Shown here: piece by piece, positions 1 through 64,000 of the stretch
Position numbering within the stretch: position 1 is the first letter of the stretch
Layout of the letters: the number at the start of each line of letters is the position of its first letter
Program-made: the position numbers and the translations under genes
Assembly: GCA_963668175.1 (NCBI GenBank)
Contig: OY764159.1
Coordinates: 3,232,001 to 3,296,000 of the forward strand
Origin: Syntrophales bacterium
GTDB lineage: Bacteria; Desulfobacterota; Syntrophia; Syntrophales; PHBD01
Direction: 5' to 3'
DNA length: 64,000 nt
The notes under the pieces: generated by a model
The model's input: only the letters and a program-made list of their open reading frames with translations
What the model was told of the DNA's origin: nothing
The model's database searches: none

Positions 1-2
1 CG

Positions 3-569
3 ACCTTCGGTCTCGCCATGGTCCTCAAGAACTTCTGCATGAACCGCTTTTCCCCGAACTTCCTCATCCTTTCGAATACCTGGCTCGGCGACAAGACGTT
101 CCAGATCGGCGGCCTGATCTTCCCGGTGCCGCAGCTTGCAGCCGCGGCCCTGTCGCTCATCGTCGTCGTCCTGGTCTATGCCCTCATGAATACGACCCGT
201 TTCGGCTGGGCCACCCAGGCCACGGCCCTGGACAAGGAGGCGGCGGAAATCGTCGGCATCAACACCGAGAACATCTATGTCCTGATTTTCGGGATCGGCG
301 GGGCCTGCGTCGGCGCGGCCGGGGGCATCATGCCCTCCTATCTTGCCGTGCACCCGGAAGTCGGCTCCCTGTTCGGGCTCATCGCCTTTATCTGCGTCGC
401 CATGGGCGGCTTCGGGTCCATCCCGGGGGCCTTCCTGGCGGGGCTTCTGGTCGGCGTCGTGGAGGCCCTGGCAGGCTTCTATATCGCTCCGGTCTTTAAG
501 TACATCGCCGTTTTCGGTCTCTATCTGGCCGTTGTCTTCCTGCGGCCGAAAGGCATTTTCGGATGGTGA
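3..569 (+). CDS. livH: Branched-chain amino acid ABC transporter permease (5'-truncated by window edge)
   Basis: Hydrophobic ORF open to the window start, with QATALDKEAAEIVGIN, GGFGSIPGA and C-terminal RPKGIFG motifs typical of LivH; first of four overlapping genes. Confidence 0.9.
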   Translation, partial: TFGLAMVLKNFCMNRFSPNFLILSNTWLGDKTFQIGGLIFPVPQLAAAALSLIVVVLVYALMNTTRFGWATQATALDKEAAEIVGINTENIYVLIFGIGGACVGAAGGIMPSYLAVHPEVGSLFGLIAFICVAMGGFGSIPGAFLAGLLVGVVEALAGFYIAPVFKYIAVFGLYLAVVFLRPKGIFGW

Positions 570-1597
570 CGCCGGTGCAGCATAAGACCTTGAACGGCAA
601 GGATATCGCCTGGATCGTCTTCCTGGCGGCGGCGGCATGCGTACCTCTGATTCCCGCCGTGGCCGACAACTCCTTCTGGATGCACATCCTGATTCTCATT
701 CTCCTTTACGCCAGCATGGGTCAGGCCTGGAACATCATCGGCGGCTACTGCGGCCAGGTGTCCTTCGGCCATTCGGTCTTCTTCGGCATCGGGGCCTACG
801 GCGCCGGCATGGCCGTTGTAACCTACGGCGGCGTGCCGTGGATCGGCATATTGATCGGTGTCTTACTCGCGGCGGCGGTCGCCGTCGTCATCAGTTACCC
901 CTGTTTCAAGCTTTCCGGGCACTACTTCGCCATCGCCACTTTCGCCATTGTGGAGATATTCTACCGGGTCTTCATGGTCTGGGACTGGGTCGGCGGCGCC
1001 CTGGGGCTCGATTACCCCCTCGTCGAGGAGGGATTCAAGAACCTCATGTGGCACAGTTCCAAAACGAATTACTATTACTGCGCCCTGGCCCTCTTTATCT
1101 TGATTTTCGGCGTAGTCCGGTGGCTTTCCGGACACCGTTTCGGCTACTACATGCGTGCCGTCCGGGAGGGACAGGAAACCGCCGAATCCCTCGGCGTCAA
1201 CAGCACGGCGGTGAAACTCTGGGCAATGGCCCTTTCCGCAGCGCTATCCGCCCTCTGCGGTGCGTTTTTCGTCCAGTACAACCTCCGGGTCGACCCGCCG
1301 ATGGTCATTTCCCTCGACGCGTCGATGAAGTTCGTCCTCATCACCATCATGGGCGGCGCGGGGACCCTGGCCGGTCCGCTTCTCGGCGCCGCGGTGCTCA
1401 TTCCGCTGCAGGAATACACCCGCGCCCTGTGGGGCGGCCTGGGCGGCGGCATCGACTTGATGATCTTCGGCTTCATCATCATGTTCATGATCATCAACCA
1501 GCCCGCCGGGATGATCGGCATTCTCAATGCCGTCCGGAAGAAATTCGGCAAGAAAACGGACCTTGCGAAAGGAGAAGCGATCGATGCCGCTCCTTGA
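563..1597 (+). CDS. livM: Branched-chain amino acid ABC transporter permease
   Basis: WNIIGGYCGQVSFGHSVFFGIGAY, GHYFAIAT, RAVREGQETAESLGVN and GGAGTLAGPLLGA motifs. Confidence 0.92.
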   Translation: MVTPVQHKTLNGKDIAWIVFLAAAACVPLIPAVADNSFWMHILILILLYASMGQAWNIIGGYCGQVSFGHSVFFGIGAYGAGMAVVTYGGVPWIGILIGVLLAAAVAVVISYPCFKLSGHYFAIATFAIVEIFYRVFMVWDWVGGALGLDYPLVEEGFKNLMWHSSKTNYYYCALALFILIFGVVRWLSGHRFGYYMRAVREGQETAESLGVNSTAVKLWAMALSAALSALCGAFFVQYNLRVDPPMVISLDASMKFVLITIMGGAGTLAGPLLGAAVLIPLQEYTRALWGGLGGGIDLMIFGFIIMFMIINQPAGMIGILNAVRKKFGKKTDLAKGEAIDAAP

Positions 1598-2342
1598 TGT
1601 CCGCGATTGCACGATGAAATTCGGGGAACTGGTCGCCTGCGACCGCGTGACGTTCTCCGTGGAGGCAGGTTCGATCGTGGGGCTGATCGGCCCCAACGGC
1701 GCAGGGAAGACGACCCTGTTCAACTGCATCTCCGGCCTCTACAAGCCGGCCGGCGGCAGCATCGTCTTCGACGGCGCGGACATCACGGGCCTCAAGCCCT
1801 ACGAGATCGCACGCCTGGGCGCCGTTCGCACCTTCCAGGTGGTCCGTCCCCTCAAGGACATGACCGTCTTCGACAACGTGCTGGTCGGCGCATTCCTCAA
1901 GACGACCGACAAGAAAGAGGCCCTCGCGAATACGGCCGAATGCCTCCGGCTCTGCAACCTGGAATCCAACCGGAACAAGCAGGCGGGCGAACTCTCCATC
2001 GGCGGAAAGAAACGCCTGGAAATGGCGAGAGCCCTCGCGACCCGTCCGAAGCTCCTCATGCTCGACGAGGTCATGGCGGGCATGACGTCCACCGAAGTGA
2101 AGGCATCCGTCGAGGTGATCCTCCGCCTCCGCGAGAGCGGCATCACCCTCATGATCGTGGAGCACGTCATGGAAGGGATCATGCCCATCGCCGACAAGAT
2201 CGTCGTCCTCGACGGCGGCGTCAAGATCGCCGAAGACGCCCCCGGCGCCATCAGCAACGACGAGCGGGTCATCGAGGCCTACCTGGGCGCGAAGTACTCC
2301 CAGCGCTTCAAGACCCGGAAGGAGGATCAATCACTTGCCTGA
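1584..2342 (+). CDS. livG: Branched-chain amino acid ABC transporter ATP-binding subunit
   Basis: Walker A GPNGAGKTT, LMLDE, VEH and C-terminal VIEAYLG. Start moved to ATG 1584, downstream of AAGGAG. Confidence 0.92.
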   Translation: MPLLDVRDCTMKFGELVACDRVTFSVEAGSIVGLIGPNGAGKTTLFNCISGLYKPAGGSIVFDGADITGLKPYEIARLGAVRTFQVVRPLKDMTVFDNVLVGAFLKTTDKKEALANTAECLRLCNLESNRNKQAGELSIGGKKRLEMARALATRPKLLMLDEVMAGMTSTEVKASVEVILRLRESGITLMIVEHVMEGIMPIADKIVVLDGGVKIAEDAPGAISNDERVIEAYLGAKYSQRFKTRKEDQSLA

Positions 2343-3051
2343 ACCTATCCTCACAGTCCGGGACCTTTATGCCGGTTACGATGGGATTCCCGTCGTTTTC
2401 GGCATCACCCTGCAGGTGGAGCCGGGCGAGCTGGTCGCCATCGTGGGTTCGAACGGCGCCGGGAAAACGACTACCATGCGGACCATCTGCGGCCTCAACC
2501 GCCCCCTGCAGGGAACGATCCGCTTCAACGGCGTCGATATCTCCAAAATGCCGGCCCACAAGACGCTGAAGCTCGGTATCAGCTACGTCCCCGAAGGCCG
2601 GAGGCTCTTCGCCAAGCTTTCGGTCGCGCAGAACCTTGCCCTGGGCGCCTATACGGAGAAATCAAAGGCCGAAATCGGACGCCGCCTGGATGAAATTCTC
2701 GAGATATTTCCGGTCCTCAGGGAAAGGGCGAAACAGACCGCCGAAACGCTGAGCGGCGGGGAGCAGCAGATGCTCGCCATCGCCCGCGGCCTCATGTCTC
2801 GCCCCAAGCTTCTCATGCTCGATGAAATGTCCCTGGGGCTCATGCCCAGCATGGTGGAGAAGATGATGGCCACGATCACCGACGTCAACCGGTCGGGGAC
2901 GACGGTTCTTCTCGTCGAACAGATGGTCCAGGAGGCCCTGGAGATCGCCCACCGCGGCTATGTGATCCAGAGCGGAAAGATCGTCCAGACGGGGACTGCC
3001 CGCGAACTGCTCGATTCGGACGAAGTCCGCAAGGCCTACATGGGGATGTAA
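2335..3051 (+). CDS. livF: Branched-chain amino acid ABC transporter ATP-binding subunit
   Basis: GSNGAGKTT, VPEGRRLF, LSGGEQQMLAIARGLM, VRKAYMG; TTG start after AGGAGG. Confidence 0.92.
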   Translation: MPEPILTVRDLYAGYDGIPVVFGITLQVEPGELVAIVGSNGAGKTTTMRTICGLNRPLQGTIRFNGVDISKMPAHKTLKLGISYVPEGRRLFAKLSVAQNLALGAYTEKSKAEIGRRLDEILEIFPVLRERAKQTAETLSGGEQQMLAIARGLMSRPKLLMLDEMSLGLMPSMVEKMMATITDVNRSGTTVLLVEQMVQEALEIAHRGYVIQSGKIVQTGTARELLDSDEVRKAYMGM

Positions 3052-3310
3052 AGGCGCCCCGGCATTCTTGCGTTCTTCAATGATAAGTCATCATGCCGCC
3101 TCACCCTTTTTCACAGTGGACAACCCGGTCGCCCGGCCCCTTGTCGCCGCCTCCCGAGTGTAGGTATTATCCCCGGTGTTTCGTTGTGAACGCTGCTTTC
3201 CCCTTTTACCCGGCATAAATATTGCTTATTTCATCGAATGGATGCAAGGCTCCCAACGGCGGCGCCGACGACGACAAAATCATGTATCTCATCGTTTAAA
3301 AAGGACTAAT

Positions 3311-4987
3311 ATGCTTCCAGGCTCCGACAACGGATCATCGACCTCCGATACGCCCCATCCCGACGGCCGAAGAGCGGGCGGATGGATCACCGTCCCGCAC
3401 AACATCGTTCTCATTGCCGCCGTGTTTTTCGTCTGTATTGTCGCCGCGGCGCTCATCATGAGTCACCGGGATTTCGAGACGGCAAGGCGGAATGCCCTGG
3501 ACGCCGACAGAACAACGGCCAATCTCTTGGCGGCCCTTCTTCACGAACACAATCAGGCAACACTGGGCATCCTCCAGTCCTATGCCAGGCGGCCCCTCTT
3601 CGTGGACGCCGTCCGGCGCCGCGATGTTCAAAGCGTATCCAGGCACCTGGCCGATCTCAAGAAGAACGCCGAAATCGACCTGACGTTCGTTACGGACCCG
3701 AAAGGCCGCCTCTGGGCAAACTTTCCGGTCTATCCGGAAGCCATCGGCAGGGACCTGTCGGGCCGCGACTGGTACAAAGGCGTAAGTTACCGCAGGTATC
3801 CTTACGTCTCCAACGTGTTCAAACTGATCGTCGGCGAACAGGCCTTGGCCGTCGCCATGGCCGTCCCCGTGTTCGACGGGGAAGAAAAGATCATAGGAAT
3901 TCTTGGCTGCTCGCAAAGGCTCAGTTTTCTGGAGCAGGCCATCAGGCAGGTGCCCATGGACCCCTATATGACCGTCAGCGTCATCGACCGTATGGGGCAA
4001 ACGCTGTATAACAGCAGGGAACCGCATCGGGGCGATATCAAGATTTACCCATCTTTCCCGCTCGTCGAATCCGTGCTTGAGGAAACAACGCACCAAATCG
4101 AAACCGACGCCCGCCGGCAGGGAGGGGAAAAAGAGTATATTACGGCCTTCCCCGTCGGCGACTGCGGCTGGACGGTCATCGGCGAACGCCCCTTAAGAAA
4201 TATTTACCGATCGGCCATGAGTCATTTCGTCGAGACGGGTATCATCTCCATCCTGCTGTTTCTCCTGATTGTCTTTTTCCTGAGTTACCTGAGACGGCTG
4301 TTCCTTCACAGGAAGACCAGGGAACTCCTGGAGACGGAGATGAAACTGAGGCAGACGGAGGAATCGGAACGGGAGACCAGGGAATACCTGGAAAAGCTGA
4401 TTGACACGGCCAGTGTTCCGATTGTCGTCTGGGACCCACGTTTCAGGATCACCCGCTTCAACCGCGCCTTCGAAGACCTGACGGGACGGCAGGCGCCGGA
4501 CGTCCTCGGGGAGGAGCTCGGCCTGCTCTTTCCCGAAGAGCGCCGGGAAGAGAACCTCGCGCTCACGCGCCTGACGGCCGGGGGCGGACGATGGGATGCC
4601 GTCGAAATACCGATCCTCCGCAAGGACGGCTCGGTGCGCACCGTGCTTTGGAATTCCGCCACCCTGTATGGCCCCGACGGCCATACGGCCCTGGCAACCA
4701 TCGCCCAAGGCCTCGACATCACGGACCGCAAGCATTACGAAAAGGCCATCGAGGAAGAAAAGGAAAGGCTGAAGCAAGCCCTGGACGAGGTCAGAACGCT
4801 CCGGGGCATCATACCCATTTGTTCGAACTGCAAGAAGATCCGGGACGACAAGGGATACTGGAACCAGGTGGAGCAGTACCTCATGGATCATACCGAGGCC
4901 GAGTTCAGCCATGGAATCTGTCCCGCATGTGCGGAAGCCCTTTATCCCGATCTATTCAATAAGAAAAAGACGGCCGATGGACATTGA
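3311..4987 (+). CDS. Membrane sensor: dCache-PAS protein with C-terminal Cys-rich (CxxC...CxxC) tail and no kinase domain
   Basis: Two TM segments flank a Cache-like region (DLSGRDWYKG), followed by a PAS/PAC domain and the tail ICSNCKKIRDDKGYWNQVEQY...SHGICPAC. Start at ATG 3311 after AAGGA. Confidence 0.8.
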   Translation: MLPGSDNGSSTSDTPHPDGRRAGGWITVPHNIVLIAAVFFVCIVAAALIMSHRDFETARRNALDADRTTANLLAALLHEHNQATLGILQSYARRPLFVDAVRRRDVQSVSRHLADLKKNAEIDLTFVTDPKGRLWANFPVYPEAIGRDLSGRDWYKGVSYRRYPYVSNVFKLIVGEQALAVAMAVPVFDGEEKIIGILGCSQRLSFLEQAIRQVPMDPYMTVSVIDRMGQTLYNSREPHRGDIKIYPSFPLVESVLEETTHQIETDARRQGGEKEYITAFPVGDCGWTVIGERPLRNIYRSAMSHFVETGIISILLFLLIVFFLSYLRRLFLHRKTRELLETEMKLRQTEESERETREYLEKLIDTASVPIVVWDPRFRITRFNRAFEDLTGRQAPDVLGEELGLLFPEERREENLALTRLTAGGGRWDAVEIPILRKDGSVRTVLWNSATLYGPDGHTALATIAQGLDITDRKHYEKAIEEEKERLKQALDEVRTLRGIIPICSNCKKIRDDKGYWNQVEQYLMDHTEAEFSHGICPACAEALYPDLFNKKKTADGH

Positions 4988-5130
4988 ATCCGTGAGGCGC
5001 GATCCTTCACCATCGCTGACCATTCGATCCATCCGCCGGGAACGACATGCCCGTTGGGCTATGTCATTAGGCCGTCACGGGATCGGTGCGCATGCGAAGG
5101 AGCGACTGCTCATAGAGGAAAGGGAAACGG

Positions 5131-8100
5131 ATGAAAGGTCATACTGAGAGCGAGGCGGATATCCGGAACGAGCTAGCCGCCTTGAAACAAGAAAACGAAG
5201 AACTGGAAAGGACGGCTGCCGAATGCCGTCTGCGGAATAAAATGCTGGAAGCCGAGGTTGCCGGATGGGGCAAGATATTCAACGCCGTGGGAAGCGCCGT
5301 CTGGCTGTTGGACAGAAACCATCGTATCGTGCAGGCGAACCGGGCGACGAAAGAGATATTCGGTCTGGCTCCTGAAGAGCTGATCGGCCGTTTCTGCCAT
5401 GAAGTGGTCCACTGCACGTCAGGTCCCCTGCCGGAGTGTCCCTGCAATTTCATGAGAGAGACCCTTCAAAGGGAAACGATGGAACTCGATCTGGGCGAAC
5501 GGCGCCTGGAGATCGTTGCGGATCCCATACTGGACGCGGAGGGTCGTCTCATGGGGATCGTCCATATCGTCAGCGACATTACCCGGCGCCGGGAGATGGT
5601 CGAAGCCATGCGGCAGAAAGAAGAGATGCTGTCGAGCATCTTCCGTGCCGCCCCGGCCGGCATCGGAATCGTCAAAGACAGGATATTCCAGGAAACCAAC
5701 GACAAACTCTCCCATATGACGGGTTACTCCCGTGAGGAAATTGTCGGCCGCAACACCCGTTTCATTTATGGCACGGACGAAGACTGCGAAGAGGTCGGCA
5801 GGGAGATACGCGAACAGATCGACACGAAGAACACCGCCACCATCGAGACGCGCTGGAGGACGAAAGACGGCAGGCAGATCGACATCATCCTTATGGTGAC
5901 GCCTCTCGATCCCAATGAGCCGCAGGGCAAGCATACTTTCACTGCCCTGGACGTCACGGAACTCAAGCGCGCGGAGGAAGCCGTACGGTCGGGAGAGGAG
6001 CGATACCGGGTCATCGCCGAAAACGCCAAGGTCGTGATCTGGATGATGGACATGGAGATGCGTTACACGTATGTGAGCCCTTCCGTCAGGCGCAACCTGG
6101 GTTATCTACCGGAAGAGTTCGTCACATTGCCCCTTCGTGAATTGATCCCCTCTCCTTCCCTGAGACTTTGCACGGAAATCTTCGAGCAGGAATTAGAGGA
6201 AGAAAGAAACCCCAACCGGGATTTGTTCCGTTCCCGGTCCATCGAGGCCGAACACATCCACAGGGACGGACGGACCATCCCGGTGGAAATCAACATGACC
6301 TACATCCGCGACACAGCCGGGAAAGCCGTCGGGATTCTCGGAATCACACGCGACATGACGGCCCAAAAGCAAGCCGCAGAAAAGCTTTACGCGAGCGAAC
6401 GGCGTTACCGCCAGCTCATCGACCAGGCAGCCGACGGCATCTTTGTCGTAAGTACCGCCGGCGATTATCTCCTGGTCAACCGGAAGTTCTGCGAGATGTC
6501 GGGGTACACGGAAGAAGAACTTCTCAAATTGAATGTAACCGCGACTTACCCCGACGAAATGAAAGATGTCGGCGAGCAGCGGGTCCGGCGCGTCACCGCC
6601 GGCGAAAGCATGCGGTTCGAGCGGCCCATGAAGCGGAAGGACGGAACGATATTCTTCGTGGAATTGAGCGTTTCGAGGCTGGAAGACGGAAGGCACCAGG
6701 GATTCGTTCACGACATCACCGAACGCAGGAAGACGGACAACGAACTGCGGCGCCTGAGCATCGCCATCGAACAGGCGGCGGAAGAGATCATGATCACCGA
6801 TCCGGAAGGCGTCATTCAATACGTCAACCCGGCCTTCGAACATATCACGGGATTCTCCCGCCGGGATGCCATTGGCCAGACCCCGCGGATATTGAAGAGC
6901 GGCGTCCACGATAAAACGTTCTATGAGCAGTTATGGAATACGATCAAGGGCGGCAATATATGGAAGGGCCGCATTAACAACAAGCGTCAGGACGGCAAGC
7001 TGATCCAGGAAGACGGCATCATCAGTCCCCTCGTCAATTCGCAGGGAGAATTGACGGGATACGTTTCCCTGAAGAGGGACATCACCGAGTCGGTCATTCT
7101 CGAGGCCCAGCTCCGCCAGGCCCAGAAGATGGAGGCCATCGGCACCCTTGCCGGCGGCATCGCCCACGATTTCAACAATATGCTCGGGGCCATGATGGGT
7201 TATGTCGAACTGGCAAGATACAGGACCGCGGACACGGCGATCCAGGCCTACCTGGAGCAGGTTCTCACCGCCTGCAACCGCGCCAGGGACCTGGTCGCCC
7301 AAATCCTCACCTTCAGCCGACAACGCGAGCAGGAGAAGAAACCGGTGGCGGTCGTACCCATCGTCAAAGAGGCGATGAAGCTCCTCCGGGCGTCCCTGCC
7401 GGCCACCATCGAAATCCGCCAGCATTACGAAATCGACAACGACACCACTTTGGCCGATCCCACACAGATCCATCAGGTGCTGATGAACCTGTGCACCAAT
7501 GCCGTTCACGCCATGAGGGATCACGAGGGTGTCCTGGAGATCGTTCTCTCCGAACAAATAATCTCCGCCGGCCCCGTAGTCTATCAGCAGGATATTCATC
7601 CGGGGCATTATTTAAAACTCTCCGTCTCAGATACGGGCGAAGGGATCGACCCCGCCATCCAGGAGAAGATTTTCGATCCGTTCTTCACGACCAAGAAACA
7701 GGGCGAGGGAACGGGATTGGGACTGTCCACCGTTTACGGTATCGTCAAGGACCATGGCGGCATCATCGAACTGGAAACCGCTCCGGGGTCCGGAACGACG
7801 TTTACGATCCTGCTGCCTCTGATCGACGCCGTCGGTCAGGGAGAAGACAGGACGCCGGAAGACATCCCGAGAGGCAGCGGGCGAATACTGCTCGCGGACG
7901 ATGAAGAGCCCATGGCCTCCCTGGGTGCGGAAATGCTCGCCTCGCTGGGCTACGACGTATCCGTGAGGCTTAGCAGCCGGGACGCCCTGGAGGCTTTCCG
8001 CAAACAGCCGGACAAATTCGATCTTGTCATAACGGACATGACCATGCCCAATATGACCGGCGTCGCGATGGCCAGGGAAATGCTGAAAATTCGGCCGGGC

Positions 8101-8247
8101 CTCCCGCTTATTCTGACGACGGGATTCAGCGAACGGATCAATGAGGAAGAGGCGAAACGGATCGGATTCAAGGCCTTTCTCATGAAACCTGTATCGTTTC
8201 CCATTCTGGCCAGAACCGTCAAGGACGTCCTGGGCGAAAAGGTATAA
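5131..8247 (+). CDS. Cytoplasmic multi-PAS hybrid histidine kinase (PAS x5-HisKA-HATPase-REC)
   Basis: Repeated PAS/PAC units ending DIT/DVT/DMT, H-box GGIAHDFNN, N-box NLCTNA, FFTTK/GTGLGL, receiver LVITDMTMP and KP. Confidence 0.93.
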   Translation: MKGHTESEADIRNELAALKQENEELERTAAECRLRNKMLEAEVAGWGKIFNAVGSAVWLLDRNHRIVQANRATKEIFGLAPEELIGRFCHEVVHCTSGPLPECPCNFMRETLQRETMELDLGERRLEIVADPILDAEGRLMGIVHIVSDITRRREMVEAMRQKEEMLSSIFRAAPAGIGIVKDRIFQETNDKLSHMTGYSREEIVGRNTRFIYGTDEDCEEVGREIREQIDTKNTATIETRWRTKDGRQIDIILMVTPLDPNEPQGKHTFTALDVTELKRAEEAVRSGEERYRVIAENAKVVIWMMDMEMRYTYVSPSVRRNLGYLPEEFVTLPLRELIPSPSLRLCTEIFEQELEEERNPNRDLFRSRSIEAEHIHRDGRTIPVEINMTYIRDTAGKAVGILGITRDMTAQKQAAEKLYASERRYRQLIDQAADGIFVVSTAGDYLLVNRKFCEMSGYTEEELLKLNVTATYPDEMKDVGEQRVRRVTAGESMRFERPMKRKDGTIFFVELSVSRLEDGRHQGFVHDITERRKTDNELRRLSIAIEQAAEEIMITDPEGVIQYVNPAFEHITGFSRRDAIGQTPRILKSGVHDKTFYEQLWNTIKGGNIWKGRINNKRQDGKLIQEDGIISPLVNSQGELTGYVSLKRDITESVILEAQLRQAQKMEAIGTLAGGIAHDFNNMLGAMMGYVELARYRTADTAIQAYLEQVLTACNRARDLVAQILTFSRQREQEKKPVAVVPIVKEAMKLLRASLPATIEIRQHYEIDNDTTLADPTQIHQVLMNLCTNAVHAMRDHEGVLEIVLSEQIISAGPVVYQQDIHPGHYLKLSVSDTGEGIDPAIQEKIFDPFFTTKKQGEGTGLGLSTVYGIVKDHGGIIELETAPGSGTTFTILLPLIDAVGQGEDRTPEDIPRGSGRILLADDEEPMASLGAEMLASLGYDVSVRLSSRDALEAFRKQPDKFDLVITDMTMPNMTGVAMAREMLKIRPGLPLILTTGFSERINEEEAKRIGFKAFLMKPVSFPILARTVKDVLGEKV

Positions 8248-8339
8248 CCGTAAATGACGCTCCCTTCCTCCTTGACCTGCCAACGCTTGTGTGAGACGAT
8301 GCCCCGCAGCGGAAACCGGAACGCTCCATCAAAAAAACC

Positions 8340-9227
8340 ATGCGGACAGACAGTGCCGACACGATGCTCCGGCGACCGAAAGAGCCTACAGACGAGGATC
8401 GGACGATGTTTGAAGTCGAACGATTAATCCGGATTATTGAAGAGATCGCCAAAGGGAACTACTCCAACGACATCATGCCCCTGACCACGGAGGACAATCC
8501 CGAGCCGGTCCGCATTGTCGCCGAAGCCATGGGAATGATGATGGTGAAGGTCGAAGCACGGGAATACGAACTCGAAAATATGGTGGAAAGACTCCGTGAA
8601 CTCAACGAACAGATAAGACAGAACACGATCAAGACCGTTTCGGCCATGGCCAATGCGCTCGCCGCGAGGGACGCCTATACGGAAGGTCACACGGCCCGCG
8701 TGGGGGAGATGGCCCACCGCATGGCGCTCAGGCTGGGGATGAGCGAAGAAGAAGCCGAATCGGTCCGGCTGGGAGGAATCCTCCACGACATAGGCAAGAT
8801 CGGCTTCTCCGATTTTCTCTTTCAGGCCCACGAAAGCCGGAACAACTCCCCCATGATCAGGGAGATCGTCCGTCATCCCGGCCTCGGTGCGGAAATCCTG
8901 AAAGACCTGGACTTTCTCGGTAATTCCCGTGAATATGTCCATTCCCACCATGAACGCCTCGACGGCAAAGGCTACCCCCGGAGACTCGCTGCCGAGGACA
9001 TCCCCCTGGGCGCCCGCATCCTGGCCGTAGCGGACAGCTACGACGCCATGACAACCGACAGGGTTTATCAGAAGGGACGTACGGCCGCTGTGGCACTCGG
9101 TCTCCTCCGGGAACACGCCGGCAAACGCTGGGATGTAACCTGCATCGATGCCCTTGAGGCTGAGCTTGAAGAAGCGGGCGTTCTTACCGCAAGGGACGAT
9201 AAAGTCGGCGATGCGGATGGGTCTTGA
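8340..9227 (+). CDS. HD-GYP domain cyclic di-nucleotide phosphodiesterase with N-terminal HAMP-like helices
   Basis: RDAYTEGH, LHDIGK, HHERLDGKGYP, AVADSYDAMTTDRVY. Alternative start ATG 8406. Confidence 0.88.
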   Translation: MRTDSADTMLRRPKEPTDEDRTMFEVERLIRIIEEIAKGNYSNDIMPLTTEDNPEPVRIVAEAMGMMMVKVEAREYELENMVERLRELNEQIRQNTIKTVSAMANALAARDAYTEGHTARVGEMAHRMALRLGMSEEEAESVRLGGILHDIGKIGFSDFLFQAHESRNNSPMIREIVRHPGLGAEILKDLDFLGNSREYVHSHHERLDGKGYPRRLAAEDIPLGARILAVADSYDAMTTDRVYQKGRTAAVALGLLREHAGKRWDVTCIDALEAELEEAGVLTARDDKVGDADGS

Positions 9228-9557
9228 CGAACGCCGATCCATTTGAGACATGACCGCGGACGTCGCGATTGCGACACGATCCCGCGCAGGTCGACCGGCG
9301 GATATCAGGGATGGTCTTTCCGTTTTCATCGTTTTATGCTCCGCGCCGTTTTCCTCACGTCCTGCGCCGTCACTTTTCCAACACCCGCGACAGCCTGCTT
9401 TCCGGCGAAATTCCAGCGGAAAATCGTGATCGGTAAGTCTATTTCAGAATGGATTTATTAGCTGATTCGTGTTATAAAATGGCTATGAATACCGCATGCG
9501 TCAAGATTTTCCGTAACCGAAAAGCCCGGCAAGAAGTCGGGATGGGTATGTAGATCG

Positions 9558-9594
9558 AAACCCCGTTTCTCTATCGAGAACGGGGTTTTTGTTT
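9558..9594 (+). terminator. Rho-independent terminator-like hairpin upstream of the sensor kinase
   Basis: AAACCCCGTTTCTC-tatc-GAGAACGGGGTTT (one bulge) followed by TTGTTT. Confidence 0.7.
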
Positions 9595-9723
9595 GCCGGC
9601 GGAGACATGACCGCGGGACATACCGCGTATATTTCCGGCCCCGGCCTGCAGGCAGGCCGGGCAGTGTTCCGAAGAGAAGAACACTTTCTCGACGAAACTC
9701 ATCGGACTCTCAACGAGGTGCAT

Positions 9724-12700
9724 GTGAAGAACAAATTATGGGTGGGATTTCTGCTGATCCTCATCTGTTTCTGCACTTTCCTCTTCTCTTATGTCTATGA
9801 AGACGCCAAAAAGACCGCCATCGACGACCTGAACCAGAAGCAGATGTCCTATGCCCGGCAGGCCGGTATCGGGATCGAAGATTTTTTCAAGCAGTGGACA
9901 AACCAGCTGCTCTCCATAAGCCGCATGGATGACGTAGCAGAGCTGAACCGGACCGGCAGGAATTACCTTGCCTTCACCTATGAATTGAACAAAGACAACT
10001 TGATGACGGTCGTCCGCGTCGATGCCCGGGGAAAAGTCGTCTTTATCGCGCCGGCCGGCATCGAGGCCGTCGGGCAGGATATTTCCCAACGGCAGCACAT
10101 GAAGTATCTCATGGCGACCGGCCAGCCTGCCGTGAGCGAGGTCTTTAAATCCGTCGGGGGCTTCGACATGGTCGCCCTCCATGTCCCCGTTGTCAGGCAC
10201 GGCAAGTTCATGGGAACGATCGGCATCGGAATCAATTTCGAGAAACTTGCCGGGCGCTATCTCGAAGGCATCAAAATCGGCGAGACGGGTTATGCCTGGA
10301 TGATCAGCCGCGACGGCAAAGAGCTTTACTGTCCTGTGCCGGGCCATATGGGGAATTCCGTCTTCGACAACTGCCGGGACTATCCCGGGATCATCGCCAT
10401 GGCCCGCGAAATGGTCTTGGGGAGACAAGGCGTCACGACATACGTTTACGACCAAATCCGCGATCAACAGGTGGAGACGGTCCGGAAGCACGCGGTATAC
10501 ATGCCCATACGCATCGGCCAGACTTTCTGGTCCCTGGTGGTCGCCTCCTCGGAAGGAGAAGTCCTCGCGTCGCTCACGCGGTTCAGAAACAACCTGATCA
10601 TGATCATCGCTTTGATCCTAGTGGGCGGCGCCGTTTTTTCCTTTCTGGGCCTGAGAGGATGGTTCATTATCCGCGAGAGACACAAGCGCATGCAGACCGA
10701 ATCGGCCCTGCAGGAAAGCGAGGAACGCTTCCGGATGACCTTCTATATCAGCCCCGATGCGGCCGCGATCACCCGTCTGGAAGACGGCACGATCGTGGAT
10801 ATCAACGAAGGCTTCACCCGTCTCGCGGGTTATTCCCGGGAAGAGGCCGTCGGCAGGACATCCCGGGAACTCGGAATCTGGCGTAACCTGGAAGACCGGG
10901 ATAAACTGGCGCAGACTTTGACGGAGAGCGGTTATTGCGAAAACATGGAAGCCGATTTCGTGACCAAGGACGGAGCGGTCATGACGGCTCTCATCTCGGC
11001 GCGGATCATCCTCCTCGGCGGCGTACCCCACATGCTTTCCATCACCCGCGATGTCAGCGAACGCAAGAAGGCTGAAAACGCTTTACGGGAAAGCGAGGCA
11101 AGGCTGAAAGAGATCATCGAGTTTCTTCCCGACGCGACATTCGTCATCGACAAGGACCGAAAAGTCATCGCCTGGAACAGGGCCATCGAAGAAATGACAG
11201 GGGTCGGCAAAGAATTGATTCTCGGCAAGGGGGATTACGAATACGCAGTCCCGTTTTACGGCGAGCGCCGGCCGGTGCTTATCGATCTCGTCCTGTCCCC
11301 CCAGGAGTCGATGGAGAATTCGTATCGCAAGGTTTGGCGGCAGGGAGACTTGCTCATCGGCGAGGCTTATCTTCCCGACCTCAAAGGCAGGCCCGTTTAT
11401 CTCTTCAATACGGCCTCACCCTTATACGATATTTCCGGCGCCGTCATGGGGGCCATCGAGACGATCCGGGACATTACGGACCATCGGCTCATGGAAGAAG
11501 AACTCGCGTCCGAGCATGAACGGCTCGCCGCCATCCTTGACGGCATCCCGATACCGGCCTTTATGATCGACCGCGACCGGATCGTAACCCTCTGGAACCG
11601 GAGTATCGAACTTGTGACCGGAAAAGAGAGAAGCGAAATGATGGGCAGGGAACTGGACATGCACTTCCTTTTCAAGGGTGCGGCGCAAGAGCCGACGCTC
11701 GCCGAACTGGTCCTGAATTCCACGGACGAGGAGATCGTAAAATATCACGGTACAGGGACTATCCGCAAAAGCGATATTTTCCCGGGGGCATTCGAGAGCA
11801 GCGCGAGCATTTACCCCCATGGGGAAGAGAGGATCGTTTCCATTCAGGCTGCCCGGGTATATAACCGTAAGGGTGAGATCATCGGCACCGTTCAGACCGC
11901 ACAGGACATCACCGAGCGCATCAGGAACCAAAAGGAACAGGAAAAATTGCAGGCCCAGCTCATTCAGGCCCAGAAGATGGAGGCCGTCGGCACCCTCGCC
12001 GGAGGCATCGCCCATGACTTCAACAACATCCTGACGGGAATCATAGGCTATACGGAATTATACAAGGACAAGGTCCGCGAGCCGAAAGTCCATCACAGCA
12101 TGGAACAGGTCCTCAAGGCCGCCAACCGGGCCAAAGACCTGGTGGCGCAAATCCTGACGTTCAGCCGGAAAGCCGACCGGGAAAAGATGCCGGTTCTCCT
12201 TGGTCCCATCGTCAAGGAGGTCGTCAAGTTCATGCGTGCTTCGCTGCCCGCGACGATCGAGATTTCGTACGCAATAGAAACGGCGTCCGATGTTGTCATG
12301 GCTGACGCCACCCAGATGCATCAGGTGTTGATGAATCTCTGCACCAATGCCGGCCATGCCATGAAGGACACGGGCGGCCTGCTGTCGATCGAACTTAAGG
12401 AAGTGGCGATGGATGCGATGCACCTCATCCACCGCCCGGCATTGACGATCGGCCGCTACCTGGAATTGTCCGTCCGCGATACCGGACATGGCATTTCCCC
12501 GGGAAATCAGGAGAGGATCTTCGAACCTTACTTCACAACCAAACAGAAAGGCGAAGGCACGGGTCTGGGTCTCGCCGTGGTGCACGGAATCGTCAGGGAT
12601 CACGGCGGTGACATCAGGGTATACAGCGAGCCGGGCCGCGGGTCCATTTTCAGAATCCTCCTCCCCCTTATGGAAAGCGAAGTCGGAAGCGAACAGATAG

Positions 12701-13101
12701 TCGCAGAAACGCCCTCGGCCGGACAAGGCGAAACGATCCTCTTTATCGATGATGAGAAGATGGTCGTTGAACTGAGCAAAGAAGTCCTGGAAACCCTCGG
12801 TTACCGGGTGGTCGCAGAAACAGACCCCCGTAAAGCCGTTGAAGCTTTCGCAAACGAAAGCAATGCTTTCGACCTGGTCATCACCGATAAGACCATGCCT
12901 CATCTGACAGGCTTCGACGTGGCACGTGAGATCAAGAGAGTCCGACCGGACATTCCCGTCATCCTCTGTTCCGGCATCCAGGAAAAAGGGGACATGGACA
13001 AGCTCTCAACCCTGGGCGTCAGCCGGTTGATCAAGAAACCCGCCGCCATGAACGAACTGGCCCGGGCTATCCGCGAAATCCTGGAAACGGAAAAGAGATA
13101 A
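9724..13101 (+). CDS. Membrane dCache-PAS x3 hybrid histidine kinase
   Basis: TM-Cache (KIGETGYAWMI)-TM, three PAS domains, GGIAHDFNN, HATPase and C-terminal receiver. GTG 9724 after GAGGTG preferred; ATG 9608 is an in-frame alternative. Confidence 0.92.
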   Translation: MKNKLWVGFLLILICFCTFLFSYVYEDAKKTAIDDLNQKQMSYARQAGIGIEDFFKQWTNQLLSISRMDDVAELNRTGRNYLAFTYELNKDNLMTVVRVDARGKVVFIAPAGIEAVGQDISQRQHMKYLMATGQPAVSEVFKSVGGFDMVALHVPVVRHGKFMGTIGIGINFEKLAGRYLEGIKIGETGYAWMISRDGKELYCPVPGHMGNSVFDNCRDYPGIIAMAREMVLGRQGVTTYVYDQIRDQQVETVRKHAVYMPIRIGQTFWSLVVASSEGEVLASLTRFRNNLIMIIALILVGGAVFSFLGLRGWFIIRERHKRMQTESALQESEERFRMTFYISPDAAAITRLEDGTIVDINEGFTRLAGYSREEAVGRTSRELGIWRNLEDRDKLAQTLTESGYCENMEADFVTKDGAVMTALISARIILLGGVPHMLSITRDVSERKKAENALRESEARLKEIIEFLPDATFVIDKDRKVIAWNRAIEEMTGVGKELILGKGDYEYAVPFYGERRPVLIDLVLSPQESMENSYRKVWRQGDLLIGEAYLPDLKGRPVYLFNTASPLYDISGAVMGAIETIRDITDHRLMEEELASEHERLAAILDGIPIPAFMIDRDRIVTLWNRSIELVTGKERSEMMGRELDMHFLFKGAAQEPTLAELVLNSTDEEIVKYHGTGTIRKSDIFPGAFESSASIYPHGEERIVSIQAARVYNRKGEIIGTVQTAQDITERIRNQKEQEKLQAQLIQAQKMEAVGTLAGGIAHDFNNILTGIIGYTELYKDKVREPKVHHSMEQVLKAANRAKDLVAQILTFSRKADREKMPVLLGPIVKEVVKFMRASLPATIEISYAIETASDVVMADATQMHQVLMNLCTNAGHAMKDTGGLLSIELKEVAMDAMHLIHRPALTIGRYLELSVRDTGHGISPGNQERIFEPYFTTKQKGEGTGLGLAVVHGIVRDHGGDIRVYSEPGRGSIFRILLPLMESEVGSEQIVAETPSAGQGETILFIDDEKMVVELSKEVLETLGYRVVAETDPRKAVEAFANESNAFDLVITDKTMPHLTGFDVAREIKRVRPDIPVILCSGIQEKGDMDKLSTLGVSRLIKKPAAMNELARAIREILETEKR

Positions 13102-13436
13102 GTCTCTTTATCCGTATGCCGTTCTTGAACGCCCACAGTTTCATAAACCCCAAAATCCTCCAGCTTATCCATTCCTCCCTGGTCCCGAGACGGCTTGTTT
13201 CCCCGTCCGTATTCATCGCTGATGCATTCAAAATCCGTTGATCGGCCCGTACATGATTTTAAATCAGGGTTATCGGCCGTCCGGCGATCCTGCGGCGGGA
13301 CTCCGCATCGCTATCCGTATAGACTAAATGGAATTATTATCATTTATTTATTTTGACTTCTTCATATTCATGCTATACATTTTTCACCGAATCCAATTTC
13401 CTCCGAGAACGAGGTTATACGAAAGGAGACGACACT

Positions 13437-14042
13437 ATGATCTACAGACGCGCCCGGAACAGGATACTGCTTATCGTGTCATTCACATTGCTGCTGATCT
13501 GCGTTTCCACCGGAGTCGGCCTTGCCGAAGACCAGCCGGTCAAGACGCTGAAGGGTTACGTTACGTTCGGCGGCGGCGGAAGCGGTGGAGACGCCAAGGC
13601 CACAAACATGCGCCTTGAGGGCGGCGTCTACAGCGTAAACAAGACCGTTAACGTACTCTTCGGCCTCGGCATCCCGTTCACAGTGAACAGAGACGAAACC
13701 CCTTCGGGATTGCTGGATTACCCCGTGCCCCATAATCATTTCACCGACCTGGGCACGAAGCGTAAGGGAGAGGAAGTCGGTCTTTACGGTAAATTCGGTA
13801 TCGCCCCGATAAAGAATTTCGGATTGTTTCTTTTCGGGATCGGCGGATTCACCACCGGACGGGAGATAGATCTCGCCCAATCGAACATCACGGGTTGGTA
13901 TTACACGCAGGAGGAGACAACCAAGACCTACGGGCTTTATGGCGGGGGAATCGGCTATTTCCCGCTCCAGGGCCATTTCACGGTCCATGCCCAGTACGAC
14001 AACCGGATGGGCATAACGGGCAGCCTCGGTTTCGCCTGGTGA
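13437..14042 (+). CDS. Putative small outer-membrane beta-barrel protein
   Basis: AAGGAG RBS, signal peptide, Gly/Tyr-rich alternating strands and a terminal aromatic strand GITGSLGFAW. Confidence 0.65.
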   Translation: MIYRRARNRILLIVSFTLLLICVSTGVGLAEDQPVKTLKGYVTFGGGGSGGDAKATNMRLEGGVYSVNKTVNVLFGLGIPFTVNRDETPSGLLDYPVPHNHFTDLGTKRKGEEVGLYGKFGIAPIKNFGLFLFGIGGFTTGREIDLAQSNITGWYYTQEETTKTYGLYGGGIGYFPLQGHFTVHAQYDNRMGITGSLGFAW

Positions 14043-14102
14043 GGGAATTAATCTGGATCAAAAGATAGGTATGCCAAATCACAATTGACAGGAAGGATTG
14101 TG

Positions 14103-17100
14103 ATGCGAATGTTTACTACGTTGGAGCGAAAAGTTCTTTTAATCATTATAATTCATCTTCTGGTCTTGTTCAGTATTACATCCTATGCTGGGACAGAAGA
14201 ACGCCTAGAACTCCATTTTACCTATACATGGCTTGATTTCAGTTTGAAAGATGGATCCTTAACGCTCAGCTCCTATGGATTTGACGAGCCGATAAAAAAT
14301 GATTGGGAGTTGAAAGCGGTTGGCGTCGACAGCCAGGAGCAGGGGCTCTATCATCTGCGCCGCAGGACATGGAAGGGTTTTTTTCTCAGTGCGGATACCG
14401 TCAAGCATCAAGTATATAAAGTTGTCGGAAAAGATGAAGCCTTTGGGCAAGCAAATAAACAGGGAACAGCTATTGAAGGCTGCTCCGGCTCATTCTTCAG
14501 ATATACAAATGAGATTCGGACATTCAAGTTCTTTTGTAAAACCTCATCCATTGTTTACACCCCACATGACGGCAACATGCAGTTTATGGCCGGCGGCGTT
14601 CCCATCCTGGACAAGGACGGCCTGGAAATCAAACACCTAAGCTCTGAAGGGGGAGATAATTATCAAATCCGCTATAGACAATGGGATAAAAAGTTCTGGC
14701 AGGTCAATCCGGAGGCGGATACTGCCGTGTGGTGGGCAAATGCAGGTACTTTCGGCGTCCTAGTTGGTAACAGAAAGAAACTGTCCGGAGCAGTGGTGAA
14801 ATCTAACATTTTGCAGGGAGACTCCAATGGGTTTGTGGACCAGGGATTCCTGGACGTAAATGAAACAAGTGGTCCCAGATCTGAATGGATAGAATCACGG
14901 AAAAGACTTTACCGCGATATCCTGAAAAACGGAAGTTATGACATTCTTGTCGTGCCTTTTCAAATCCAGGGATACGCCGTTGACCGTCCCGGCCGGTCGC
15001 TTATGACCCGATATCTCGCCGATCGTATCGCCAAGGCCACAGACGCCAGGATTCCGGATGCCACGCTTGTAGCGAGAGCCTTCGGCGAAAACTCACGGAT
15101 GATCGATGAAGCGGATATTTACAGCCTTGCCAATGAATTGAAGGTGAAGACGGTGATCAGGGGTTATGTCGGCCATCACCGTAACGAAAAGATGAAGCTG
15201 ACACTCCTGGTTCAGAAAAATGACGGAGAGAAGTTCACCCCAGCCACGAAGACCGTCCGTCTGGATTGGAAAGGTATTCCGTTTTCCGACGAGCATCCTC
15301 CCGAGGTAGCATTTCAAGATATCATCGAAGAAGTCATACCAAAACTCACCCTGGATATAAAGGGGAAGCGTTCCATGCCTGTCCTGAAAGAAGAGGGCAA
15401 CATCGCTCTTCCGGTGAGCGTGACGGCGCTTACGGCGGCACGAGGAATCTCCCCACACACAAATGCCGCATACCTCCAACTGCTGGGCCTTCTCTTCCCG
15501 ATAGATACGACCGACAAAGAACACCTCTTTGAACGCTCGCTTACCGCATTGACAGACCTTTCGCCGCAATCGAGCGATTATGCGCTTATCAAGGCGAGGG
15601 CCCTCTTCTATCTGCACCGGCGTCCGGCCGCCCTGGCGGCCCTCGGAACACCGACGACGCCTGAAGGAAAAGCGTTCATGGGGCTTTTGAACGGCAATCT
15701 CCCGGAGATGAAGGAATGGGTTCAAAATATCAAATCGCCCATCGGGAAGCTCATGGCCCAGATCGAGCTGTTCGATCTCCGGACCTCATACAAAGAACGG
15801 GTGACAGAGGCTGACTATCTCAACATCGCCAAGGAGTTTCCAGGCTGGGAAGAGATCGTCATGCGCCGCCTGCTGGAGAACGACGGCTGGTATACGGAAT
15901 CGAATCTGGTTGTCAAACAGGCGATGGACAAGTCCTTCCCGATCCCGGGTTTTACAGCCGACGACCTCGTCGGCCGCAGAAAGGCCCTGGGCGCGTCAGA
16001 GGCATCATTCACTGAAGACGAGTTGTCTGCCGTCCGTCATTATCAGCGTTACTTGTCGAACCACAAAAAAGAGATTGCCGATCTGTCGGGAAACGCCGCT
16101 TTGACGAATTGGGACCATCTCGATTTTCTTTATGCCGTTAGTGAAGCCAACCTGCTCAAAGGAATAACTATAGATCTTGATATGAGGGGCATCTATGAAA
16201 GCGCTCTCAGAAAAGCGGCGAGTTATGAAAGCGCTTACCGGGGGCATGCGGGCATGACGTTTCTCAAAGGCAGAGCATTGGCGGGGGTCGCGTCGGAAAA
16301 AAGCGAAAAATACCGTATGTTCATGGACGAAAGCCAAAAAATCCTTCATGGAGCCTACTGGTGGTCGGGCGGTCAGATAAACATACGCGTTCCTTACACT
16401 TTTTCCTGGTATGATTCGGATTATCCCCAACGACCGCATGAGTGGATGACAGGAAGAAAAGACCGGCTGACGTTGAAAGGCGATAAGATATTCGATAACT
16501 ACAAGGTCACGCAGGCAGTTCCCAACGATTCATTCCTCATCGAATTAATGAGGACATCGCTGGCATTAAAATATACGCACGACCAGTTCTGGCCCTTTGA
16601 AAGTTATCACCGAAGCATTTCCTTGCTCAAGACGAAAAAAGAGTATTCCGAAATCCTTTTTGAGGAGAACAAGAACCGCTTCGCGGGCAATCCCGACCAT
16701 CTCCGTTTTTTCACCAAACTGAATTCGGTGTCGGGTGATTCCCTCCAGAAAATCAGCGCCCTCGAAAACGCCATCGCCAAAGCCCCCGATATCTGGGCAT
16801 CGTATGAGGAACTGGGCAAATATTATATAAGCCAGGGCGACTTTAAGAAAGCGCAAGCCACTTTTTTAAGCTATCCGCTTTTCAAGAATCCCAGGAACAA
16901 CTATCGGGTGGAGATGTCCAATTATGCGGCGAATGCCGCTGCTGCCCTCTGGTTGCCTGGAGTAATCGAGGAATCGGTCCCATTATTGGAAATTGCGGCC
17001 AATTCGGACACCTACTCCGCTGCTGAACTGATGAGTTCCGCGGTCCTGGCATTGATCAAAGAAGATTATCTCCGCGCGGCAGCTTATAATCAACAACTGA

Positions 17101-18122
17101 TTAAACGATATGATACGGCCCAGGGTTATGTGCATTATCTTTCTCTCTTGCACATACTGGGTTTTCATAAAGAGGCATGGTCCATTTTCAATATAATGGA
17201 TATCCAGTACAAATCTCCGTTTGTATGGACGCCGGCCTTCATCGGCCACCGTATGGCAGCCAAGACCAGCCATGAGGTTTTTCAGTGGCTTAATCATGAC
17301 CATATAAAGAAAGTGAGTTCGGAAAACCGCATCCGATACGTCATGCTGTATGGTTTGACGGATCGGCCACCCGATCGTGGCTTGCCAGCGATGATCGAAA
17401 AAGTCGGACGTGTAAATCCAAGATTGGATGTTCGGGGGGATATAAAGTACCAGATCAAGTTCGCGGAGGGTTACAATGCGATGACCAGAGGCGAATATGT
17501 GAATGCATACGATTTGCTAAACAAGGCGGGGATCAACCCTTCCGATAGAGCATCCATTTGGCCCTATTATGTCCGAATCGGCATGAAATGTGATAAGAAA
17601 CAGGAAGTGGATCAATTTATGAAGTCGCTACAGAATCCGGAGAAGGCAGTCGCTTTCCAAAATTTGGCATCAGCGTTCTACCATGGTCTCCAGGGACGGC
17701 ATCAGGAGGCGATTCAGAATCTGAACCAGGCGCGATATAATGTGCCCTCCACGATGTTCCAGCCCTTATACCCGTGGTATCAACTTATCGAGACATGCGA
17801 GCTTCTATACAAAGATACGAGCCATGAGCCATACCGGGCGCTTGCCGTCGAATGGGCGCAAATTCATCAGAGACTTCAACCCTGGTTCGCCTGGGCCTAT
17901 GCCGTAGAGGCAAAGTATACAAAATCCGACACGGACCGGGTCAGGGCTCTGGCGCTCGCGCTATACCTGGACAAGAATTCGGAACGCATTTCCGGATTTA
18001 CCAAAGCCGAAAAGGCTACAGCGCTTAAGTGGCTGGAAAAGAACAATCCGTTTCTAAAAGATAATATAAAGATAAAGCAGCAGGCTTCGGGGGTTCAATC
18101 GACCTACGCCCTGGCACCCTAA
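14103..18122 (+). CDS. Very large exported protein: duplicated N-terminal beta domain, alpha/beta domain, long TPR-like region
   Basis: About 1340-codon ORF with signal peptide (…ITSYA), TPR-like helices (e.g. ALENAIAKAPDIWASYEELGKYYISQGDFKKAQATF) and visibly AT-richer codon usage than its neighbours. Confidence 0.7.
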   Translation: MRMFTTLERKVLLIIIIHLLVLFSITSYAGTEERLELHFTYTWLDFSLKDGSLTLSSYGFDEPIKNDWELKAVGVDSQEQGLYHLRRRTWKGFFLSADTVKHQVYKVVGKDEAFGQANKQGTAIEGCSGSFFRYTNEIRTFKFFCKTSSIVYTPHDGNMQFMAGGVPILDKDGLEIKHLSSEGGDNYQIRYRQWDKKFWQVNPEADTAVWWANAGTFGVLVGNRKKLSGAVVKSNILQGDSNGFVDQGFLDVNETSGPRSEWIESRKRLYRDILKNGSYDILVVPFQIQGYAVDRPGRSLMTRYLADRIAKATDARIPDATLVARAFGENSRMIDEADIYSLANELKVKTVIRGYVGHHRNEKMKLTLLVQKNDGEKFTPATKTVRLDWKGIPFSDEHPPEVAFQDIIEEVIPKLTLDIKGKRSMPVLKEEGNIALPVSVTALTAARGISPHTNAAYLQLLGLLFPIDTTDKEHLFERSLTALTDLSPQSSDYALIKARALFYLHRRPAALAALGTPTTPEGKAFMGLLNGNLPEMKEWVQNIKSPIGKLMAQIELFDLRTSYKERVTEADYLNIAKEFPGWEEIVMRRLLENDGWYTESNLVVKQAMDKSFPIPGFTADDLVGRRKALGASEASFTEDELSAVRHYQRYLSNHKKEIADLSGNAALTNWDHLDFLYAVSEANLLKGITIDLDMRGIYESALRKAASYESAYRGHAGMTFLKGRALAGVASEKSEKYRMFMDESQKILHGAYWWSGGQINIRVPYTFSWYDSDYPQRPHEWMTGRKDRLTLKGDKIFDNYKVTQAVPNDSFLIELMRTSLALKYTHDQFWPFESYHRSISLLKTKKEYSEILFEENKNRFAGNPDHLRFFTKLNSVSGDSLQKISALENAIAKAPDIWASYEELGKYYISQGDFKKAQATFLSYPLFKNPRNNYRVEMSNYAANAAAALWLPGVIEESVPLLEIAANSDTYSAAELMSSAVLALIKEDYLRAAAYNQQLIKRYDTAQGYVHYLSLLHILGFHKEAWSIFNIMDIQYKSPFVWTPAFIGHRMAAKTSHEVFQWLNHDHIKKVSSENRIRYVMLYGLTDRPPDRGLPAMIEKVGRVNPRLDVRGDIKYQIKFAEGYNAMTRGEYVNAYDLLNKAGINPSDRASIWPYYVRIGMKCDKKQEVDQFMKSLQNPEKAVAFQNLASAFYHGLQGRHQEAIQNLNQARYNVPSTMFQPLYPWYQLIETCELLYKDTSHEPYRALAVEWAQIHQRLQPWFAWAYAVEAKYTKSDTDRVRALALALYLDKNSERISGFTKAEKATALKWLEKNNPFLKDNIKIKQQASGVQSTYALAP

Positions 18123-18134
18123 GCAGGAAAATCT

Positions 18135-18163
18135 TTGACAAATAATGTATTTTGTGTTTTTAT
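18135..18163 (+). promoter_or_regulatory. Putative sigma70 promoter of the dapA leader
   Basis: Perfect TTGACA at 18135-18140, 17 bp spacer, weak -10 TTTTAT. Confidence 0.55.
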
Positions 18164-18191
18164 CAGATTATCTGATCAATCAGGAAGAGCT

Positions 18192-18290
18192 ATGAACGTC
18201 CTTACAATAACCCTAAGAATCGCAGGCAAGAAGCAGGGAGTCAAGCGCATGGGGCTGCCCATCGCTTTAAGGACGTGTATGCATCCATAA
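18192..18290 (+). CDS. Putative leader peptide (32 aa, MNVLTITLRIAGKKQGVKRMGLPIALRTCMHP) of a dapA attenuator
   Basis: ATG preceded by AGGAAGAG; AAG-AAG at 18228-18233 and AAG at 18243; overlaps a segment complementary to the downstream terminator. Not in the ORF track. Confidence 0.6.
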   Translation: MNVLTITLRIAGKKQGVKRMGLPIALRTCMHP

Positions 18291-18310
18291 CCTCGCAGAC
18301 AGTCTCCTTG

Positions 18311-18340
18311 AAGCCATGGGCACGCCCCATGGCTTTTTTT
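18311..18340 (+). terminator. Intrinsic terminator (attenuator) in the dapA leader
   Basis: AAGCCATGGG-cacgc-CCCATGGCTT plus TTTTT, about 60 nt before the dapA start. Confidence 0.85.
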
Positions 18341-18402
18341 ATGCCCGGAAATCGAAATTCAACCCCAAAATCCATTACAAACTGAAATAGAAAGGAAAAC
18401 TT

Positions 18403-19308
18403 ATGCGGAACATATCATGGGCGGGATGCCATGTCCCCATCATTACCCCCTTCAACGACGACCTGTCGGTCGACGAAGCGGGATTGCGAAGACTCGTCAA
18501 TTATTATATCGAAGAGATCGGATGCGACGGCCTGGTTCCGTGCGGAACGACCGGCGAATCCCCCACCCTGGACCCCGAGGAACATGCCCGCGTCATCGAG
18601 ATCGTGGTCGAAGAGACGAAGGGGCGGGTGCCGGTTATGGCGGGCACGGGCTCCAACAACACGAAGGAAGCCATCGCCATGACCCGGCATGCCGAGGAGG
18701 CCGGCGTCGACGCCAGCCTGCAGGTCTGCCCCTACTACAACCGTCCGACCCAGGACGGTCTGCTGAGGCATTTCGAGGCCGTTGCGGCGGCTACGAAGCT
18801 GCCCCTCTTTATCTACAACATCCCTTCCCGGTCGGCGAGACTCATTGAAGCGAAAACGATGATCGCCCTTTCAGAAATCGACTCGATCGTGGGAATGAAG
18901 GATGCCTGCGGCGACCTGACGGTCACCATGGAGATCATCCGGGCAACTCGTAACAGGGAGAAGAAATTCTACGTCCTGTGCGGGGAGGATTCGCTGACGT
19001 TCCCGATGCTGGCGCTGGGCGGCGACGGAGGCATTCTCGCAGTCTCTCACGTCATCGGCAGGGAATACCGGGAGATGATCAAACTCTACCATTCCGGGAA
19101 TATCGAGGCGGCGCGGGAGATCCATTTCCGGACGCTGCCCGTCGTGCGGGCGCTGTTCATCGAGACGAATCCCGTCCCGGTCAAGGAAGCCCTAGCGATG
19201 ATGGGGCTCCCGTCGGGGAAGCTCCGCCTGCCCCTGGTCCCTTTGAGGCCGGAAAACCGCGAAAGTCTGCGTAAGACCTTAGTTCAACACGGAATCCTGA
19301 AGGCTTAG
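18403..19308 (+). CDS. dapA: 4-hydroxy-tetrahydrodipicolinate synthase
   Basis: ITPF, GTTGESPTL, AGTGSNNT, PYYNRP, IYNIPSR, Schiff-base GMKDA, LFIETNPVPVK, LRLPL. Confidence 0.93.
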   Translation: MRNISWAGCHVPIITPFNDDLSVDEAGLRRLVNYYIEEIGCDGLVPCGTTGESPTLDPEEHARVIEIVVEETKGRVPVMAGTGSNNTKEAIAMTRHAEEAGVDASLQVCPYYNRPTQDGLLRHFEAVAAATKLPLFIYNIPSRSARLIEAKTMIALSEIDSIVGMKDACGDLTVTMEIIRATRNREKKFYVLCGEDSLTFPMLALGGDGGILAVSHVIGREYREMIKLYHSGNIEAAREIHFRTLPVVRALFIETNPVPVKEALAMMGLPSGKLRLPLVPLRPENRESLRKTLVQHGILKA

Positions 19309-19323
19309 AAGAAAGGAACGCCT

Positions 19324-19917
19324 ATGAAGAGAATCGCGTTAACCCTCATGATGGTCCTGCTTCTGCAGGCATCCGCTGACGCCGGAGAGGAGGCGGCTGT
19401 GAAAGATACCTTGTCGGTTATTCACGCGAGAAAAAGCGTCAGGAGCTTCACGGGAGCCGCGGTCGCGAAGAGCGATCTCGAGCGGATCGTCAAAGCCGGG
19501 ATGGCCGCGCCGACGGCCGTGGATAAGCGGCCCTGGTCGTTCGTGGTCGTCACGGAGAGAAAGAAGCTCGACGACCTCGCCGCCGGGCTCCCTTACGCCA
19601 AGATGCTCACCCGCGCCGGGGCGGCCATCGTCGTCTGCACCGAGCCTGCCAAGGCCTTCGAAGGCAGCAGGGATTTCGCGATTATCGATGCGTCGCTCGC
19701 CGGAGAAAACATCCTGCTGGCAATCGAAGCCCTCGGCTTGGGCGGCGTCTGGACGGCCGCCTGCCCTTACGACGACCGGATGAGCCATGTACGGAGCGTT
19801 CTCAATATCCCTGCTCAGGTCATCCCGCTGAACGTGATCGCCGTGGGCGTGCCGACCGGTTCCGAAAAGCCGAAATCCAAATACCAGCCGGAGAGGGTTC
19901 ACTGGGAGACATGGTGA
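19324..19917 (+). CDS. Nitroreductase family protein with apparent signal peptide
   Basis: RKSVRSF, AAPTAVDKRPWSF, ENILLAIEALGLGGVW; N-terminus MKR + hydrophobic stretch + ADA. Confidence 0.88.
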   Translation: MKRIALTLMMVLLLQASADAGEEAAVKDTLSVIHARKSVRSFTGAAVAKSDLERIVKAGMAAPTAVDKRPWSFVVVTERKKLDDLAAGLPYAKMLTRAGAAIVVCTEPAKAFEGSRDFAIIDASLAGENILLAIEALGLGGVWTAACPYDDRMSHVRSVLNIPAQVIPLNVIAVGVPTGSEKPKSKYQPERVHWETW

Positions 19918-20005
19918 AGCCTTTATAATTCATGATCGACACCGATCCATGCATATCCATGCATTTAAGGGTGAGGCGCGATAAGACAGGTCAAGGCCCG
20001 TGAAG

Positions 20006-20049
20006 CACGAACCGGAAGAAATCGCCCGTGCGATTTCTTCCGGTTTGTG
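20006..20049. terminator. Long (20 bp) hairpin, probable terminator downstream of dapA-nitroreductase
   Basis: CACGAACCGGAAGAAATCGC-ccgt-GCGATTTCTTCCGGTTTGTG. Confidence 0.6.
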
Positions 20050-20158
20050 ATATACAGAAACAACATCGTTGGAGACAGGCTTGGCGTCTCGTATTGCGGG
20101 AATGAAGGCCCGATGTCTGCGGGCGTCGCAGGTCAAACCTTATCAAGAGGAGCAAACC

Positions 20159-20413
20159 ATGACCCGTAGCGATGTTTTTATGAAAATCCTGGCGGAGATC
20201 GTCACGGAGCATAAAGCAGAAGTGAAGGAGCTTCTTGACACGTTCCAAGAAACCATGCCGGGCATTGACAGGCTTGACCGGGACTTGGCGCCGGAAGAAG
20301 CGGATCAGCTTTTTGCCGATCTCCAAAAGAATAAGGACAATATCCGCATCTGGCTTTTGCAGGGGCGCAACAAGTTCATCGCGCAGGCGAAGAAATCCCG
20401 CAAATCGGCCTGA
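20159..20413 (+). CDS. Small helical hypothetical protein (84 aa)
   Basis: GAGGAG RBS before ATG 20159; amphipathic helical sequence. Confidence 0.65.
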   Translation: MTRSDVFMKILAEIVTEHKAEVKELLDTFQETMPGIDRLDRDLAPEEADQLFADLQKNKDNIRIWLLQGRNKFIAQAKKSRKSA

Positions 20414-20483
20414 AGCCAACACCCCCGAGTGGATCCGGCATTAGACATACCGTGACACTCTTTGCTTTTTTAAAGACCGGCTT

Positions 20484-21362
20484 ATGAAAAATATCTTCTC
20501 CGTCTGTTGCAGTGCAGGCCTGAGCGCCATGCGTCGCCGCCTGTTGTCTTTCACCGTCACGATGCCCCGTATCCCGGCAGGAACAGTGCTTCTGGGCACC
20601 CTCTTCTGGTTTGCATTTATACCGGCTGCGTATGCCGCCCATCCGCTTATCACGGACGATGCGGGCACCCAGGGCCGGGGAAAATTCCAGTTCGAGCTCG
20701 ACAACCAGATCAGCTACAAGAAGGATAACCGGCAGAACGACGACGGGACTTCCTCAACCGTTAAAACCACTGCGGCCGAAATGAAGTTCCTGGCGACTTA
20801 CGGTGTCGTCGACACAGTCGATCTCATTCTCGGCGTTCCCTATCAATGGCAAAGGATCGAAACCGACGGGGCGGGCGTTTCCAAGGCCGACGGCCTGGCC
20901 GACATTTCTTTCGAGGTCAAGTGGCGCTTTTTCGAAAAGAACGGATGGAGCATGGCCGTCAAGCCCGGCTTGACGCTGCCGGCAGGCGACAAGGACAAGG
21001 GACTGGGTACGGGGAGGACGGGAATCACTTTTTTCTTCATCACGACGAAGGAATGGGAACCTCTCGCCTTTCATCTCAACCTCGGATACAAAAGAAACGA
21101 GAACAATGTGGATCAGCGGTACGACATCTGGCATGCGTCCCTTGCCGCCGAATGGAAGCTCCGTAAAAATCTGCGGCTGGTGGCGAATGCTGGCATGGAA
21201 AGGAACACCGACAGGGCGTCCAGCATCGATACCTCTTTCATTCTCGGAGGCATCGTCTATTCCCTGACGGACAGCCTCGACCTCGACCTCGGCATCAAGG
21301 GCGGCCTCACTCCCGTCGACCCGGATTATGCTTGTCTTGCCGGGGTCACCTACCGGTTCTGA
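20484..21362 (+). CDS. Outer-membrane beta-barrel ('transporter'/MetA-pathway-like family)
   Basis: Signal peptide ending AYA, mature start AHPLITDDAGTQGRG, GLADISFEVKWRF, terminal GVTYRF. True start may be 20529 or 20562. Confidence 0.8.
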   Translation: MKNIFSVCCSAGLSAMRRRLLSFTVTMPRIPAGTVLLGTLFWFAFIPAAYAAHPLITDDAGTQGRGKFQFELDNQISYKKDNRQNDDGTSSTVKTTAAEMKFLATYGVVDTVDLILGVPYQWQRIETDGAGVSKADGLADISFEVKWRFFEKNGWSMAVKPGLTLPAGDKDKGLGTGRTGITFFFITTKEWEPLAFHLNLGYKRNENNVDQRYDIWHASLAAEWKLRKNLRLVANAGMERNTDRASSIDTSFILGGIVYSLTDSLDLDLGIKGGLTPVDPDYACLAGVTYRF

Positions 21363-21407
21363 TGCGCCGATTAACCCGAGATTACAGCCTGCCTAGGCTT
21401 GCCCATC

Positions 21408-23519
21408 CTACTTAAACTTCAGGTTCATGCTGAGAAACACAATATTGTTGTGGTATGACGGGTCCATATAGGCGCCGGTCAGATAGCCGCCCTGAGTGAC
21501 GGATATATAATAGATATAGCCGTCGTACTGGCTGTCGTTGTAGACGTACTCCTCATAGGCGTAGGTGGCCGAAACGGACAGGACTTTATTCACCTGGTAG
21601 GTCAGTTTCGCCATATAGTTATTCAGCCGGTATGTATCCCGAGCGTAGAGGTCGATGTTGTCCTGATTGCGGCCTGTCGGAAGGGGCACAAGGCCAAGAA
21701 GGTAGGTGTAATCGACCGTTCCGTCGGATTTGACATTGTTATGGGATAGCTTTAGCGTCAGCTTGTCCGGAATAATGGCGATATCCGCACTTATTCCATA
21801 CCCGAACGTATTTTCCGTAGCCGAAGAGGTCCAGTTGAACGACGTGGATGTCGGCGTTGTAGCCGGATCGTTGTTCACCGTGGTTTGGCGCTGGAACTGA
21901 TTCAATACCCGCTGTTCAAAATCGAAATAACCGCTGAGGCGGACGCGCTTGTGGACCAGCCAGTCTATATCGGCATTGAATATTTCGGATTTGCTGTCCG
22001 TCAGCCCCAGGATCGTATCGGTATAACGGGTGTTCCGGTGCCGGTAGCCCAGGTTGAAGCTCAAGTTATCCAGGGGAAAAAATTCGACATCGGTCTTGTA
22101 GGTATTTCTCACCTGCGGGGCCGCATCGAAGCGCCTGACCCAGTATTCGAGGCTCGTCGTCGTTACCCCCGGAACGGCGAACTCGGCGGCCCGGTCGAGG
22201 CGTTCGTAGCCGATTTTTGCCGTCATAAAACTCAAGCCGCTCCATTTCAAACCCACATCGAAGAGATTGTCCCGGTTCTTCGGCAAATCATCGCGGTTCC
22301 GTTCCGTCTTGGTGAACGTATAGGCCGCCGTGAAACGTAAGTGGGCCGGCAGGGCCCAACCGGTTTCCGCCCCGTAAATATTTTTCCGGTAGTCGAAGAG
22401 ATCGTTGGTCTGGATGGTCGTCCCATCGACCGTCCTGATAACATCGGACCTGTTCGTCGTGTTGTAGTATTTGTAGGATAGTTTCGTGTTCAGGAAGGAA
22501 AGGGGATTCGACGTCAGGGCCAAATGGTAATTGTCCGTATCGACCTTGCCGTTGAAATAGGGGCTGCTCACGCTGATGCCGGTGAGTCCCCGGATACCGA
22601 TGTTGGATGCCAGGGCTGTCGTATCTGTCACGTAGCTCGTGGCCAGGCGGGTGGACGAATCGGCCCGCGCCAGCGAAAGATCCGCATTGAATTTGCTCTG
22701 CAGCGGCAGCGCAACGCCGCCCTTGAAATCCAGTTTATAATAGTTATTGTCCGGCGGAAGATAAAGGATATCCGTCGCTGCCGCCGTATTGGCCGTCGCC
22801 GGATTCCTGAAGTCCTGCTCCCCGGAGCCGTTCCGGAACTGACTGAAGGAATAACCCGCCGACAGGAAAAAAGGCTTTTTGACGTATCCCGTTTCCACTC
22901 GGAAGTCGTTCGTCGTGTAATCGATATTTACAGGCAGTTCAACGGCGATGCCCCCGGGGGACGTGCCTGCTATGCCGAGGGGATACGTTCCAAATTTTCT
23001 CTGCTGGTCGAAGGAGACGTCTAAATAAAAAGGATTCAGGTAGTCGAACTTGAGCATGCCTCCCAGGTTTTTTCGCTTCTCCGCATAGTCGAAGGTTCCC
23101 CAGCCGTTGGGGTTCGTGTTCGGAGCCGCTCCTCGATAGGATAGATTGCCCGTCCCTGCGCCTTCATAGAAGGTTCTGGCGTCGTAGGTAAAATTATGGG
23201 GAATCTCGTCATAATTAAGTCTGAACTTGAAGACGTCCCAGCGGCCCAATTCCAGGTCATAGCGCTGTGTGCCGTATCCGACATCCTGAGCATCCAGGGA
23301 GAAGTACTGCTTGGGCGAATCGTACCGGACAGAGCCGCTGCCATAAACACCATCCCTGATATCCCTGTATTCGTTGAATTTCGCGCTCTGATTCTTACTA
23401 TCGGTAATCACGCCCGTCAATGTGACCTCACCGGTCATTTTACCGTCATCCCCTCGGGCCGTACCACAAAGCGCCATCATCGCCAGGGCCGCTACCGTCA
23501 TGATCGTCGTCATCTTCAT
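21408..23519 (-). CDS. mtrB: MtrB/PioB-family decaheme-associated outer-membrane porin
   Basis: 703 aa with signal peptide, AKFNEYRD N-terminal motif, YDEIPH, LPPDN, many amphipathic beta-strands; 12 bp downstream of the decaheme cytochrome. Confidence 0.88.
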   Translation of the reverse strand: MKMTTIMTVAALAMMALCGTARGDDGKMTGEVTLTGVITDSKNQSAKFNEYRDIRDGVYGSGSVRYDSPKQYFSLDAQDVGYGTQRYDLELGRWDVFKFRLNYDEIPHNFTYDARTFYEGAGTGNLSYRGAAPNTNPNGWGTFDYAEKRKNLGGMLKFDYLNPFYLDVSFDQQRKFGTYPLGIAGTSPGGIAVELPVNIDYTTNDFRVETGYVKKPFFLSAGYSFSQFRNGSGEQDFRNPATANTAAATDILYLPPDNNYYKLDFKGGVALPLQSKFNADLSLARADSSTRLATSYVTDTTALASNIGIRGLTGISVSSPYFNGKVDTDNYHLALTSNPLSFLNTKLSYKYYNTTNRSDVIRTVDGTTIQTNDLFDYRKNIYGAETGWALPAHLRFTAAYTFTKTERNRDDLPKNRDNLFDVGLKWSGLSFMTAKIGYERLDRAAEFAVPGVTTTSLEYWVRRFDAAPQVRNTYKTDVEFFPLDNLSFNLGYRHRNTRYTDTILGLTDSKSEIFNADIDWLVHKRVRLSGYFDFEQRVLNQFQRQTTVNNDPATTPTSTSFNWTSSATENTFGYGISADIAIIPDKLTLKLSHNNVKSDGTVDYTYLLGLVPLPTGRNQDNIDLYARDTYRLNNYMAKLTYQVNKVLSVSATYAYEEYVYNDSQYDGYIYYISVTQGGYLTGAYMDPSYHNNIVFLSMNLKFK

Positions 23520-23531
23520 GGGCCATCACTC

Positions 23532-24449
23532 CTATCGGACCAAAACCCGGCCCCTGGTGGAAGGTCCGGAACTACCGTGGACCTCCGAATGGCAGTTCAG
23601 GCAGGAACGGGAGAACATTCGATTGGTTCGAGCGTTGCCTTGAAAAGTGTTGAAGTTCGTATAAATCGTCCCGGGATGCTGCGTGGCGTCATGACAACTT
23701 TGGCAGAGCTGGGGCACCCTGTTGGTCAGAAGTTTCCCGTGATTGCTGCCATGAACGGCATGACAGGTCTGGCAATTTTCAGTCACCGGGGGGTGCTCCC
23801 AGAAGAAAGGCCCCCGCTTCTCGGCGTGGCACTTGTAACATAGATCGTTTACGGCCGATGCCCTGATCATTTTCTGTCCGAATCCGCCGTGCTGCTCGTG
23901 ACAGTCCGTGCATTTGATTTTTCCCTCCCGGATCGGGTGGTGGGACTGTTTGGCGACCTGTCCCCGGATATCTCGATGACAGTTCAGGCAAAGATCGGGC
24001 TGAGGGGTCTTGAGATTCATTCTTTTACCCGAATGGACCGTGTGGCAGTTATCGCAGGAGACCCCGGACGCTTTATGGCGGCTCATGTCCCAGAAGGCCA
24101 GACTGCGGGTCTCACCGTGACATTCCGTACATTTGGCCGTTTTGGCGGCCGGCTCTCCCTGTCTCTTGCTGAAGATGAAGATGTCCATCCCTTTCGCCCC
24201 GCCCTTCTGGATATGGTCTGCGCCATCGCCGTGGCAGGATTCGCAGCCCTCCTTGTTGGCGGGACTCTTGCTTATTCCTTTGTTGGCATGGATGGAATTG
24301 ATGTAGTTGTTGTAACGGTCGAGATGGCAGATTTTGCATGTTTCAGTCCGCCCTCCCGCAACCTTGCCGACCGATTCGCCGGAGGCGATAAGCCAGCCGG
24401 TCAGGATGAAAACAGATAAGAAGACAACAGATGCGGTTCTTCGTCCCAT
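23532..24449 (-). CDS. mtrA: MtrA/DmsE-family decaheme c-type cytochrome
   Basis: Ten CxxCH motifs (CKICH, CESCH, CTECH, CDNCH, CLNCH, CTDCH, CYKCH, CQTCH, CQSCH, CLNCH) plus family signatures SHHPIREG, CHAEKRGPFFWEHPPV and SCLNCHSEVHGS. Confidence 0.95.
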   Translation of the reverse strand: MGRRTASVVFLSVFILTGWLIASGESVGKVAGGRTETCKICHLDRYNNYINSIHANKGISKSPANKEGCESCHGDGADHIQKGGAKGMDIFIFSKRQGEPAAKTAKCTECHGETRSLAFWDMSRHKASGVSCDNCHTVHSGKRMNLKTPQPDLCLNCHRDIRGQVAKQSHHPIREGKIKCTDCHEQHGGFGQKMIRASAVNDLCYKCHAEKRGPFFWEHPPVTENCQTCHAVHGSNHGKLLTNRVPQLCQSCHDATQHPGTIYTNFNTFQGNARTNRMFSRSCLNCHSEVHGSSGPSTRGRVLVR

Positions 24450-24702
24450 CGCCTATTCCTCGTCGTCCAGTGCTGCATGGCGCGCCTGTCCGGATTAGTG
24501 AGGTCTCCCGGCGTCGGGACAGATGAGCGACCCCGGAAAGACGACTAAGTATGCCGGTCCGACACAGATGATACGTTCAAAACGTTAGCGCAGGGTTGAC
24601 AACGACAACGAAACCGTCCGCTTTCAAGACACCGTACAAGGTAGGCAGGATAAAACCTTACCTATGTTTGAAGAGAGGTAATTGCCGTTTTGAATTCGAC
24701 AT

Positions 24703-24742
24703 TACCTTATAATAAGGTACTAATAGGTCCATGAATTGTCAA
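24703..24742 (-). promoter_or_regulatory. Putative sigma70 promoter of mtrAB with overlapping palindromic operator
   Basis: Minus strand TTGACA (24742-24737)-17 bp-TACCTT; perfect palindrome TACCTTAT-a-ATAAGGTA at 24703-24719. Confidence 0.6.
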
Positions 24743-25001
24743 GAGATGTTAAAAAGAAAATCCTTCCGCACCTCTTCAGAGAAATATGCCGACGGCTGGA
24801 CATATCTATATCTTTGATTATATATATTTTCTCATTATTTACGGCAATTACGGCATTCTTAATGCTTGACTGAATCAGACGTTTAGGTCATATTATTAAC
24901 CTACCGTTGCGGCAGCGGGAAATGCCTCCCGTTGCGTCTCATCACCCGTTCGCTTTTCCAAATGGCTGAAACGCCTGTGTCCTTCGGAAAGGAGATTCAA
25001 T

Positions 25002-26078
25002 ATGGTGAAGAGCAAATTCCGTCTTACCGCCCGTATCCTTGTCGTTTCTCTGATCACTTGCGGCTATTTCTTCTCCCAGACATCGGCCTGCAGATCCGAG
25101 TCGGGGAAGGCATACGTTTCTTCTCAGGATGCGTCCACATTGTATGTCTTCGATCTGAACAAGAACCGCCTGGAAAAGAGCATCTCCATCTTCACGCCGG
25201 GTCCGGCCGACACGGCGATTCCCCCCAGTCCCAACGACGTGATCGCCGTCGGTAACCTTATCTTCATGACCGTTCCGGGCCCCGTTCCTCCGGCGCAGGG
25301 GATCGATGAGCTTAAAGTGATCGATTCCCGCTCCGATATCCTGACGGCGACGATAAAGACGGGCAAGACTCCGTCAGGTCTATTCGTCCATGAAGGTCTC
25401 GTCTATGTCGTCAACCGCTACGGCGGCACCATTCAGGTCGTCGATCCCGTTCGGCTGCAAACGGTGCGGAACATACCGTATTCGGCGCCCGCAAAATCCC
25501 CCCTTGAAGGCCCGCTTGGTCTTGCCATCGTCAACGGGAAGATATACCTCCCCTTCCCCGGAGGGCAGGCAGGGCCGGGAATCGTCCAGGTCCTGGACCT
25601 GAAAACCGGCGCTCTGCTGAAATCGGTCGATTTTTCTTCCGTAAGCCCTTACGGACCATTATCCCTGCAGATCGCCGGCAAGGACAAACTGTATCTCGGA
25701 GGCACCAACTGTGCAGCCGTTCTCAACACGACAACGGAAAATATTACCAAAATCATTCCCCTCTCCGGTCATGATATTGCCGTCCAGTCTTTTGCCGTGC
25801 AGAACGGAAAGGTCTACGCGGCAAGCGGCATGAGCGTTGTCACTGTGGTGGACCCGATAACGGATACATCGACTGCCGAGATCGACATAGGGTATCACGC
25901 TTATGCCACCCACCTGAAGGTCGGCATCGCCGCCGGCATGGGCCATATATACGTGGCCGATGCAGGACGAGGTCTGAAGATCATAGACGCGAATACAGAC
26001 ACATTGGCCCTGACAATTCCGACGGCAGCCCCTGTGGGTCCGTTGACGGTCATTCCGGGACAAGCAGGGCCGAAATAG
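25002..26078 (+). CDS. Exported YncE/YVTN-type beta-propeller protein
   Basis: Signal-like N-terminus and repeated blades (KAYVSS...LYVFDL, VYVVNRYGGTIQVVD, KVYAAS...VTVVD, IYVAD...LKIID); AAGGAG RBS. Confidence 0.8.
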   Translation: MVKSKFRLTARILVVSLITCGYFFSQTSACRSESGKAYVSSQDASTLYVFDLNKNRLEKSISIFTPGPADTAIPPSPNDVIAVGNLIFMTVPGPVPPAQGIDELKVIDSRSDILTATIKTGKTPSGLFVHEGLVYVVNRYGGTIQVVDPVRLQTVRNIPYSAPAKSPLEGPLGLAIVNGKIYLPFPGGQAGPGIVQVLDLKTGALLKSVDFSSVSPYGPLSLQIAGKDKLYLGGTNCAAVLNTTTENITKIIPLSGHDIAVQSFAVQNGKVYAASGMSVVTVVDPITDTSTAEIDIGYHAYATHLKVGIAAGMGHIYVADAGRGLKIIDANTDTLALTIPTAAPVGPLTVIPGQAGPK

Positions 26079-26385
26079 GCCCCGGCCGGGGCGAATCGCG
26101 CCGATGCTTTTTCCCGGCTTTCGGTGCGGGCTCTCACGGCATCATGCAAACCGGCGTCTCCGCTTCGGTACCGACCGTAGCGGCGCTTCCGGCCGAATGA
26201 CAACATCTGTTCGCGCCGCCGGCCGTCCGGAAGAACTTACAAACGGCCGCGACGATAAAGATTTTTAAACCGGACTCCTTCCTCTCACCTGTTTTATATG
26301 ATTTGATTTCGACGTGTTGTCCGTGTCGGATTTAATTTATCATGACGGATTTGCCGCATCATACGTAAAATCGAGGAGGCCTATC

Positions 26386-26796
26386 ATGACGCAAGGCACG
26401 ATCAGGATACTCATGGCGAGACTGGGCGACGGACACGAAGATGCCGTAGGAAGACTTTGTGTCGCCTTCCGTGAAGCAGGCTACGAAGTAATCTACGTCC
26501 AAAGCCGGCGACCCGAGGCCATTGTTGCGGCCGCCCTCCAGGAAGCGGTGGACCATATCGGCATCACCACGCTTCCCGGAACGCGAAGCGAGGATATCGC
26601 CCGGATCATGACACTTCTGAAGAAGGAAGATCTGTCCTTCGTCCGGGTCACCGTCGGCGGCTTCCTGGATAACGTAGATATCGACAAAATCAAAGAATCG
26701 GGTGTCGCGGCGTTCTTTCCCAAGGGCACGACCGTATCCGAACTGATTTCCTGGGCAAAGGATAATATCCGACTCACGAACGACTGGTCGGTTTAG
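26386..26796 (+). CDS. Stand-alone cobalamin-binding domain (methylmalonyl-CoA mutase small-subunit-like)
   Basis: RILMARLGDGHEDA (DxHxx variant), FREAGYEVIY, PEAIVAAALQEAVDHIGITTL, VGGF, GVAAFFPKGT; GAGGAGG RBS. Confidence 0.85.
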   Translation: MTQGTIRILMARLGDGHEDAVGRLCVAFREAGYEVIYVQSRRPEAIVAAALQEAVDHIGITTLPGTRSEDIARIMTLLKKEDLSFVRVTVGGFLDNVDIDKIKESGVAAFFPKGTTVSELISWAKDNIRLTNDWSV

Positions 26797-27059
26797 CTTT
26801 AATACTGCGACGACAAGCGTTGCGATGCCGGCGGTCTCTCGCCGGGCACGCCTTTCTTCATCTTCAGACTTCACTGCCTCTGCCCCGCTGTTGGTCGGCA
26901 ACCGGGATTAAAACCGGGTTTCTTACGGGGCAAGTCGTGTAAACCGGCAGCGGCGTCTTGCACTGCGTCGCGGATACATGCCGATGGCTCCGTTTCCTTC
27001 CGAAATTGCAGGCATCATTCTTGCAATCTTTTCCGTAGAACGTAAAATGGGAGGCATCC

Positions 27060-28724
27060 ATGCCGGAGGTATTCCCCCGCATCCTGTTCGTCGACGACGA
27101 ACCTTTCATCCTCTCTTCCCTTATGAGACTCTTCCGCCAGGATGAATACGAGATCCTGACCGCATCCTCGGGAGAGGAGGGTTTGTCGGTCCTTCACAAA
27201 TACGACCCCATTCCGCTTATCATTTCCGATTACCGCATGCCCGGCATGAACGGCGTGGAATTTCTCGAACAGGTCTACCGCGAGAGGCCGGACACCGTGC
27301 GTATCATCCTGTCCCTTTATGCCGATCTCGATTCGGTTCTCGGCGCCATCAATAGGGGCCATGTTTACAGATTCATCGCCAAGCCCTGGGATGCCGTCGA
27401 TCTGAAAATCACGGTGGCGAACGCCGTCAAATTTTACGATCTCAATATCCGGAACAAAGAACTCAGCGCTTCGCTCAAACTTAAAAACGAGGAATTAAGC
27501 CGATTCAACGACCACCTGGAAGAATTGGTCGCGGAGAGAACGCACGATCTCTCTGCGGTGCAGGAAAAACTTATGCAATCGGAAAAGCTGGCAGCCGTCG
27601 GCACGCTCGCAGGCGGTATCGCCCACGATTTCAATAACATGCTTGCTGCCATCATGGGTTACACGGAAATGGCTTCTGTCGAATCCGATCATGAAACGAA
27701 AGAGCAATATCTCCGTCAGGTCCTGATTGCGGCAGACAGGGCCAAAAACCTCGTCAAGCACATACTCACATTCAGCCGGCAGACCAAACACGAGAAGAAA
27801 CCCGTGGATATGAAAATCATTCTCAAAGAATCCCTGGCCTTCATCCGTTCCACTCTTCCCTCTACGATCCAGACCCGTCACACTATCGCGGAAGGCGATT
27901 GCACCATCAACGCGGATCTGACGCAGATTCACCAGATCATTTTGAATCTTCTCACCAATGCGGCTCAGGCCATGGGCGAAAAGGGGGGATTGCTGGACGT
28001 CGCCCTTTCACGGATCATTGTGAATGCATCAGACTTGTCCCGACATCCCCAGTTGCCGTCGGGCTGTTATGCACGGCTGACCGTCACCGATACGGGAATG
28101 GGCATCGATCCGGCGATCAAATCCCGGATTTTCGATCCTTTTTTCACCACGAAGGATATCGGGGAAGGAACCGGTCTCGGTCTCTCCGTGGTTTACGGCA
28201 TCGTTGCCGATCACGGCGGAACCGTCAATGCCTACAGCGAGCCGGGCCAGGGGGCAACCTTCGAGGTCTGTCTGCCCTGTTCGAACCTTCCGGCTGTCAT
28301 TGCCGAAAGCCAGGAAGGTCTGCATTTAGCGGGAGGAAGGGAACGCATTCTCTTCGTGGACGACGACGCTACGCTCTGTACCATGGTCAGGCTCATGTTG
28401 AGATCCCTGGGATACACGGTAACGTCAATATCCAGCAGCACCGAAGCCATGGTGGCGTTTGAAGGCAGCCCGGCAAGCTTCGATCTCGTCATTACCGACA
28501 TGGTCATGCCCAGGACATCGGGCCTCGATCTCGCAAACCGGATCCGTCGCATCCGGCCGGAAATGCCGATATTGCTCTGCGCGGATATAAACAATGATAT
28601 AGACGCGGACGGAATCAGGCATGCGGGCATTGCCGCCGTTATCGAAAAGCCGTATTCAAGAGAGACGCTAGGCCTACTGATCCGCAAGGTTCTTGACCGG
28701 GACGGAGGATTGAAAAGCCTTTGA
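27060..28724 (+). CDS. REC-HisKA-HATPase-REC hybrid histidine kinase
   Basis: N-terminal ILFVDDE...IISDYRMP, GGIAHDFNN, FFTTK/GTGLGL, C-terminal receiver LVITDMVMP. Confidence 0.92.
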   Translation: MPEVFPRILFVDDEPFILSSLMRLFRQDEYEILTASSGEEGLSVLHKYDPIPLIISDYRMPGMNGVEFLEQVYRERPDTVRIILSLYADLDSVLGAINRGHVYRFIAKPWDAVDLKITVANAVKFYDLNIRNKELSASLKLKNEELSRFNDHLEELVAERTHDLSAVQEKLMQSEKLAAVGTLAGGIAHDFNNMLAAIMGYTEMASVESDHETKEQYLRQVLIAADRAKNLVKHILTFSRQTKHEKKPVDMKIILKESLAFIRSTLPSTIQTRHTIAEGDCTINADLTQIHQIILNLLTNAAQAMGEKGGLLDVALSRIIVNASDLSRHPQLPSGCYARLTVTDTGMGIDPAIKSRIFDPFFTTKDIGEGTGLGLSVVYGIVADHGGTVNAYSEPGQGATFEVCLPCSNLPAVIAESQEGLHLAGGRERILFVDDDATLCTMVRLMLRSLGYTVTSISSSTEAMVAFEGSPASFDLVITDMVMPRTSGLDLANRIRRIRPEMPILLCADINNDIDADGIRHAGIAAVIEKPYSRETLGLLIRKVLDRDGGLKSL

Positions 28725-29169
28725 CATCTTAAGGTATAACGTCATGCCTCCTGCTGGATTACGCCTCGTACGATTTTTAAGATAATCTGCAGGATATGAA
28801 ACGTCCGGAAAATGGCGATAAGATACGCCCCGCCGTTCCATCCAATTCCTTTCACGATATGCGTTGAGCGGAAAAAGAAAGCATTATCAGGCATAATCCT
28901 GGCATGGTTTTTTAATGTCATGAACTGGAAACAGCGGTATTGGTCGCTGCCGGAGAGTCAATATTGAACCCACTAAGCTGTAAACATTGACATATCGCCA
29001 TTTACAAAAACAGCAGACTTCTTACCGGCGCTCGCGCCCGCACATGTCGCAGGATCGTCCGTCCGGCGGCAGCGGACGAATCCATAACTCCGGACACACG
29101 GTCTTCAACCTATGCAGGACATTGTTATTTCTGTAGACGGCTACACAGCCAAACAGCAAGGCGACCTGT

Positions 29170-32100
29170 ATGTCGGCTGATTCGGGACTCAAAAAAAAGC
29201 CTGTTTCCACGGTAATCATCGTACTTATCGGCACAGCGGCGACGGTCGTTCTCTTCCTGATCGTCCGGGACGTCGACTACCGGAGAATACAGGAATCTTT
29301 CAAGCGATCGGCGGACGAACGATATGCCGCCCTCCAGAGAGAAATCGAATCCGATTTGCAGATGCTCGTGTCCAGTAAGTCTATCGATGCCATTGATCCT
29401 CTCTTTAAGCGAAACGAATTCCGGGAATTCGTGCGTCCCTTGCTTGCCCGTTATCACGGGCGTCAGGGCATCGGCTGGGTGCCCAGGGTTCCCGATGTTG
29501 AGAGAAACATGTATGAAGAGAATGCCCGGCGGGATGGACATAGGCATTTCACTTTCAAGGAGCGCAATGCCCAGGGCGCCGTCGTAACCGCGGCGCGCCG
29601 TTATGAATACTATCCCGTCTACTATATCGAACCGCTCAAAGGCAACGAACCGGCCCTCGGATTCGACCTGGCATCGCACGCCGTCCGCAGGGAAGCGATC
29701 ATGAAAGCGATGAACAGGGGCGAGATGGCGGCCACCCGGAGGATCACCCTTCTCCCCGATGCTCTGAAGGCCGGACTTGCCGATCAATACGGATTTCTTG
29801 TTTTCGAACCGGTCTACAGGTCCGGGGCGAAAACGGATACGGTGGGCGACCGCCGCCGTGCCCTGAAAGGATTTATCCTGGGGGTCTACCGTACCGGCGA
29901 CATTGTGGAGAGGTCGGTGTCCTATTTGAAACCTGAGGCCATTGACATCATCCTTTACGCATCCTCCAACCGGGATAAAGATCATTTTTTATACCATCAC
30001 CAAAGCCGCTTACATGAAAAGGGGCCCGGCGAGGAATCAGCGGCCGCCGGAGAGGCATCGTTCGAATACACCCGGGAAATGGCCGTCGCAGGCCAGAACT
30101 GGCTGATCGTCTTTACACCCGGTTCGAGCTACGTCGGGCGGAACAGAAGCCCGTGGAGCTGGATGGTGTTGCTTTTCGGCACTATCACGACCGCAGTGAT
30201 ATATTCCTCCGTACGGGGAAGCATTCGATACGCCGAACGATTGTCCCTGATAAACGATGAATTAAGCAGGGAATCCCAGGAGCGTCGCCAGGTTGCCGAG
30301 GCTCTTCAGAAAAGCGAGGAACGCCTTCAATTGCAGATCGACCGGATGCCCATAGGCTGTATCACCTGGGATACTGATTTTCGCGTCGTATCCTGGAATC
30401 CGGCGGCTGAAAATATCTTCGGGTATACGGAGAAAGAGGCCATCGGCAAGTATCCCATCGAGTTGATTGCGCCCGAAGGTATGAATCCGTACGCGGAGGA
30501 ATTCACCCGTCAAATCATGGACGGTGGCATAACGGCCAACAATGTGCATAAAAATGTTACCAAAAACGGCCGGACGATCATCTGTTCCTGGTCCAATACG
30601 CCGCTTATCGAAAAGAACGGCCATATAATCGGTGCCCTGTCCATGGTCCAGGACATCACAGCGGCGAAGCGTTCAGAAGACCTCTATAAAACGCTGGCGG
30701 AACGGTCCCTGGTCGGCGTCTTCATCGTACAGGACGGCAAGTTCCGTTTTATCAATGAAAGCGGCAGTTCCTACACCGGCTATTCTACCGGGGATATCCT
30801 GGGGCGTAACGCGGATAACCTGATCCATCCGGACGACAAGGCCATGTGCTCCGTCATGGCCAGGGAAATGTTGTCGGATGCCCGTACGGAAGCATACGAA
30901 TACCGGATCATAAACAAGGATGGTCAGGTACGATGGCTATCCCAAAAGGTTACGCCTATCATTTACAACGACCGTCGGGCAATCCTTGGATATTCCCTGG
31001 ATGTAACCAATCTGAAGGAATCGCTGACCAGACTTAAGGAAATACGGGCGCTCGAATCGTCCATCATGTCGGCTATCCCCCACGTCGTCGTAGGAATCCA
31101 GGGCGACCATATCCTGTTCGTCAATGAAGCGGCCGAGTCGATCTTCGGCTGGAAGCCGGAGGAACTCATCGGCCGGACGCTCGACGTCTTCTGTCAGGAC
31201 GGAAACGAGTGCCGGGACCTGACCGGCCAGCTCCAGGCCGAAGCCGCACACGGGACGTCGGCCCGCCGGGAAACGGAAATTCATTGCCGCCACCGCGACG
31301 GGAGAAACATCGTCTGCAAAGTGACGTCCTGCCGGACCGGGGAGTCGGCCGGCGGCAAGATCGTCGCCATCTTTGAAGACGTCACCGCGAAGAAGATGTC
31401 CCAGATCCAACTGCTTCAGGCCGAGAAGATGGCCTCCATCGGCAAGCTTGCCGCGGGCGTGGCCCATGAGATCAACAATCCGACGGCCTTTGTCAGCAGC
31501 AACCTGAGAACCCTGTCCGAATATGTGAACGATATGATCACTATGAGAAAAGCACATGGTGAGCTGATTCAGAGACTGCACGTCATGAATTCCGAAGGAC
31601 GTCTTCCCGAGAATATCGTAAAAGAGATCCGGCAAGTGGAAGAGATTAAATCCCGATTAAAAATCGATCTTATCATCGAGGATGTCGTCGCCCTGATCGC
31701 CGAATCGCGGGAGGGAACGGAGCGGATATCCCGCATCGTCCAGGATCTGAAGAATTTCGCCCACCCCGGCGAAGAGAAGGAGACATCGTTCAACGTCAAC
31801 GAGAACGTCGAATCGACGCTCAACATCGTCTGGAACGAGCTGAAGTACAAAGCGGTCGTGCACAAGGATTACGGCGACATCCCCCGCATTCTGGGATATC
31901 CGCAACAGCTCAACCAGGTCTTCATGAACCTCCTGGTCAACGCGGCGCAGGCGATCAAGGATAAAGGGGAAATCCGGATATCGACGAAGTCCGATGGCGG
32001 ATACATCGAGATCGGGATTTCCGACACGGGCGTGGGGATACCGCCGGAGAATCTGCCGAAGCTCTTCGATCCCTTCTTCACCACGAAGGAGGTCGGCAAG

Positions 32101-32229
32101 GGCACCGGCCTGGGACTGCACGTTGCATACAGCATCATCGAGAAGCACAACGGCAGCATCGATGTGCAGAGCACGGTCGGTGCGGGAACGACCTTTACCG
32201 TCAGGATACCGACGCATCTCAATATTTGA
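29170..32229 (+). CDS. CHASE-PAS x3 sensor histidine kinase
   Basis: TM-CHASE (YYPVYYIEPLKGNEPALGFDL)-TM, three PAS domains, GVAHEINNP, NLLVNAAQA, GTGLGL. Confidence 0.92.
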   Translation: MSADSGLKKKPVSTVIIVLIGTAATVVLFLIVRDVDYRRIQESFKRSADERYAALQREIESDLQMLVSSKSIDAIDPLFKRNEFREFVRPLLARYHGRQGIGWVPRVPDVERNMYEENARRDGHRHFTFKERNAQGAVVTAARRYEYYPVYYIEPLKGNEPALGFDLASHAVRREAIMKAMNRGEMAATRRITLLPDALKAGLADQYGFLVFEPVYRSGAKTDTVGDRRRALKGFILGVYRTGDIVERSVSYLKPEAIDIILYASSNRDKDHFLYHHQSRLHEKGPGEESAAAGEASFEYTREMAVAGQNWLIVFTPGSSYVGRNRSPWSWMVLLFGTITTAVIYSSVRGSIRYAERLSLINDELSRESQERRQVAEALQKSEERLQLQIDRMPIGCITWDTDFRVVSWNPAAENIFGYTEKEAIGKYPIELIAPEGMNPYAEEFTRQIMDGGITANNVHKNVTKNGRTIICSWSNTPLIEKNGHIIGALSMVQDITAAKRSEDLYKTLAERSLVGVFIVQDGKFRFINESGSSYTGYSTGDILGRNADNLIHPDDKAMCSVMAREMLSDARTEAYEYRIINKDGQVRWLSQKVTPIIYNDRRAILGYSLDVTNLKESLTRLKEIRALESSIMSAIPHVVVGIQGDHILFVNEAAESIFGWKPEELIGRTLDVFCQDGNECRDLTGQLQAEAAHGTSARRETEIHCRHRDGRNIVCKVTSCRTGESAGGKIVAIFEDVTAKKMSQIQLLQAEKMASIGKLAAGVAHEINNPTAFVSSNLRTLSEYVNDMITMRKAHGELIQRLHVMNSEGRLPENIVKEIRQVEEIKSRLKIDLIIEDVVALIAESREGTERISRIVQDLKNFAHPGEEKETSFNVNENVESTLNIVWNELKYKAVVHKDYGDIPRILGYPQQLNQVFMNLLVNAAQAIKDKGEIRISTKSDGGYIEIGISDTGVGIPPENLPKLFDPFFTTKEVGKGTGLGLHVAYSIIEKHNGSIDVQSTVGAGTTFTVRIPTHLNI

Positions 32230-32355
32230 CTGCGAACAGGACCGGACGGCATTGAATATATGCGGAAGGGAACGGTGAAGAAGAAAAGTCTGAAGGACGG
32301 GAGATTTTTCTTGCGACGCTGACTTTGTATGCTGGACTGAACAGGAATTGACGCC

Positions 32356-33705
32356 ATGGAAGAAAAGACAAGACATTCCATTCTTATTGTGGACGACGAG
32401 GAGGCGATCCTGCGGTCGCTTGTGCGCCTCTTCCGGAACGAGGACTACGAGATTGCGACGGCCGTGGGAGGAAGCGAAGGGCTGAAGAAGATCGGCGAAG
32501 CGGCGACGCCCTTTTCCCTCATCATTTCCGACCAGCGCATGCCGGAGATGACGGGGGACCGGTTCCTGGCGGAGGCCAGGAAGATCACCCCGGACAGTAT
32601 GCGGGTCCTCCTCACGGGATATTCGGACATGGAGGCCATCGTCGACGCCATCAACAAGGGCGGCGTCCACCGGTATTTCTCGAAGCCCTGGAAGGACGAC
32701 GAACTGATCATCCAGGTCCGCCAGGTCCTGGAGCAGTACGGGCTCGTCATGGAGAACCGGCGTTTGCAGGGGCTGACGAAGAAGCAGAACGAGGAGCTTG
32801 TGGAGTTGAATGCCGGCCTGGAGAACAAGGTCCGGGAGAAGACCGCGGAGATCCTGAAGAAGAACGAGGCCCTGATTTACATGAACCGGGAGCTGGAATC
32901 GGGGTTGTTCAACACGGTGAAGTCCTTCGGCGCCCTGACGGACCGGTTCAACCCGACACTGGCGGGTCACGGCCGCCGCGTCAGCCAGACCGCCCGGGAG
33001 CTTTCCCAGGCGATGGGTCTTCCCGAGAACGACATCGTCCATATCGAGATCGCCGCGCTCCTGCACGACATCGGGAAGCTCGGTTTCACTCAGAAGCTTC
33101 TCGAATACAAGGAGGAGGAGTGGACGACGGAGGAGCGTAACACTTTCAAGAACCACCCGGTTTACGGGCAGGAGACGATCCATTTCATCAACAGGCTCAC
33201 CCACGTCGGCGTCCTCATCCGGACGCACCACGAGAAGTACGACGGGGAAGGGTATCCGGACCGGCTGAAGGACGAGGAGATACCCACGGGGGCGAAGATC
33301 ATTGCGGTGGCGGACGCTTACGACAAGATCGTCAACCTCCAGGTGAACATGGGCGGGGCCGTTGCGGCGGCGAAGGCGGCCCGGGCCCATACGAAGTACG
33401 AAGAGGCCCTCCAGGAGGAGGCGGCTACGTACCTGAAAAAGGAGAGTTTCCAGTCCTTCGATCCGGAGATCGTCAAGCACTTTCTCACCCTGATCAAGAC
33501 AAGGAAGGTATCCCTGATGCATGAGCTCCGGGTGTCGCTGGCGAACGTCCGGGAAGGGATGAAGCTGGCCAAGCCCCTCTATTCGTCGAGCGGGCGTTTC
33601 CTGCTGCCGCAGGACGCCCTGCTGACCCCGGGCATCATCCGCAAGCTCAAGCTCCTGCATGATAACGATCCGATCACGGACGACATTCATATCGTGAGGG
33701 AATAG
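32356..33705 (+). CDS. Response regulator with HD-GYP output domain
   Basis: Receiver IISDQRMP, coiled coil, LLHDIGK, HHEKYDGEGYP, AVADAYD. Confidence 0.92.
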   Translation: MEEKTRHSILIVDDEEAILRSLVRLFRNEDYEIATAVGGSEGLKKIGEAATPFSLIISDQRMPEMTGDRFLAEARKITPDSMRVLLTGYSDMEAIVDAINKGGVHRYFSKPWKDDELIIQVRQVLEQYGLVMENRRLQGLTKKQNEELVELNAGLENKVREKTAEILKKNEALIYMNRELESGLFNTVKSFGALTDRFNPTLAGHGRRVSQTARELSQAMGLPENDIVHIEIAALLHDIGKLGFTQKLLEYKEEEWTTEERNTFKNHPVYGQETIHFINRLTHVGVLIRTHHEKYDGEGYPDRLKDEEIPTGAKIIAVADAYDKIVNLQVNMGGAVAAAKAARAHTKYEEALQEEAATYLKKESFQSFDPEIVKHFLTLIKTRKVSLMHELRVSLANVREGMKLAKPLYSSSGRFLLPQDALLTPGIIRKLKLLHDNDPITDDIHIVRE

Positions 33706-33746
33706 GTGCGGCGCACCTGAAGACGAAAGGACAGGGGTAACCACAT

Positions 33747-34613
33747 ATGGAAAAGCAATGCAAAGAACCGCCGGTGGAACTGAGGACCATCATTGCCAGG
33801 ATCGACAGCATCACGAGCCTGCCGACGATCCCCCATATCCTGCTGGAAATCAACAGGATGCTTGAGAAGGCGGACGTATCCAACAAGAGGATGCAGGACG
33901 TCATCGAAAAGGACCAGGTCATCACGACCAAGATATTGAAACTGGTCAATTCCTCCTTTTACGGTTTCCGCTCGAAGATCGTGGATATATCGCAGGCGAT
34001 CCTGATCCTGGGGTTCAACACGGTCCGCAATTCCATCGCCACGGTGGCCCTGATCGACATCTTCCGCACGAAGGAGAAATTCGGCGATTTCGACATCCGG
34101 GATCTTTGGAAGCACTCCCTGGCCGTGGCCGTCACGAGCAGGCGGCTGGCGGAGACGGCCAGGATGGCCCCTCCCTCCGACTGTTTTGTCGCCGGACTGC
34201 TGCACGACCTGGGCAAAGTGATCATGGAGGAGCATTTGCCCGGAATATTCGAACGGGTGCTGAAGCTCAGCCAGGAGGAAGGCATTTCCTTCGTCGAGGC
34301 CGAAAAGAAGTTTCTGCCGATCACGCACGCCGGCATCGGCGCACATCTGGTTCGGAAATGGCGGTTTCCCGCACGCCTCGTCGATGCCATCGCGCACCAC
34401 CACCAGGTAACCAGGACAGCATCCGATTTCTGGCTTCACGTCTGCGTCTTCGCCGCCAACATTATCGTCAATCACCGGTTTCAGGATTCGGGCAACGAGT
34501 TAGTATTGACGGAATTCCCCGGATACTCCTCCATCATGCCCCTTCTGGGCGATTTCAGCGCGTGGCATCCGGCTGTGGAGGAAGAGATCGAAAAGTTGAA
34601 CGAGGCATTCTGA
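33747..34613 (+). CDS. HDOD domain protein
   Basis: LPTIP, KILKLVNSSFYG, LWKHSLAVA, AGLLHDLGK, THAGIG...W...AIAHHH. Confidence 0.92.
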   Translation: MEKQCKEPPVELRTIIARIDSITSLPTIPHILLEINRMLEKADVSNKRMQDVIEKDQVITTKILKLVNSSFYGFRSKIVDISQAILILGFNTVRNSIATVALIDIFRTKEKFGDFDIRDLWKHSLAVAVTSRRLAETARMAPPSDCFVAGLLHDLGKVIMEEHLPGIFERVLKLSQEEGISFVEAEKKFLPITHAGIGAHLVRKWRFPARLVDAIAHHHQVTRTASDFWLHVCVFAANIIVNHRFQDSGNELVLTEFPGYSSIMPLLGDFSAWHPAVEEEIEKLNEAF

Positions 34614-34623
34614 GGAGGACATC

Positions 34624-35469
34624 ATGACCGAACATACCGTCTTGTTCGTCGACGACGAGGAGAACATCCTGAACGCCTTGAAAAGGGTGCTTCGCCGGGA
34701 AAATTATCAAATCATCACCGCCGCGAGCGGTCCCGAGGGATTGAAGATGCTGGAAGACCATCAGGTCCAGGTCGTCATCTCCGACCAGCGAATGCCGGAG
34801 ATGTCGGGCACCGAATTCCTGACCCACGTCATGGAACGGCATCCCGATGCCGTTCGCATCATTCTGTCCGGATATACGGATGTCGACACGATCACCGATG
34901 CCATCAATCAAGGACATATCTACAAGTTTCTGTTAAAACCCTGGAACGAAGATGCGCTCAAACTGGAAATTTCCCGTGCGCTTGATTATTACGAACTCGT
35001 TAACCTGAACAAATCCCTGCATCAAAGGGTCCTGGAACAGAACGAGGAGCTCAAACGGTACAACGAAACCCTGGAAGACATGATTAAGAACAGGACCCTG
35101 GAACTGGAGATTCAGAATCAGGTCCTGGAACTTTCCCGGGAGATACTGGAGAACATCCCTGCGCCGGTCATCGGCATCAGCGAGGACGGAATCGTCGTCC
35201 TCGCCAACGGCGCAGCTTCCCGGCTCTCCTTCGACGGACGCCGGATGACCGTCGGCGAGGATTTTTCCGACTACTTTCCGGAAAGCATTCGTGAGGTCTT
35301 CCGCGAAAGTCTGATTGGAAAAGCGTTATCCGGTGTCAGGGATTATACCATCGGAGAAGAGCATTTCGATATCGACATGAGTCCGCTTTCGGGTAAGGAA
35401 AACCGCGCCGGCGTCATTCTGCTTCTTAAGCGTAAAGAACCTTGCAGCATCGGGTTGGATCATCAGTGA
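34624..35469 (+). CDS. Response regulator (REC-coiled coil-PAS-like, no DNA-binding domain)
   Basis: VLFVDDE, VISDQRMP, LKPW, C-terminal PAS-like ILENIPAPVIGI...ANGAA. Confidence 0.88.
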   Translation: MTEHTVLFVDDEENILNALKRVLRRENYQIITAASGPEGLKMLEDHQVQVVISDQRMPEMSGTEFLTHVMERHPDAVRIILSGYTDVDTITDAINQGHIYKFLLKPWNEDALKLEISRALDYYELVNLNKSLHQRVLEQNEELKRYNETLEDMIKNRTLELEIQNQVLELSREILENIPAPVIGISEDGIVVLANGAASRLSFDGRRMTVGEDFSDYFPESIREVFRESLIGKALSGVRDYTIGEEHFDIDMSPLSGKENRAGVILLLKRKEPCSIGLDHQ

Positions 35470-35757
35470 AACGAGAGGGAAACTGATTTCACCCGTTTCG
35501 TTTTGCGATAATCCGCCTGGATATCCGCCGGACGCTATCGTTCGATCCCGCCGGATATATCTTTGAGGCAGGATATGAAATGCGGCAGATACATTCCCTC
35601 TGCCGCGACCGGAAAACAGACGAATGTTTCGGGTCCATTCCCCTCATCTTCTACACCGCCACTTATTCGGAACGACAAGCCGGATAATGATCTCCGCGGT
35701 TGAAGCGAGAGGTCCATACACGTCCGGCGCCATCGCCGGGGAGATGGGCCTCGACGA

Positions 35758-35877
35758 GGCATAGACGCCTCACTTGACGATATCTGACAACACCGGGGTT
35801 CCCTTTACGATCCCGACGTCGTTGCTGCCTGCACCCGTCTTTTCAGGAAAAAGGGATATCAACCGGCCAAGACTTGA
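35758..35877 (+). pseudogene. Remnant of an HD-GYP gene C-terminus
   Basis: Reads GIDASLDDI*QHRGSLYDPDVVAACTRLFRKKGYQPAKT*, matching the typical HD-GYP tail, with in-frame TGA at 35785 and no intact 5' part. Confidence 0.7.
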
Positions 35878-36053
35878 TTCGGCCATAGTTTTCTGTTCAT
35901 ACGACAAAGCGAAAGTCCTGCTCTCTTTTTCCCGTCCCGGAGAAAAAATAACTCTGTCAACGGCCGATGCAATCGGTTATACTAAGTTCATCCTACAACA
36001 ACGTAAGGCGGCGGGACATTCGCCAACTCCGGCCTGCGAGGGAGATTGCTGCG

Positions 36054-37466
36054 ATGGCGGAACATACAGGCGGCATAGCCGCACGGACCAAATCCGTTCT
36101 GACGGCCCTGTTTAAACGGGGATACAACAGTCTCCACCTCCTTCTGTCGGAGACCTTCGGGCTGGGTCCGATTGCGACCCTCTGCGCGATTATTTTCGTC
36201 AGTTGCGTCATCGTCGGCGCCGTTTTCTGGTTTTTCCATTCCGCCCCTCCCGACACGATCATCATGACCGGTGGGGATGAAGACAGCCGCTTCCAGAAAA
36301 ACGCCGAAAAGTACGCCCAGATTCTGGCGCGCAACGGCGTCAAGCTGAAGATCCTTCCCTCGGAGGGCTCCCTGGAGAACCTTCAACGGTTGGCCGATCC
36401 GGCCTTCAAGGTCGATATCGGCTTCGTTCAGGCAGGCCTCGCCAAAGGGCGGAAGATCGACAACCTCGTCTCGCTGGGCAGCGTCGGTTATGTACCGCTC
36501 TTCATTTTCTATCGCGGCAATCAGAATTTCGATCTCCTGTCTCAGTTCGATGGCAAGAGACTGGCCATCGGCGAGGAAGGTACGGGGACACACGTCCTGG
36601 CGCTCGAACTTCTGGCCATGAACGGCATCAAGCCCGGAGGGGCGACAGCCCTCCTGGAAATCGACGACGATGCCTCGCAGGCGGCCTTGCTTGCCGGAAA
36701 AGCGGATGCCGCTTTCATGATGAGCGACTCGGCCTCCGGCAAGGTCATGCGCGATCTCGTCCGCAACCCGGACATCAAGCTCTTCGATTTTTCTCAGGCC
36801 GACGGGTACACGCGGCGGATCAGCTACCTCAACAAGACCGTTCTGCCGAAAGGCTGCCTCGATTTCGGGAAGAACATCCCCGACCGCGACATCCGCCTCG
36901 TAAGTCCCACCGTGGAATTGATCGCCAGGTCCAACCTGCACCCGGCCCTTTCCGACCTCATCCTGGAGGCGGCGGCGGAAGTCCACGGACGGGCGACGCT
37001 TCTTCAAAGACGGGGCGAATTTCCCGCCCCCCTGGAACACGAATACCCCATCAGCACCGATGCCGCCCGCTACTACAAGTCGGGCAAAAGCTTTCTCTAC
37101 CGTTATTTTCCCTTCTGGGTCGCGAGCCTGCTCAACCGCATCCTCGTAGTCTTCGTACCGATGATCCTCATTCTGATCCCCGGACTGCGGCTCATTCCTT
37201 CCCTTTTCCGCTGGCAGATCCGCCTGCGCATCCTCCGGTGGTATCGCCAGTTGATGGTCCTGGAAAAAGACCTGGAAGGCCCCGCCGTCAGGGAAAAATC
37301 GCAGGAACTTCTCGCGCGGCTCGATCAGATCGAACAGACGGTCAATAAAACGAAAGTGCCGGCGTCATACGCCGACCAGTTCTACGCGCTCAGGGGCCAC
37401 ATAGGCCTGGTTCGCGAAAGGCTCAAGACGGGAGACAACGGACGCATCGCGGCCGAAGCGGCGTGA
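36054..37466 (+). CDS. TAXI-family TRAP solute-binding protein with N- and C-terminal membrane segments
   Basis: SEGSLENLQRL, VDIGFVQAG, GKRLAIGEEGTGT, ARSNLHPAL, AARYYKSG, then a TM helix and helical tail. Confidence 0.85.
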   Translation: MAEHTGGIAARTKSVLTALFKRGYNSLHLLLSETFGLGPIATLCAIIFVSCVIVGAVFWFFHSAPPDTIIMTGGDEDSRFQKNAEKYAQILARNGVKLKILPSEGSLENLQRLADPAFKVDIGFVQAGLAKGRKIDNLVSLGSVGYVPLFIFYRGNQNFDLLSQFDGKRLAIGEEGTGTHVLALELLAMNGIKPGGATALLEIDDDASQAALLAGKADAAFMMSDSASGKVMRDLVRNPDIKLFDFSQADGYTRRISYLNKTVLPKGCLDFGKNIPDRDIRLVSPTVELIARSNLHPALSDLILEAAAEVHGRATLLQRRGEFPAPLEHEYPISTDAARYYKSGKSFLYRYFPFWVASLLNRILVVFVPMILILIPGLRLIPSLFRWQIRLRILRWYRQLMVLEKDLEGPAVREKSQELLARLDQIEQTVNKTKVPASYADQFYALRGHIGLVRERLKTGDNGRIAAEAA

Positions 37467-37518
37467 GGGGCCGGGGATCAATCTGCTGCGGCCCCGGGCC
37501 GGCAGCGGAGAAACAGCT

Positions 37519-38130
37519 ATGAATAAAGCGGATATCAAAAAAGAACTGAAAGCCCTGTATCAACCGCCCGCGGGTAAAATCGTGCAGGTCGACGTACCTC
37601 CCATGAATTTTATCATGATCGACGGCGCAGGGGACCCCAACACATCCCCGCAGTTTGCCGACGCCGTCGCCGCTCTCTTTTCGCTCTCATACGCCCTGAA
37701 GTTCACGGTGAAGAAAGGCCCCCAGGCCGTCGATTACGGCGTCATGCCCCTGGAAGGGCTGTGGTGGGCCGACGACATGGCGGCCTTCACGGCGGGAGAC
37801 AAGTCCCGCTGGCAATGGACGATGATGATCATGCAGCCGCGATTTGTCGACGCGGAGATGTTCGCCGCCGCCCTTGCCGAGGTTGCAAAGAAGAAAAAAC
37901 CGGCGGCGCTGCCGCGGGTGCGTTTTGAACAATTTATCGAAGGGCCTGCCGCGCAGACGATGCATATCGGCCCGTTCTCCGAAGAGGGACCGGCCATCCG
38001 GCGCGTCCACGAATTCATCGCCGGCCTCGGCCGTCGCTTGTCCGGGAAACATCATGAAATTTACCTGAGCGATATCCGCAAGGCGGCACCCGAAAAATGG
38101 AAAACGGTTATCCGGCAGCCCATGGCCTAG
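37519..38130 (+). CDS. GyrI-like small-molecule-binding domain protein
   Basis: IMIDGAGDPN, VMPLEGLWW, QTMHIGPFSEE, HHEIYLSD, TVIRQP. Confidence 0.88.
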   Translation: MNKADIKKELKALYQPPAGKIVQVDVPPMNFIMIDGAGDPNTSPQFADAVAALFSLSYALKFTVKKGPQAVDYGVMPLEGLWWADDMAAFTAGDKSRWQWTMMIMQPRFVDAEMFAAALAEVAKKKKPAALPRVRFEQFIEGPAAQTMHIGPFSEEGPAIRRVHEFIAGLGRRLSGKHHEIYLSDIRKAAPEKWKTVIRQPMA

Positions 38131-38170
38131 CCGCGGGACCATCGCCTGAATTCACAAGATACGATTGCCT

Positions 38171-38641
38171 ATGAAGAGACAATCCCGGGCCGTTATCGGC
38201 CACGTTATCATGTCGCCTTTCATGTTGGGCACGATCCTGATTTCCGTCTTCGCCGGAAGACAGAAAGCGGTACGTTTCACGGGCAGGATACTGACCGCCG
38301 TCGCCAGGCGATTCGTCGGTCTGGCGATCCCGTCTATCCACGCCCCGGAACAATTCGACCGCTTTCGCGGCAGGGTCAAACGAAATTACGACCTATTCGG
38401 CATCCTCTACGACATCACGGTGACGACGGACACGGCCGACACCGTCCAGTTCAGGATTCACAATTGCCCGTTTTGCGAAACCCTGAGAAAATACGGATTC
38501 ACGGACCTGAGCAAGTATGCATGCGCGGGGGACTGGATCATTGCAAAAGAGAACAGGGACAAATGGCTCTTCGAACGGCAGCAGACCATAGGTACCGGCG
38601 GAGCGTTCTGCAATCCGACGTACCGCCGCAAAACGGAATGA
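38171..38641 (+). CDS. L-2-amino-thiazoline-4-carboxylic acid hydrolase-like protein
   Basis: CPF...C..D...R.QTIGTGGAFC pattern characteristic of the ATC-hydrolase family. Confidence 0.7.
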   Translation: MKRQSRAVIGHVIMSPFMLGTILISVFAGRQKAVRFTGRILTAVARRFVGLAIPSIHAPEQFDRFRGRVKRNYDLFGILYDITVTTDTADTVQFRIHNCPFCETLRKYGFTDLSKYACAGDWIIAKENRDKWLFERQQTIGTGGAFCNPTYRRKTE

Positions 38642-38666
38642 AACGCGAATGCCTTGAAAGAGAAAC

Positions 38667-39161
38667 ATGACGACCTATACCATCCGCCCGATCGCAGATG
38701 AAGACCGGGAAGCCGTTATCGACATCTTCAACCATTACGTGGAGCATTCGTTCGCCGCCTTTCCGGAAAGCAGGCTGCCCTACCAGGCCTTCGACATGTT
38801 CAGACAGATGGCTCACGGTTATCCTTCCGGGGCCATTGCCGATCAGAACGGCGTTGTTGTCGGTTTCGGCATGCTGCGGGCCCACAATCCCATGCCGGTC
38901 TTTTCCGGAACGGCCGAATGGACCTGTTTTATCGACCGCCGCCACACAGGCGCCGGGCTGGGAAAGACCATGCTCGCATTTCTGGAAAGCGGCGGGCGGC
39001 AGATGGGGATTACGAATATCCTGGCCCATATTTCTTCCCTGAACGAGGCAAGCATCGGATTCCACCTTAAACATGGTTTCACCGAATGCGGCCGCTTCGA
39101 AAATGTGGGGAAGAAAAACGGGCGTCTCTTTTCTTCCGTATGGATGCAAAAGACGCTCTAG
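38667..39161 (+). CDS. GNAT N-acetyltransferase (YncA/phosphinothricin acetyltransferase-like)
   Basis: IFNHYV, GAGLGK, NEASIGFHLKHGF, VGKKNG, WMQKTL. Confidence 0.88.
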   Translation: MTTYTIRPIADEDREAVIDIFNHYVEHSFAAFPESRLPYQAFDMFRQMAHGYPSGAIADQNGVVVGFGMLRAHNPMPVFSGTAEWTCFIDRRHTGAGLGKTMLAFLESGGRQMGITNILAHISSLNEASIGFHLKHGFTECGRFENVGKKNGRLFSSVWMQKTL

Positions 39162-39253
39162 CCGTGCCCGCGCGGAACGGCCGACAGCCGCGCCACAGTG
39201 TCACGATAAGACAGGGCTTTTACAAATCAACCTATGGAGAGATGGAGAGAAAG

Positions 39254-40369
39254 ATGCATCAGCTTTTCGAAGAGAGTACCATTTGCGGCATGGCGCTGAA
39301 GAACCGATTCGTGCGGTCGGCGACATGGGAAGGACTTGCCGCCGAAGACGGCGGCATCACGCCGAAATTGACGGCGGCCATGGCGGCGCTTGCGGAAGGC
39401 GGCGTCGGCCTGATCATAAGCAGCCATGCGTATGTATCCCCGGAAGGTCGGGCCACGCCCTGGCAGATCGGCATCCATAAGGACGACCTTATCCCCGGAC
39501 TCCGGCAAATGACGGCGGCCGTTCACGACCTGGGCGGCAGGATCATGGCGCAACTGGCCCACGCCGGCCACCAGGCTTCGGATAAAATAACGGGACAACC
39601 GGCCCTGGCCGTTTCGGATGCGGAGCCCCTCGCCGGCAAGAACATCCGGGTCGCAACAGAAGCGGACATAGAAGAACTCGTCGCCGCTTTCGCACGCGCC
39701 GCTTCCCGGGCCAGGGCCTCCGGTTTTGACGGCATCGAAATCCATTCGGGCCACGGCTACCTCCTCAGCCAGTTCCTCTCGCCCGCCTTCAACAAGAGAC
39801 GGGACGCTTACGGCGGAGACATCGACAAACGGACGGCCGTCCATCTTCAAATCTATCGCGCCGTCAGGGAGATCGTCGGCAGGGATTACCCCATTTTTAT
39901 CAAGATGAACTGCGCCGATTTCACCGATAACGGCCTTGACGGCGACGACGGGCTGGCGGCGGCAAAACGGTTCGCCAAGGCGGGATTCTACGCCATCGAA
40001 GTGAGCGGCGGCATTCTCGGACCGGGAAAACTCACCCCCAGCAGGCCGGCAATCGCCGCTGCCGACCAGGAGGGCTATCACAGGGAATACGCGGTCCGCT
40101 TCAAAAAAGAGATCGAGACGCCCCTGATCCTCGTCGGCGGTCTGCGGTCTTTCGAGGTTGCCGAAGACATTGTCGCCCGTGGGGATGCCGATTACATCGC
40201 CCTCAGCCGGCCGCTCATCTGCGAACCCGGCCTGGTCGGCCGCTGGCAAAAAGGGGACCTGAGGAGGGCGGAATGCGTATCCGACAATCTCTGCTTCAAA
40301 CCGGGATTCACCGGCAAGGGGGTTTATTGTGTCACGAAAGAGAAAGAAGCACTGAAGGGTAAGGGTTGA
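39254..40369 (+). CDS. NADH:flavin oxidoreductase (old yellow enzyme family)
   Basis: LKNRFVRSATWE, QLAHAG, GFDGIEIHSGHGYLLSQFLSP, SRPLICEP, C-terminal CVSDNLC. Confidence 0.92.
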   Translation: MHQLFEESTICGMALKNRFVRSATWEGLAAEDGGITPKLTAAMAALAEGGVGLIISSHAYVSPEGRATPWQIGIHKDDLIPGLRQMTAAVHDLGGRIMAQLAHAGHQASDKITGQPALAVSDAEPLAGKNIRVATEADIEELVAAFARAASRARASGFDGIEIHSGHGYLLSQFLSPAFNKRRDAYGGDIDKRTAVHLQIYRAVREIVGRDYPIFIKMNCADFTDNGLDGDDGLAAAKRFAKAGFYAIEVSGGILGPGKLTPSRPAIAAADQEGYHREYAVRFKKEIETPLILVGGLRSFEVAEDIVARGDADYIALSRPLICEPGLVGRWQKGDLRRAECVSDNLCFKPGFTGKGVYCVTKEKEALKGKG

Positions 40370-40530
40370 CCGGCCGCTCTCCATGCCGCCCGATGTGACG
40401 GGATAACCGCGGGAGTAACCTCGGCCCGGGTAAACCTTGGCATTGCGGGGACGTATTTCGATGGCTTTCGTGAAATCAGTTTTCCATTCGGCGGCATTTC
40501 GATCCTGATCTCTTGCCCGTCCCGTTTCCG

Positions 40531-42189
40531 TTATTTTTTAGCTTCGCCGGGGCCTTCCCCCGCCGTCTGCGGTTCCTTCAGACGCCGCCATAGCGTACTG
40601 ATCCCGATGCCCAGGATGTCCGCGGCATTCGACTTGTTATTTCCCGTATGTTCGAGGACCAGCTTCGTGTATCTGCGCTCCAGTTCCTCGATGGTCGGCA
40701 GATCGGCGGCAAGTCCGGAAAGGAGGTCCTTGCCTTCGTCTCCGATGGCCACCGGAAGGTGTTCGGGTTTGATCCTGTCGCTGCCGGCCAGGATCAGGGC
40801 GTACTCGATCCAGTTCTTCAGCTCGCGGACGTTGCCCGGCCAGGCGTAGGTTTCCATGGTCCTGACGGTTTTCGGGTAGAAACCGGGATGGTCGTCCCGA
40901 AGACTGGAAAGAAAATGGCGCGCCAGGGGCAGAATGTCCTCGCGGCGGTCCCGGAGCGGCGGAACAACGATAGGAAAGACGGCAAGGCGGTAGAACAAAT
41001 CTTCCCGGAAGCGCCCCTCGCCGACCATGGTCCTCAAGTCCCTGTTGGTCGCGGCGATGATGCGCGCCTCGACTCTTACGTCCTTCAGTCCTCCCACCGG
41101 ACGGACTTCCTTCGCTTCCAGGGCGCGAAGGAGCTTCGCCTGCAATTCGAGAGGCATTTCCCCCAGTTCGTCGAGGAAGAGCGTGCCTTTTCCGGCCTGG
41201 ATGAAGAGCCCCTTCTTGTCCTGGTCGGCGCCGGTGAACGCCCCTTTGACGTGGCCGAAAAGCTCCGACTCCAGGAGATTGGCCGGAAGCGCGGCGCAGT
41301 TGATCGCCAGAAAAGGCTCGTTTGCGGATTCCGAACGTTTGTGGACGAACCGGGCGATGACCTCCTTGCCCGTGCCGCTTTCCCCGTAAATAAGGACGGT
41401 GGCGTTCGTCGGCGCAACCTTGGCCGCAAGCGTCATCGCCTTCGACATGGCCCCGCTGCGGATGACGATATCGTCCCCCCAGACCGATCTCGACGCCTGT
41501 TTTCTCAGGACATGCAGTTCCCGGTCCCGACGGCCGATGTCTTCCCTGGCATTTGAGAGAGCCGTCTTAAGACGCTCCATCTGATCGTCCAGATTCTCCA
41601 GCCCCTGCGCCTTCCGAACTTCCTCTCCGTTCAGCCCCCAGTCTTCGACCGGACGGCCCACGAAGGAACAATGATCTAATCCTTGAATTTCACATCCGAT
41701 TTCACGAACGAGATAGTCCGCACCGAAAATCGCCGTCGCATAGCCGCTGATGATCCCCGTCAGAATAACGCAGACCGGGTCCTGTGCCTGTCCGAAATTC
41801 GCTTTCCATACATAGGCTTGACTGGAATTTCGCCAGGTGCCGGAAAATCGCGTCAGACGGCCTTCCCTGTTGAAACTGATCTCGTTGAACTCCATGTGGG
41901 CCAGTCCCGACAGGGTCTGGAGAACGCCGCATGCCTTGAGTAATTCCGCACGGTCGTCGAACTCATAGAGGTCCTTCATCACGAGGGCCATGGCGGCCCC
42001 GCCCTCATGTCCATATCGGAATAAGATGGTGGACGCTCTCTCCCGGCCGATGATCTGAACGAGGTCGCCCACCAGGCGGGATATGGCGGCCAGACTGATG
42101 ATCAACACGCGGTGTGAAGCAACCGATGGAAAACCCGTAATTTCATCGCTGCCGAGCAGTTCTTCCCGTCTTAAATCTGAAGCCAGCAT
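40531..42189 (-). CDS. XylR/DmpR-like sigma54-dependent transcriptional activator (XylR_N-V4R-AAA-HTH)
   Basis: V4R Cys/Glu pattern (PVC...EIGC...HCSF), GESGTGKE, GAFTGA, FREDLFYRL, WPGNVREL, Fis-type HTH. Confidence 0.93.
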   Translation of the reverse strand: MLASDLRREELLGSDEITGFPSVASHRVLIISLAAISRLVGDLVQIIGRERASTILFRYGHEGGAAMALVMKDLYEFDDRAELLKACGVLQTLSGLAHMEFNEISFNREGRLTRFSGTWRNSSQAYVWKANFGQAQDPVCVILTGIISGYATAIFGADYLVREIGCEIQGLDHCSFVGRPVEDWGLNGEEVRKAQGLENLDDQMERLKTALSNAREDIGRRDRELHVLRKQASRSVWGDDIVIRSGAMSKAMTLAAKVAPTNATVLIYGESGTGKEVIARFVHKRSESANEPFLAINCAALPANLLESELFGHVKGAFTGADQDKKGLFIQAGKGTLFLDELGEMPLELQAKLLRALEAKEVRPVGGLKDVRVEARIIAATNRDLRTMVGEGRFREDLFYRLAVFPIVVPPLRDRREDILPLARHFLSSLRDDHPGFYPKTVRTMETYAWPGNVRELKNWIEYALILAGSDRIKPEHLPVAIGDEGKDLLSGLAADLPTIEELERRYTKLVLEHTGNNKSNAADILGIGISTLWRRLKEPQTAGEGPGEAKK

Positions 42190-42253
42190 ATTGTGACGCC
42201 TTTCTAATCATATTATCTTATCGAAATCATTTTTATGAGAGGCCAGAACCATA

Positions 42254-42282
42254 TCATATTGAAATGATTCTTTTCAATATGA
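42254..42282. promoter_or_regulatory. Inverted repeat, candidate upstream activating sequence for the XylR-like activator
   Basis: Perfect TCATATTGAAA-7 bp-TTTCAATATGA about 80-110 bp upstream of the -24/-12 element; degenerate copy near 42217-42240. Confidence 0.65.
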
Positions 42283-42362
42283 AAAGGTCGCTTCCTCTGA
42301 ATCCTGCATGCTTTAAGTCATATCATATTGTTTTTATTAATGTATACATTTTTATTCCGGTT

Positions 42363-42378
42363 TGGCACGCAAAATGCT
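42363..42378 (+). promoter_or_regulatory. sigma54 (-24/-12) promoter
   Basis: TGGCACGCAAAATGCT, with GG (42364-65) and GC (42376-77) correctly spaced, divergent from a sigma54 activator. Confidence 0.8.
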
Positions 42379-42510
42379 CCTTGATTGTCAAGCGTGCAGA
42401 ATCAATAGAATACAGTGGTGATGAGTCAGACGGCACGCAAGCGGATGAAGTATTCTCAATGGGAAGCGGTTTAACATACAACCAATAATGATAATACCAA
42501 GGAGGTTATC

Positions 42511-43248
42511 ATGAACAAGAAGAGCAAATCTATTATCGCGGCAGGGGTACTGACAGTGGTAACGACGGCTTGGGGTCTTTTCCCCTCAACGGGAAACGCC
42601 ATGTCGCTGCAGGACCTCGACAAGACATGGGGCAAACCGGCTGTCGTCGTCAATACGGGAAACGGCGAGAAGAGATATTACAGGTACCAGAATACGATGG
42701 ACTTTGGCTATCGCGTTTTCAATATCCAGGGAAATGAAGTCGTCGACGCCGGCATCTCCGGCACGGCACCTTCCATTGCAAAGCCCGAGGCGCCGGGCCT
42801 GCCCGCAAGCGCCATGAGCAAGGATTACTGGGCCAACCATCCCACGCCGGCAGAATCCCTCGGCACGCCGACCAGCACCAGGCATCTGCCCGACGGCTCG
42901 ACGGAGCTGTTCTATAAATACCAGGGCGCCGCGGATATCGGCAACAGGTACTATATCGTGAAAGACGGTAAGATCGTTGCTTCCGGTACGACCAGCAGAG
43001 CTCTGGCCGATCCGCAGAAAGAAACGGTTGTAGCGCCGAGAGCCGTCAGCGCCAGCGCCAATTATTACCAGAACAACCAAATGACGCTTCAGACCATCGA
43101 AGCCACCTGGGGTAAGCCCGTAGAGGTCAAGACCCTTGACAACGGTACGGAGAAGCGTTTTTACAGATATGCGAACACCCAGACTATGGGCTACCGGTAC
43201 TTCGTGATCAAGGACGGTAAGGTCATCGAAAGTGGTACGGAAGGATAA
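42511..43248 (+). CDS. Exported hypothetical protein with three tandem ~50-aa repeats
   Basis: AAGGAGG RBS, signal peptide, three units of (W/L)G(K/T)P...G...Y(R/K)Y...G(Y/N)R...G.(V/I)..G. Confidence 0.85.
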   Translation: MNKKSKSIIAAGVLTVVTTAWGLFPSTGNAMSLQDLDKTWGKPAVVVNTGNGEKRYYRYQNTMDFGYRVFNIQGNEVVDAGISGTAPSIAKPEAPGLPASAMSKDYWANHPTPAESLGTPTSTRHLPDGSTELFYKYQGAADIGNRYYIVKDGKIVASGTTSRALADPQKETVVAPRAVSASANYYQNNQMTLQTIEATWGKPVEVKTLDNGTEKRFYRYANTQTMGYRYFVIKDGKVIESGTEG

Positions 43249-43275
43249 GGAATAAACCTTTGCACCATTGAGAAG

Positions 43276-43322
43276 AGACTGCTCTGGTTCTCCTTCGGGC
43301 GGACTGGGGCAGTCTTTTTTTT
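43276..43322 (+). terminator. Intrinsic terminator
   Basis: AGACTGCTCTGGTTC...cTTCGg...GGACTGGGGCAGTCT followed by a T run. Confidence 0.8.
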
Positions 43323-43468
43323 ATCCGACCGCACCGGCACCGGCGGACACGCTGGAGGCCTCCCGCACGGCAGCAGGCATTCTCCCTTCCGCGCCGACAA
43401 GAAACGCCCCGGGAGTAACTCCCCACTCACAACCATCCCTTCCTTTTGAAGCAGATACGGTTTCAGCA

Positions 43469-44623
43469 CTACTGCCGGACCCGTTCTATCCTGATCTTCT
43501 GTGTGAAATAGAATGTGACCAGCGTCAACGCGGCGCCTATGATAAAGGGCAGCCGCCAGTTGACCAGCCACAGGGTGCCTCCGATAAGCGGAATGACCAC
43601 GGCGGAGATATGATTGATGGTGAACCCGACGGCTGTGCTCTGGGCCAGGTCCGCCGGATCGGCCGTCTTCTGGAGATAGGTATTCATGGCGATGGAGAAA
43701 TTGAAGAAGATGCTGTCGATCATGTAAAGACAGACCGCCACGCCGACATGCTCAATGAAGGCATAGCCGAGAAACAGCACAAAGAGACTTGCGCTCTCGA
43801 GTTGCAGGACCACCCTTTCGCCGTAGACGTTGATCGCCCGCGAGATGTAACGGTTCGTCAGATACGTCAGGGCATAATTCACGACGTAGACGCCCGCGAT
43901 GGTGCCGACGCCCAGGCGGTACTTCTCCACGAGGAGGAAGACGGCGAAGACGGTGAATATCTGCCGGCGGGCGCCGCTCAGGAAGTTCAGCGTATAATAA
44001 AGCCAATACTTCCGCCTGATGACGGGCTTATTCTGCACGTGGCCCTTCCCGTCGAGGACAGGCTCCCGTGTGAGCATAAAGAGGCCCGTCGAAGCAATGA
44101 AAATCCCCAGGATGAGAAAATTGAGGCGGTAGGGCAGAAAAAACGACAGGACCCATATCACCGTTCCCACGGCGATGTTGGCCAGGGCCCCGTATCCGCG
44201 GAGGCGGGCGAAAACAATGGGCGCCTCGCGGTGATCGAAGTACTGGACGGTCAGCGATTTGTTCGTGGTTTCGAAAGCATGGAAACCGATCGACATGATG
44301 ACGGTTGTGAGAAGAAGCCCCGGAAAGCTCGTAAAGAATCCGGTGGCACCGATCCCGATCCCCAGGAGGACCACGGACCAGGCGGACAGTCTGTGCTCCT
44401 TCACGAACATCAGAACATAAATAACCGCGAAGGTCAGAAAACCGGGGATTTCCCGGACGGCCTGGGCCACGCCGATCTGGAATCCGTTGACGCCCACAAC
44501 CTCCTTGGCGAAATTCGTGAATATGGCCATCCAGCCCTGAAGACCGGCGCTGGAACAAATGACCAGCACCATCAGGTACGCATACATGGGATTATCCCGA
44601 AAGGGTCCCGTTCTTCCGTTCAA
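43469..44623 (-). CDS. MFS transporter
   Basis: About 12 hydrophobic segments with REIPGFL, SGARRQIF and FTINHI motifs. TTG 44623 after AAGGAG; alternative ATG 44587. Confidence 0.85.
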   Translation of the reverse strand: MNGRTGPFRDNPMYAYLMVLVICSSAGLQGWMAIFTNFAKEVVGVNGFQIGVAQAVREIPGFLTFAVIYVLMFVKEHRLSAWSVVLLGIGIGATGFFTSFPGLLLTTVIMSIGFHAFETTNKSLTVQYFDHREAPIVFARLRGYGALANIAVGTVIWVLSFFLPYRLNFLILGIFIASTGLFMLTREPVLDGKGHVQNKPVIRRKYWLYYTLNFLSGARRQIFTVFAVFLLVEKYRLGVGTIAGVYVVNYALTYLTNRYISRAINVYGERVVLQLESASLFVLFLGYAFIEHVGVAVCLYMIDSIFFNFSIAMNTYLQKTADPADLAQSTAVGFTINHISAVVIPLIGGTLWLVNWRLPFIIGAALTLVTFYFTQKIRIERVRQ

Positions 44624-44814
44624 CGCATGATTCTCCTTCAGGTATGGGTGGGCGATGCTCCACAAAACCGAAGCAATTGTCAACAACATTTTTGACGAAG
44701 AACTGTGCCGCCCCCCCGGAAACCGTATGTCCTGTAAAAGACCGGTTCGGCGGAAAGGCAGGAATCCGATCGCGGACGCATAGCTCGGCATAGCAGAGAG
44801 TGGAGCGGCATGTC

Positions 44815-46368
44815 TTAATGGACGGGTCCCGAAACTTTCTTATCGGAACTCCGGACCCAAATCACAACGATGGCTGCAGCCAGCATGAAGAGGGCCAGGT
44901 ATTGGAACGTCGCCTCGAAGGCGAAACTGTACGCCCGGGAGGCAATGAGCTCGTGCCCCAGGTGTCTGAAGGCGGCCGAAGCCGATGGGTCCGCATAGGC
45001 GCCCGACTGGGGGACCAGGGAACGGAGCATATCGGAGAAGGCATTGGCCGCGTAGCTCCCGGGCAGCATGTTGCTGCTCAAGGCGTCGTAGAAGATGTCC
45101 CGGCGGGACGAAAGCAGCGAAGTAGCGAAAGACGTGCCCACCGAACCGGCGATCAGGCGGACGACGTTGAGGAGTGTCGATCCGTTGGCCACATCGTCGT
45201 CATCCAGGACGGCCAGGGACAGGAGGATGACCGGCGTGAAGGTCCCCCCGACGCAGAACCCCCAGAAAATGTAATCGTACACGAGCGACACATGGGGAGT
45301 ATCCAGGTCCGTGCGGTACCACAGGGAAGCCAGGGTGGCCCCTGCCAGGAAGAAGAAGCAGACCCACTTGGGTTTGACGCGGTCCGACAGGAGACCGCTG
45401 GCGATGGTGGCAAAACAGGTCGTCAGGGCCCCCGGCACCATGATCAGACCGGCCTGCAGGGTGCTGTAGCTGTGCAGCCGCTCCAGGTAGACGGGAATGA
45501 GAAAAAAGAAGCCGTAGGCGTTGACCGACAGGAGTATCATCGTCACGAGTCCCAGCCAGTAATGGGGATTGGCGAGGAGGCGCCGGGGAAAAAGAGGATT
45601 GGGACAGAAGACGAACCAAGCCACAGCCGCCGCACCGAAGAGGATAAAAAAGACGAAAAGGCCGAAGACGTAATCGGAGTGGAGCCAGCCGTTTTCCTGC
45701 CCCTTGCCGAGAAAAACGATAAGGCATGAGAGCGCCGCCGACATAAGGACAAATCCCATCACATCGAGGGGACGGGCAGGAGCGTCCGCCCGGCTGGATC
45801 TCATCAAAAACCAGACCAGGATCGCATCGGCGATCCCGAACGGCAGGTTGATGAAGAAAACCCAGCGCCAGTTCAGATATTCCGTCAGGAAGCCCCCGAG
45901 GGTGGGACCCAGCGCCGGGGCGAAGGAGGCCGAAAGGCCGTAGATGCCCATGGCGAGGCCGCGTTCCTCCTTGGGAAAGGATTCGTAGAGAATGACGAGC
46001 CCCACGGGCACCATGATCCCTTCCGCCACCCCCTGAACGAACCGGGCGGTCAGCATGATGGGAAGGTTTTCGGCTACACCCGCCAACGCCGACATGGCCG
46101 TAAAGAGAAGGACGCCCGCCAGATACATGTTGCGGTGCCCAGCCCTTTCCGCGACCCAGCCGACGGCCGTCATGGAGATGGCGGCGCCGAGGAAATAGGT
46201 AATCACCACCCATTGGATGCTGTAGATGTCCGCCTCCATCGCCGACATCATCTTGGGCAGGACGATATCCACGATCGTCGTATCCAGAAGGGCGATAAAA
46301 ACGCCGATGGAAACGAGGACCGCAGCCGTCCATTTGCTTTCCCGTTTCTCCGGTTCCGTGGTTTTCAC
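44815..46368 (-). CDS. emrB: DHA2 (EmrB/QacA) family efflux permease
   Basis: LLDTTIVDIVLP, QWVVITY, ARFVQG, APALGPTLGG, WRWVFFINLPFG. Confidence 0.88.
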   Translation of the reverse strand: MKTTEPEKRESKWTAAVLVSIGVFIALLDTTIVDIVLPKMMSAMEADIYSIQWVVITYFLGAAISMTAVGWVAERAGHRNMYLAGVLLFTAMSALAGVAENLPIMLTARFVQGVAEGIMVPVGLVILYESFPKEERGLAMGIYGLSASFAPALGPTLGGFLTEYLNWRWVFFINLPFGIADAILVWFLMRSSRADAPARPLDVMGFVLMSAALSCLIVFLGKGQENGWLHSDYVFGLFVFFILFGAAAVAWFVFCPNPLFPRRLLANPHYWLGLVTMILLSVNAYGFFFLIPVYLERLHSYSTLQAGLIMVPGALTTCFATIASGLLSDRVKPKWVCFFFLAGATLASLWYRTDLDTPHVSLVYDYIFWGFCVGGTFTPVILLSLAVLDDDDVANGSTLLNVVRLIAGSVGTSFATSLLSSRRDIFYDALSSNMLPGSYAANAFSDMLRSLVPQSGAYADPSASAAFRHLGHELIASRAYSFAFEATFQYLALFMLAAAIVVIWVRSSDKKVSGPVH

Positions 46369-47486
46369 AAAATGGACCTTTTAACGGCCACCTCAACGGA
46401 CAGGCCGGGAAGCAGTTCCGGGTGTTTGTCCAGATCGGCGATCCGGATTTTCACGGGAATGCGCTGGATGACCTTGGTGAACTCGCCGGCGGTCACGTCC
46501 CGCGGGATGATGGCGAACTCCGCCGCCGAAGCCGGATAGATGGACAGAACGGTTCCTTTCACAGGATCACCCGGGGACCGGTCGATATAAAGGTCCACCT
46601 CCTTCCCCGGAGCCAGATACTTCAGCTTTGTCTCTTCGAAACGGGCCTCGACATAGCGCGTTGCGGGATTGTAGATGCCGACCAGGAGCTTGCCGGGGCT
46701 CGCGAAATCGCCGGCTTCTGCGAACCTGCGGGCGACGACGCCGTCCTGCGGCGCCACGACGTCGCACCAGGAACGCCCCAGCCGGGCCAGACGCACCGAC
46801 ACCTCCGACTGCCTGGCCCCCTCGTCGGCCTCCTTAAAGGCGGCTTCCGCCTTACCGATCAGCGCCCGCGATGCCTCTGCCTCCGCCAGGCGGGACTCGG
46901 CGGCCTTTACCTGGAACTGGGCCGTCTGCAGCTCCGCGCGGGCCACCTTCCAGGCATTTTCGACCTCATCGTAACGGGCCTTTCCGATAACCTCTCTCTC
47001 GGCCAGGTCCTTGAAACGCTGATGCTGCTTTTCCCAATAGAGGTGATTCGCTTCCGCTTTCGCCTTCTGCTCCCGGCTGGCCTGAAGCGCCGATTTCGCC
47101 GCGTCGATGGCCGCGGGAATGGAGGCCCGGGCATGGACCAGTTCCGCCCGGTAGCGTTCCCTCTTGGCCGCCCCTGTCTCTTTTTCCGCTTCGGCAAGGG
47201 CCAGCTTCCGGTCCGACTGGTCCGGATCGATCCGGTAGAGGACCTGTCCTTTCTTCACACTGTCTCCCTCCCGCACGAGGACCTCGACGACCTTGCCGGG
47301 CACCTCGGCGGCGATGTTGACGATATCGGCCTTCACGTAGGCCGCATCGGTGGTGGCGTGGGTCAGACGCCAAAAGAACCAGTGGCCGCCGTAAAAGATG
47401 CCGACAGCGGCCGCCAGCACGATCAACACGATAAGTGCTCCCCTGGGCGTCTTCAGTGTCTTCTTAAACTCTTCCATGTTCGTCAT
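46365..47486 (-). CDS. emrA: HlyD/EmrA family membrane fusion protein
   Basis: TTDAAYV, VREGDSVKKGQVL, coiled coil, ARFEET, GEFTKVIQRIPVKI, LLPGLSV. Confidence 0.88.
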   Translation of the reverse strand: MTNMEEFKKTLKTPRGALIVLIVLAAAVGIFYGGHWFFWRLTHATTDAAYVKADIVNIAAEVPGKVVEVLVREGDSVKKGQVLYRIDPDQSDRKLALAEAEKETGAAKRERYRAELVHARASIPAAIDAAKSALQASREQKAKAEANHLYWEKQHQRFKDLAEREVIGKARYDEVENAWKVARAELQTAQFQVKAAESRLAEAEASRALIGKAEAAFKEADEGARQSEVSVRLARLGRSWCDVVAPQDGVVARRFAEAGDFASPGKLLVGIYNPATRYVEARFEETKLKYLAPGKEVDLYIDRSPGDPVKGTVLSIYPASAAEFAIIPRDVTAGEFTKVIQRIPVKIRIADLDKHPELLPGLSVEVAVKRSIL

Positions 47487-48090
47487 ACCAATACTGCTCC
47501 CGATTGTATTCTCTATCGACGATCCCGAAAAAAAGGAGATCGAGGAATTCGTTGATCCGCTGCTCCATCGATACCTGGCTGCCCTCATAGACGAGAGGCA
47601 GGTGGAGCCGGTGAAGAATAAACTGAAGGGATTCGGCCAGGTGAAGCGGGTCCATGGGACGGAATATCTTCTCCTCCTGCCCTTCTGCGATTACGGCGGC
47701 AATCATTTCAATCATTTTTTGATTGAATGAAAGCTCGCGATTGCTGTAAATAACCCCCAGCCGTTCCCCCATTTCGCGCGGCACGTCCAGAAGCTCACGG
47801 AGCCCCCGGGTATACTCCAGTATTGCGAGAACCATGGCCCGGAGCTTCTCGCGGGGATCTGCCGCCCTGGCTACGGCGTCCTGCATCTTCGCGATGACGT
47901 TCTCCTCCTCCGTTTCGAGCATCGCCTCAATCAGCTCCCACTTTCCCCCGGGAAAGTAGTGATAAAGGGCCGTCTTCTTCACGCCCAGAGGTTGGCCGAT
48001 GTCGGCCAGGGTCAGCTTGTCGAAACCGAATTTTCCCAGTTGAATCCGCACCAGATCGAGTATTTTTTTTCTGTCCAGGTTCTTCGCCAT
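47464..48090 (-). CDS. TetR/AcrR family transcriptional regulator
   Basis: N-terminal HTH GFDKLTLADIGQPLGVKKTALYHYF; first gene of the efflux operon. Confidence 0.9.
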   Translation of the reverse strand: MAKNLDRKKILDLVRIQLGKFGFDKLTLADIGQPLGVKKTALYHYFPGGKWELIEAMLETEEENVIAKMQDAVARAADPREKLRAMVLAILEYTRGLRELLDVPREMGERLGVIYSNRELSFNQKMIEMIAAVIAEGQEEKIFRPMDPLHLAESLQFILHRLHLPLVYEGSQVSMEQRINEFLDLLFFGIVDREYNREQYWYDEHGRV

Positions 48091-48105
48091 CGACCACCCA
48101 TAAAC

Positions 48106-48153
48106 AATTTAACTATTTGTTAAAAAGTTAAATTTTTATCGCCCGTTTGTCAA
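48106..48153 (-). promoter_or_regulatory. sigma70 promoter of tetR-emrAB with overlapping inverted repeat (probable TetR operator)
   Basis: Minus strand TTGACA (48153-48148)-17 bp-TAACTT; inverted repeat AATTTAACT-11 bp-AGTTAAATT at 48106-48134. Confidence 0.7.
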
Positions 48154-48347
48154 GGAAAATATGAACCCGATTCACCATCGTGACTCAACAACGGGGCGGT
48201 CCCGCCCGCCACGGACGGCCGCTTTGATATTAAGCAAGTTTCAGGCCGCTTTTCACACGGACAGCAGGCAGCCTGCAATCAGGATGATTCGTTTCTGCAG
48301 ATAAGAATTTTTGCGGAATGATTAAAAGATCGATTGCAGAAAACGGC

Positions 48348-48376
48348 TTGACATCATTTTGAGCATATGCTAATTA
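48348..48376 (+). promoter_or_regulatory. Putative sigma70 promoter with palindrome in the spacer, upstream of the DUF134 gene
   Basis: TTGACA-17 bp-TAATTA; palindrome AGCATATGCT at 48362-48371. Confidence 0.55.
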
Positions 48377-48383
48377 TACCGCC

Positions 48384-48680
48384 ATGCCCAGACCCAAGAA
48401 ATGCCGATCCATCGGCTGCAATCCTCGCGCCGTCTACTTCAAGCCCCGGGGAATTCCCATCTTCCGGCTGGAAGAGACGGGTCTCGACATGGACGAGCTT
48501 GAGGCCTTGCGCCTGGCCGACTGCGAAGGGCTGTATCACGAGGAGGCCGCCGCGAAGATGAACGTTTCCCGGGCGACATTCGGCAGGATATTGAGCACCG
48601 CCCGGCATAAGGTGGCCGATGCCATCATCAACGGCAAGGCCCTGAAAATCGATAAACCTATTGAAGATGGAGAAATTTGA
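48384..48680 (+). CDS. DUF134 family predicted DNA-binding protein
   Basis: MPRPKKCR...YFKPRGIP...ELEALRLAD.EGL..EEAA.KMNVSRATF...AR.KVADA. Confidence 0.9.
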   Translation: MPRPKKCRSIGCNPRAVYFKPRGIPIFRLEETGLDMDELEALRLADCEGLYHEEAAAKMNVSRATFGRILSTARHKVADAIINGKALKIDKPIEDGEI

Positions 48681-48681
48681 A

Positions 48682-49068
48682 ATGAAAGTCTGTTTTGCCA
48701 TTGAAAAAGACGACGGCCTGGAAAGCGCCGTCTACAATCACTTCGGTTCGGCGCCTGCGTTCATGATCGTGGACACGGAGCGTCAAAATGCAGACACGAT
48801 CGTCAATCGCGATATGATCCATGTGCACGGGGCATGTAACCCCATGATGGCCCTGGGCGGCCGGGACGTGGACGCCGTCGTGGTGGGCGGCATCGGCGGC
48901 GGGGCGCTTTCGAAGCTCAATGCCTCCGGCATCCGTGTCTTCGGGATAGTGGCCCCGACGGTCAGGGAAAACCTGGATTTGCTGACGGCGGGCGGATTAC
49001 CGGAACTTTCCCTGGAACACGCCTGTGGAGGCCACCAGCACAGGAACGGCTGCGGCCATTCGCTCTAG
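48682..49068 (+). CDS. NifB/NifX-family (FeMo-co binding-like) protein
   Basis: HFGSAPAF, VDAVVVGGIGGGA, GIRVF, TVRE; His/Cys-rich tail HACGGHQHRNGCGH. Confidence 0.88.
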   Translation: MKVCFAIEKDDGLESAVYNHFGSAPAFMIVDTERQNADTIVNRDMIHVHGACNPMMALGGRDVDAVVVGGIGGGALSKLNASGIRVFGIVAPTVRENLDLLTAGGLPELSLEHACGGHQHRNGCGHSL

Positions 49069-49116
49069 GGAATACCGCAACCGTATTATTCAACGCGAAG
49101 ATAAGGACGGAAGGAA

Positions 49117-49350
49117 ATGCCGATTTACGAATATAGATGCATGGACTGTGGAGGTGTGAGTGAAATTCTTGTCCTGGGGAAAAGCGACTCCGTCAGATGC
49201 AAGGATTGCGGCGGGACCGTGCTGACCAAGCTGATGTCCGCCCACAATGCGCCTGCGGCCTCTTCCGGCCGCGAGACGCCGGAATCCGGACGGTGCTGCG
49301 GCTCTCGCCAGCACTGCGGGAACCCGGGCGGTTTCTGCTGCAATTCGTAA
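49117..49350 (+). CDS. FmdB-family zinc-ribbon protein
   Basis: MPIYEYRCMDCG...CKDCG...KLMS with a Cys-rich tail. Confidence 0.88.
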   Translation: MPIYEYRCMDCGGVSEILVLGKSDSVRCKDCGGTVLTKLMSAHNAPAASSGRETPESGRCCGSRQHCGNPGGFCCNS

Positions 49351-49397
49351 CGGCGGACCTTTCTTCTTATGACATCATTTCATCACGGGAGGACGAC

Positions 49398-50378
49398 ATG
49401 TTTCATGAAGAAGATTGCAATCTGTGCGGGAAGTGCCTGGAGTTTTGCCCCTACGTCGATTACGACCTCAAGCGGGCCAGGGAGGAGATGAAAGCGTTGG
49501 TCGCGGGCGGAACGCCGCCCATCGTGGGTCATTGCGTCACTTGCGCCTCGTGCAATTTGGTTTGCCCGACGCAGGCCAATCCTTTCGATTTATTGAACAA
49601 GCGCCAGGAAGAGACGGGGGCGCTGGGCGTCCCGGAACAGGCGATGCAGAATTTCGCCAAGCTCCACGGCCTGCCGACCGTCGTCAAGAAGGGCGAGGCG
49701 GGCAAGCCGGTGCTGAACCTCTGCATCGTCGGCGACATGGTACGCGAACTCCTGGACAATCCGCTGTTCGAGGGTCTGACGGTCGTTGAAGGCGCGGACT
49801 ATTTTTGCACCGTCGGGTATATCCACCTGGGAAAGCCGAGCCCCGTGAAGAAGGAAGCCAAGAGGTATATCGATAACCTCGCCGCCCTGGGGGCCGAAGA
49901 GGTGGTCTGCTTCCATGACGACTGCTACACGATGCTGACGTCGCTTGCCAAAGAGTACGGCCTGAAAGTGCCCTTCCGGCCCGTCCATATCTTTGAGTAC
50001 CTTTACCGGGAGCTTAAGAAACGCGGAAACCTCAAGAAAGTTCCCGTCAGCGTGGCCTACCAGTCCCCCTGCGCATCGCGCTATACCCAGGGCAAGGACA
50101 TCTATCTCGACTGGATTTTCGAACTGCTGGGCGTGGAGAGGCCGGCCCGCAAGTACGAAAGGACGAACGCCCTCTGCTGCGGCGCCCCCCTCATGGCCCG
50201 CGACAAGGACAGGGCGGCGCAGGTGAAGAAATGGAATATCGACGACGCCAAGAAAGCCGGGGCCGAAGCGATGGTCTTTCTCTGCCCCATGTGCTACCTG
50301 AACCTCAGGAAACTCTGCAAAGACGACGCCATCAATCCGATCTTCATCACGGAACTCTGCAAACAGGCCCTGGCCTGA
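49398..50378 (+). CDS. 4Fe-4S dicluster plus CCG-domain protein (HdrD/GlpC-like)
   Basis: CNLCGKCLEFCP, CVTCASCNLVCP, YQSPC, LCCGAP, CPMC; GGAGGA RBS. Confidence 0.88.
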   Translation: MFHEEDCNLCGKCLEFCPYVDYDLKRAREEMKALVAGGTPPIVGHCVTCASCNLVCPTQANPFDLLNKRQEETGALGVPEQAMQNFAKLHGLPTVVKKGEAGKPVLNLCIVGDMVRELLDNPLFEGLTVVEGADYFCTVGYIHLGKPSPVKKEAKRYIDNLAALGAEEVVCFHDDCYTMLTSLAKEYGLKVPFRPVHIFEYLYRELKKRGNLKKVPVSVAYQSPCASRYTQGKDIYLDWIFELLGVERPARKYERTNALCCGAPLMARDKDRAAQVKKWNIDDAKKAGAEAMVFLCPMCYLNLRKLCKDDAINPIFITELCKQALA

Positions 50379-50484
50379 CATGAAACAACGCCCTGCCGTC
50401 GGCCCCGGTAAACCGGGCGCGGCGGCAGGGTCATTTTAAGAATTAAAACGGCCCTTCCCGGCCGCACCCAAGGGAGGCACGACC

Positions 50485-51444
50485 ATGACGACGCCGAGCA
50501 CGATCCACGAGATCGACCGTGTGGAGATTCTGACCCTTCAGGACAATTACATCGATCTTACCGCAACGGACAACAGCGCGATCATCAAAAGGGCCATGAC
50601 CCTCAAGGACGGCCATATCCGCAAATCGATCCTGTCGGAACACGGCTTCGCGGCGATTGTCAGAACAACCAGGGGCGAAACGACGCATACGGTCCTCTTC
50701 GACACGGGCTTCTCCGAAATCGGCGCCGTATACAACGCCAACGCCCTGGGGGTGGATCTCGCCTCCGTGGAGGCCATCGCGCTCTCCCATGGACACATGG
50801 ACCATGCCGGGGGCTTTATGGCCATGGCGGCGGCGATGCCCCGCAAAGGCATCCCCGTGGTGGTCCATCCCGTCGTCTTCCGGGAGCCTCGTTATCTCAA
50901 GATCAAGGAATACATCAACATCGGCATGCCGTCCCTGACGAGGGAGCAGATCGCCGAAGCGGGCATGAAACTCGTAGAAACAAGGACTCCCATGGCCCTG
51001 GCAGGGGGCGACGTCCTGTTTCTCGGCGAAGTTGCCCGACGGACGGACTTCGAAAGGGGATTCCCCATAGCCCACTATCAGGAAGAAGGCGTCGAGAAGT
51101 GGGACCCTATTGAAGACGATACCTCGCTCGTCATGAACCTCCGCGGCAAGGGCCTCGTCATCCTTTCGGGATGCGCCCATTCGGGCATCGTCAACACGGT
51201 GTATTACGCCCGGGAGGTCACCGGCGTGGAAACCGTCCACGTCATTATGGGCGGATTCCATTTAAGCGGACCGCTCTTCGAAGCGATCATCGAACGAACA
51301 ACGGATGAGTTGAAAAAAATCAACCCCTCTTATATCATACCCACCCACTGCACGGGACGCAAGGCCTCGGCCCACATGGAGAAGGAGATGCCCGGCAGCT
51401 TCATTCTCAACATGTCGGGAACAAAGCTGACTTTCAACGCCTGA
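50485..51444 (+). CDS. MBL-fold metallo-hydrolase
   Basis: SEHGF, LFDTG, LSHGHMDHAGG, GCAHSG, GGFHL, PTHCTG. Confidence 0.9.
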   Translation: MTTPSTIHEIDRVEILTLQDNYIDLTATDNSAIIKRAMTLKDGHIRKSILSEHGFAAIVRTTRGETTHTVLFDTGFSEIGAVYNANALGVDLASVEAIALSHGHMDHAGGFMAMAAAMPRKGIPVVVHPVVFREPRYLKIKEYINIGMPSLTREQIAEAGMKLVETRTPMALAGGDVLFLGEVARRTDFERGFPIAHYQEEGVEKWDPIEDDTSLVMNLRGKGLVILSGCAHSGIVNTVYYAREVTGVETVHVIMGGFHLSGPLFEAIIERTTDELKKINPSYIIPTHCTGRKASAHMEKEMPGSFILNMSGTKLTFNA

Positions 51445-51640
51445 AAAAACCGTCTCGCCGCCATTGACGAAACGGGAGGGTGTGACTACATTAGTCGGAT
51501 TAGCAGCACCCCCGGTTCGGCACAGGTGAAGTATTGGTAAATCATCGATAATCCGTTAATACCTTCAAACGCTTTTTTTAATCCGCCGTCAGGCGGATGT
51601 TTTATCATATAGACAAGGTAAGGAATGAAAGGAGACACGA

Positions 51641-52330
51641 ATGGAGTTAACGCAAGCTGTCAAAGAAAGGCGCAGCATAAGAAAATTTAAAGCGGACAAG
51701 GTGCCGAGGGAGATCGTCGCGGACATCCTTGCCGATACGCAATGGGCCCCGTCCTGGGGCAATACCCAGCCGTGGGAATTCTATGTATTGACAGGCAAGC
51801 CGCTTGAGGAATTCCGCAAGGAAAATGCCGAATTGGTAGGTAAAGTACCGATCGCGCCCACCCCGGTTGCCCCGACGGATGTTCCGATGCCCGAGATCGA
51901 GGTATGGCTTGATCCCATGAAGAAACGGTACGGGGAGACCGGCAGACTGCTCTTCACGGCCCTCGATATCCAAAGGGGCGACAAGGAAAGCCGCAACCGC
52001 TATTACGCGGAAATGGCCCGCCTGTTCGATGCCCCCTGCCTGATCATCGCCTGCATCCCGAGGAGTGTCCTCGTGGAGTACGGCATGCTCGACGTAGGCC
52101 TGGCCATGCAGACGCTTTGTCTGCTGGCCCACGACCGGGGCCTCGGCACATGTATCATGGCCGTTTCTGCCCGCAACCCGCAATTATTAAGAAAAATAGC
52201 TTCCATCCCGGAGGACAAGCGCGTCATCATGGGCATCGCCATGGGCTACCCCGACGAGAGCGCCCCCATCAACCGGTTCGAGAGAACGCGGGCGACAAGC
52301 GAAGAATTCGTTCACTGGGTGGACGGCTGA
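51641..52330 (+). CDS. Nitroreductase family protein
   Basis: RRSIRKF, APSWGNTQPW, FDAP, GLGTC, MGYPD. Confidence 0.9.
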   Translation: MELTQAVKERRSIRKFKADKVPREIVADILADTQWAPSWGNTQPWEFYVLTGKPLEEFRKENAELVGKVPIAPTPVAPTDVPMPEIEVWLDPMKKRYGETGRLLFTALDIQRGDKESRNRYYAEMARLFDAPCLIIACIPRSVLVEYGMLDVGLAMQTLCLLAHDRGLGTCIMAVSARNPQLLRKIASIPEDKRVIMGIAMGYPDESAPINRFERTRATSEEFVHWVDG

Positions 52331-52944
52331 CAGAACCTGATCACACAAACCTGCAACGCCGCCGGCATGAGGCAGAGAAAGACTCGGCCTCCGGCCGGCG
52401 GCGCCGGGCGGCCATACAATACCGGGACACAGGCCAATAGAAACCTTCTCAAGGTCCGGCGGACGCCCGGCGTCCTATCCTTCCTCTCTCCCCGGCAGAT
52501 TCCCGAGAGAACGCCTGAAACATGGAACATATCTTGCTTGATTATGACAGGCGGCTACACCATGGAGACCGGTCCCTTTCTTGTTTGTAAGGCATTGGCG
52601 TCCCCTTTTCCTGTCCATCTTCTCCATAACCGCATTATTCAACTGTTTTAAGATGCTTACGGCGTAAAGCGACATTTCTGCCGTCGGGGCGCAGGTGACC
52701 GATCCCGGCGGGCGACGACGGAAGAAAAGGCCAAAAAAATAATTTGTTACATTCGATTGACAGGTCGTGAAGATTTATGTATGTTCCTCAACCAGTTTAT
52801 AAAGGTGAGTGCGGTGGCCTGGAAGCGTCCGATGAGACGCCGAACAGGTCTCTCTTTTTTTTGGGAAGAGGGGCCGCAGCCACAACGGCCGCTTACGGCG
52901 GAAATGAGGCCCCGGCCCGTCACACGGGTTATTTTAACGGGACC

Positions 52945-54135
52945 ATGGATCGTATGAAGTCAGCAGACACTCATTTGAAAAGATATCTCCAGTCAGGATT
53001 TCTCCTTCTCCTTGCCTTGCTCGTCGCTTCCTGCTCCCCAGGCAAAGCGGAAAAACGGGCTGTCCCGGAAATACCGGTGAGCACAGGCAAGTCGGCATTG
53101 AAAGACATCCCCTTCCAGATTCGCTCCATCGGCAACGTGGAGGCGTTCAACACCGTTTCCGTCAAGGCCCAGATCAACGGCGAACTCATCAAGGTTTACG
53201 TCAAGGAAGGGCAATACGTAAACAAGGGCGATATGCTCTTCAAAATCGACCCGAGATCTTTCGAGGCCTCGCTGAAGCAGGCCGAGGCCAATCTCGCCAG
53301 GGACAGGGCCCTGGCGAAAAAGGCGAACGACGATGTCGAAAGGTACAGCTTTCTTATTCAAAAAGGGTACGTCGCCAAGCAGGAATTCGACCAGGTGAAA
53401 TCGAACGCGGAGGCCTTAAATGCCACAGCCAGGGCCGATGTCGCCGTCGTGGACAACAACCGGGTGCAGCTTGAATACACGAATATCCGTTCCCCCATCA
53501 GCGGGCAGGTCAGCAACAACCTGGTCAACGCCGGGAATGTCGTCAAGGCCAACGACGCCGCCCTGACCAGCATCAACCAGATCAGCCCCATCTTCGTAAC
53601 CTTCACGGTCCCGGAGGTCTATCTGGCGGAAATCAAAAAATACATGACAGGGGGAAAGCTCAAGATCGTCGCCACCATCCCTGGGCAGGAACAGAATCCC
53701 GAAACGGGGATTCTCTCTTCCCTCGATAACACCGTGGACAAGGCAACAGGAACGATCAGGCTGAAGGGAACCTTCGATAATAAGGGGCGTCGCCTCTGGC
53801 CGGGCCAGTTCGTCAACGTCATCCTCGACCTCTATGTCCAGAATAACGCCGTCGTCGTTCCGTCGCCGGCCGTCCTGTCGGGACAGGCGGGCCAGTATGT
53901 CTACGTCGTCAAGAACGACCTCACCGTCGAGTTGAGAAACGTCGATGTGTCGAGGACCTACGGCGGCGAAACGGTCATCGCCAAGGGCCTGAAGGAAGGC
54001 GAACAGGTCGTGACGGACGGACAACTCCTTCTTACGAACGGGTCCAAAATCCAGATCAAACCGGCCGTCAAGCCGGACAATGGGAGCAATGGAGGCCCGT
54101 CCGGGGTTCCGGACAACAAGGAAGCCAATAAGTGA
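52945..54135 (+). CDS. RND efflux periplasmic adaptor (MdtA-like lipoprotein)
   Basis: Lipobox-like LVASC, KEGQYVNKGD, IRSPISG, DNTVDKATGTI, LWPGQFV. Start 52945 or 52954. Confidence 0.9.
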   Translation: MDRMKSADTHLKRYLQSGFLLLLALLVASCSPGKAEKRAVPEIPVSTGKSALKDIPFQIRSIGNVEAFNTVSVKAQINGELIKVYVKEGQYVNKGDMLFKIDPRSFEASLKQAEANLARDRALAKKANDDVERYSFLIQKGYVAKQEFDQVKSNAEALNATARADVAVVDNNRVQLEYTNIRSPISGQVSNNLVNAGNVVKANDAALTSINQISPIFVTFTVPEVYLAEIKKYMTGGKLKIVATIPGQEQNPETGILSSLDNTVDKATGTIRLKGTFDNKGRRLWPGQFVNVILDLYVQNNAVVVPSPAVLSGQAGQYVYVVKNDLTVELRNVDVSRTYGGETVIAKGLKEGEQVVTDGQLLLTNGSKIQIKPAVKPDNGSNGGPSGVPDNKEANK

Positions 54136-57100
54136 CCATCTCGGAAACCTTCATACGCCGACCGATCATGACGACCCTGGTCATGATCGCCATCCTGCTC
54201 TTCGGACTCGTCGGATACCGTCTTCTGCCGGTAAGCGACCTTCCCAACGTCGACTTTCCGACCATCAATGTGACGGCGAACCTCCCCGGGGCGAGCCCCG
54301 AGACCATGGCGGCATCGGTGGCCATGCCGCTGGAAAGGCAGTTCTCCACCATCGCCGGCGTCGATTCCATGACATCGACAAACGCCCTCGGCGTCACCCA
54401 GATCACCCTGGTCTTCAATTTAGGCCGCGACATCGACGCCGCCGCGCAGGACGTGCAGTCCATGATCTCCAAGGCGTCGCGCCTGCTGCCGCCGAACCTG
54501 CCGACTCCGCCCGCGTACCAGAAGGTCAACCCCGCCGATCAGCCGATCATGTACCTGGCCGTCAGTTCGCCGGTAATGCCCCTTTATCAGGTTCACGAGT
54601 ATGCCGACACCCTCATCGGACAAAGGATATCGATGATCAACGGGGTGGCGCAGGTCCAGATATTCGGGTCCCAGAAGTATGCCGTCCGGGTCCAGCTCGA
54701 CCCAAACGCCATGGCCGCGAAGAACATCGGGATCAACGAGGTGGCGAGCGCGGTCAGAAACAGCAACGTCAACCTCCCCACCGGATCGATGCCGGGCTCC
54801 CATACGGAATACACGATCCAGGCCACGGGGCAACTGTATAGCGCCGCGGCGTACCGCCCCGTCATCGTGACGTACAGGAACGGCAACCCGGTGCGCCTGG
54901 GCGAACTGGGAAGGGTCGTGGACAGCATCGAGAACGACCGGATCGCAAGCTGGTTCACCAATACGCGGGCCATCGTCCTGGCCATCCAGCGCCAGCCCGG
55001 AACGAACACCATCGAAATCGTCGACGCCATTCGGAAGCTCCTGCCGTCTTTCCGGCAGCAGATCCCCGGCTCCGTCAATATCGACATCCTTTACGACCGG
55101 TCGGAGTCGATCAAGGCCTCGGTTTCGGACGTCAAGTTCACGCTCTTTCTCTCCGTCTGTCTTGTCGTGCTCGTGATTTTCCTCTTTCTCCGCAACCTTT
55201 CGACGACCATCATCCCGAGCCTCGCCCTCCCCATGTCCATTATCGGCACTTTCGCCGTGATGTATTTCCTCGGATACAGCATCGACAACTTCTCCCTGCT
55301 GGCCCTGGTGCTCGCCGTCGGGTTCATCGTCGACGACGCCATCGTCATGCTGGAAAACATCGTCCGCCATATCGAAATGGGCGAGAGCGTCATGCGGGCG
55401 GCCTTCAACGGCTCCAAGGAGATCGGTTTCACGATCCTTTCGATGACCTTGTCGCTCGTCGCGGTCTTCATCCCGGTCCTTTTCATGCCGGGCATTCTCG
55501 GCCGCCTCCTGCACGAGTTCGCCGTGGTCATCAGCACGGCCATCCTGGTCTCGGGCTTCGTGTCGCTCACCCTGACGCCGATGCTCTGCAGCCGCTTCAT
55601 CCGTCACAACGGCGGCCGGAAACACAGCCGTCTTTACGATTATTCGGAACGTGTCTTCAAGGCGATGCTCTCGGGATACGAACGCAGCCTCCGGGCGGTT
55701 CTCCGCCGCCGCCGCCTCATCATGGCCGCCAACGGCGTCATCCTGGTGGTCACCGTTTTACTCTTCGTATTCTACCCCCGGGGCTACGGATTCATCCCGA
55801 CGGACGACACGGGCCGCATTCTGGCCTTCACCGAGGCCCAGCAGGGTATCTCCTTCGATTCGATGAGGGACCATCAGCTCGTCCTGACGGATATCATTAG
55901 GAAGGACCCCGACGTCGCCGATTTCATGTCGAGCATCGGCCCCAGCGGATCGACACCCACCGGCAATATCGGGAGGATCATGATGCGCCTCAGGGATCGT
56001 CCGGAACGGAAGAGAAGCGTCGACGAGGTCATCCGGCAGTTCGCCCCGAAACTTTCACAGATCCCCGGCATCCGGGTCTTCATGCAGAACCCGCCGCTGA
56101 TCACGATCGGCGGCCGCCTGACGAAGAGCCTCTACCAGTTTACGCTCCAGAGCCCCGACACGGAAGAGCTCTACCGGAATGCCGTCCTCTTCGAGCAGAA
56201 GATGGCGAAAATTCCCATTTTGCAGGATGTAACGAGCGACCTCCAGATCAAGAACCCCCAGGTCAACGTGGCGATAGACAGGGACAAGGCGTCCGCGCTC
56301 GGCATCTCGGCCCAGCAGGTCGAAGACGCACTCCAGACCGGCTACAGCCAGCAGCAGATATCCACGATTTACGCGCCGAACAACCAATACCAGGTCATCA
56401 TGGAACTGGACCGGGCCTATCGGAACGAACCGTCGCTCCTGTCTTTGCTCTATCTCAAATCTTCCGCCGACCAACTGGTGCCGCTTTCCACCGTGACGAC
56501 CGTGAACCGGAATGCCGGACCTTTGCTGGTCAACCATTCCGGCCAGTTCCCCTCCGTGACGATCTCCTTCAATACGAGGCCGGGCGTTTCCCTCGGAGAA
56601 GCGGTTTCCGCCGTGGATAAGCTCGCCAGGGAAACGCTGCCGTCGAAAATCACCGGCAACTTCCAGGGCTCCGCCCAGGCATTCGAGTCTTCCCTGCGCG
56701 GCCTCTGGATACTCCTGATCCTCGCGATCGTCGTGATCTACATCGTGCTGGGCATCCTCTACGAAAGCTTCATCCACCCCCTGACGATCCTTTCCGGACT
56801 GCCCTCCGCAGGATTCGGGGCGCTCATGACGCTTCTCATTTTCGGCTACGAGCTCAACATCTATTCTTTTGTCGGGATTATTCTGCTGATCGGAATCGTT
56901 AAGAAGAATGCCATCATGATGATCGATTTCGCCTTAGAGTCCCAGAGGAAAGAGGGCAAAACGCCCGTCGAGGCCATCTTCGGCGGTTGTATCGTCAGGT
57001 TCCGCCCCATCATGATGACGACCATGGCGGCTCTCATGGGCACGCTGCCGATCGCCCTCGGTTTCGGCGCCGGGGCGGAATCGCGTCGGCCGCTGGGACT

Positions 57101-57260
57101 GGCCGTCGTCGGCGGTCTCGTCTTCTCACAGTTGGTTACGCTCTACCTTACGCCCGTCTTCTATACCTACATGGAGTCTTTCCTGGCCAGGGTCCGCGGG
57201 CTCACTTTCTTCCGCACGCGTTCTCTGAAGGAGGCCGAAAGCGGCGGACAGCATCCCTGA
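54132..57260 (+). CDS. RND efflux permease (MdtB/MdtC-like)
   Basis: FIRRPIMTTL, LPNVDFPTI, GFIVDDAIVMLENI, GIVKKNAIMMIDFA, RFRPIMMTT. Confidence 0.93.
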   Translation: MTISETFIRRPIMTTLVMIAILLFGLVGYRLLPVSDLPNVDFPTINVTANLPGASPETMAASVAMPLERQFSTIAGVDSMTSTNALGVTQITLVFNLGRDIDAAAQDVQSMISKASRLLPPNLPTPPAYQKVNPADQPIMYLAVSSPVMPLYQVHEYADTLIGQRISMINGVAQVQIFGSQKYAVRVQLDPNAMAAKNIGINEVASAVRNSNVNLPTGSMPGSHTEYTIQATGQLYSAAAYRPVIVTYRNGNPVRLGELGRVVDSIENDRIASWFTNTRAIVLAIQRQPGTNTIEIVDAIRKLLPSFRQQIPGSVNIDILYDRSESIKASVSDVKFTLFLSVCLVVLVIFLFLRNLSTTIIPSLALPMSIIGTFAVMYFLGYSIDNFSLLALVLAVGFIVDDAIVMLENIVRHIEMGESVMRAAFNGSKEIGFTILSMTLSLVAVFIPVLFMPGILGRLLHEFAVVISTAILVSGFVSLTLTPMLCSRFIRHNGGRKHSRLYDYSERVFKAMLSGYERSLRAVLRRRRLIMAANGVILVVTVLLFVFYPRGYGFIPTDDTGRILAFTEAQQGISFDSMRDHQLVLTDIIRKDPDVADFMSSIGPSGSTPTGNIGRIMMRLRDRPERKRSVDEVIRQFAPKLSQIPGIRVFMQNPPLITIGGRLTKSLYQFTLQSPDTEELYRNAVLFEQKMAKIPILQDVTSDLQIKNPQVNVAIDRDKASALGISAQQVEDALQTGYSQQQISTIYAPNNQYQVIMELDRAYRNEPSLLSLLYLKSSADQLVPLSTVTTVNRNAGPLLVNHSGQFPSVTISFNTRPGVSLGEAVSAVDKLARETLPSKITGNFQGSAQAFESSLRGLWILLILAIVVIYIVLGILYESFIHPLTILSGLPSAGFGALMTLLIFGYELNIYSFVGIILLIGIVKKNAIMMIDFALESQRKEGKTPVEAIFGGCIVRFRPIMMTTMAALMGTLPIALGFGAGAESRRPLGLAVVGGLVFSQLVTLYLTPVFYTYMESFLARVRGLTFFRTRSLKEAESGGQHP

Positions 57261-57322
57261 TCCGCAAGTTCGCATCGGCCAACGGACTCACCCGCACATT
57301 CAGTGCCGCTCCCTGAGGTACG

Positions 57323-58660
57323 CTATCTCAATCCCATAGCCCGTTCCGCGCTCGCCTGGGCGATCTTGAAATTATAGAGCGCCGCAATATAGGACGTCTT
57401 GGCGTTGGACTGGGCGACGAGCGAATCGGTCACTTCGATGGGGTTTCCCAGACCCGCGGCGTAACGGCCGTTGGCGATATCCAGGTTGTCGTCGGCCTGC
57501 CGGACGGCCAGTTCCGAGGCGACGATCTGATTTCTCGCCAGTTCCAGGTTCAGGAAGACCTGCTGGACTTCCAGATAGATGGACTGCCGGAGGGCTTCTT
57601 CGTTGGCCTTCAGGGCATCCAGGTTCGCCTTCGCTTCGTCCATCTGGTACTTGGTCGAGTTGCCGCTGAAGATGGGAACCGTCAACTGCGCACCCACGGT
57701 CCATCCCCGTTCAAGGGGGAACACCTGGTTGTCGACGATGTAGTTGGCCGACCCTGTGATATTGGGGTAGTAACCTTTCTTTGCCAGGTCGTAACTCTTC
57801 TGGAGGGAACTTTCGCGCAGGAGGACGGCCTGCAGGTCGGGGCGCTGGGCATAGGCCTTCTTCACCGCGTCGTCAAAGGCTATCGCGTAGGGCTGGTAGG
57901 CCAGGTTGTCCTGGATGCCGTATTCCGGCGCCTCGGGAAACCCCATGGCGTTGTTAAGATTGACCTTGGCGATCCGGACGTTGTTCTCCGCTGTAAGGAG
58001 TGTTATCTTGGCGTTGCTCAGGTCGACCTCGGCCTTCGTCACGTCGAACCTCGCCTTGACGCCGACCTGGAAAAAACCGTTCGCCTGATCGAGATGCGCC
58101 TGAAACTGCCGGACCGTCGCCGCGGCAACGTCGCGCGTCCTCTGGGTCTGGAGGAGGCTGTAATAGTATTGCTTGACGGTGAAGACGATGAGGCTCGTAA
58201 CGTTCTGCATATCCTGCTGCGAGGCGTCCCTGTTCAGGCTCTGGATGCGGACCTGGTCGGCCGTTCTGCCGAAATCGACGATGTTCTGGGTCAGGACGAT
58301 CGCGCTATAGTAGTCGCTGTAAGGAAGCAGCGCCGCCTGGGACGTGTTGATGGTCGTGACCGGCTGGTTATTCCTGGTGTAAGCGGAATTCCAGTTGATC
58401 TGCGGGAAGTAGTTCGCCCTGGCCTGCCCTATTCTGCTTTCGCTCACCTTGATATTGTAAGCGGCAGCCATGATGTTCGGCTGCCTCTTGACGGCGATCT
58501 CGATGCAGCGGTTGACGTCTATCGTTTCTCCCTTCCGGATGAGTTCCTCCGCACCGGCTCCGGAGGGCGTACCCAGAATAACCAGGACGGCGCCTAAAAA
58601 GAGCTGCACGGTTGTCAGCCATCGCCTCCCGGAATGAATGTAAACACGATGTTCTTTCAA
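57323..58660 (-). CDS. TolC-family outer-membrane efflux protein
   Basis: Two OEP repeats (…YFPQI…, …YYPNI…, RYAAGLG). TTG 58660 after AGGAGGAG. Confidence 0.9.
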   Translation of the reverse strand: MKEHRVYIHSGRRWLTTVQLFLGAVLVILGTPSGAGAEELIRKGETIDVNRCIEIAVKRQPNIMAAAYNIKVSESRIGQARANYFPQINWNSAYTRNNQPVTTINTSQAALLPYSDYYSAIVLTQNIVDFGRTADQVRIQSLNRDASQQDMQNVTSLIVFTVKQYYYSLLQTQRTRDVAAATVRQFQAHLDQANGFFQVGVKARFDVTKAEVDLSNAKITLLTAENNVRIAKVNLNNAMGFPEAPEYGIQDNLAYQPYAIAFDDAVKKAYAQRPDLQAVLLRESSLQKSYDLAKKGYYPNITGSANYIVDNQVFPLERGWTVGAQLTVPIFSGNSTKYQMDEAKANLDALKANEEALRQSIYLEVQQVFLNLELARNQIVASELAVRQADDNLDIANGRYAAGLGNPIEVTDSLVAQSNAKTSYIAALYNFKIAQASAERAMGLR

Positions 58661-58933
58661 TATTCTCCTCCTGCCCTTACATCTGTCCGGCCTATCCGAA
58701 ACCCGGGATACGGTCGTCCGCACAGATGTTATTATACGATGTCGGAAACCCTGTCAAATGATACCCTTTTCGCTGTTGCCATCACGGCTTTTTACCGTCC
58801 CGGCCGCACGCCTGAGCCGGAAACAATTTTCTGGCATTCGCCCGGCCAAGGGTCTACAATACGCAAGCAGGCCGGCCGTAGGAACGATGACCGTTCTGCG
58901 GCATAAAGCTTCGGCAACAAGGGGGATATTCTC

Positions 58934-60919
58934 ATGACCGGCAAAACCGCCGGGGCCGACAAGCCTCTTTCCTTCCGCCTCAAGACATCTTTCCTCTCCG
59001 TGCTCCTGCTCGTCCAGGTCCTGATGATCGGCCTCTGCGTCGTCTTCGGCTACCTGATGGTGACGAACCTCCGGGAAGCGGAAGACCGGCGGGCGCGAAG
59101 CGTCGACAAACATATCCAGAACGAAGTGACCCACCGGATTTACCGGTCGTATCTCATCACGCTCAATATCGCCCACGATCCGGAGACGATCGAGGCCTTC
59201 CGTAAGCGGGACAGGGAGGCCCTTCTCAAGGTCACGGCCCCTATCTGGAGGGAGTTTCAGACCAGGGACGTCAGCCAGTTTCACTTTCACATCCCCACGC
59301 CGCAGGGCATCGTTTCATTCCTCCGCGTCCACAAAACGGACGTTTACGGCGAAATCGTCTCGACCTACCGGCCCCTTGTCGTGAAGTGCCAGCACGACAA
59401 GAAACTCGTTTCCGGCCTCGAACAGGGCAAAAGCGGATACGGTTTCCGGGCCTGCTCCCCCGTCTTTTACAAAGACCAGCTGATCGGGTCCGTGGAAATC
59501 GGCTCCGGGTTCAGCGAACGGTTTTTCAAAATACTCGATCACTATTACACCGGAAAATGGAGTCTCGTCAACCTGGAGCGGGGCATCAATACGATCAACG
59601 AAGACAAGATCGTGCTGCGGGCATACAACCAGACGGAGGACGTCGCCCTGAACGACGCCCACCAATTGCCCGAGGAAACCCTGACGAAAATCAAACAGGG
59701 CGTATCCTCCCACCGTATCGACCGGGCGACCGAATCGGTCAAGGTCTACGTGCCGATCCGCGATTTCGGCGGCGATTATGTCCTTTATATCACCTATGAA
59801 TACAAGACGCAGTATTTCGCCCGCATCAGGAACGTCATGTATATCTCCTCCCTGATCTGCCTTGTCGGCCTGATCCTTTCCGGCACCATTCTCCTCATCC
59901 TGTACAGGCAGGTCACGAACCCCATCCACGAACTGGTCCTCGAGACGGAAAAGATCAAGAATTTCAATCTTGACGACCGATCGGCGATCCGCGCCTCCCT
60001 CGTGGAGATCAAGACACTGGTCGACGCCGTCGCCAACATGAAGGTGGGCTTGCAGTCCTTCAAGAAGTACGTGCCGTCTCAACTGGTACGGCAGCTCATG
60101 GAATCGGGAATGGAAGCGAATATGAGCGGCCAGCGGCGCGAAGTGACGATCTTCTTTTCGGACATCGCCGGCTTCACGACGATCTCCGAATCGATGCGCC
60201 CGAGCGAACTCGCCTCCCATATCTCCGAATACTTCGACGAGGTTACGAAGATCATCATGGAGCATAACGGCACGGTGGACAAATATATCGGCGATGCGAT
60301 CATGGCCTTCTGGAATGCGCCGGCGGAAATGAAAAATCATGCGGCCGTGGCTTGCCGAACAACGCTGAAGATACTGGAAAAACTCAAAGAGCTGGAGAAA
60401 AAATGGGTCGCCGAAGGCAAACCGGCCTTCCGCACACGGATCGGCATCAACACGGGCGAGGTCGTCGTCGGGAACATGGGGTCCGAACAGCGCCTGAACT
60501 ACACGGTCATCGGCGATGCGGTGAACCTGGCCAGCCGCCTGGAATCCCTGAACAAGTTCTACGGCTCGAACGTCATCATCAGCCAGTTCACCCATGAAAA
60601 ATGCGCCGACGATTTCGAGGTCCGCACCCTCGATTACGTCCTCGTCAAGGGGAAGATCAAGGCCGTCTCGATCTACGAACTCCTCGCGGAAAAAGGCGAT
60701 ATCTCTACTATCGACCGGGAGTATCTCCTCTATTACGAGGAGGCGATCGGCTATTACCTGAAGCGCGACTGGGACAAGGCGATCGAGATATTCGCCCGCC
60801 TCCTCGAACAGAAGCCGGACGACGGCCCCTGCCGGATGTTCCTGGAGCGGTGCCGCGAATACAGGGAAAACCCGCCGCCGGAAGACTGGACGGGCGAATA
60901 CGCCCATCAGAAGAAATAA
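58934..60919 (+). CDS. Membrane class III adenylate cyclase (Cache-HAMP-cyclase-TPR)
   Basis: FFSDIAGFT, DKYIGDAIMAF, RIGINTG, NYTVIGDAVNLASRLE; Cache motif SFLRVHK; C-terminal PP.DW.G. Confidence 0.92.
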   Translation: MTGKTAGADKPLSFRLKTSFLSVLLLVQVLMIGLCVVFGYLMVTNLREAEDRRARSVDKHIQNEVTHRIYRSYLITLNIAHDPETIEAFRKRDREALLKVTAPIWREFQTRDVSQFHFHIPTPQGIVSFLRVHKTDVYGEIVSTYRPLVVKCQHDKKLVSGLEQGKSGYGFRACSPVFYKDQLIGSVEIGSGFSERFFKILDHYYTGKWSLVNLERGINTINEDKIVLRAYNQTEDVALNDAHQLPEETLTKIKQGVSSHRIDRATESVKVYVPIRDFGGDYVLYITYEYKTQYFARIRNVMYISSLICLVGLILSGTILLILYRQVTNPIHELVLETEKIKNFNLDDRSAIRASLVEIKTLVDAVANMKVGLQSFKKYVPSQLVRQLMESGMEANMSGQRREVTIFFSDIAGFTTISESMRPSELASHISEYFDEVTKIIMEHNGTVDKYIGDAIMAFWNAPAEMKNHAAVACRTTLKILEKLKELEKKWVAEGKPAFRTRIGINTGEVVVGNMGSEQRLNYTVIGDAVNLASRLESLNKFYGSNVIISQFTHEKCADDFEVRTLDYVLVKGKIKAVSIYELLAEKGDISTIDREYLLYYEEAIGYYLKRDWDKAIEIFARLLEQKPDDGPCRMFLERCREYRENPPPEDWTGEYAHQKK

Positions 60920-61056
60920 GCCGCGAGCCGGAATGGCATCTGGCCATTCGAATGCACGGATGTAACGATCCGGAAGGCAGACGCTCAAGCGGATTGCCGC
61001 GTGAGAGCGCCCCGCAAACGACGTTCCTTTTGAAACTTCACGATACGAGGTGAATA

Positions 61057-61695
61057 ATGCCGACAAGCCCTTACAACCAAATCGACACCGTTGTTTACCT
61101 TTTGAACAAATTGATGCCTTCGTCCATCCTCGATATCGGCGTCGGTAACGGCAAGATGGGTTTCATCGCCAGGGACCTGCTGGACGTCATGCTGGGCGGT
61201 AGATACCGCAGGGAAGAGTGGAAAGTCCGTATCGACGGCATCGAGATTTTCGCCCCGTACATCCAGGATCATCAAAAGGCGCTATACGATACGATCCACA
61301 TCGGCGACGCCCTGGAGATCATCGGTACTTTGCCGGCCTACGACCTCATCATCATCAGCGACGTCTTGGAACACTTCGAAAGGGAAAACGCCTGGCCGCT
61401 GCTCGATCAATGCGCCGTCCGTGCCAAGCATATCATGATCAACATCCCCCTGAGCGAAAAATGGACCCAACAGGAGATTTACGGCAATCCCCACGAAAGA
61501 CACCTCTCCTTCTGGAGCAGGGAGGATTTCCTGCCATTCGTCTGCGCCAAAGCGTTTTTTTCGTTCGATATAGGCGAATACGGCAGTTTTCTCATCGACA
61601 GCAGGGACTATATCGCCAACAGGCAAACAGGGGAAACGGTCAAGATGCAGATCGAATTGAAAAAGACCTGGATACTGGACAGGCAGGAATGCTGA
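61057..61695 (+). CDS. Class I SAM-dependent methyltransferase
   Basis: ILDIGVGNG, DGIE, GDA, YDLIIISDVLEH. Confidence 0.85.
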   Translation: MPTSPYNQIDTVVYLLNKLMPSSILDIGVGNGKMGFIARDLLDVMLGGRYRREEWKVRIDGIEIFAPYIQDHQKALYDTIHIGDALEIIGTLPAYDLIIISDVLEHFERENAWPLLDQCAVRAKHIMINIPLSEKWTQQEIYGNPHERHLSFWSREDFLPFVCAKAFFSFDIGEYGSFLIDSRDYIANRQTGETVKMQIELKKTWILDRQEC

Positions 61696-61822
61696 TGCTT
61701 GATACCGTCCCGAAGACGTAACTGCCCTTCATCCCCCCGTGCGCTGTTTTTCCTTGAAACCGCCGGACCGATAGGATAAGGCAGCATCCGTAACGGACGA
61801 ATCCGTTTTCGGGAGGTGCACC

Positions 61823-62950
61823 ATGGATAGAAGAAACTTCCTCAAGGGGTCCCTGGCGGCATTGGGGGCCATGGCCATGGAGCCGGAAAAGCTGCTGGCT
61901 GCGGCCGCTTCCGACATTGCCGCCGCGGCTCGGGCTGCCGACAAGATCGACTGCTACTGCCACTTCTCCAGCATGAAGGTGATCGATTACCTCGAAGAAG
62001 CGGGAGGATCAAAACCCCACGTCTTCAGGAGCCTCTTCGCCAACACCCCCGCCCTGATCGATGCGGACCGTCGCCTCGCCCTCATGGACCGGTGCGGCGT
62101 TTCCCGTTCCGTCCTGGTGCCCCTGCCCTGGATCGAAACGTCCCCCGCCGTCTTCGCCGCCCCGCAGAAATGCACCCGGGCGGCCGGTATGATGAACGAC
62201 GCCCTCGCCCGGATCGTCTCCGGGCACCCCGACCGCTTCTCGGCCGTGGCACTGCTCCCGGCGACGAACAGCGGGATCATGATCGAGGAATTGGAACGGG
62301 CGGTGAAACAGATGGGTTTCGCAGGGGGTATGGTGGCCTGCGGCCCCACGGTGAAACGCCTCGACCATCCCGATTATGAACCTCTCTGGGCGTCGGCCGT
62401 GCAACTCGACGTCCCGATCTGGATACACCCCTCCCGGCCGCCGGTTTATCCCGACTACACCGACGAAAAGGTCTCGCAGTACCAGATCTGGCAGACCCTC
62501 TCCTGGCTCATGGACTCTTCCGCCGCCATGGTCCGCCTGGTCTTCGCGGGGGTTTACGACCGTTATCCGGACATGAAGCTTATCATCCACCATCACGGCG
62601 CCCTGGTGCCGCTCTTCGCCCAGCGGATGCAGTACGGCTGGGATTATTTCGAAGAGAGCACGGGGAAGAAACAGCCGACTTCCATTTCGCGTCCCTATAT
62701 CGAGCATTTCCGAAAATTCTACTGCGACACGGCCACCCAGGGACACGAACCCGCCTTGCTGGACATTGCCTGCCGCTTTTTCGGCCCCGATCGGCTTCTC
62801 TACGGTTCGGACGCCCCCATGGATGCTGAGGGCGGAGAGGCCTTCACCCGGGACGCCGCCACGAGTGTTGCGGCCATGACGATATCCGCTGCGGACAAGC
62901 GGCGCATCTACCGGGACAATGCCGTCCGGCTCCTCAAACTCAAGGCTTAG
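61823..62950 (+). CDS. Amidohydrolase-2 family protein with twin-arginine signal peptide
   Basis: MDRRNFLKG; PIWIHP, IIHHHG, FYCDTA, LLYGSDAP, NAVRLL. Confidence 0.88.
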   Translation: MDRRNFLKGSLAALGAMAMEPEKLLAAAASDIAAAARAADKIDCYCHFSSMKVIDYLEEAGGSKPHVFRSLFANTPALIDADRRLALMDRCGVSRSVLVPLPWIETSPAVFAAPQKCTRAAGMMNDALARIVSGHPDRFSAVALLPATNSGIMIEELERAVKQMGFAGGMVACGPTVKRLDHPDYEPLWASAVQLDVPIWIHPSRPPVYPDYTDEKVSQYQIWQTLSWLMDSSAAMVRLVFAGVYDRYPDMKLIIHHHGALVPLFAQRMQYGWDYFEESTGKKQPTSISRPYIEHFRKFYCDTATQGHEPALLDIACRFFGPDRLLYGSDAPMDAEGGEAFTRDAATSVAAMTISAADKRRIYRDNAVRLLKLKA

Positions 62951-63364
62951 CAAGACCGGCGAAGGAAGGCTGTCACCAACAGTAAGAACGCTGGACCCGT
63001 CATCGGAAGATCTTTTACCGGGCTGTTCCTTTCATGCGGAAAGGCGGATCGGTCTTCGCCGGCCCCCTGGATGGATCGTAAATACCTCCCATTGCTGCCA
63101 CCAATTAGATAAACATCGCCATCGTAACGTCCACGGTACAGTCAAGCGCTACTCCCCATTCCATCTCCGTTCGGACCCATTTCGGCATGCCGCCATACAG
63201 GGCAGGAACGGTATACTTTACCTACCGTTAACCATACAGTTAATCCTCATTGCCTGCCGGCGCAGTCTTGCCTATGGTGATCATGACGCAGAGACCCCTC
63301 CCGGGCATGTAACGGATGAGGACGGCTAGTATCGCGACCAGGCAGTCAACTGAGGTTAAAGTGC

Positions 63365-63706
63365 ATGAAAACGGTTAATTCGCTCTTCTGGTTTTTTAGT
63401 CTGGCCGCCATATTATTCCTGGCCGTTCCGAACGCCGGGGCCGCCGATCGGTCCATTTGCAGTCCCGACAGCACCATCTCCCTTCATCCGGGAGGAGCGC
63501 TCCAATCGTGCCGCCTCAGCGACGAATACCGGATAAGCAACGTCACCTGCAAGGGCGATGCACCGATCAGTTTCCATGAGAACGGCAATCTGGAATCGTG
63601 TGTGCTCTCCGATGACACGACCATATCCGGGGAGAAATGCAAAGGAGATGCGCCTGTTTACTTTTACAGCGACGGCAAGCTGAGATCCTGCCTGTACCCG
63701 GAATGA
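63365..63706 (+). CDS. Small exported Cys-containing repeat protein
   Basis: Signal peptide ending AGA; about 2.5 copies of a 30-aa unit (IS.H..G.L.SC.LSD...IS...CKGDAP). Confidence 0.8.
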   Translation: MKTVNSLFWFFSLAAILFLAVPNAGAADRSICSPDSTISLHPGGALQSCRLSDEYRISNVTCKGDAPISFHENGNLESCVLSDDTTISGEKCKGDAPVYFYSDGKLRSCLYPE

Positions 63707-63808
63707 TGCCGGACAAGCGCCCACCGCCGATCGGCTCGGTCGGCAGGTATTTTGCCTTCACTGTGCTGACGATCCCGCCTGCCGGCGGGAATGAAGGAGA
63801 AGAAGACC

Positions 63809-64000
63809 ATGGATCAATTGCCCCTGACAAAATGTCCTTGTTGCGGCGGTGCCCTGACCTATGAGAAATTCTATGGTCACGACGAACAGTTCTGGGGATG
63901 GAAATGCCTGTTCTGCGGAGAGATTCTTGATCCCGTCATCCTTGCAAACCGACAACTGATGAAGGCGGGGCACGAATCGGCCCTCCGCCTCGCCAGAAGG
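63809..64000 (+). CDS. Small zinc-ribbon hypothetical protein (3'-truncated by window edge)
   Basis: AAGGAG RBS; MDQLPLTKCPCCGGALTYEKFYGHDEQFWGWKCLFCGEILDPVILANR...; absent from the ORF track because there is no stop codon. Confidence 0.7.
   Translation, partial: MDQLPLTKCPCCGGALTYEKFYGHDEQFWGWKCLFCGEILDPVILANRQLMKAGHESALRLARR

Follow-up and report, generated by a model that had tools for sequence, protein, structure and literature searches.

Organization of the locus upstream of dapA2

The window analyzed here is a 64,000-nucleotide stretch of contig OY764159.1 from the genome of a Syntrophales bacterium, in which an element of about 210 nt, measured from promoter to terminator, lies 5' of a gene designated dapA2. 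The element and its downstream gene comprise the following features, all on the forward (+) strand, among which the -35-like and -10-like hexamers, the two Shine-Dalgarno (SD) sites and the spacer were read directly from the sequence.

18135-18140, + strand: -35-like hexamer TTGACA of the putative leader promoter, kept in 39 of 45 distinct homologues whose sequence extends far enough upstream
18158-18163, + strand: T-rich -10-like hexamer TTTTAT, 17 nt 3' of the -35 hexamer and 28 nt 5' of the leader ATG
18182-18189, + strand: SD-like site AGGAAGAG of the leader open reading frame (ORF)
18192-18290, + strand: leader ORF of 32 codons plus TAA, MNVLTITLRIAGKKQGVKRMGLPIALRTCMHP, with ATG at 18192 and TAA at 18288-18290
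18196-18203, + strand: 5' arm of the protector helix P1, ACGTCCTT, partner 18269-18276
18225-18248, + strand: peptide-constrained core, codons 12-19 (G K K Q G V K R), delimited by codon-position variation
18228-18233, + strand: Lys codons AAG-AAG, codons 13-14
18243-18245, + strand: Lys codon AAG, codon 18
18243-18267, + strand: hairpin H, AAGCG-C-ATGGG / GCTG / CCCAT-CGCTT, -13.9 kcal/mol, with conserved pairing
18258-18273, + strand: antiterminator 5' strand CCCATCGCTTTAAGGA, composed of the H 3' arm and the first part of the P1 3' arm, partner 18305-18320
18269-18276, + strand: P1 3' arm AAGGACGT, partner 18196-18203, recognized by conserved pairing and RNAalifold
18305-18320, + strand: antiterminator 3' strand TCCTTGAAGCCATGGG, overlapping the terminator 5' arm
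18310-18340, + strand: intrinsic terminator with an 11-pair stem (18310-18320 / 18326-18336), the 5-nt loop CACGC and a T-run at 18334-18340
18341-18402, + strand: 62-nt spacer containing the dapA2 SD, AGGA, at 18393-18396
18403-19308, + strand: dapA2, encoding a 4-hydroxy-tetrahydrodipicolinate synthase paralogue of 301 aa (TIGR00674), the putatively regulated gene

The hexamers at 18135-18140 and 18158-18163 presumably function as a promoter. TTTTAT was missed by a consensus promoter scan because the scan demands A at position 2, and the pair is also absent from an earlier note on this DNA, which had proposed a lysine attenuator upstream of dapA. The translated and terminating parts named in that note are present, namely an SD with a 32-codon ORF at 18192-18290, the codons AAG-AAG (18228-33) with a third AAG (18243), and an intrinsic terminator, whose stem within 18310-18336 and T-run to 18340 were confirmed. 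The leader ORF is nested in a longer TTG-started ORF (18135-18290) of the ORF list. A protein search with the 51-aa ORF that contains the leader returned only four unnamed clusters, of 31-32 aa, all of which represent the same leader.

The long antiterminator pairing that the note had drawn was recovered by the MFE fold of 18170-18350, which pairs approximately 18247-18273 with 18305-18333 at -63.4 kcal/mol (z = -3.66), and none of 200 shuffles folded as stably. Its protector helix was likewise found, joining 18196-18203 to 18269-18276. Energy evaluation assigned -7.9 kcal/mol to the P1 helix alone, -19.6 kcal/mol to the antiterminator pairing of 18258-18273 with 18305-18320, and -17.9 kcal/mol to the terminator hairpin. 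Hairpin H, which the earlier note left unnamed and whose 5' arm begins with the codon for K18, is the main anti-antiterminator and possibly also a pause hairpin.

DapA2 scored 330.5 bits against TIGR00674 (cut-off 206.15), and its closest solved structures are all DHDPS. The motifs GTTGES, PYYN, YNIPSR and GMKDA, which we take to include the catalytic residues, are common to DapA2 and the housekeeping copy. An identity as HpaI-NOT-DapA was considered and rejected, the score of 250 falling below the cut-off of 396.7. The gene downstream is thus a dapA, as had been claimed, but it is an accessory paralogue rather than the housekeeping dapA: the genome carries two dapA genes, of which this is the second, and the housekeeping dapA sits elsewhere in a lysA-dapA-dapB cluster. 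Upstream of that lysA-dapA1-dapB cluster, neither a leader ORF nor a terminator was found.

Distribution and linkage to dapA2

Among the 339 genomes of the order, a BLAST search with 18186-18345 yielded near full-length matches in 30, the window's own genome included, and these 30 genomes fall in 8 of the order's 24 families. In 29 of them dapA2 lies 3' of the leader, and in the 30th the contig ends. A pattern composed of helix bases only, without any Lys codon, was then applied to 185,579 species genomes and gave 28 matches, each identical in its leader to an order-level locus; an ORF of approximately 300 aa follows 26 of the 28, the other two being one locus with a 213-aa ORF (L078) and one at a contig end (L087). 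A pattern scan of metagenomes added 33 further loci, so that the BLAST search and the two pattern scans together provided 48 distinct leader versions. In alignment A2, L051, which misses the pattern, takes the place of L103, because the latter is truncated at the end of its contig. Among the 48 distinct leaders, dapA2 is downstream in all 45 whose contig is long enough, and the genes flanking the leader-dapA2 unit vary between loci. It is this recurrence of the whole arrangement in 48 distinct homologous leaders that forms the basis for regarding it as more than chance.

The leader is present once in its own genome and once at full length per positive genome, and the BLAST search revealed no second copy or regulon in any of them. 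A dapA2 orthologue with 78% identity occurs in one genome (G029) without a leader upstream. The palindrome at 18163-18175 is not kept in the homologues and hence provides no conserved operator. Of 46 distinct loci, 39 have a leader-to-dapA2 spacer of 54-74 nt. No generally conserved promoter was detected in the terminator-dapA2 spacer across the 46 loci, where the best promoter score was at most 8/12 in 36 cases (8/12 in the window) and L040 reached 10/12; a Smithella-like subgroup carries a conserved TATAAY 28-35 nt 5' of dapA2.

Conservation of the leader peptide and of the RNA

The first part of the leader varies in the manner of a coding sequence. Across codons 12-19, the minor-allele frequency is 0.056, 0.053 and 0.363 at codon positions 1, 2 and 3, respectively, and all eight third positions vary, compared with 5 of the 16 other positions (Fisher P = 0.0017). 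In loci gathered by the Lys-codon-free pattern, K14, G16 and K18 are invariant (48/48 leaders) and K13 is kept in 44/48, with AAG and AAA swapping at the conserved Lys codons. The neighbouring residues are similarly retained at the amino-acid level, including V/I17 (48/48), G12 (45/48) and Q15 (42/48), and G16 is encoded by all four GGN codons. Position 15 accepts Q, R, K or P, position 13 accepts E or Y, positions 8-9 are RR or KK, and positions 5-11 are variable. Indels 5' of codon 19 consist only of 3-nt deletions (L036, L037, L124). The ORF, 31-32 codons long, was found in every distinct leader but one, which lies at a contig end (47 of 48), and an SD-like site is located 3-16 nt 5' of the ATG in 41 of the 47. 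Three leaders with an alternative start codon still encode Y-K-K-G-V-K. Judged from this evolutionary record of periodicity, in-frame indels and SD sites, the leader is translated. The leader peptide matched no Pfam family at E values up to 10.

A different regime begins at codon 20. Codons 20-28 are equally conserved at the three codon positions (0.069, 0.089 and 0.084), and the frame shifts past codon 19 in 6 of 48 leaders with the RNA unchanged; to judge from these patterns of variation, conservation from codon 20 onward acts on the RNA. When P1, H and the terminator (T) are considered together, 94.2% of cells are paired versus 32-62% with slid partners, and six pairs show compensatory changes. 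Individually, P1 is paired in 92.7% of cells with compensatory changes in three of eight pairs, and H in 89.6% with such changes in two of ten. The terminator is paired in 99.4% of cells across the 48 sequences, its presence being partly by construction in the pattern-found loci and not so in the BLAST set of 29. RNAalifold independently gives P1, part of H, and T. In the same 48 sequences the antiterminator is 92.2-92.3% paired versus 33-61% with slid partners and shows no compensatory pairs, many of its columns being invariant and, in the pattern-found loci, invariant by construction.

The homologous leaders therefore retain the terminator, the protector helix and the antiterminator pairing that had been proposed for this locus. 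The covarying helices that the earlier note had proposed to look for were borne out in part, as some compensatory changes occur in P1, H and T but none in the antiterminator. Its suggestion that Thr, Ile and Met codons might extend sensing to the whole aspartate family is unsupported, because positions 5-11 vary freely and those codons are not conserved.

Proposed mechanism

We consider it fairly probable that the element is a ribosome-mediated (leader-peptide) transcription attenuator tuned to lysine and controlling the accessory dapA2, with lysine as the presumed signal, ribosome stalling as the presumed response and read-through as its presumed result. Transcription would start at the conserved promoter, about 20 nt 5' of the leader ATG, and the leader would be translated while RNA polymerase advances. 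When lysyl-tRNA is plentiful, the ribosome would reach the stop codon and either cover CCCATCGCTTTAAGGA or let H re-form behind it; the terminator at 18310-18340 would then fold, ending the transcript 5' of dapA2. In a transcript that carries no ribosome, P1 (nt 5-12 with 78-85) and H would sequester CCCATCGCTTTAAGGA and termination would be favoured. When lysine is short, the ribosome would linger at Lys codons 13, 14 and especially 18, preventing P1 and H, and the freed strand would bind the terminator 5' arm. With that arm captured, the polymerase would continue into dapA2, raising production of the enzyme that catalyzes the first committed step of the diaminopimelate/lysine branch.

To relate ribosome position to RNA structure, 37 canonical leaders were folded downstream of a masking ribosome as equilibrium folds. 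For A sites at codons 12-18 the terminator had a probability of 0.00-0.11; from codon 20 onward this was 0.97 or higher, and at the stop 1.00, which predicts an in-silico read-through window at A-site codons 12-18. The probability that the terminator 3' arm is fully free peaks at 0.89 at A-site codon 16-17. With the A site at codon 13 or 14, a helix between this arm and the 5' arm of H is predicted instead (0.78), and this long helix, which abuts the U-run, might itself terminate; only stalls at about codons 15-18 are predicted to leave the arm free. The attenuator logic of the earlier note is supported, but its detail that stalling at Lys-Lys masks the protector 5' arm is not: a ribosome with its A site at codon 13/14 spans roughly leader nt 22-52 and does not cover the P1 5' arm at nt 5-12, and it can block P1 only from inside the loop or via a trailing ribosome. 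At equilibrium, the long antiterminator helix (-53.8 kcal/mol) is far more stable than P1, H and T together (-39.4 kcal/mol), so termination would have to be governed by kinetics.

As a counterpoint to the attenuator reading, the leader offers only three regulatory codons. In the window peptide, Lys is no commoner than Arg or Gly, each of which occurs three times. Also counting against it are the leaderless dapA2 orthologue of G029 and, in the Smithella-like subgroup, the TATAAY, which might serve as another promoter and let transcription skip the leader.

Alternative explanations

The conserved residues G12, Q15, G16 and V/I17 leave room for a nascent-peptide sensor, as a hungry-codon model needs no such conservation. 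Such an arrest peptide, which we regard as rather unlikely, would stall the ribosome at approximately codons 16-18 through the sequence G-K-K-x-G-V/I-K in the exit tunnel and would operate the same antiterminator switch, the trigger being either a small molecule (lysine, an intermediate of the diaminopimelate pathway or another compound) or a translation factor. The non-lysine residues G12, Q15, G16 and V/I17 are selected as amino acids, as their saturated third positions indicate; the conserved block ends where in-silico read-through peaks, at A-site codon 16-17; and the alternation of RR and KK at positions 8-9 keeps charge rather than codon. These observations are consistent with a role of the nascent chain, yet the constraint involves only 7-8 residues, position 15 (Q, R, K, P) and position 13 (E, Y) tolerate substitution, and the C-terminal half is frame-shifted in 6 of 48 leaders. 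Similarity to Pfam families is absent and, to our knowledge, the peptide contains no known arrest motif (Pro-rich or RAPP-like), which also counts against it. Moreover, for a biosynthetic enzyme it is simpler to be induced when the end product runs short, and hungry Lys codons achieve this with no need for a ligand pocket. There is, accordingly, a modest chance that the leader represents a new arrest peptide, in which a G-K-K-x-G-V/I-K pause at codons 16-18, modulated by lysine, lysyl-tRNA or a metabolite of the diaminopimelate pathway, would be coupled to an intrinsic-terminator RNA switch.

The purifying selection on the peptide core, together with a promoter, SD and terminator that make a complete unit, would also fit a separate gene that encodes a basic protein of 31 residues, with dapA2 relying on a promoter of its own or on constitutive leak-through and the peptide perhaps acting in trans. 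Leader peptides that act in trans exist, peTrpL being cited as one (PMC10117765). Promoter-like sequences between the terminator and dapA2, namely the subgroup TATAAY 28-35 nt 5' of the gene and the 10/12 spacer promoter of L040, point the same way. We nevertheless hold an independent gene to be improbable: the ORF never occurs apart from dapA2 while the other neighbours vary, it is present in one copy per genome, and the spacer is short (54-74 nt in 39/46) without a consistently conserved promoter. Its second half is kept as RNA and not as protein, and its terminator takes part in a conserved alternative pairing for which an ordinary gene end would have no use. A further alternative is a ligand- or protein-binding switch, in which a riboswitch-like aptamer would be closed by P1 and contain H, the reading frame being secondary. 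A P1-closed domain followed by a platform that uses the P1 3' arm in the antiterminator is the usual layout of an OFF riboswitch, and some compensatory changes occur in P1, H and T. The interior of the supposed aptamer, however, is either variable (codons 5-11) or three-base periodic (codons 12-19) and accommodates in-frame indels, the start codon and SD are conserved, and no Rfam family matches, which makes this the least credible of the readings and a very improbable one.

Relation to known regulatory systems

Textbooks present lysine-pathway genes as cases of control by riboswitches, T-boxes or proteins, and give Trp, His, Thr, Leu, Phe and Ile/Val as the amino acids with leader-peptide attenuation, the classical examples being trpL, hisL, thrL, leuL, pheL and ilvL of E. 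coli and Salmonella. A search of 17900-18600 against Rfam 15 with E values up to 10 gave three chance-level matches (E 1.1-4.8), none within the leader at 18192-18340, where neither a T-box nor any other Rfam 15 family was matched. Nowhere in the genome did the lysine riboswitch model (RF00168), whose gathering score is 30, score above 14 bits. The earlier note had allowed for a known RNA or for Lys codons and a frame that fail in homologues; 17900-18600 proved to be without an Rfam match beyond these chance-level ones, and the Lys codons and the frame are conserved through codon 19. Its author knew of no described Lys leader-peptide attenuator, and full-text searches of the openly accessible literature likewise found none for dapA.

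The element resembles trpL-type attenuators in having a short translated leader with end-product codons, predicted mutually exclusive 1:2, 2:3 and 3:4 hairpins and an intrinsic terminator, and, as in trpL, regulatory codons stand at the 5' edge of segment 1 (K18 here, the Trp codons there). It differs from them in that the amino acid is lysine, with only three Lys codons that are not all adjacent; in an extra long-range clamp, P1, which ties codons 2-4 to the antiterminator strand; in the conservation of non-regulatory peptide residues; and in a target that is a single accessory paralogue of Syntrophales-type anaerobes rather than an operon. The lysine riboswitch (L-box, RF00168) likewise controls lysine-pathway genes, including dapA and lysC, via a terminator and antiterminator, whereas the sensing part here is a translated ORF. 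With TnaC and SpeFL the element shares a conserved short leader peptide and a stall, putative in the present case, that decides transcription into the next gene. Those systems are Rho-dependent and induced by Trp or ornithine, in contrast to the intrinsic terminator and predicted RNA antiterminator here, and neither has sequence similarity to the leader peptide. A published small ORF with Lys codons 5' of an aspartate-family gene is also translated; it concerns another gene, lineage and sequence and is dominated by Thr, and the paper goes no further than a suggestion.

A conserved lysine attenuator would fill a gap among leader-peptide systems and would reveal how lysine supply is sensed in bacteria that lack the lysine riboswitch. 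The conserved non-lysine residues would offer a natural case for a nascent-chain share in classical attenuation. The element is compact, and standard hosts should be able to use its sigma-70-like promoter, SD and intrinsic terminator. If the lysine attenuator reading is true, the element could be used as a lysine-responsive genetic part. DapA2 is thereby marked as a putative regulated, starvation-induced isozyme of these syntrophic anaerobes.

Architecture of the leader

Every part from which the earlier note had assembled a candidate lysine attenuator was confirmed upstream of dapA2, the accessory dapA paralogue of the window's own genome (G000), namely a Shine-Dalgarno (SD)-like site, a 32-codon leader ORF with Lys codons at positions 13-14 and 18, an intrinsic terminator after the ORF, the protector helix ACGTCCTT/AAGGACGT and a long antiterminator pairing. 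The latter, approximately 18247-18273 with 18305-18333, emerges as the minimum-free-energy structure when 18170-18350 is folded (-63.4 kcal/mol, z = -3.66); none of 200 shuffled sequences folds as well.

Features of the leader (window positions)
18182-18189: SD-like site AGGAAGAG of the leader ORF (sequence inspection)
18192-18290: leader ORF, 32 codons, peptide MNVLTITLRIAGKKQGVKRMGLPIALRTCMHP, nested in a longer TTG-started frame
18196-18203 with 18269-18276: protector helix, P1
18228-18233: Lys codons AAG-AAG, codons 13-14 (sequence inspection)
18243-18245: Lys codon AAG, codon 18 (sequence inspection)
18243-18267: hairpin H, part of the termination-state structure with P1 and the terminator
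18258-18273 with 18305-18320, plus 18249-18254 with 18325-18330: antiterminator (pairing analysis)
18310-18340: intrinsic terminator, T, with an 11-pair stem at 18310-18336 and T's up to 18340 (terminator scan)

Among 45 leaders, a TTGACA hexamer is retained in 39, lying 16-18 nt 5' of a T-rich hexamer that is itself 27-33 nt ahead of the ATG; the consensus scan missed this putative promoter because its -10 is weak. The spacer between terminator and dapA2 holds no consistently conserved promoter, and for 36 of the 46 loci the top score does not exceed 8/12. A Smithella-like subgroup (loci L040, L044, L046, L048 and relatives) conserves AACTATAAY 28-35 nt 5' of the dapA2 ATG, even where insertions lengthen the spacer; this motif, absent in the window, may serve a proximal dapA2 promoter as its -10. 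The window also has a perfect palindrome (TCAGAT-T-ATCTGA, 18163-18175) in the interval separating the -10-like hexamer from the leader SD. Homologous leaders do not conserve it, and it is therefore probably not a shared operator.

The proposed target gene and its paralogue

Against the DapA equivalog model TIGR00674 (cut-off 206), the dapA2 ORF (18403-19308) reaches 330.5 bits, and the closest solved relatives of its product are all dihydrodipicolinate synthases. G000 carries another, housekeeping dapA about 283 kb away, which scores higher (381.8 bits); the two proteins are 46% identical and have the GTTGES, PYYN, YNIPSR and GMKDA motifs in common. The housekeeping copy (locus L002; G000:C1 ~2966100-2969090, minus strand) lies between genes for 420-aa and 268-aa proteins, which we read from their lengths and N-terminus as putative lysA and dapB. 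No leader ORF or terminator was found upstream of this cluster, which is directly preceded by other coding sequence, and within G000 the attenuator belongs only to dapA2.

The ORF immediately 5' of the leader (14085-18122, 1345 aa) matched no NCBIfam model at E up to 0.001; its end lies 13 nt short of the -35 hexamer (18135). On the other side, 16 nt 3' of dapA2, begins a nitroreductase-family ORF (19324-19917) whose N-terminus is hydrophobic; this neighbour is not conserved at the other loci and hence probably lies outside the regulated unit elsewhere.

Distribution and linkage

Close dapA2 orthologues (77-84% identity) occur in 3 genomes among 40 relatives. The best, in G002, is preceded by the same leader, which is absent upstream of the orthologue in G029 (78% identity). 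The G029 upstream region (L007 2780-2870, minus strand) contains two ~32-nt direct repeats, ACAAATGACGGCAT[A/G]AGGGACTCTTCCCGGAG. When the leader (18186-18345) was compared by BLAST with the complete set of 339 genomes of the order, 30 of them, including G000, had a near full-length match; the other 29 have E-values of 5e-29 to 7e-9, and 8 of the 24 families of the order are represented. A pattern built from helix bases alone, without any lysine codon, matched 28 times in 185,579 species genomes, in genomes labelled as Syntrophales, Smithella, Smithellaceae, Syntrophaceae, Syntrophus or unclassified Deltaproteobacteria MAGs. Each match is leader-identical to an order-level locus, so the element is confined to one order as far as this pattern reaches, diverged forms outside the order being missed by it. 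A somewhat looser pattern yielded 33 metagenomic loci. The total of 91 loci includes 48 distinct pattern-matching leaders (L051 does not fit the pattern), and two alignments were used: A1, the 29 sequences of the BLAST set alone, and A2, with 48; L059 (a duplicate of L057) and L103 (cut by a contig end) were left out.

With dapA2 recognised by the N-terminus SWAGCHVPIITPF, 29 of the 30 BLAST loci have the gene 3' of their terminator, counting L043, whose ORF is extended by an upstream in-frame start; the exception, L053, is cut. Of the 28 loci from species genomes, 26 have an ORF of ~300 aa behind the leader, the exceptions being L087 (cut) and L078 (213 aa). Overall, dapA2 follows 45 of 48 distinct leaders, and the remaining three stop at contig ends. 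The flanking genes vary between loci, which indicates that the leader-dapA2 pair acts as a self-contained unit. Between T-run and dapA2 ATG, 39 of the 46 loci have a spacer of 54-74 nt.

Several loci depart from this layout. The 213-aa ORF of the MAG represented by L056 and L078 could reflect truncation or a frameshift of dapA2, or else a faulty assembly. The ~185-190-nt spacers of L038 and L048 hold an inserted palindrome, GGGTATGAACCCC...GGGGTTCATACCC, which looks like a small REP/MITE-like insertion parting the attenuator from its gene. By itself, the terminator palindrome (AGCCATGGG-loop-CCCCATGGC with its T-run) was matched at over 60 further loci in many genomes of the order, at ~86-93% identity and over query positions 126-154 only; it represents a preferred terminator sequence or else a piece of a dispersed repeat.

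Coding constraint and RNA constraint

Across codons 12-19, the minor-allele frequency is 0.056 for first, 0.053 for second and 0.363 for third codon positions, and all 8 third positions vary, as against 5 of 16 first and second positions (Fisher P = 0.0017); Gly16 is encoded by GGA, GGC, GGG and GGT. Length changes 5' of codon 19 are exclusively 3-nt deletions (L036, L037, L124), and of 47 leaders, 41 carry an SD-like site ahead of the ATG. Judged by this coding signature, the leader ORF is translated. In consensus, the peptide reads MNVLSVxRRNxGKKQG(V/I)K(R/Q)(M/L)GLPIxLRTCMx. K14, G16 and K18 are invariant (48/48), K13 occurs in 44/48, and three leaders with a different ATG retain E-Y-K-K-G-V-K-R. 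Lys codons and frame, on whose conservation the lysine proposal depended, are thus maintained through codon 19 in homologous leaders. The additional suggestion that Thr, Ile and Met codons sense the whole aspartate family is unsupported, because peptide positions 5-11 vary freely.

From codon 20 onwards, conservation no longer differs between first, second and third positions (0.069, 0.089 and 0.084). In 6 of 48 leaders a 1-nt deletion in codon 19 changes the later peptide to WG(C/F)PSL-stop, with the nucleotides otherwise the same; the constraint from codon 20 on evidently acts on the RNA. The combination P1+H+T is 94.2% paired in both alignments, versus 30-62% with slid partners, and includes six pairs with compensatory changes. 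That count was matched by 6 of 500 shuffles in A1 and 64 of 500 in A2, and 0 of 500 reached either the observed number of cells or the covariation score in either alignment. RNAalifold on A2 independently gives P1, the top of H, and T. The antiterminator is 92% paired (33-62% with slid partners), several of its columns being fixed by the search pattern in pattern-found loci; it has no compensatory changes, and its covariation score was matched by 79-111 of 500 shuffles (A1, A2). Of the helices for which covariation was proposed earlier as a check, P1, H and T show some compensatory changes; the antiterminator is conserved, its pairing unproven by covariation.

Energetics and probable mechanism of the switch

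Folding energies in the window (kcal/mol)
P1: -7.9
H: -13.9
T: -17.9
P1+H+T: -39.4
Minimal antiterminator: -19.6
Full long helix: -53.8

The long helix is more stable than P1+H+T, making the read-through fold the thermodynamic ground state; termination must therefore hinge on which structure forms first, and in other attenuators the outcome is likewise set by the order of structure formation. Stalling was modelled by folding 37 canonical leaders 3' of a ribosome placed at each codon, pairs across the ribosome being forbidden. The terminator is predicted to form with a probability of 0.00-0.11 while the A site holds any of codons 12-18, rising to 0.72 at codon 19 and to at least 0.97 from codon 20 through the stop. 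With the ribosome 3' edge at +12, the terminator 3' arm is wholly free with probabilities of 0.42, 0.64, 0.89 and 0.56 at codons 15, 16, 17 and 18 (at +15, this window lies one codon earlier). By these folding results, the conserved block G12-K18 coincides with the in-silico read-through stall window, the codon for K18 opening the 5' arm of H. An A site at codon 13 or 14 prevents the classical terminator in silico, and the terminator 3' arm may then base-pair with the 5' arm of H (0.78), forming a long helix abutting the U-run that might itself act as a terminator. When pairs across the ribosome are allowed, P1 brings the terminator back from codon 17-18 onward.

That the leader is a translation-coupled attenuator of dapA2, whatever its exact signal, can be held with considerable confidence; classical ribosome-mediated attenuation, putatively tuned to lysine, is the best-supported mechanism and probably the correct one. 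A sensor of the nascent peptide, in place of hungry-codon counting, seems unlikely and is kept alive by the conservation of G12, Q15, G16 and V/I17 as amino acids, which is superfluous for a hungry-codon model. An independent small protein gene fits the data poorly and is improbable. Least probable of all is a riboswitch with an incidental ORF, also a poor fit to the data. The reported lack of known lysine-control RNAs was borne out, with no Rfam family match at the leader and no lysine riboswitch genome-wide in G000. The peptide matches no Pfam family, and a search of 5.8 billion protein clusters turned up just four in which the sORF had been called, none of them named.

As for precedents of lysine-tuned attenuation, a full-text literature search, with coverage excluding most subscription journals, returned no lysine leader-peptide attenuator of dapA. 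The nearest item is a suggestion concerning an sORF with Thr/Lys codons 5' of aspartate dehydrogenase in Sinorhizobium (PMC10117765).
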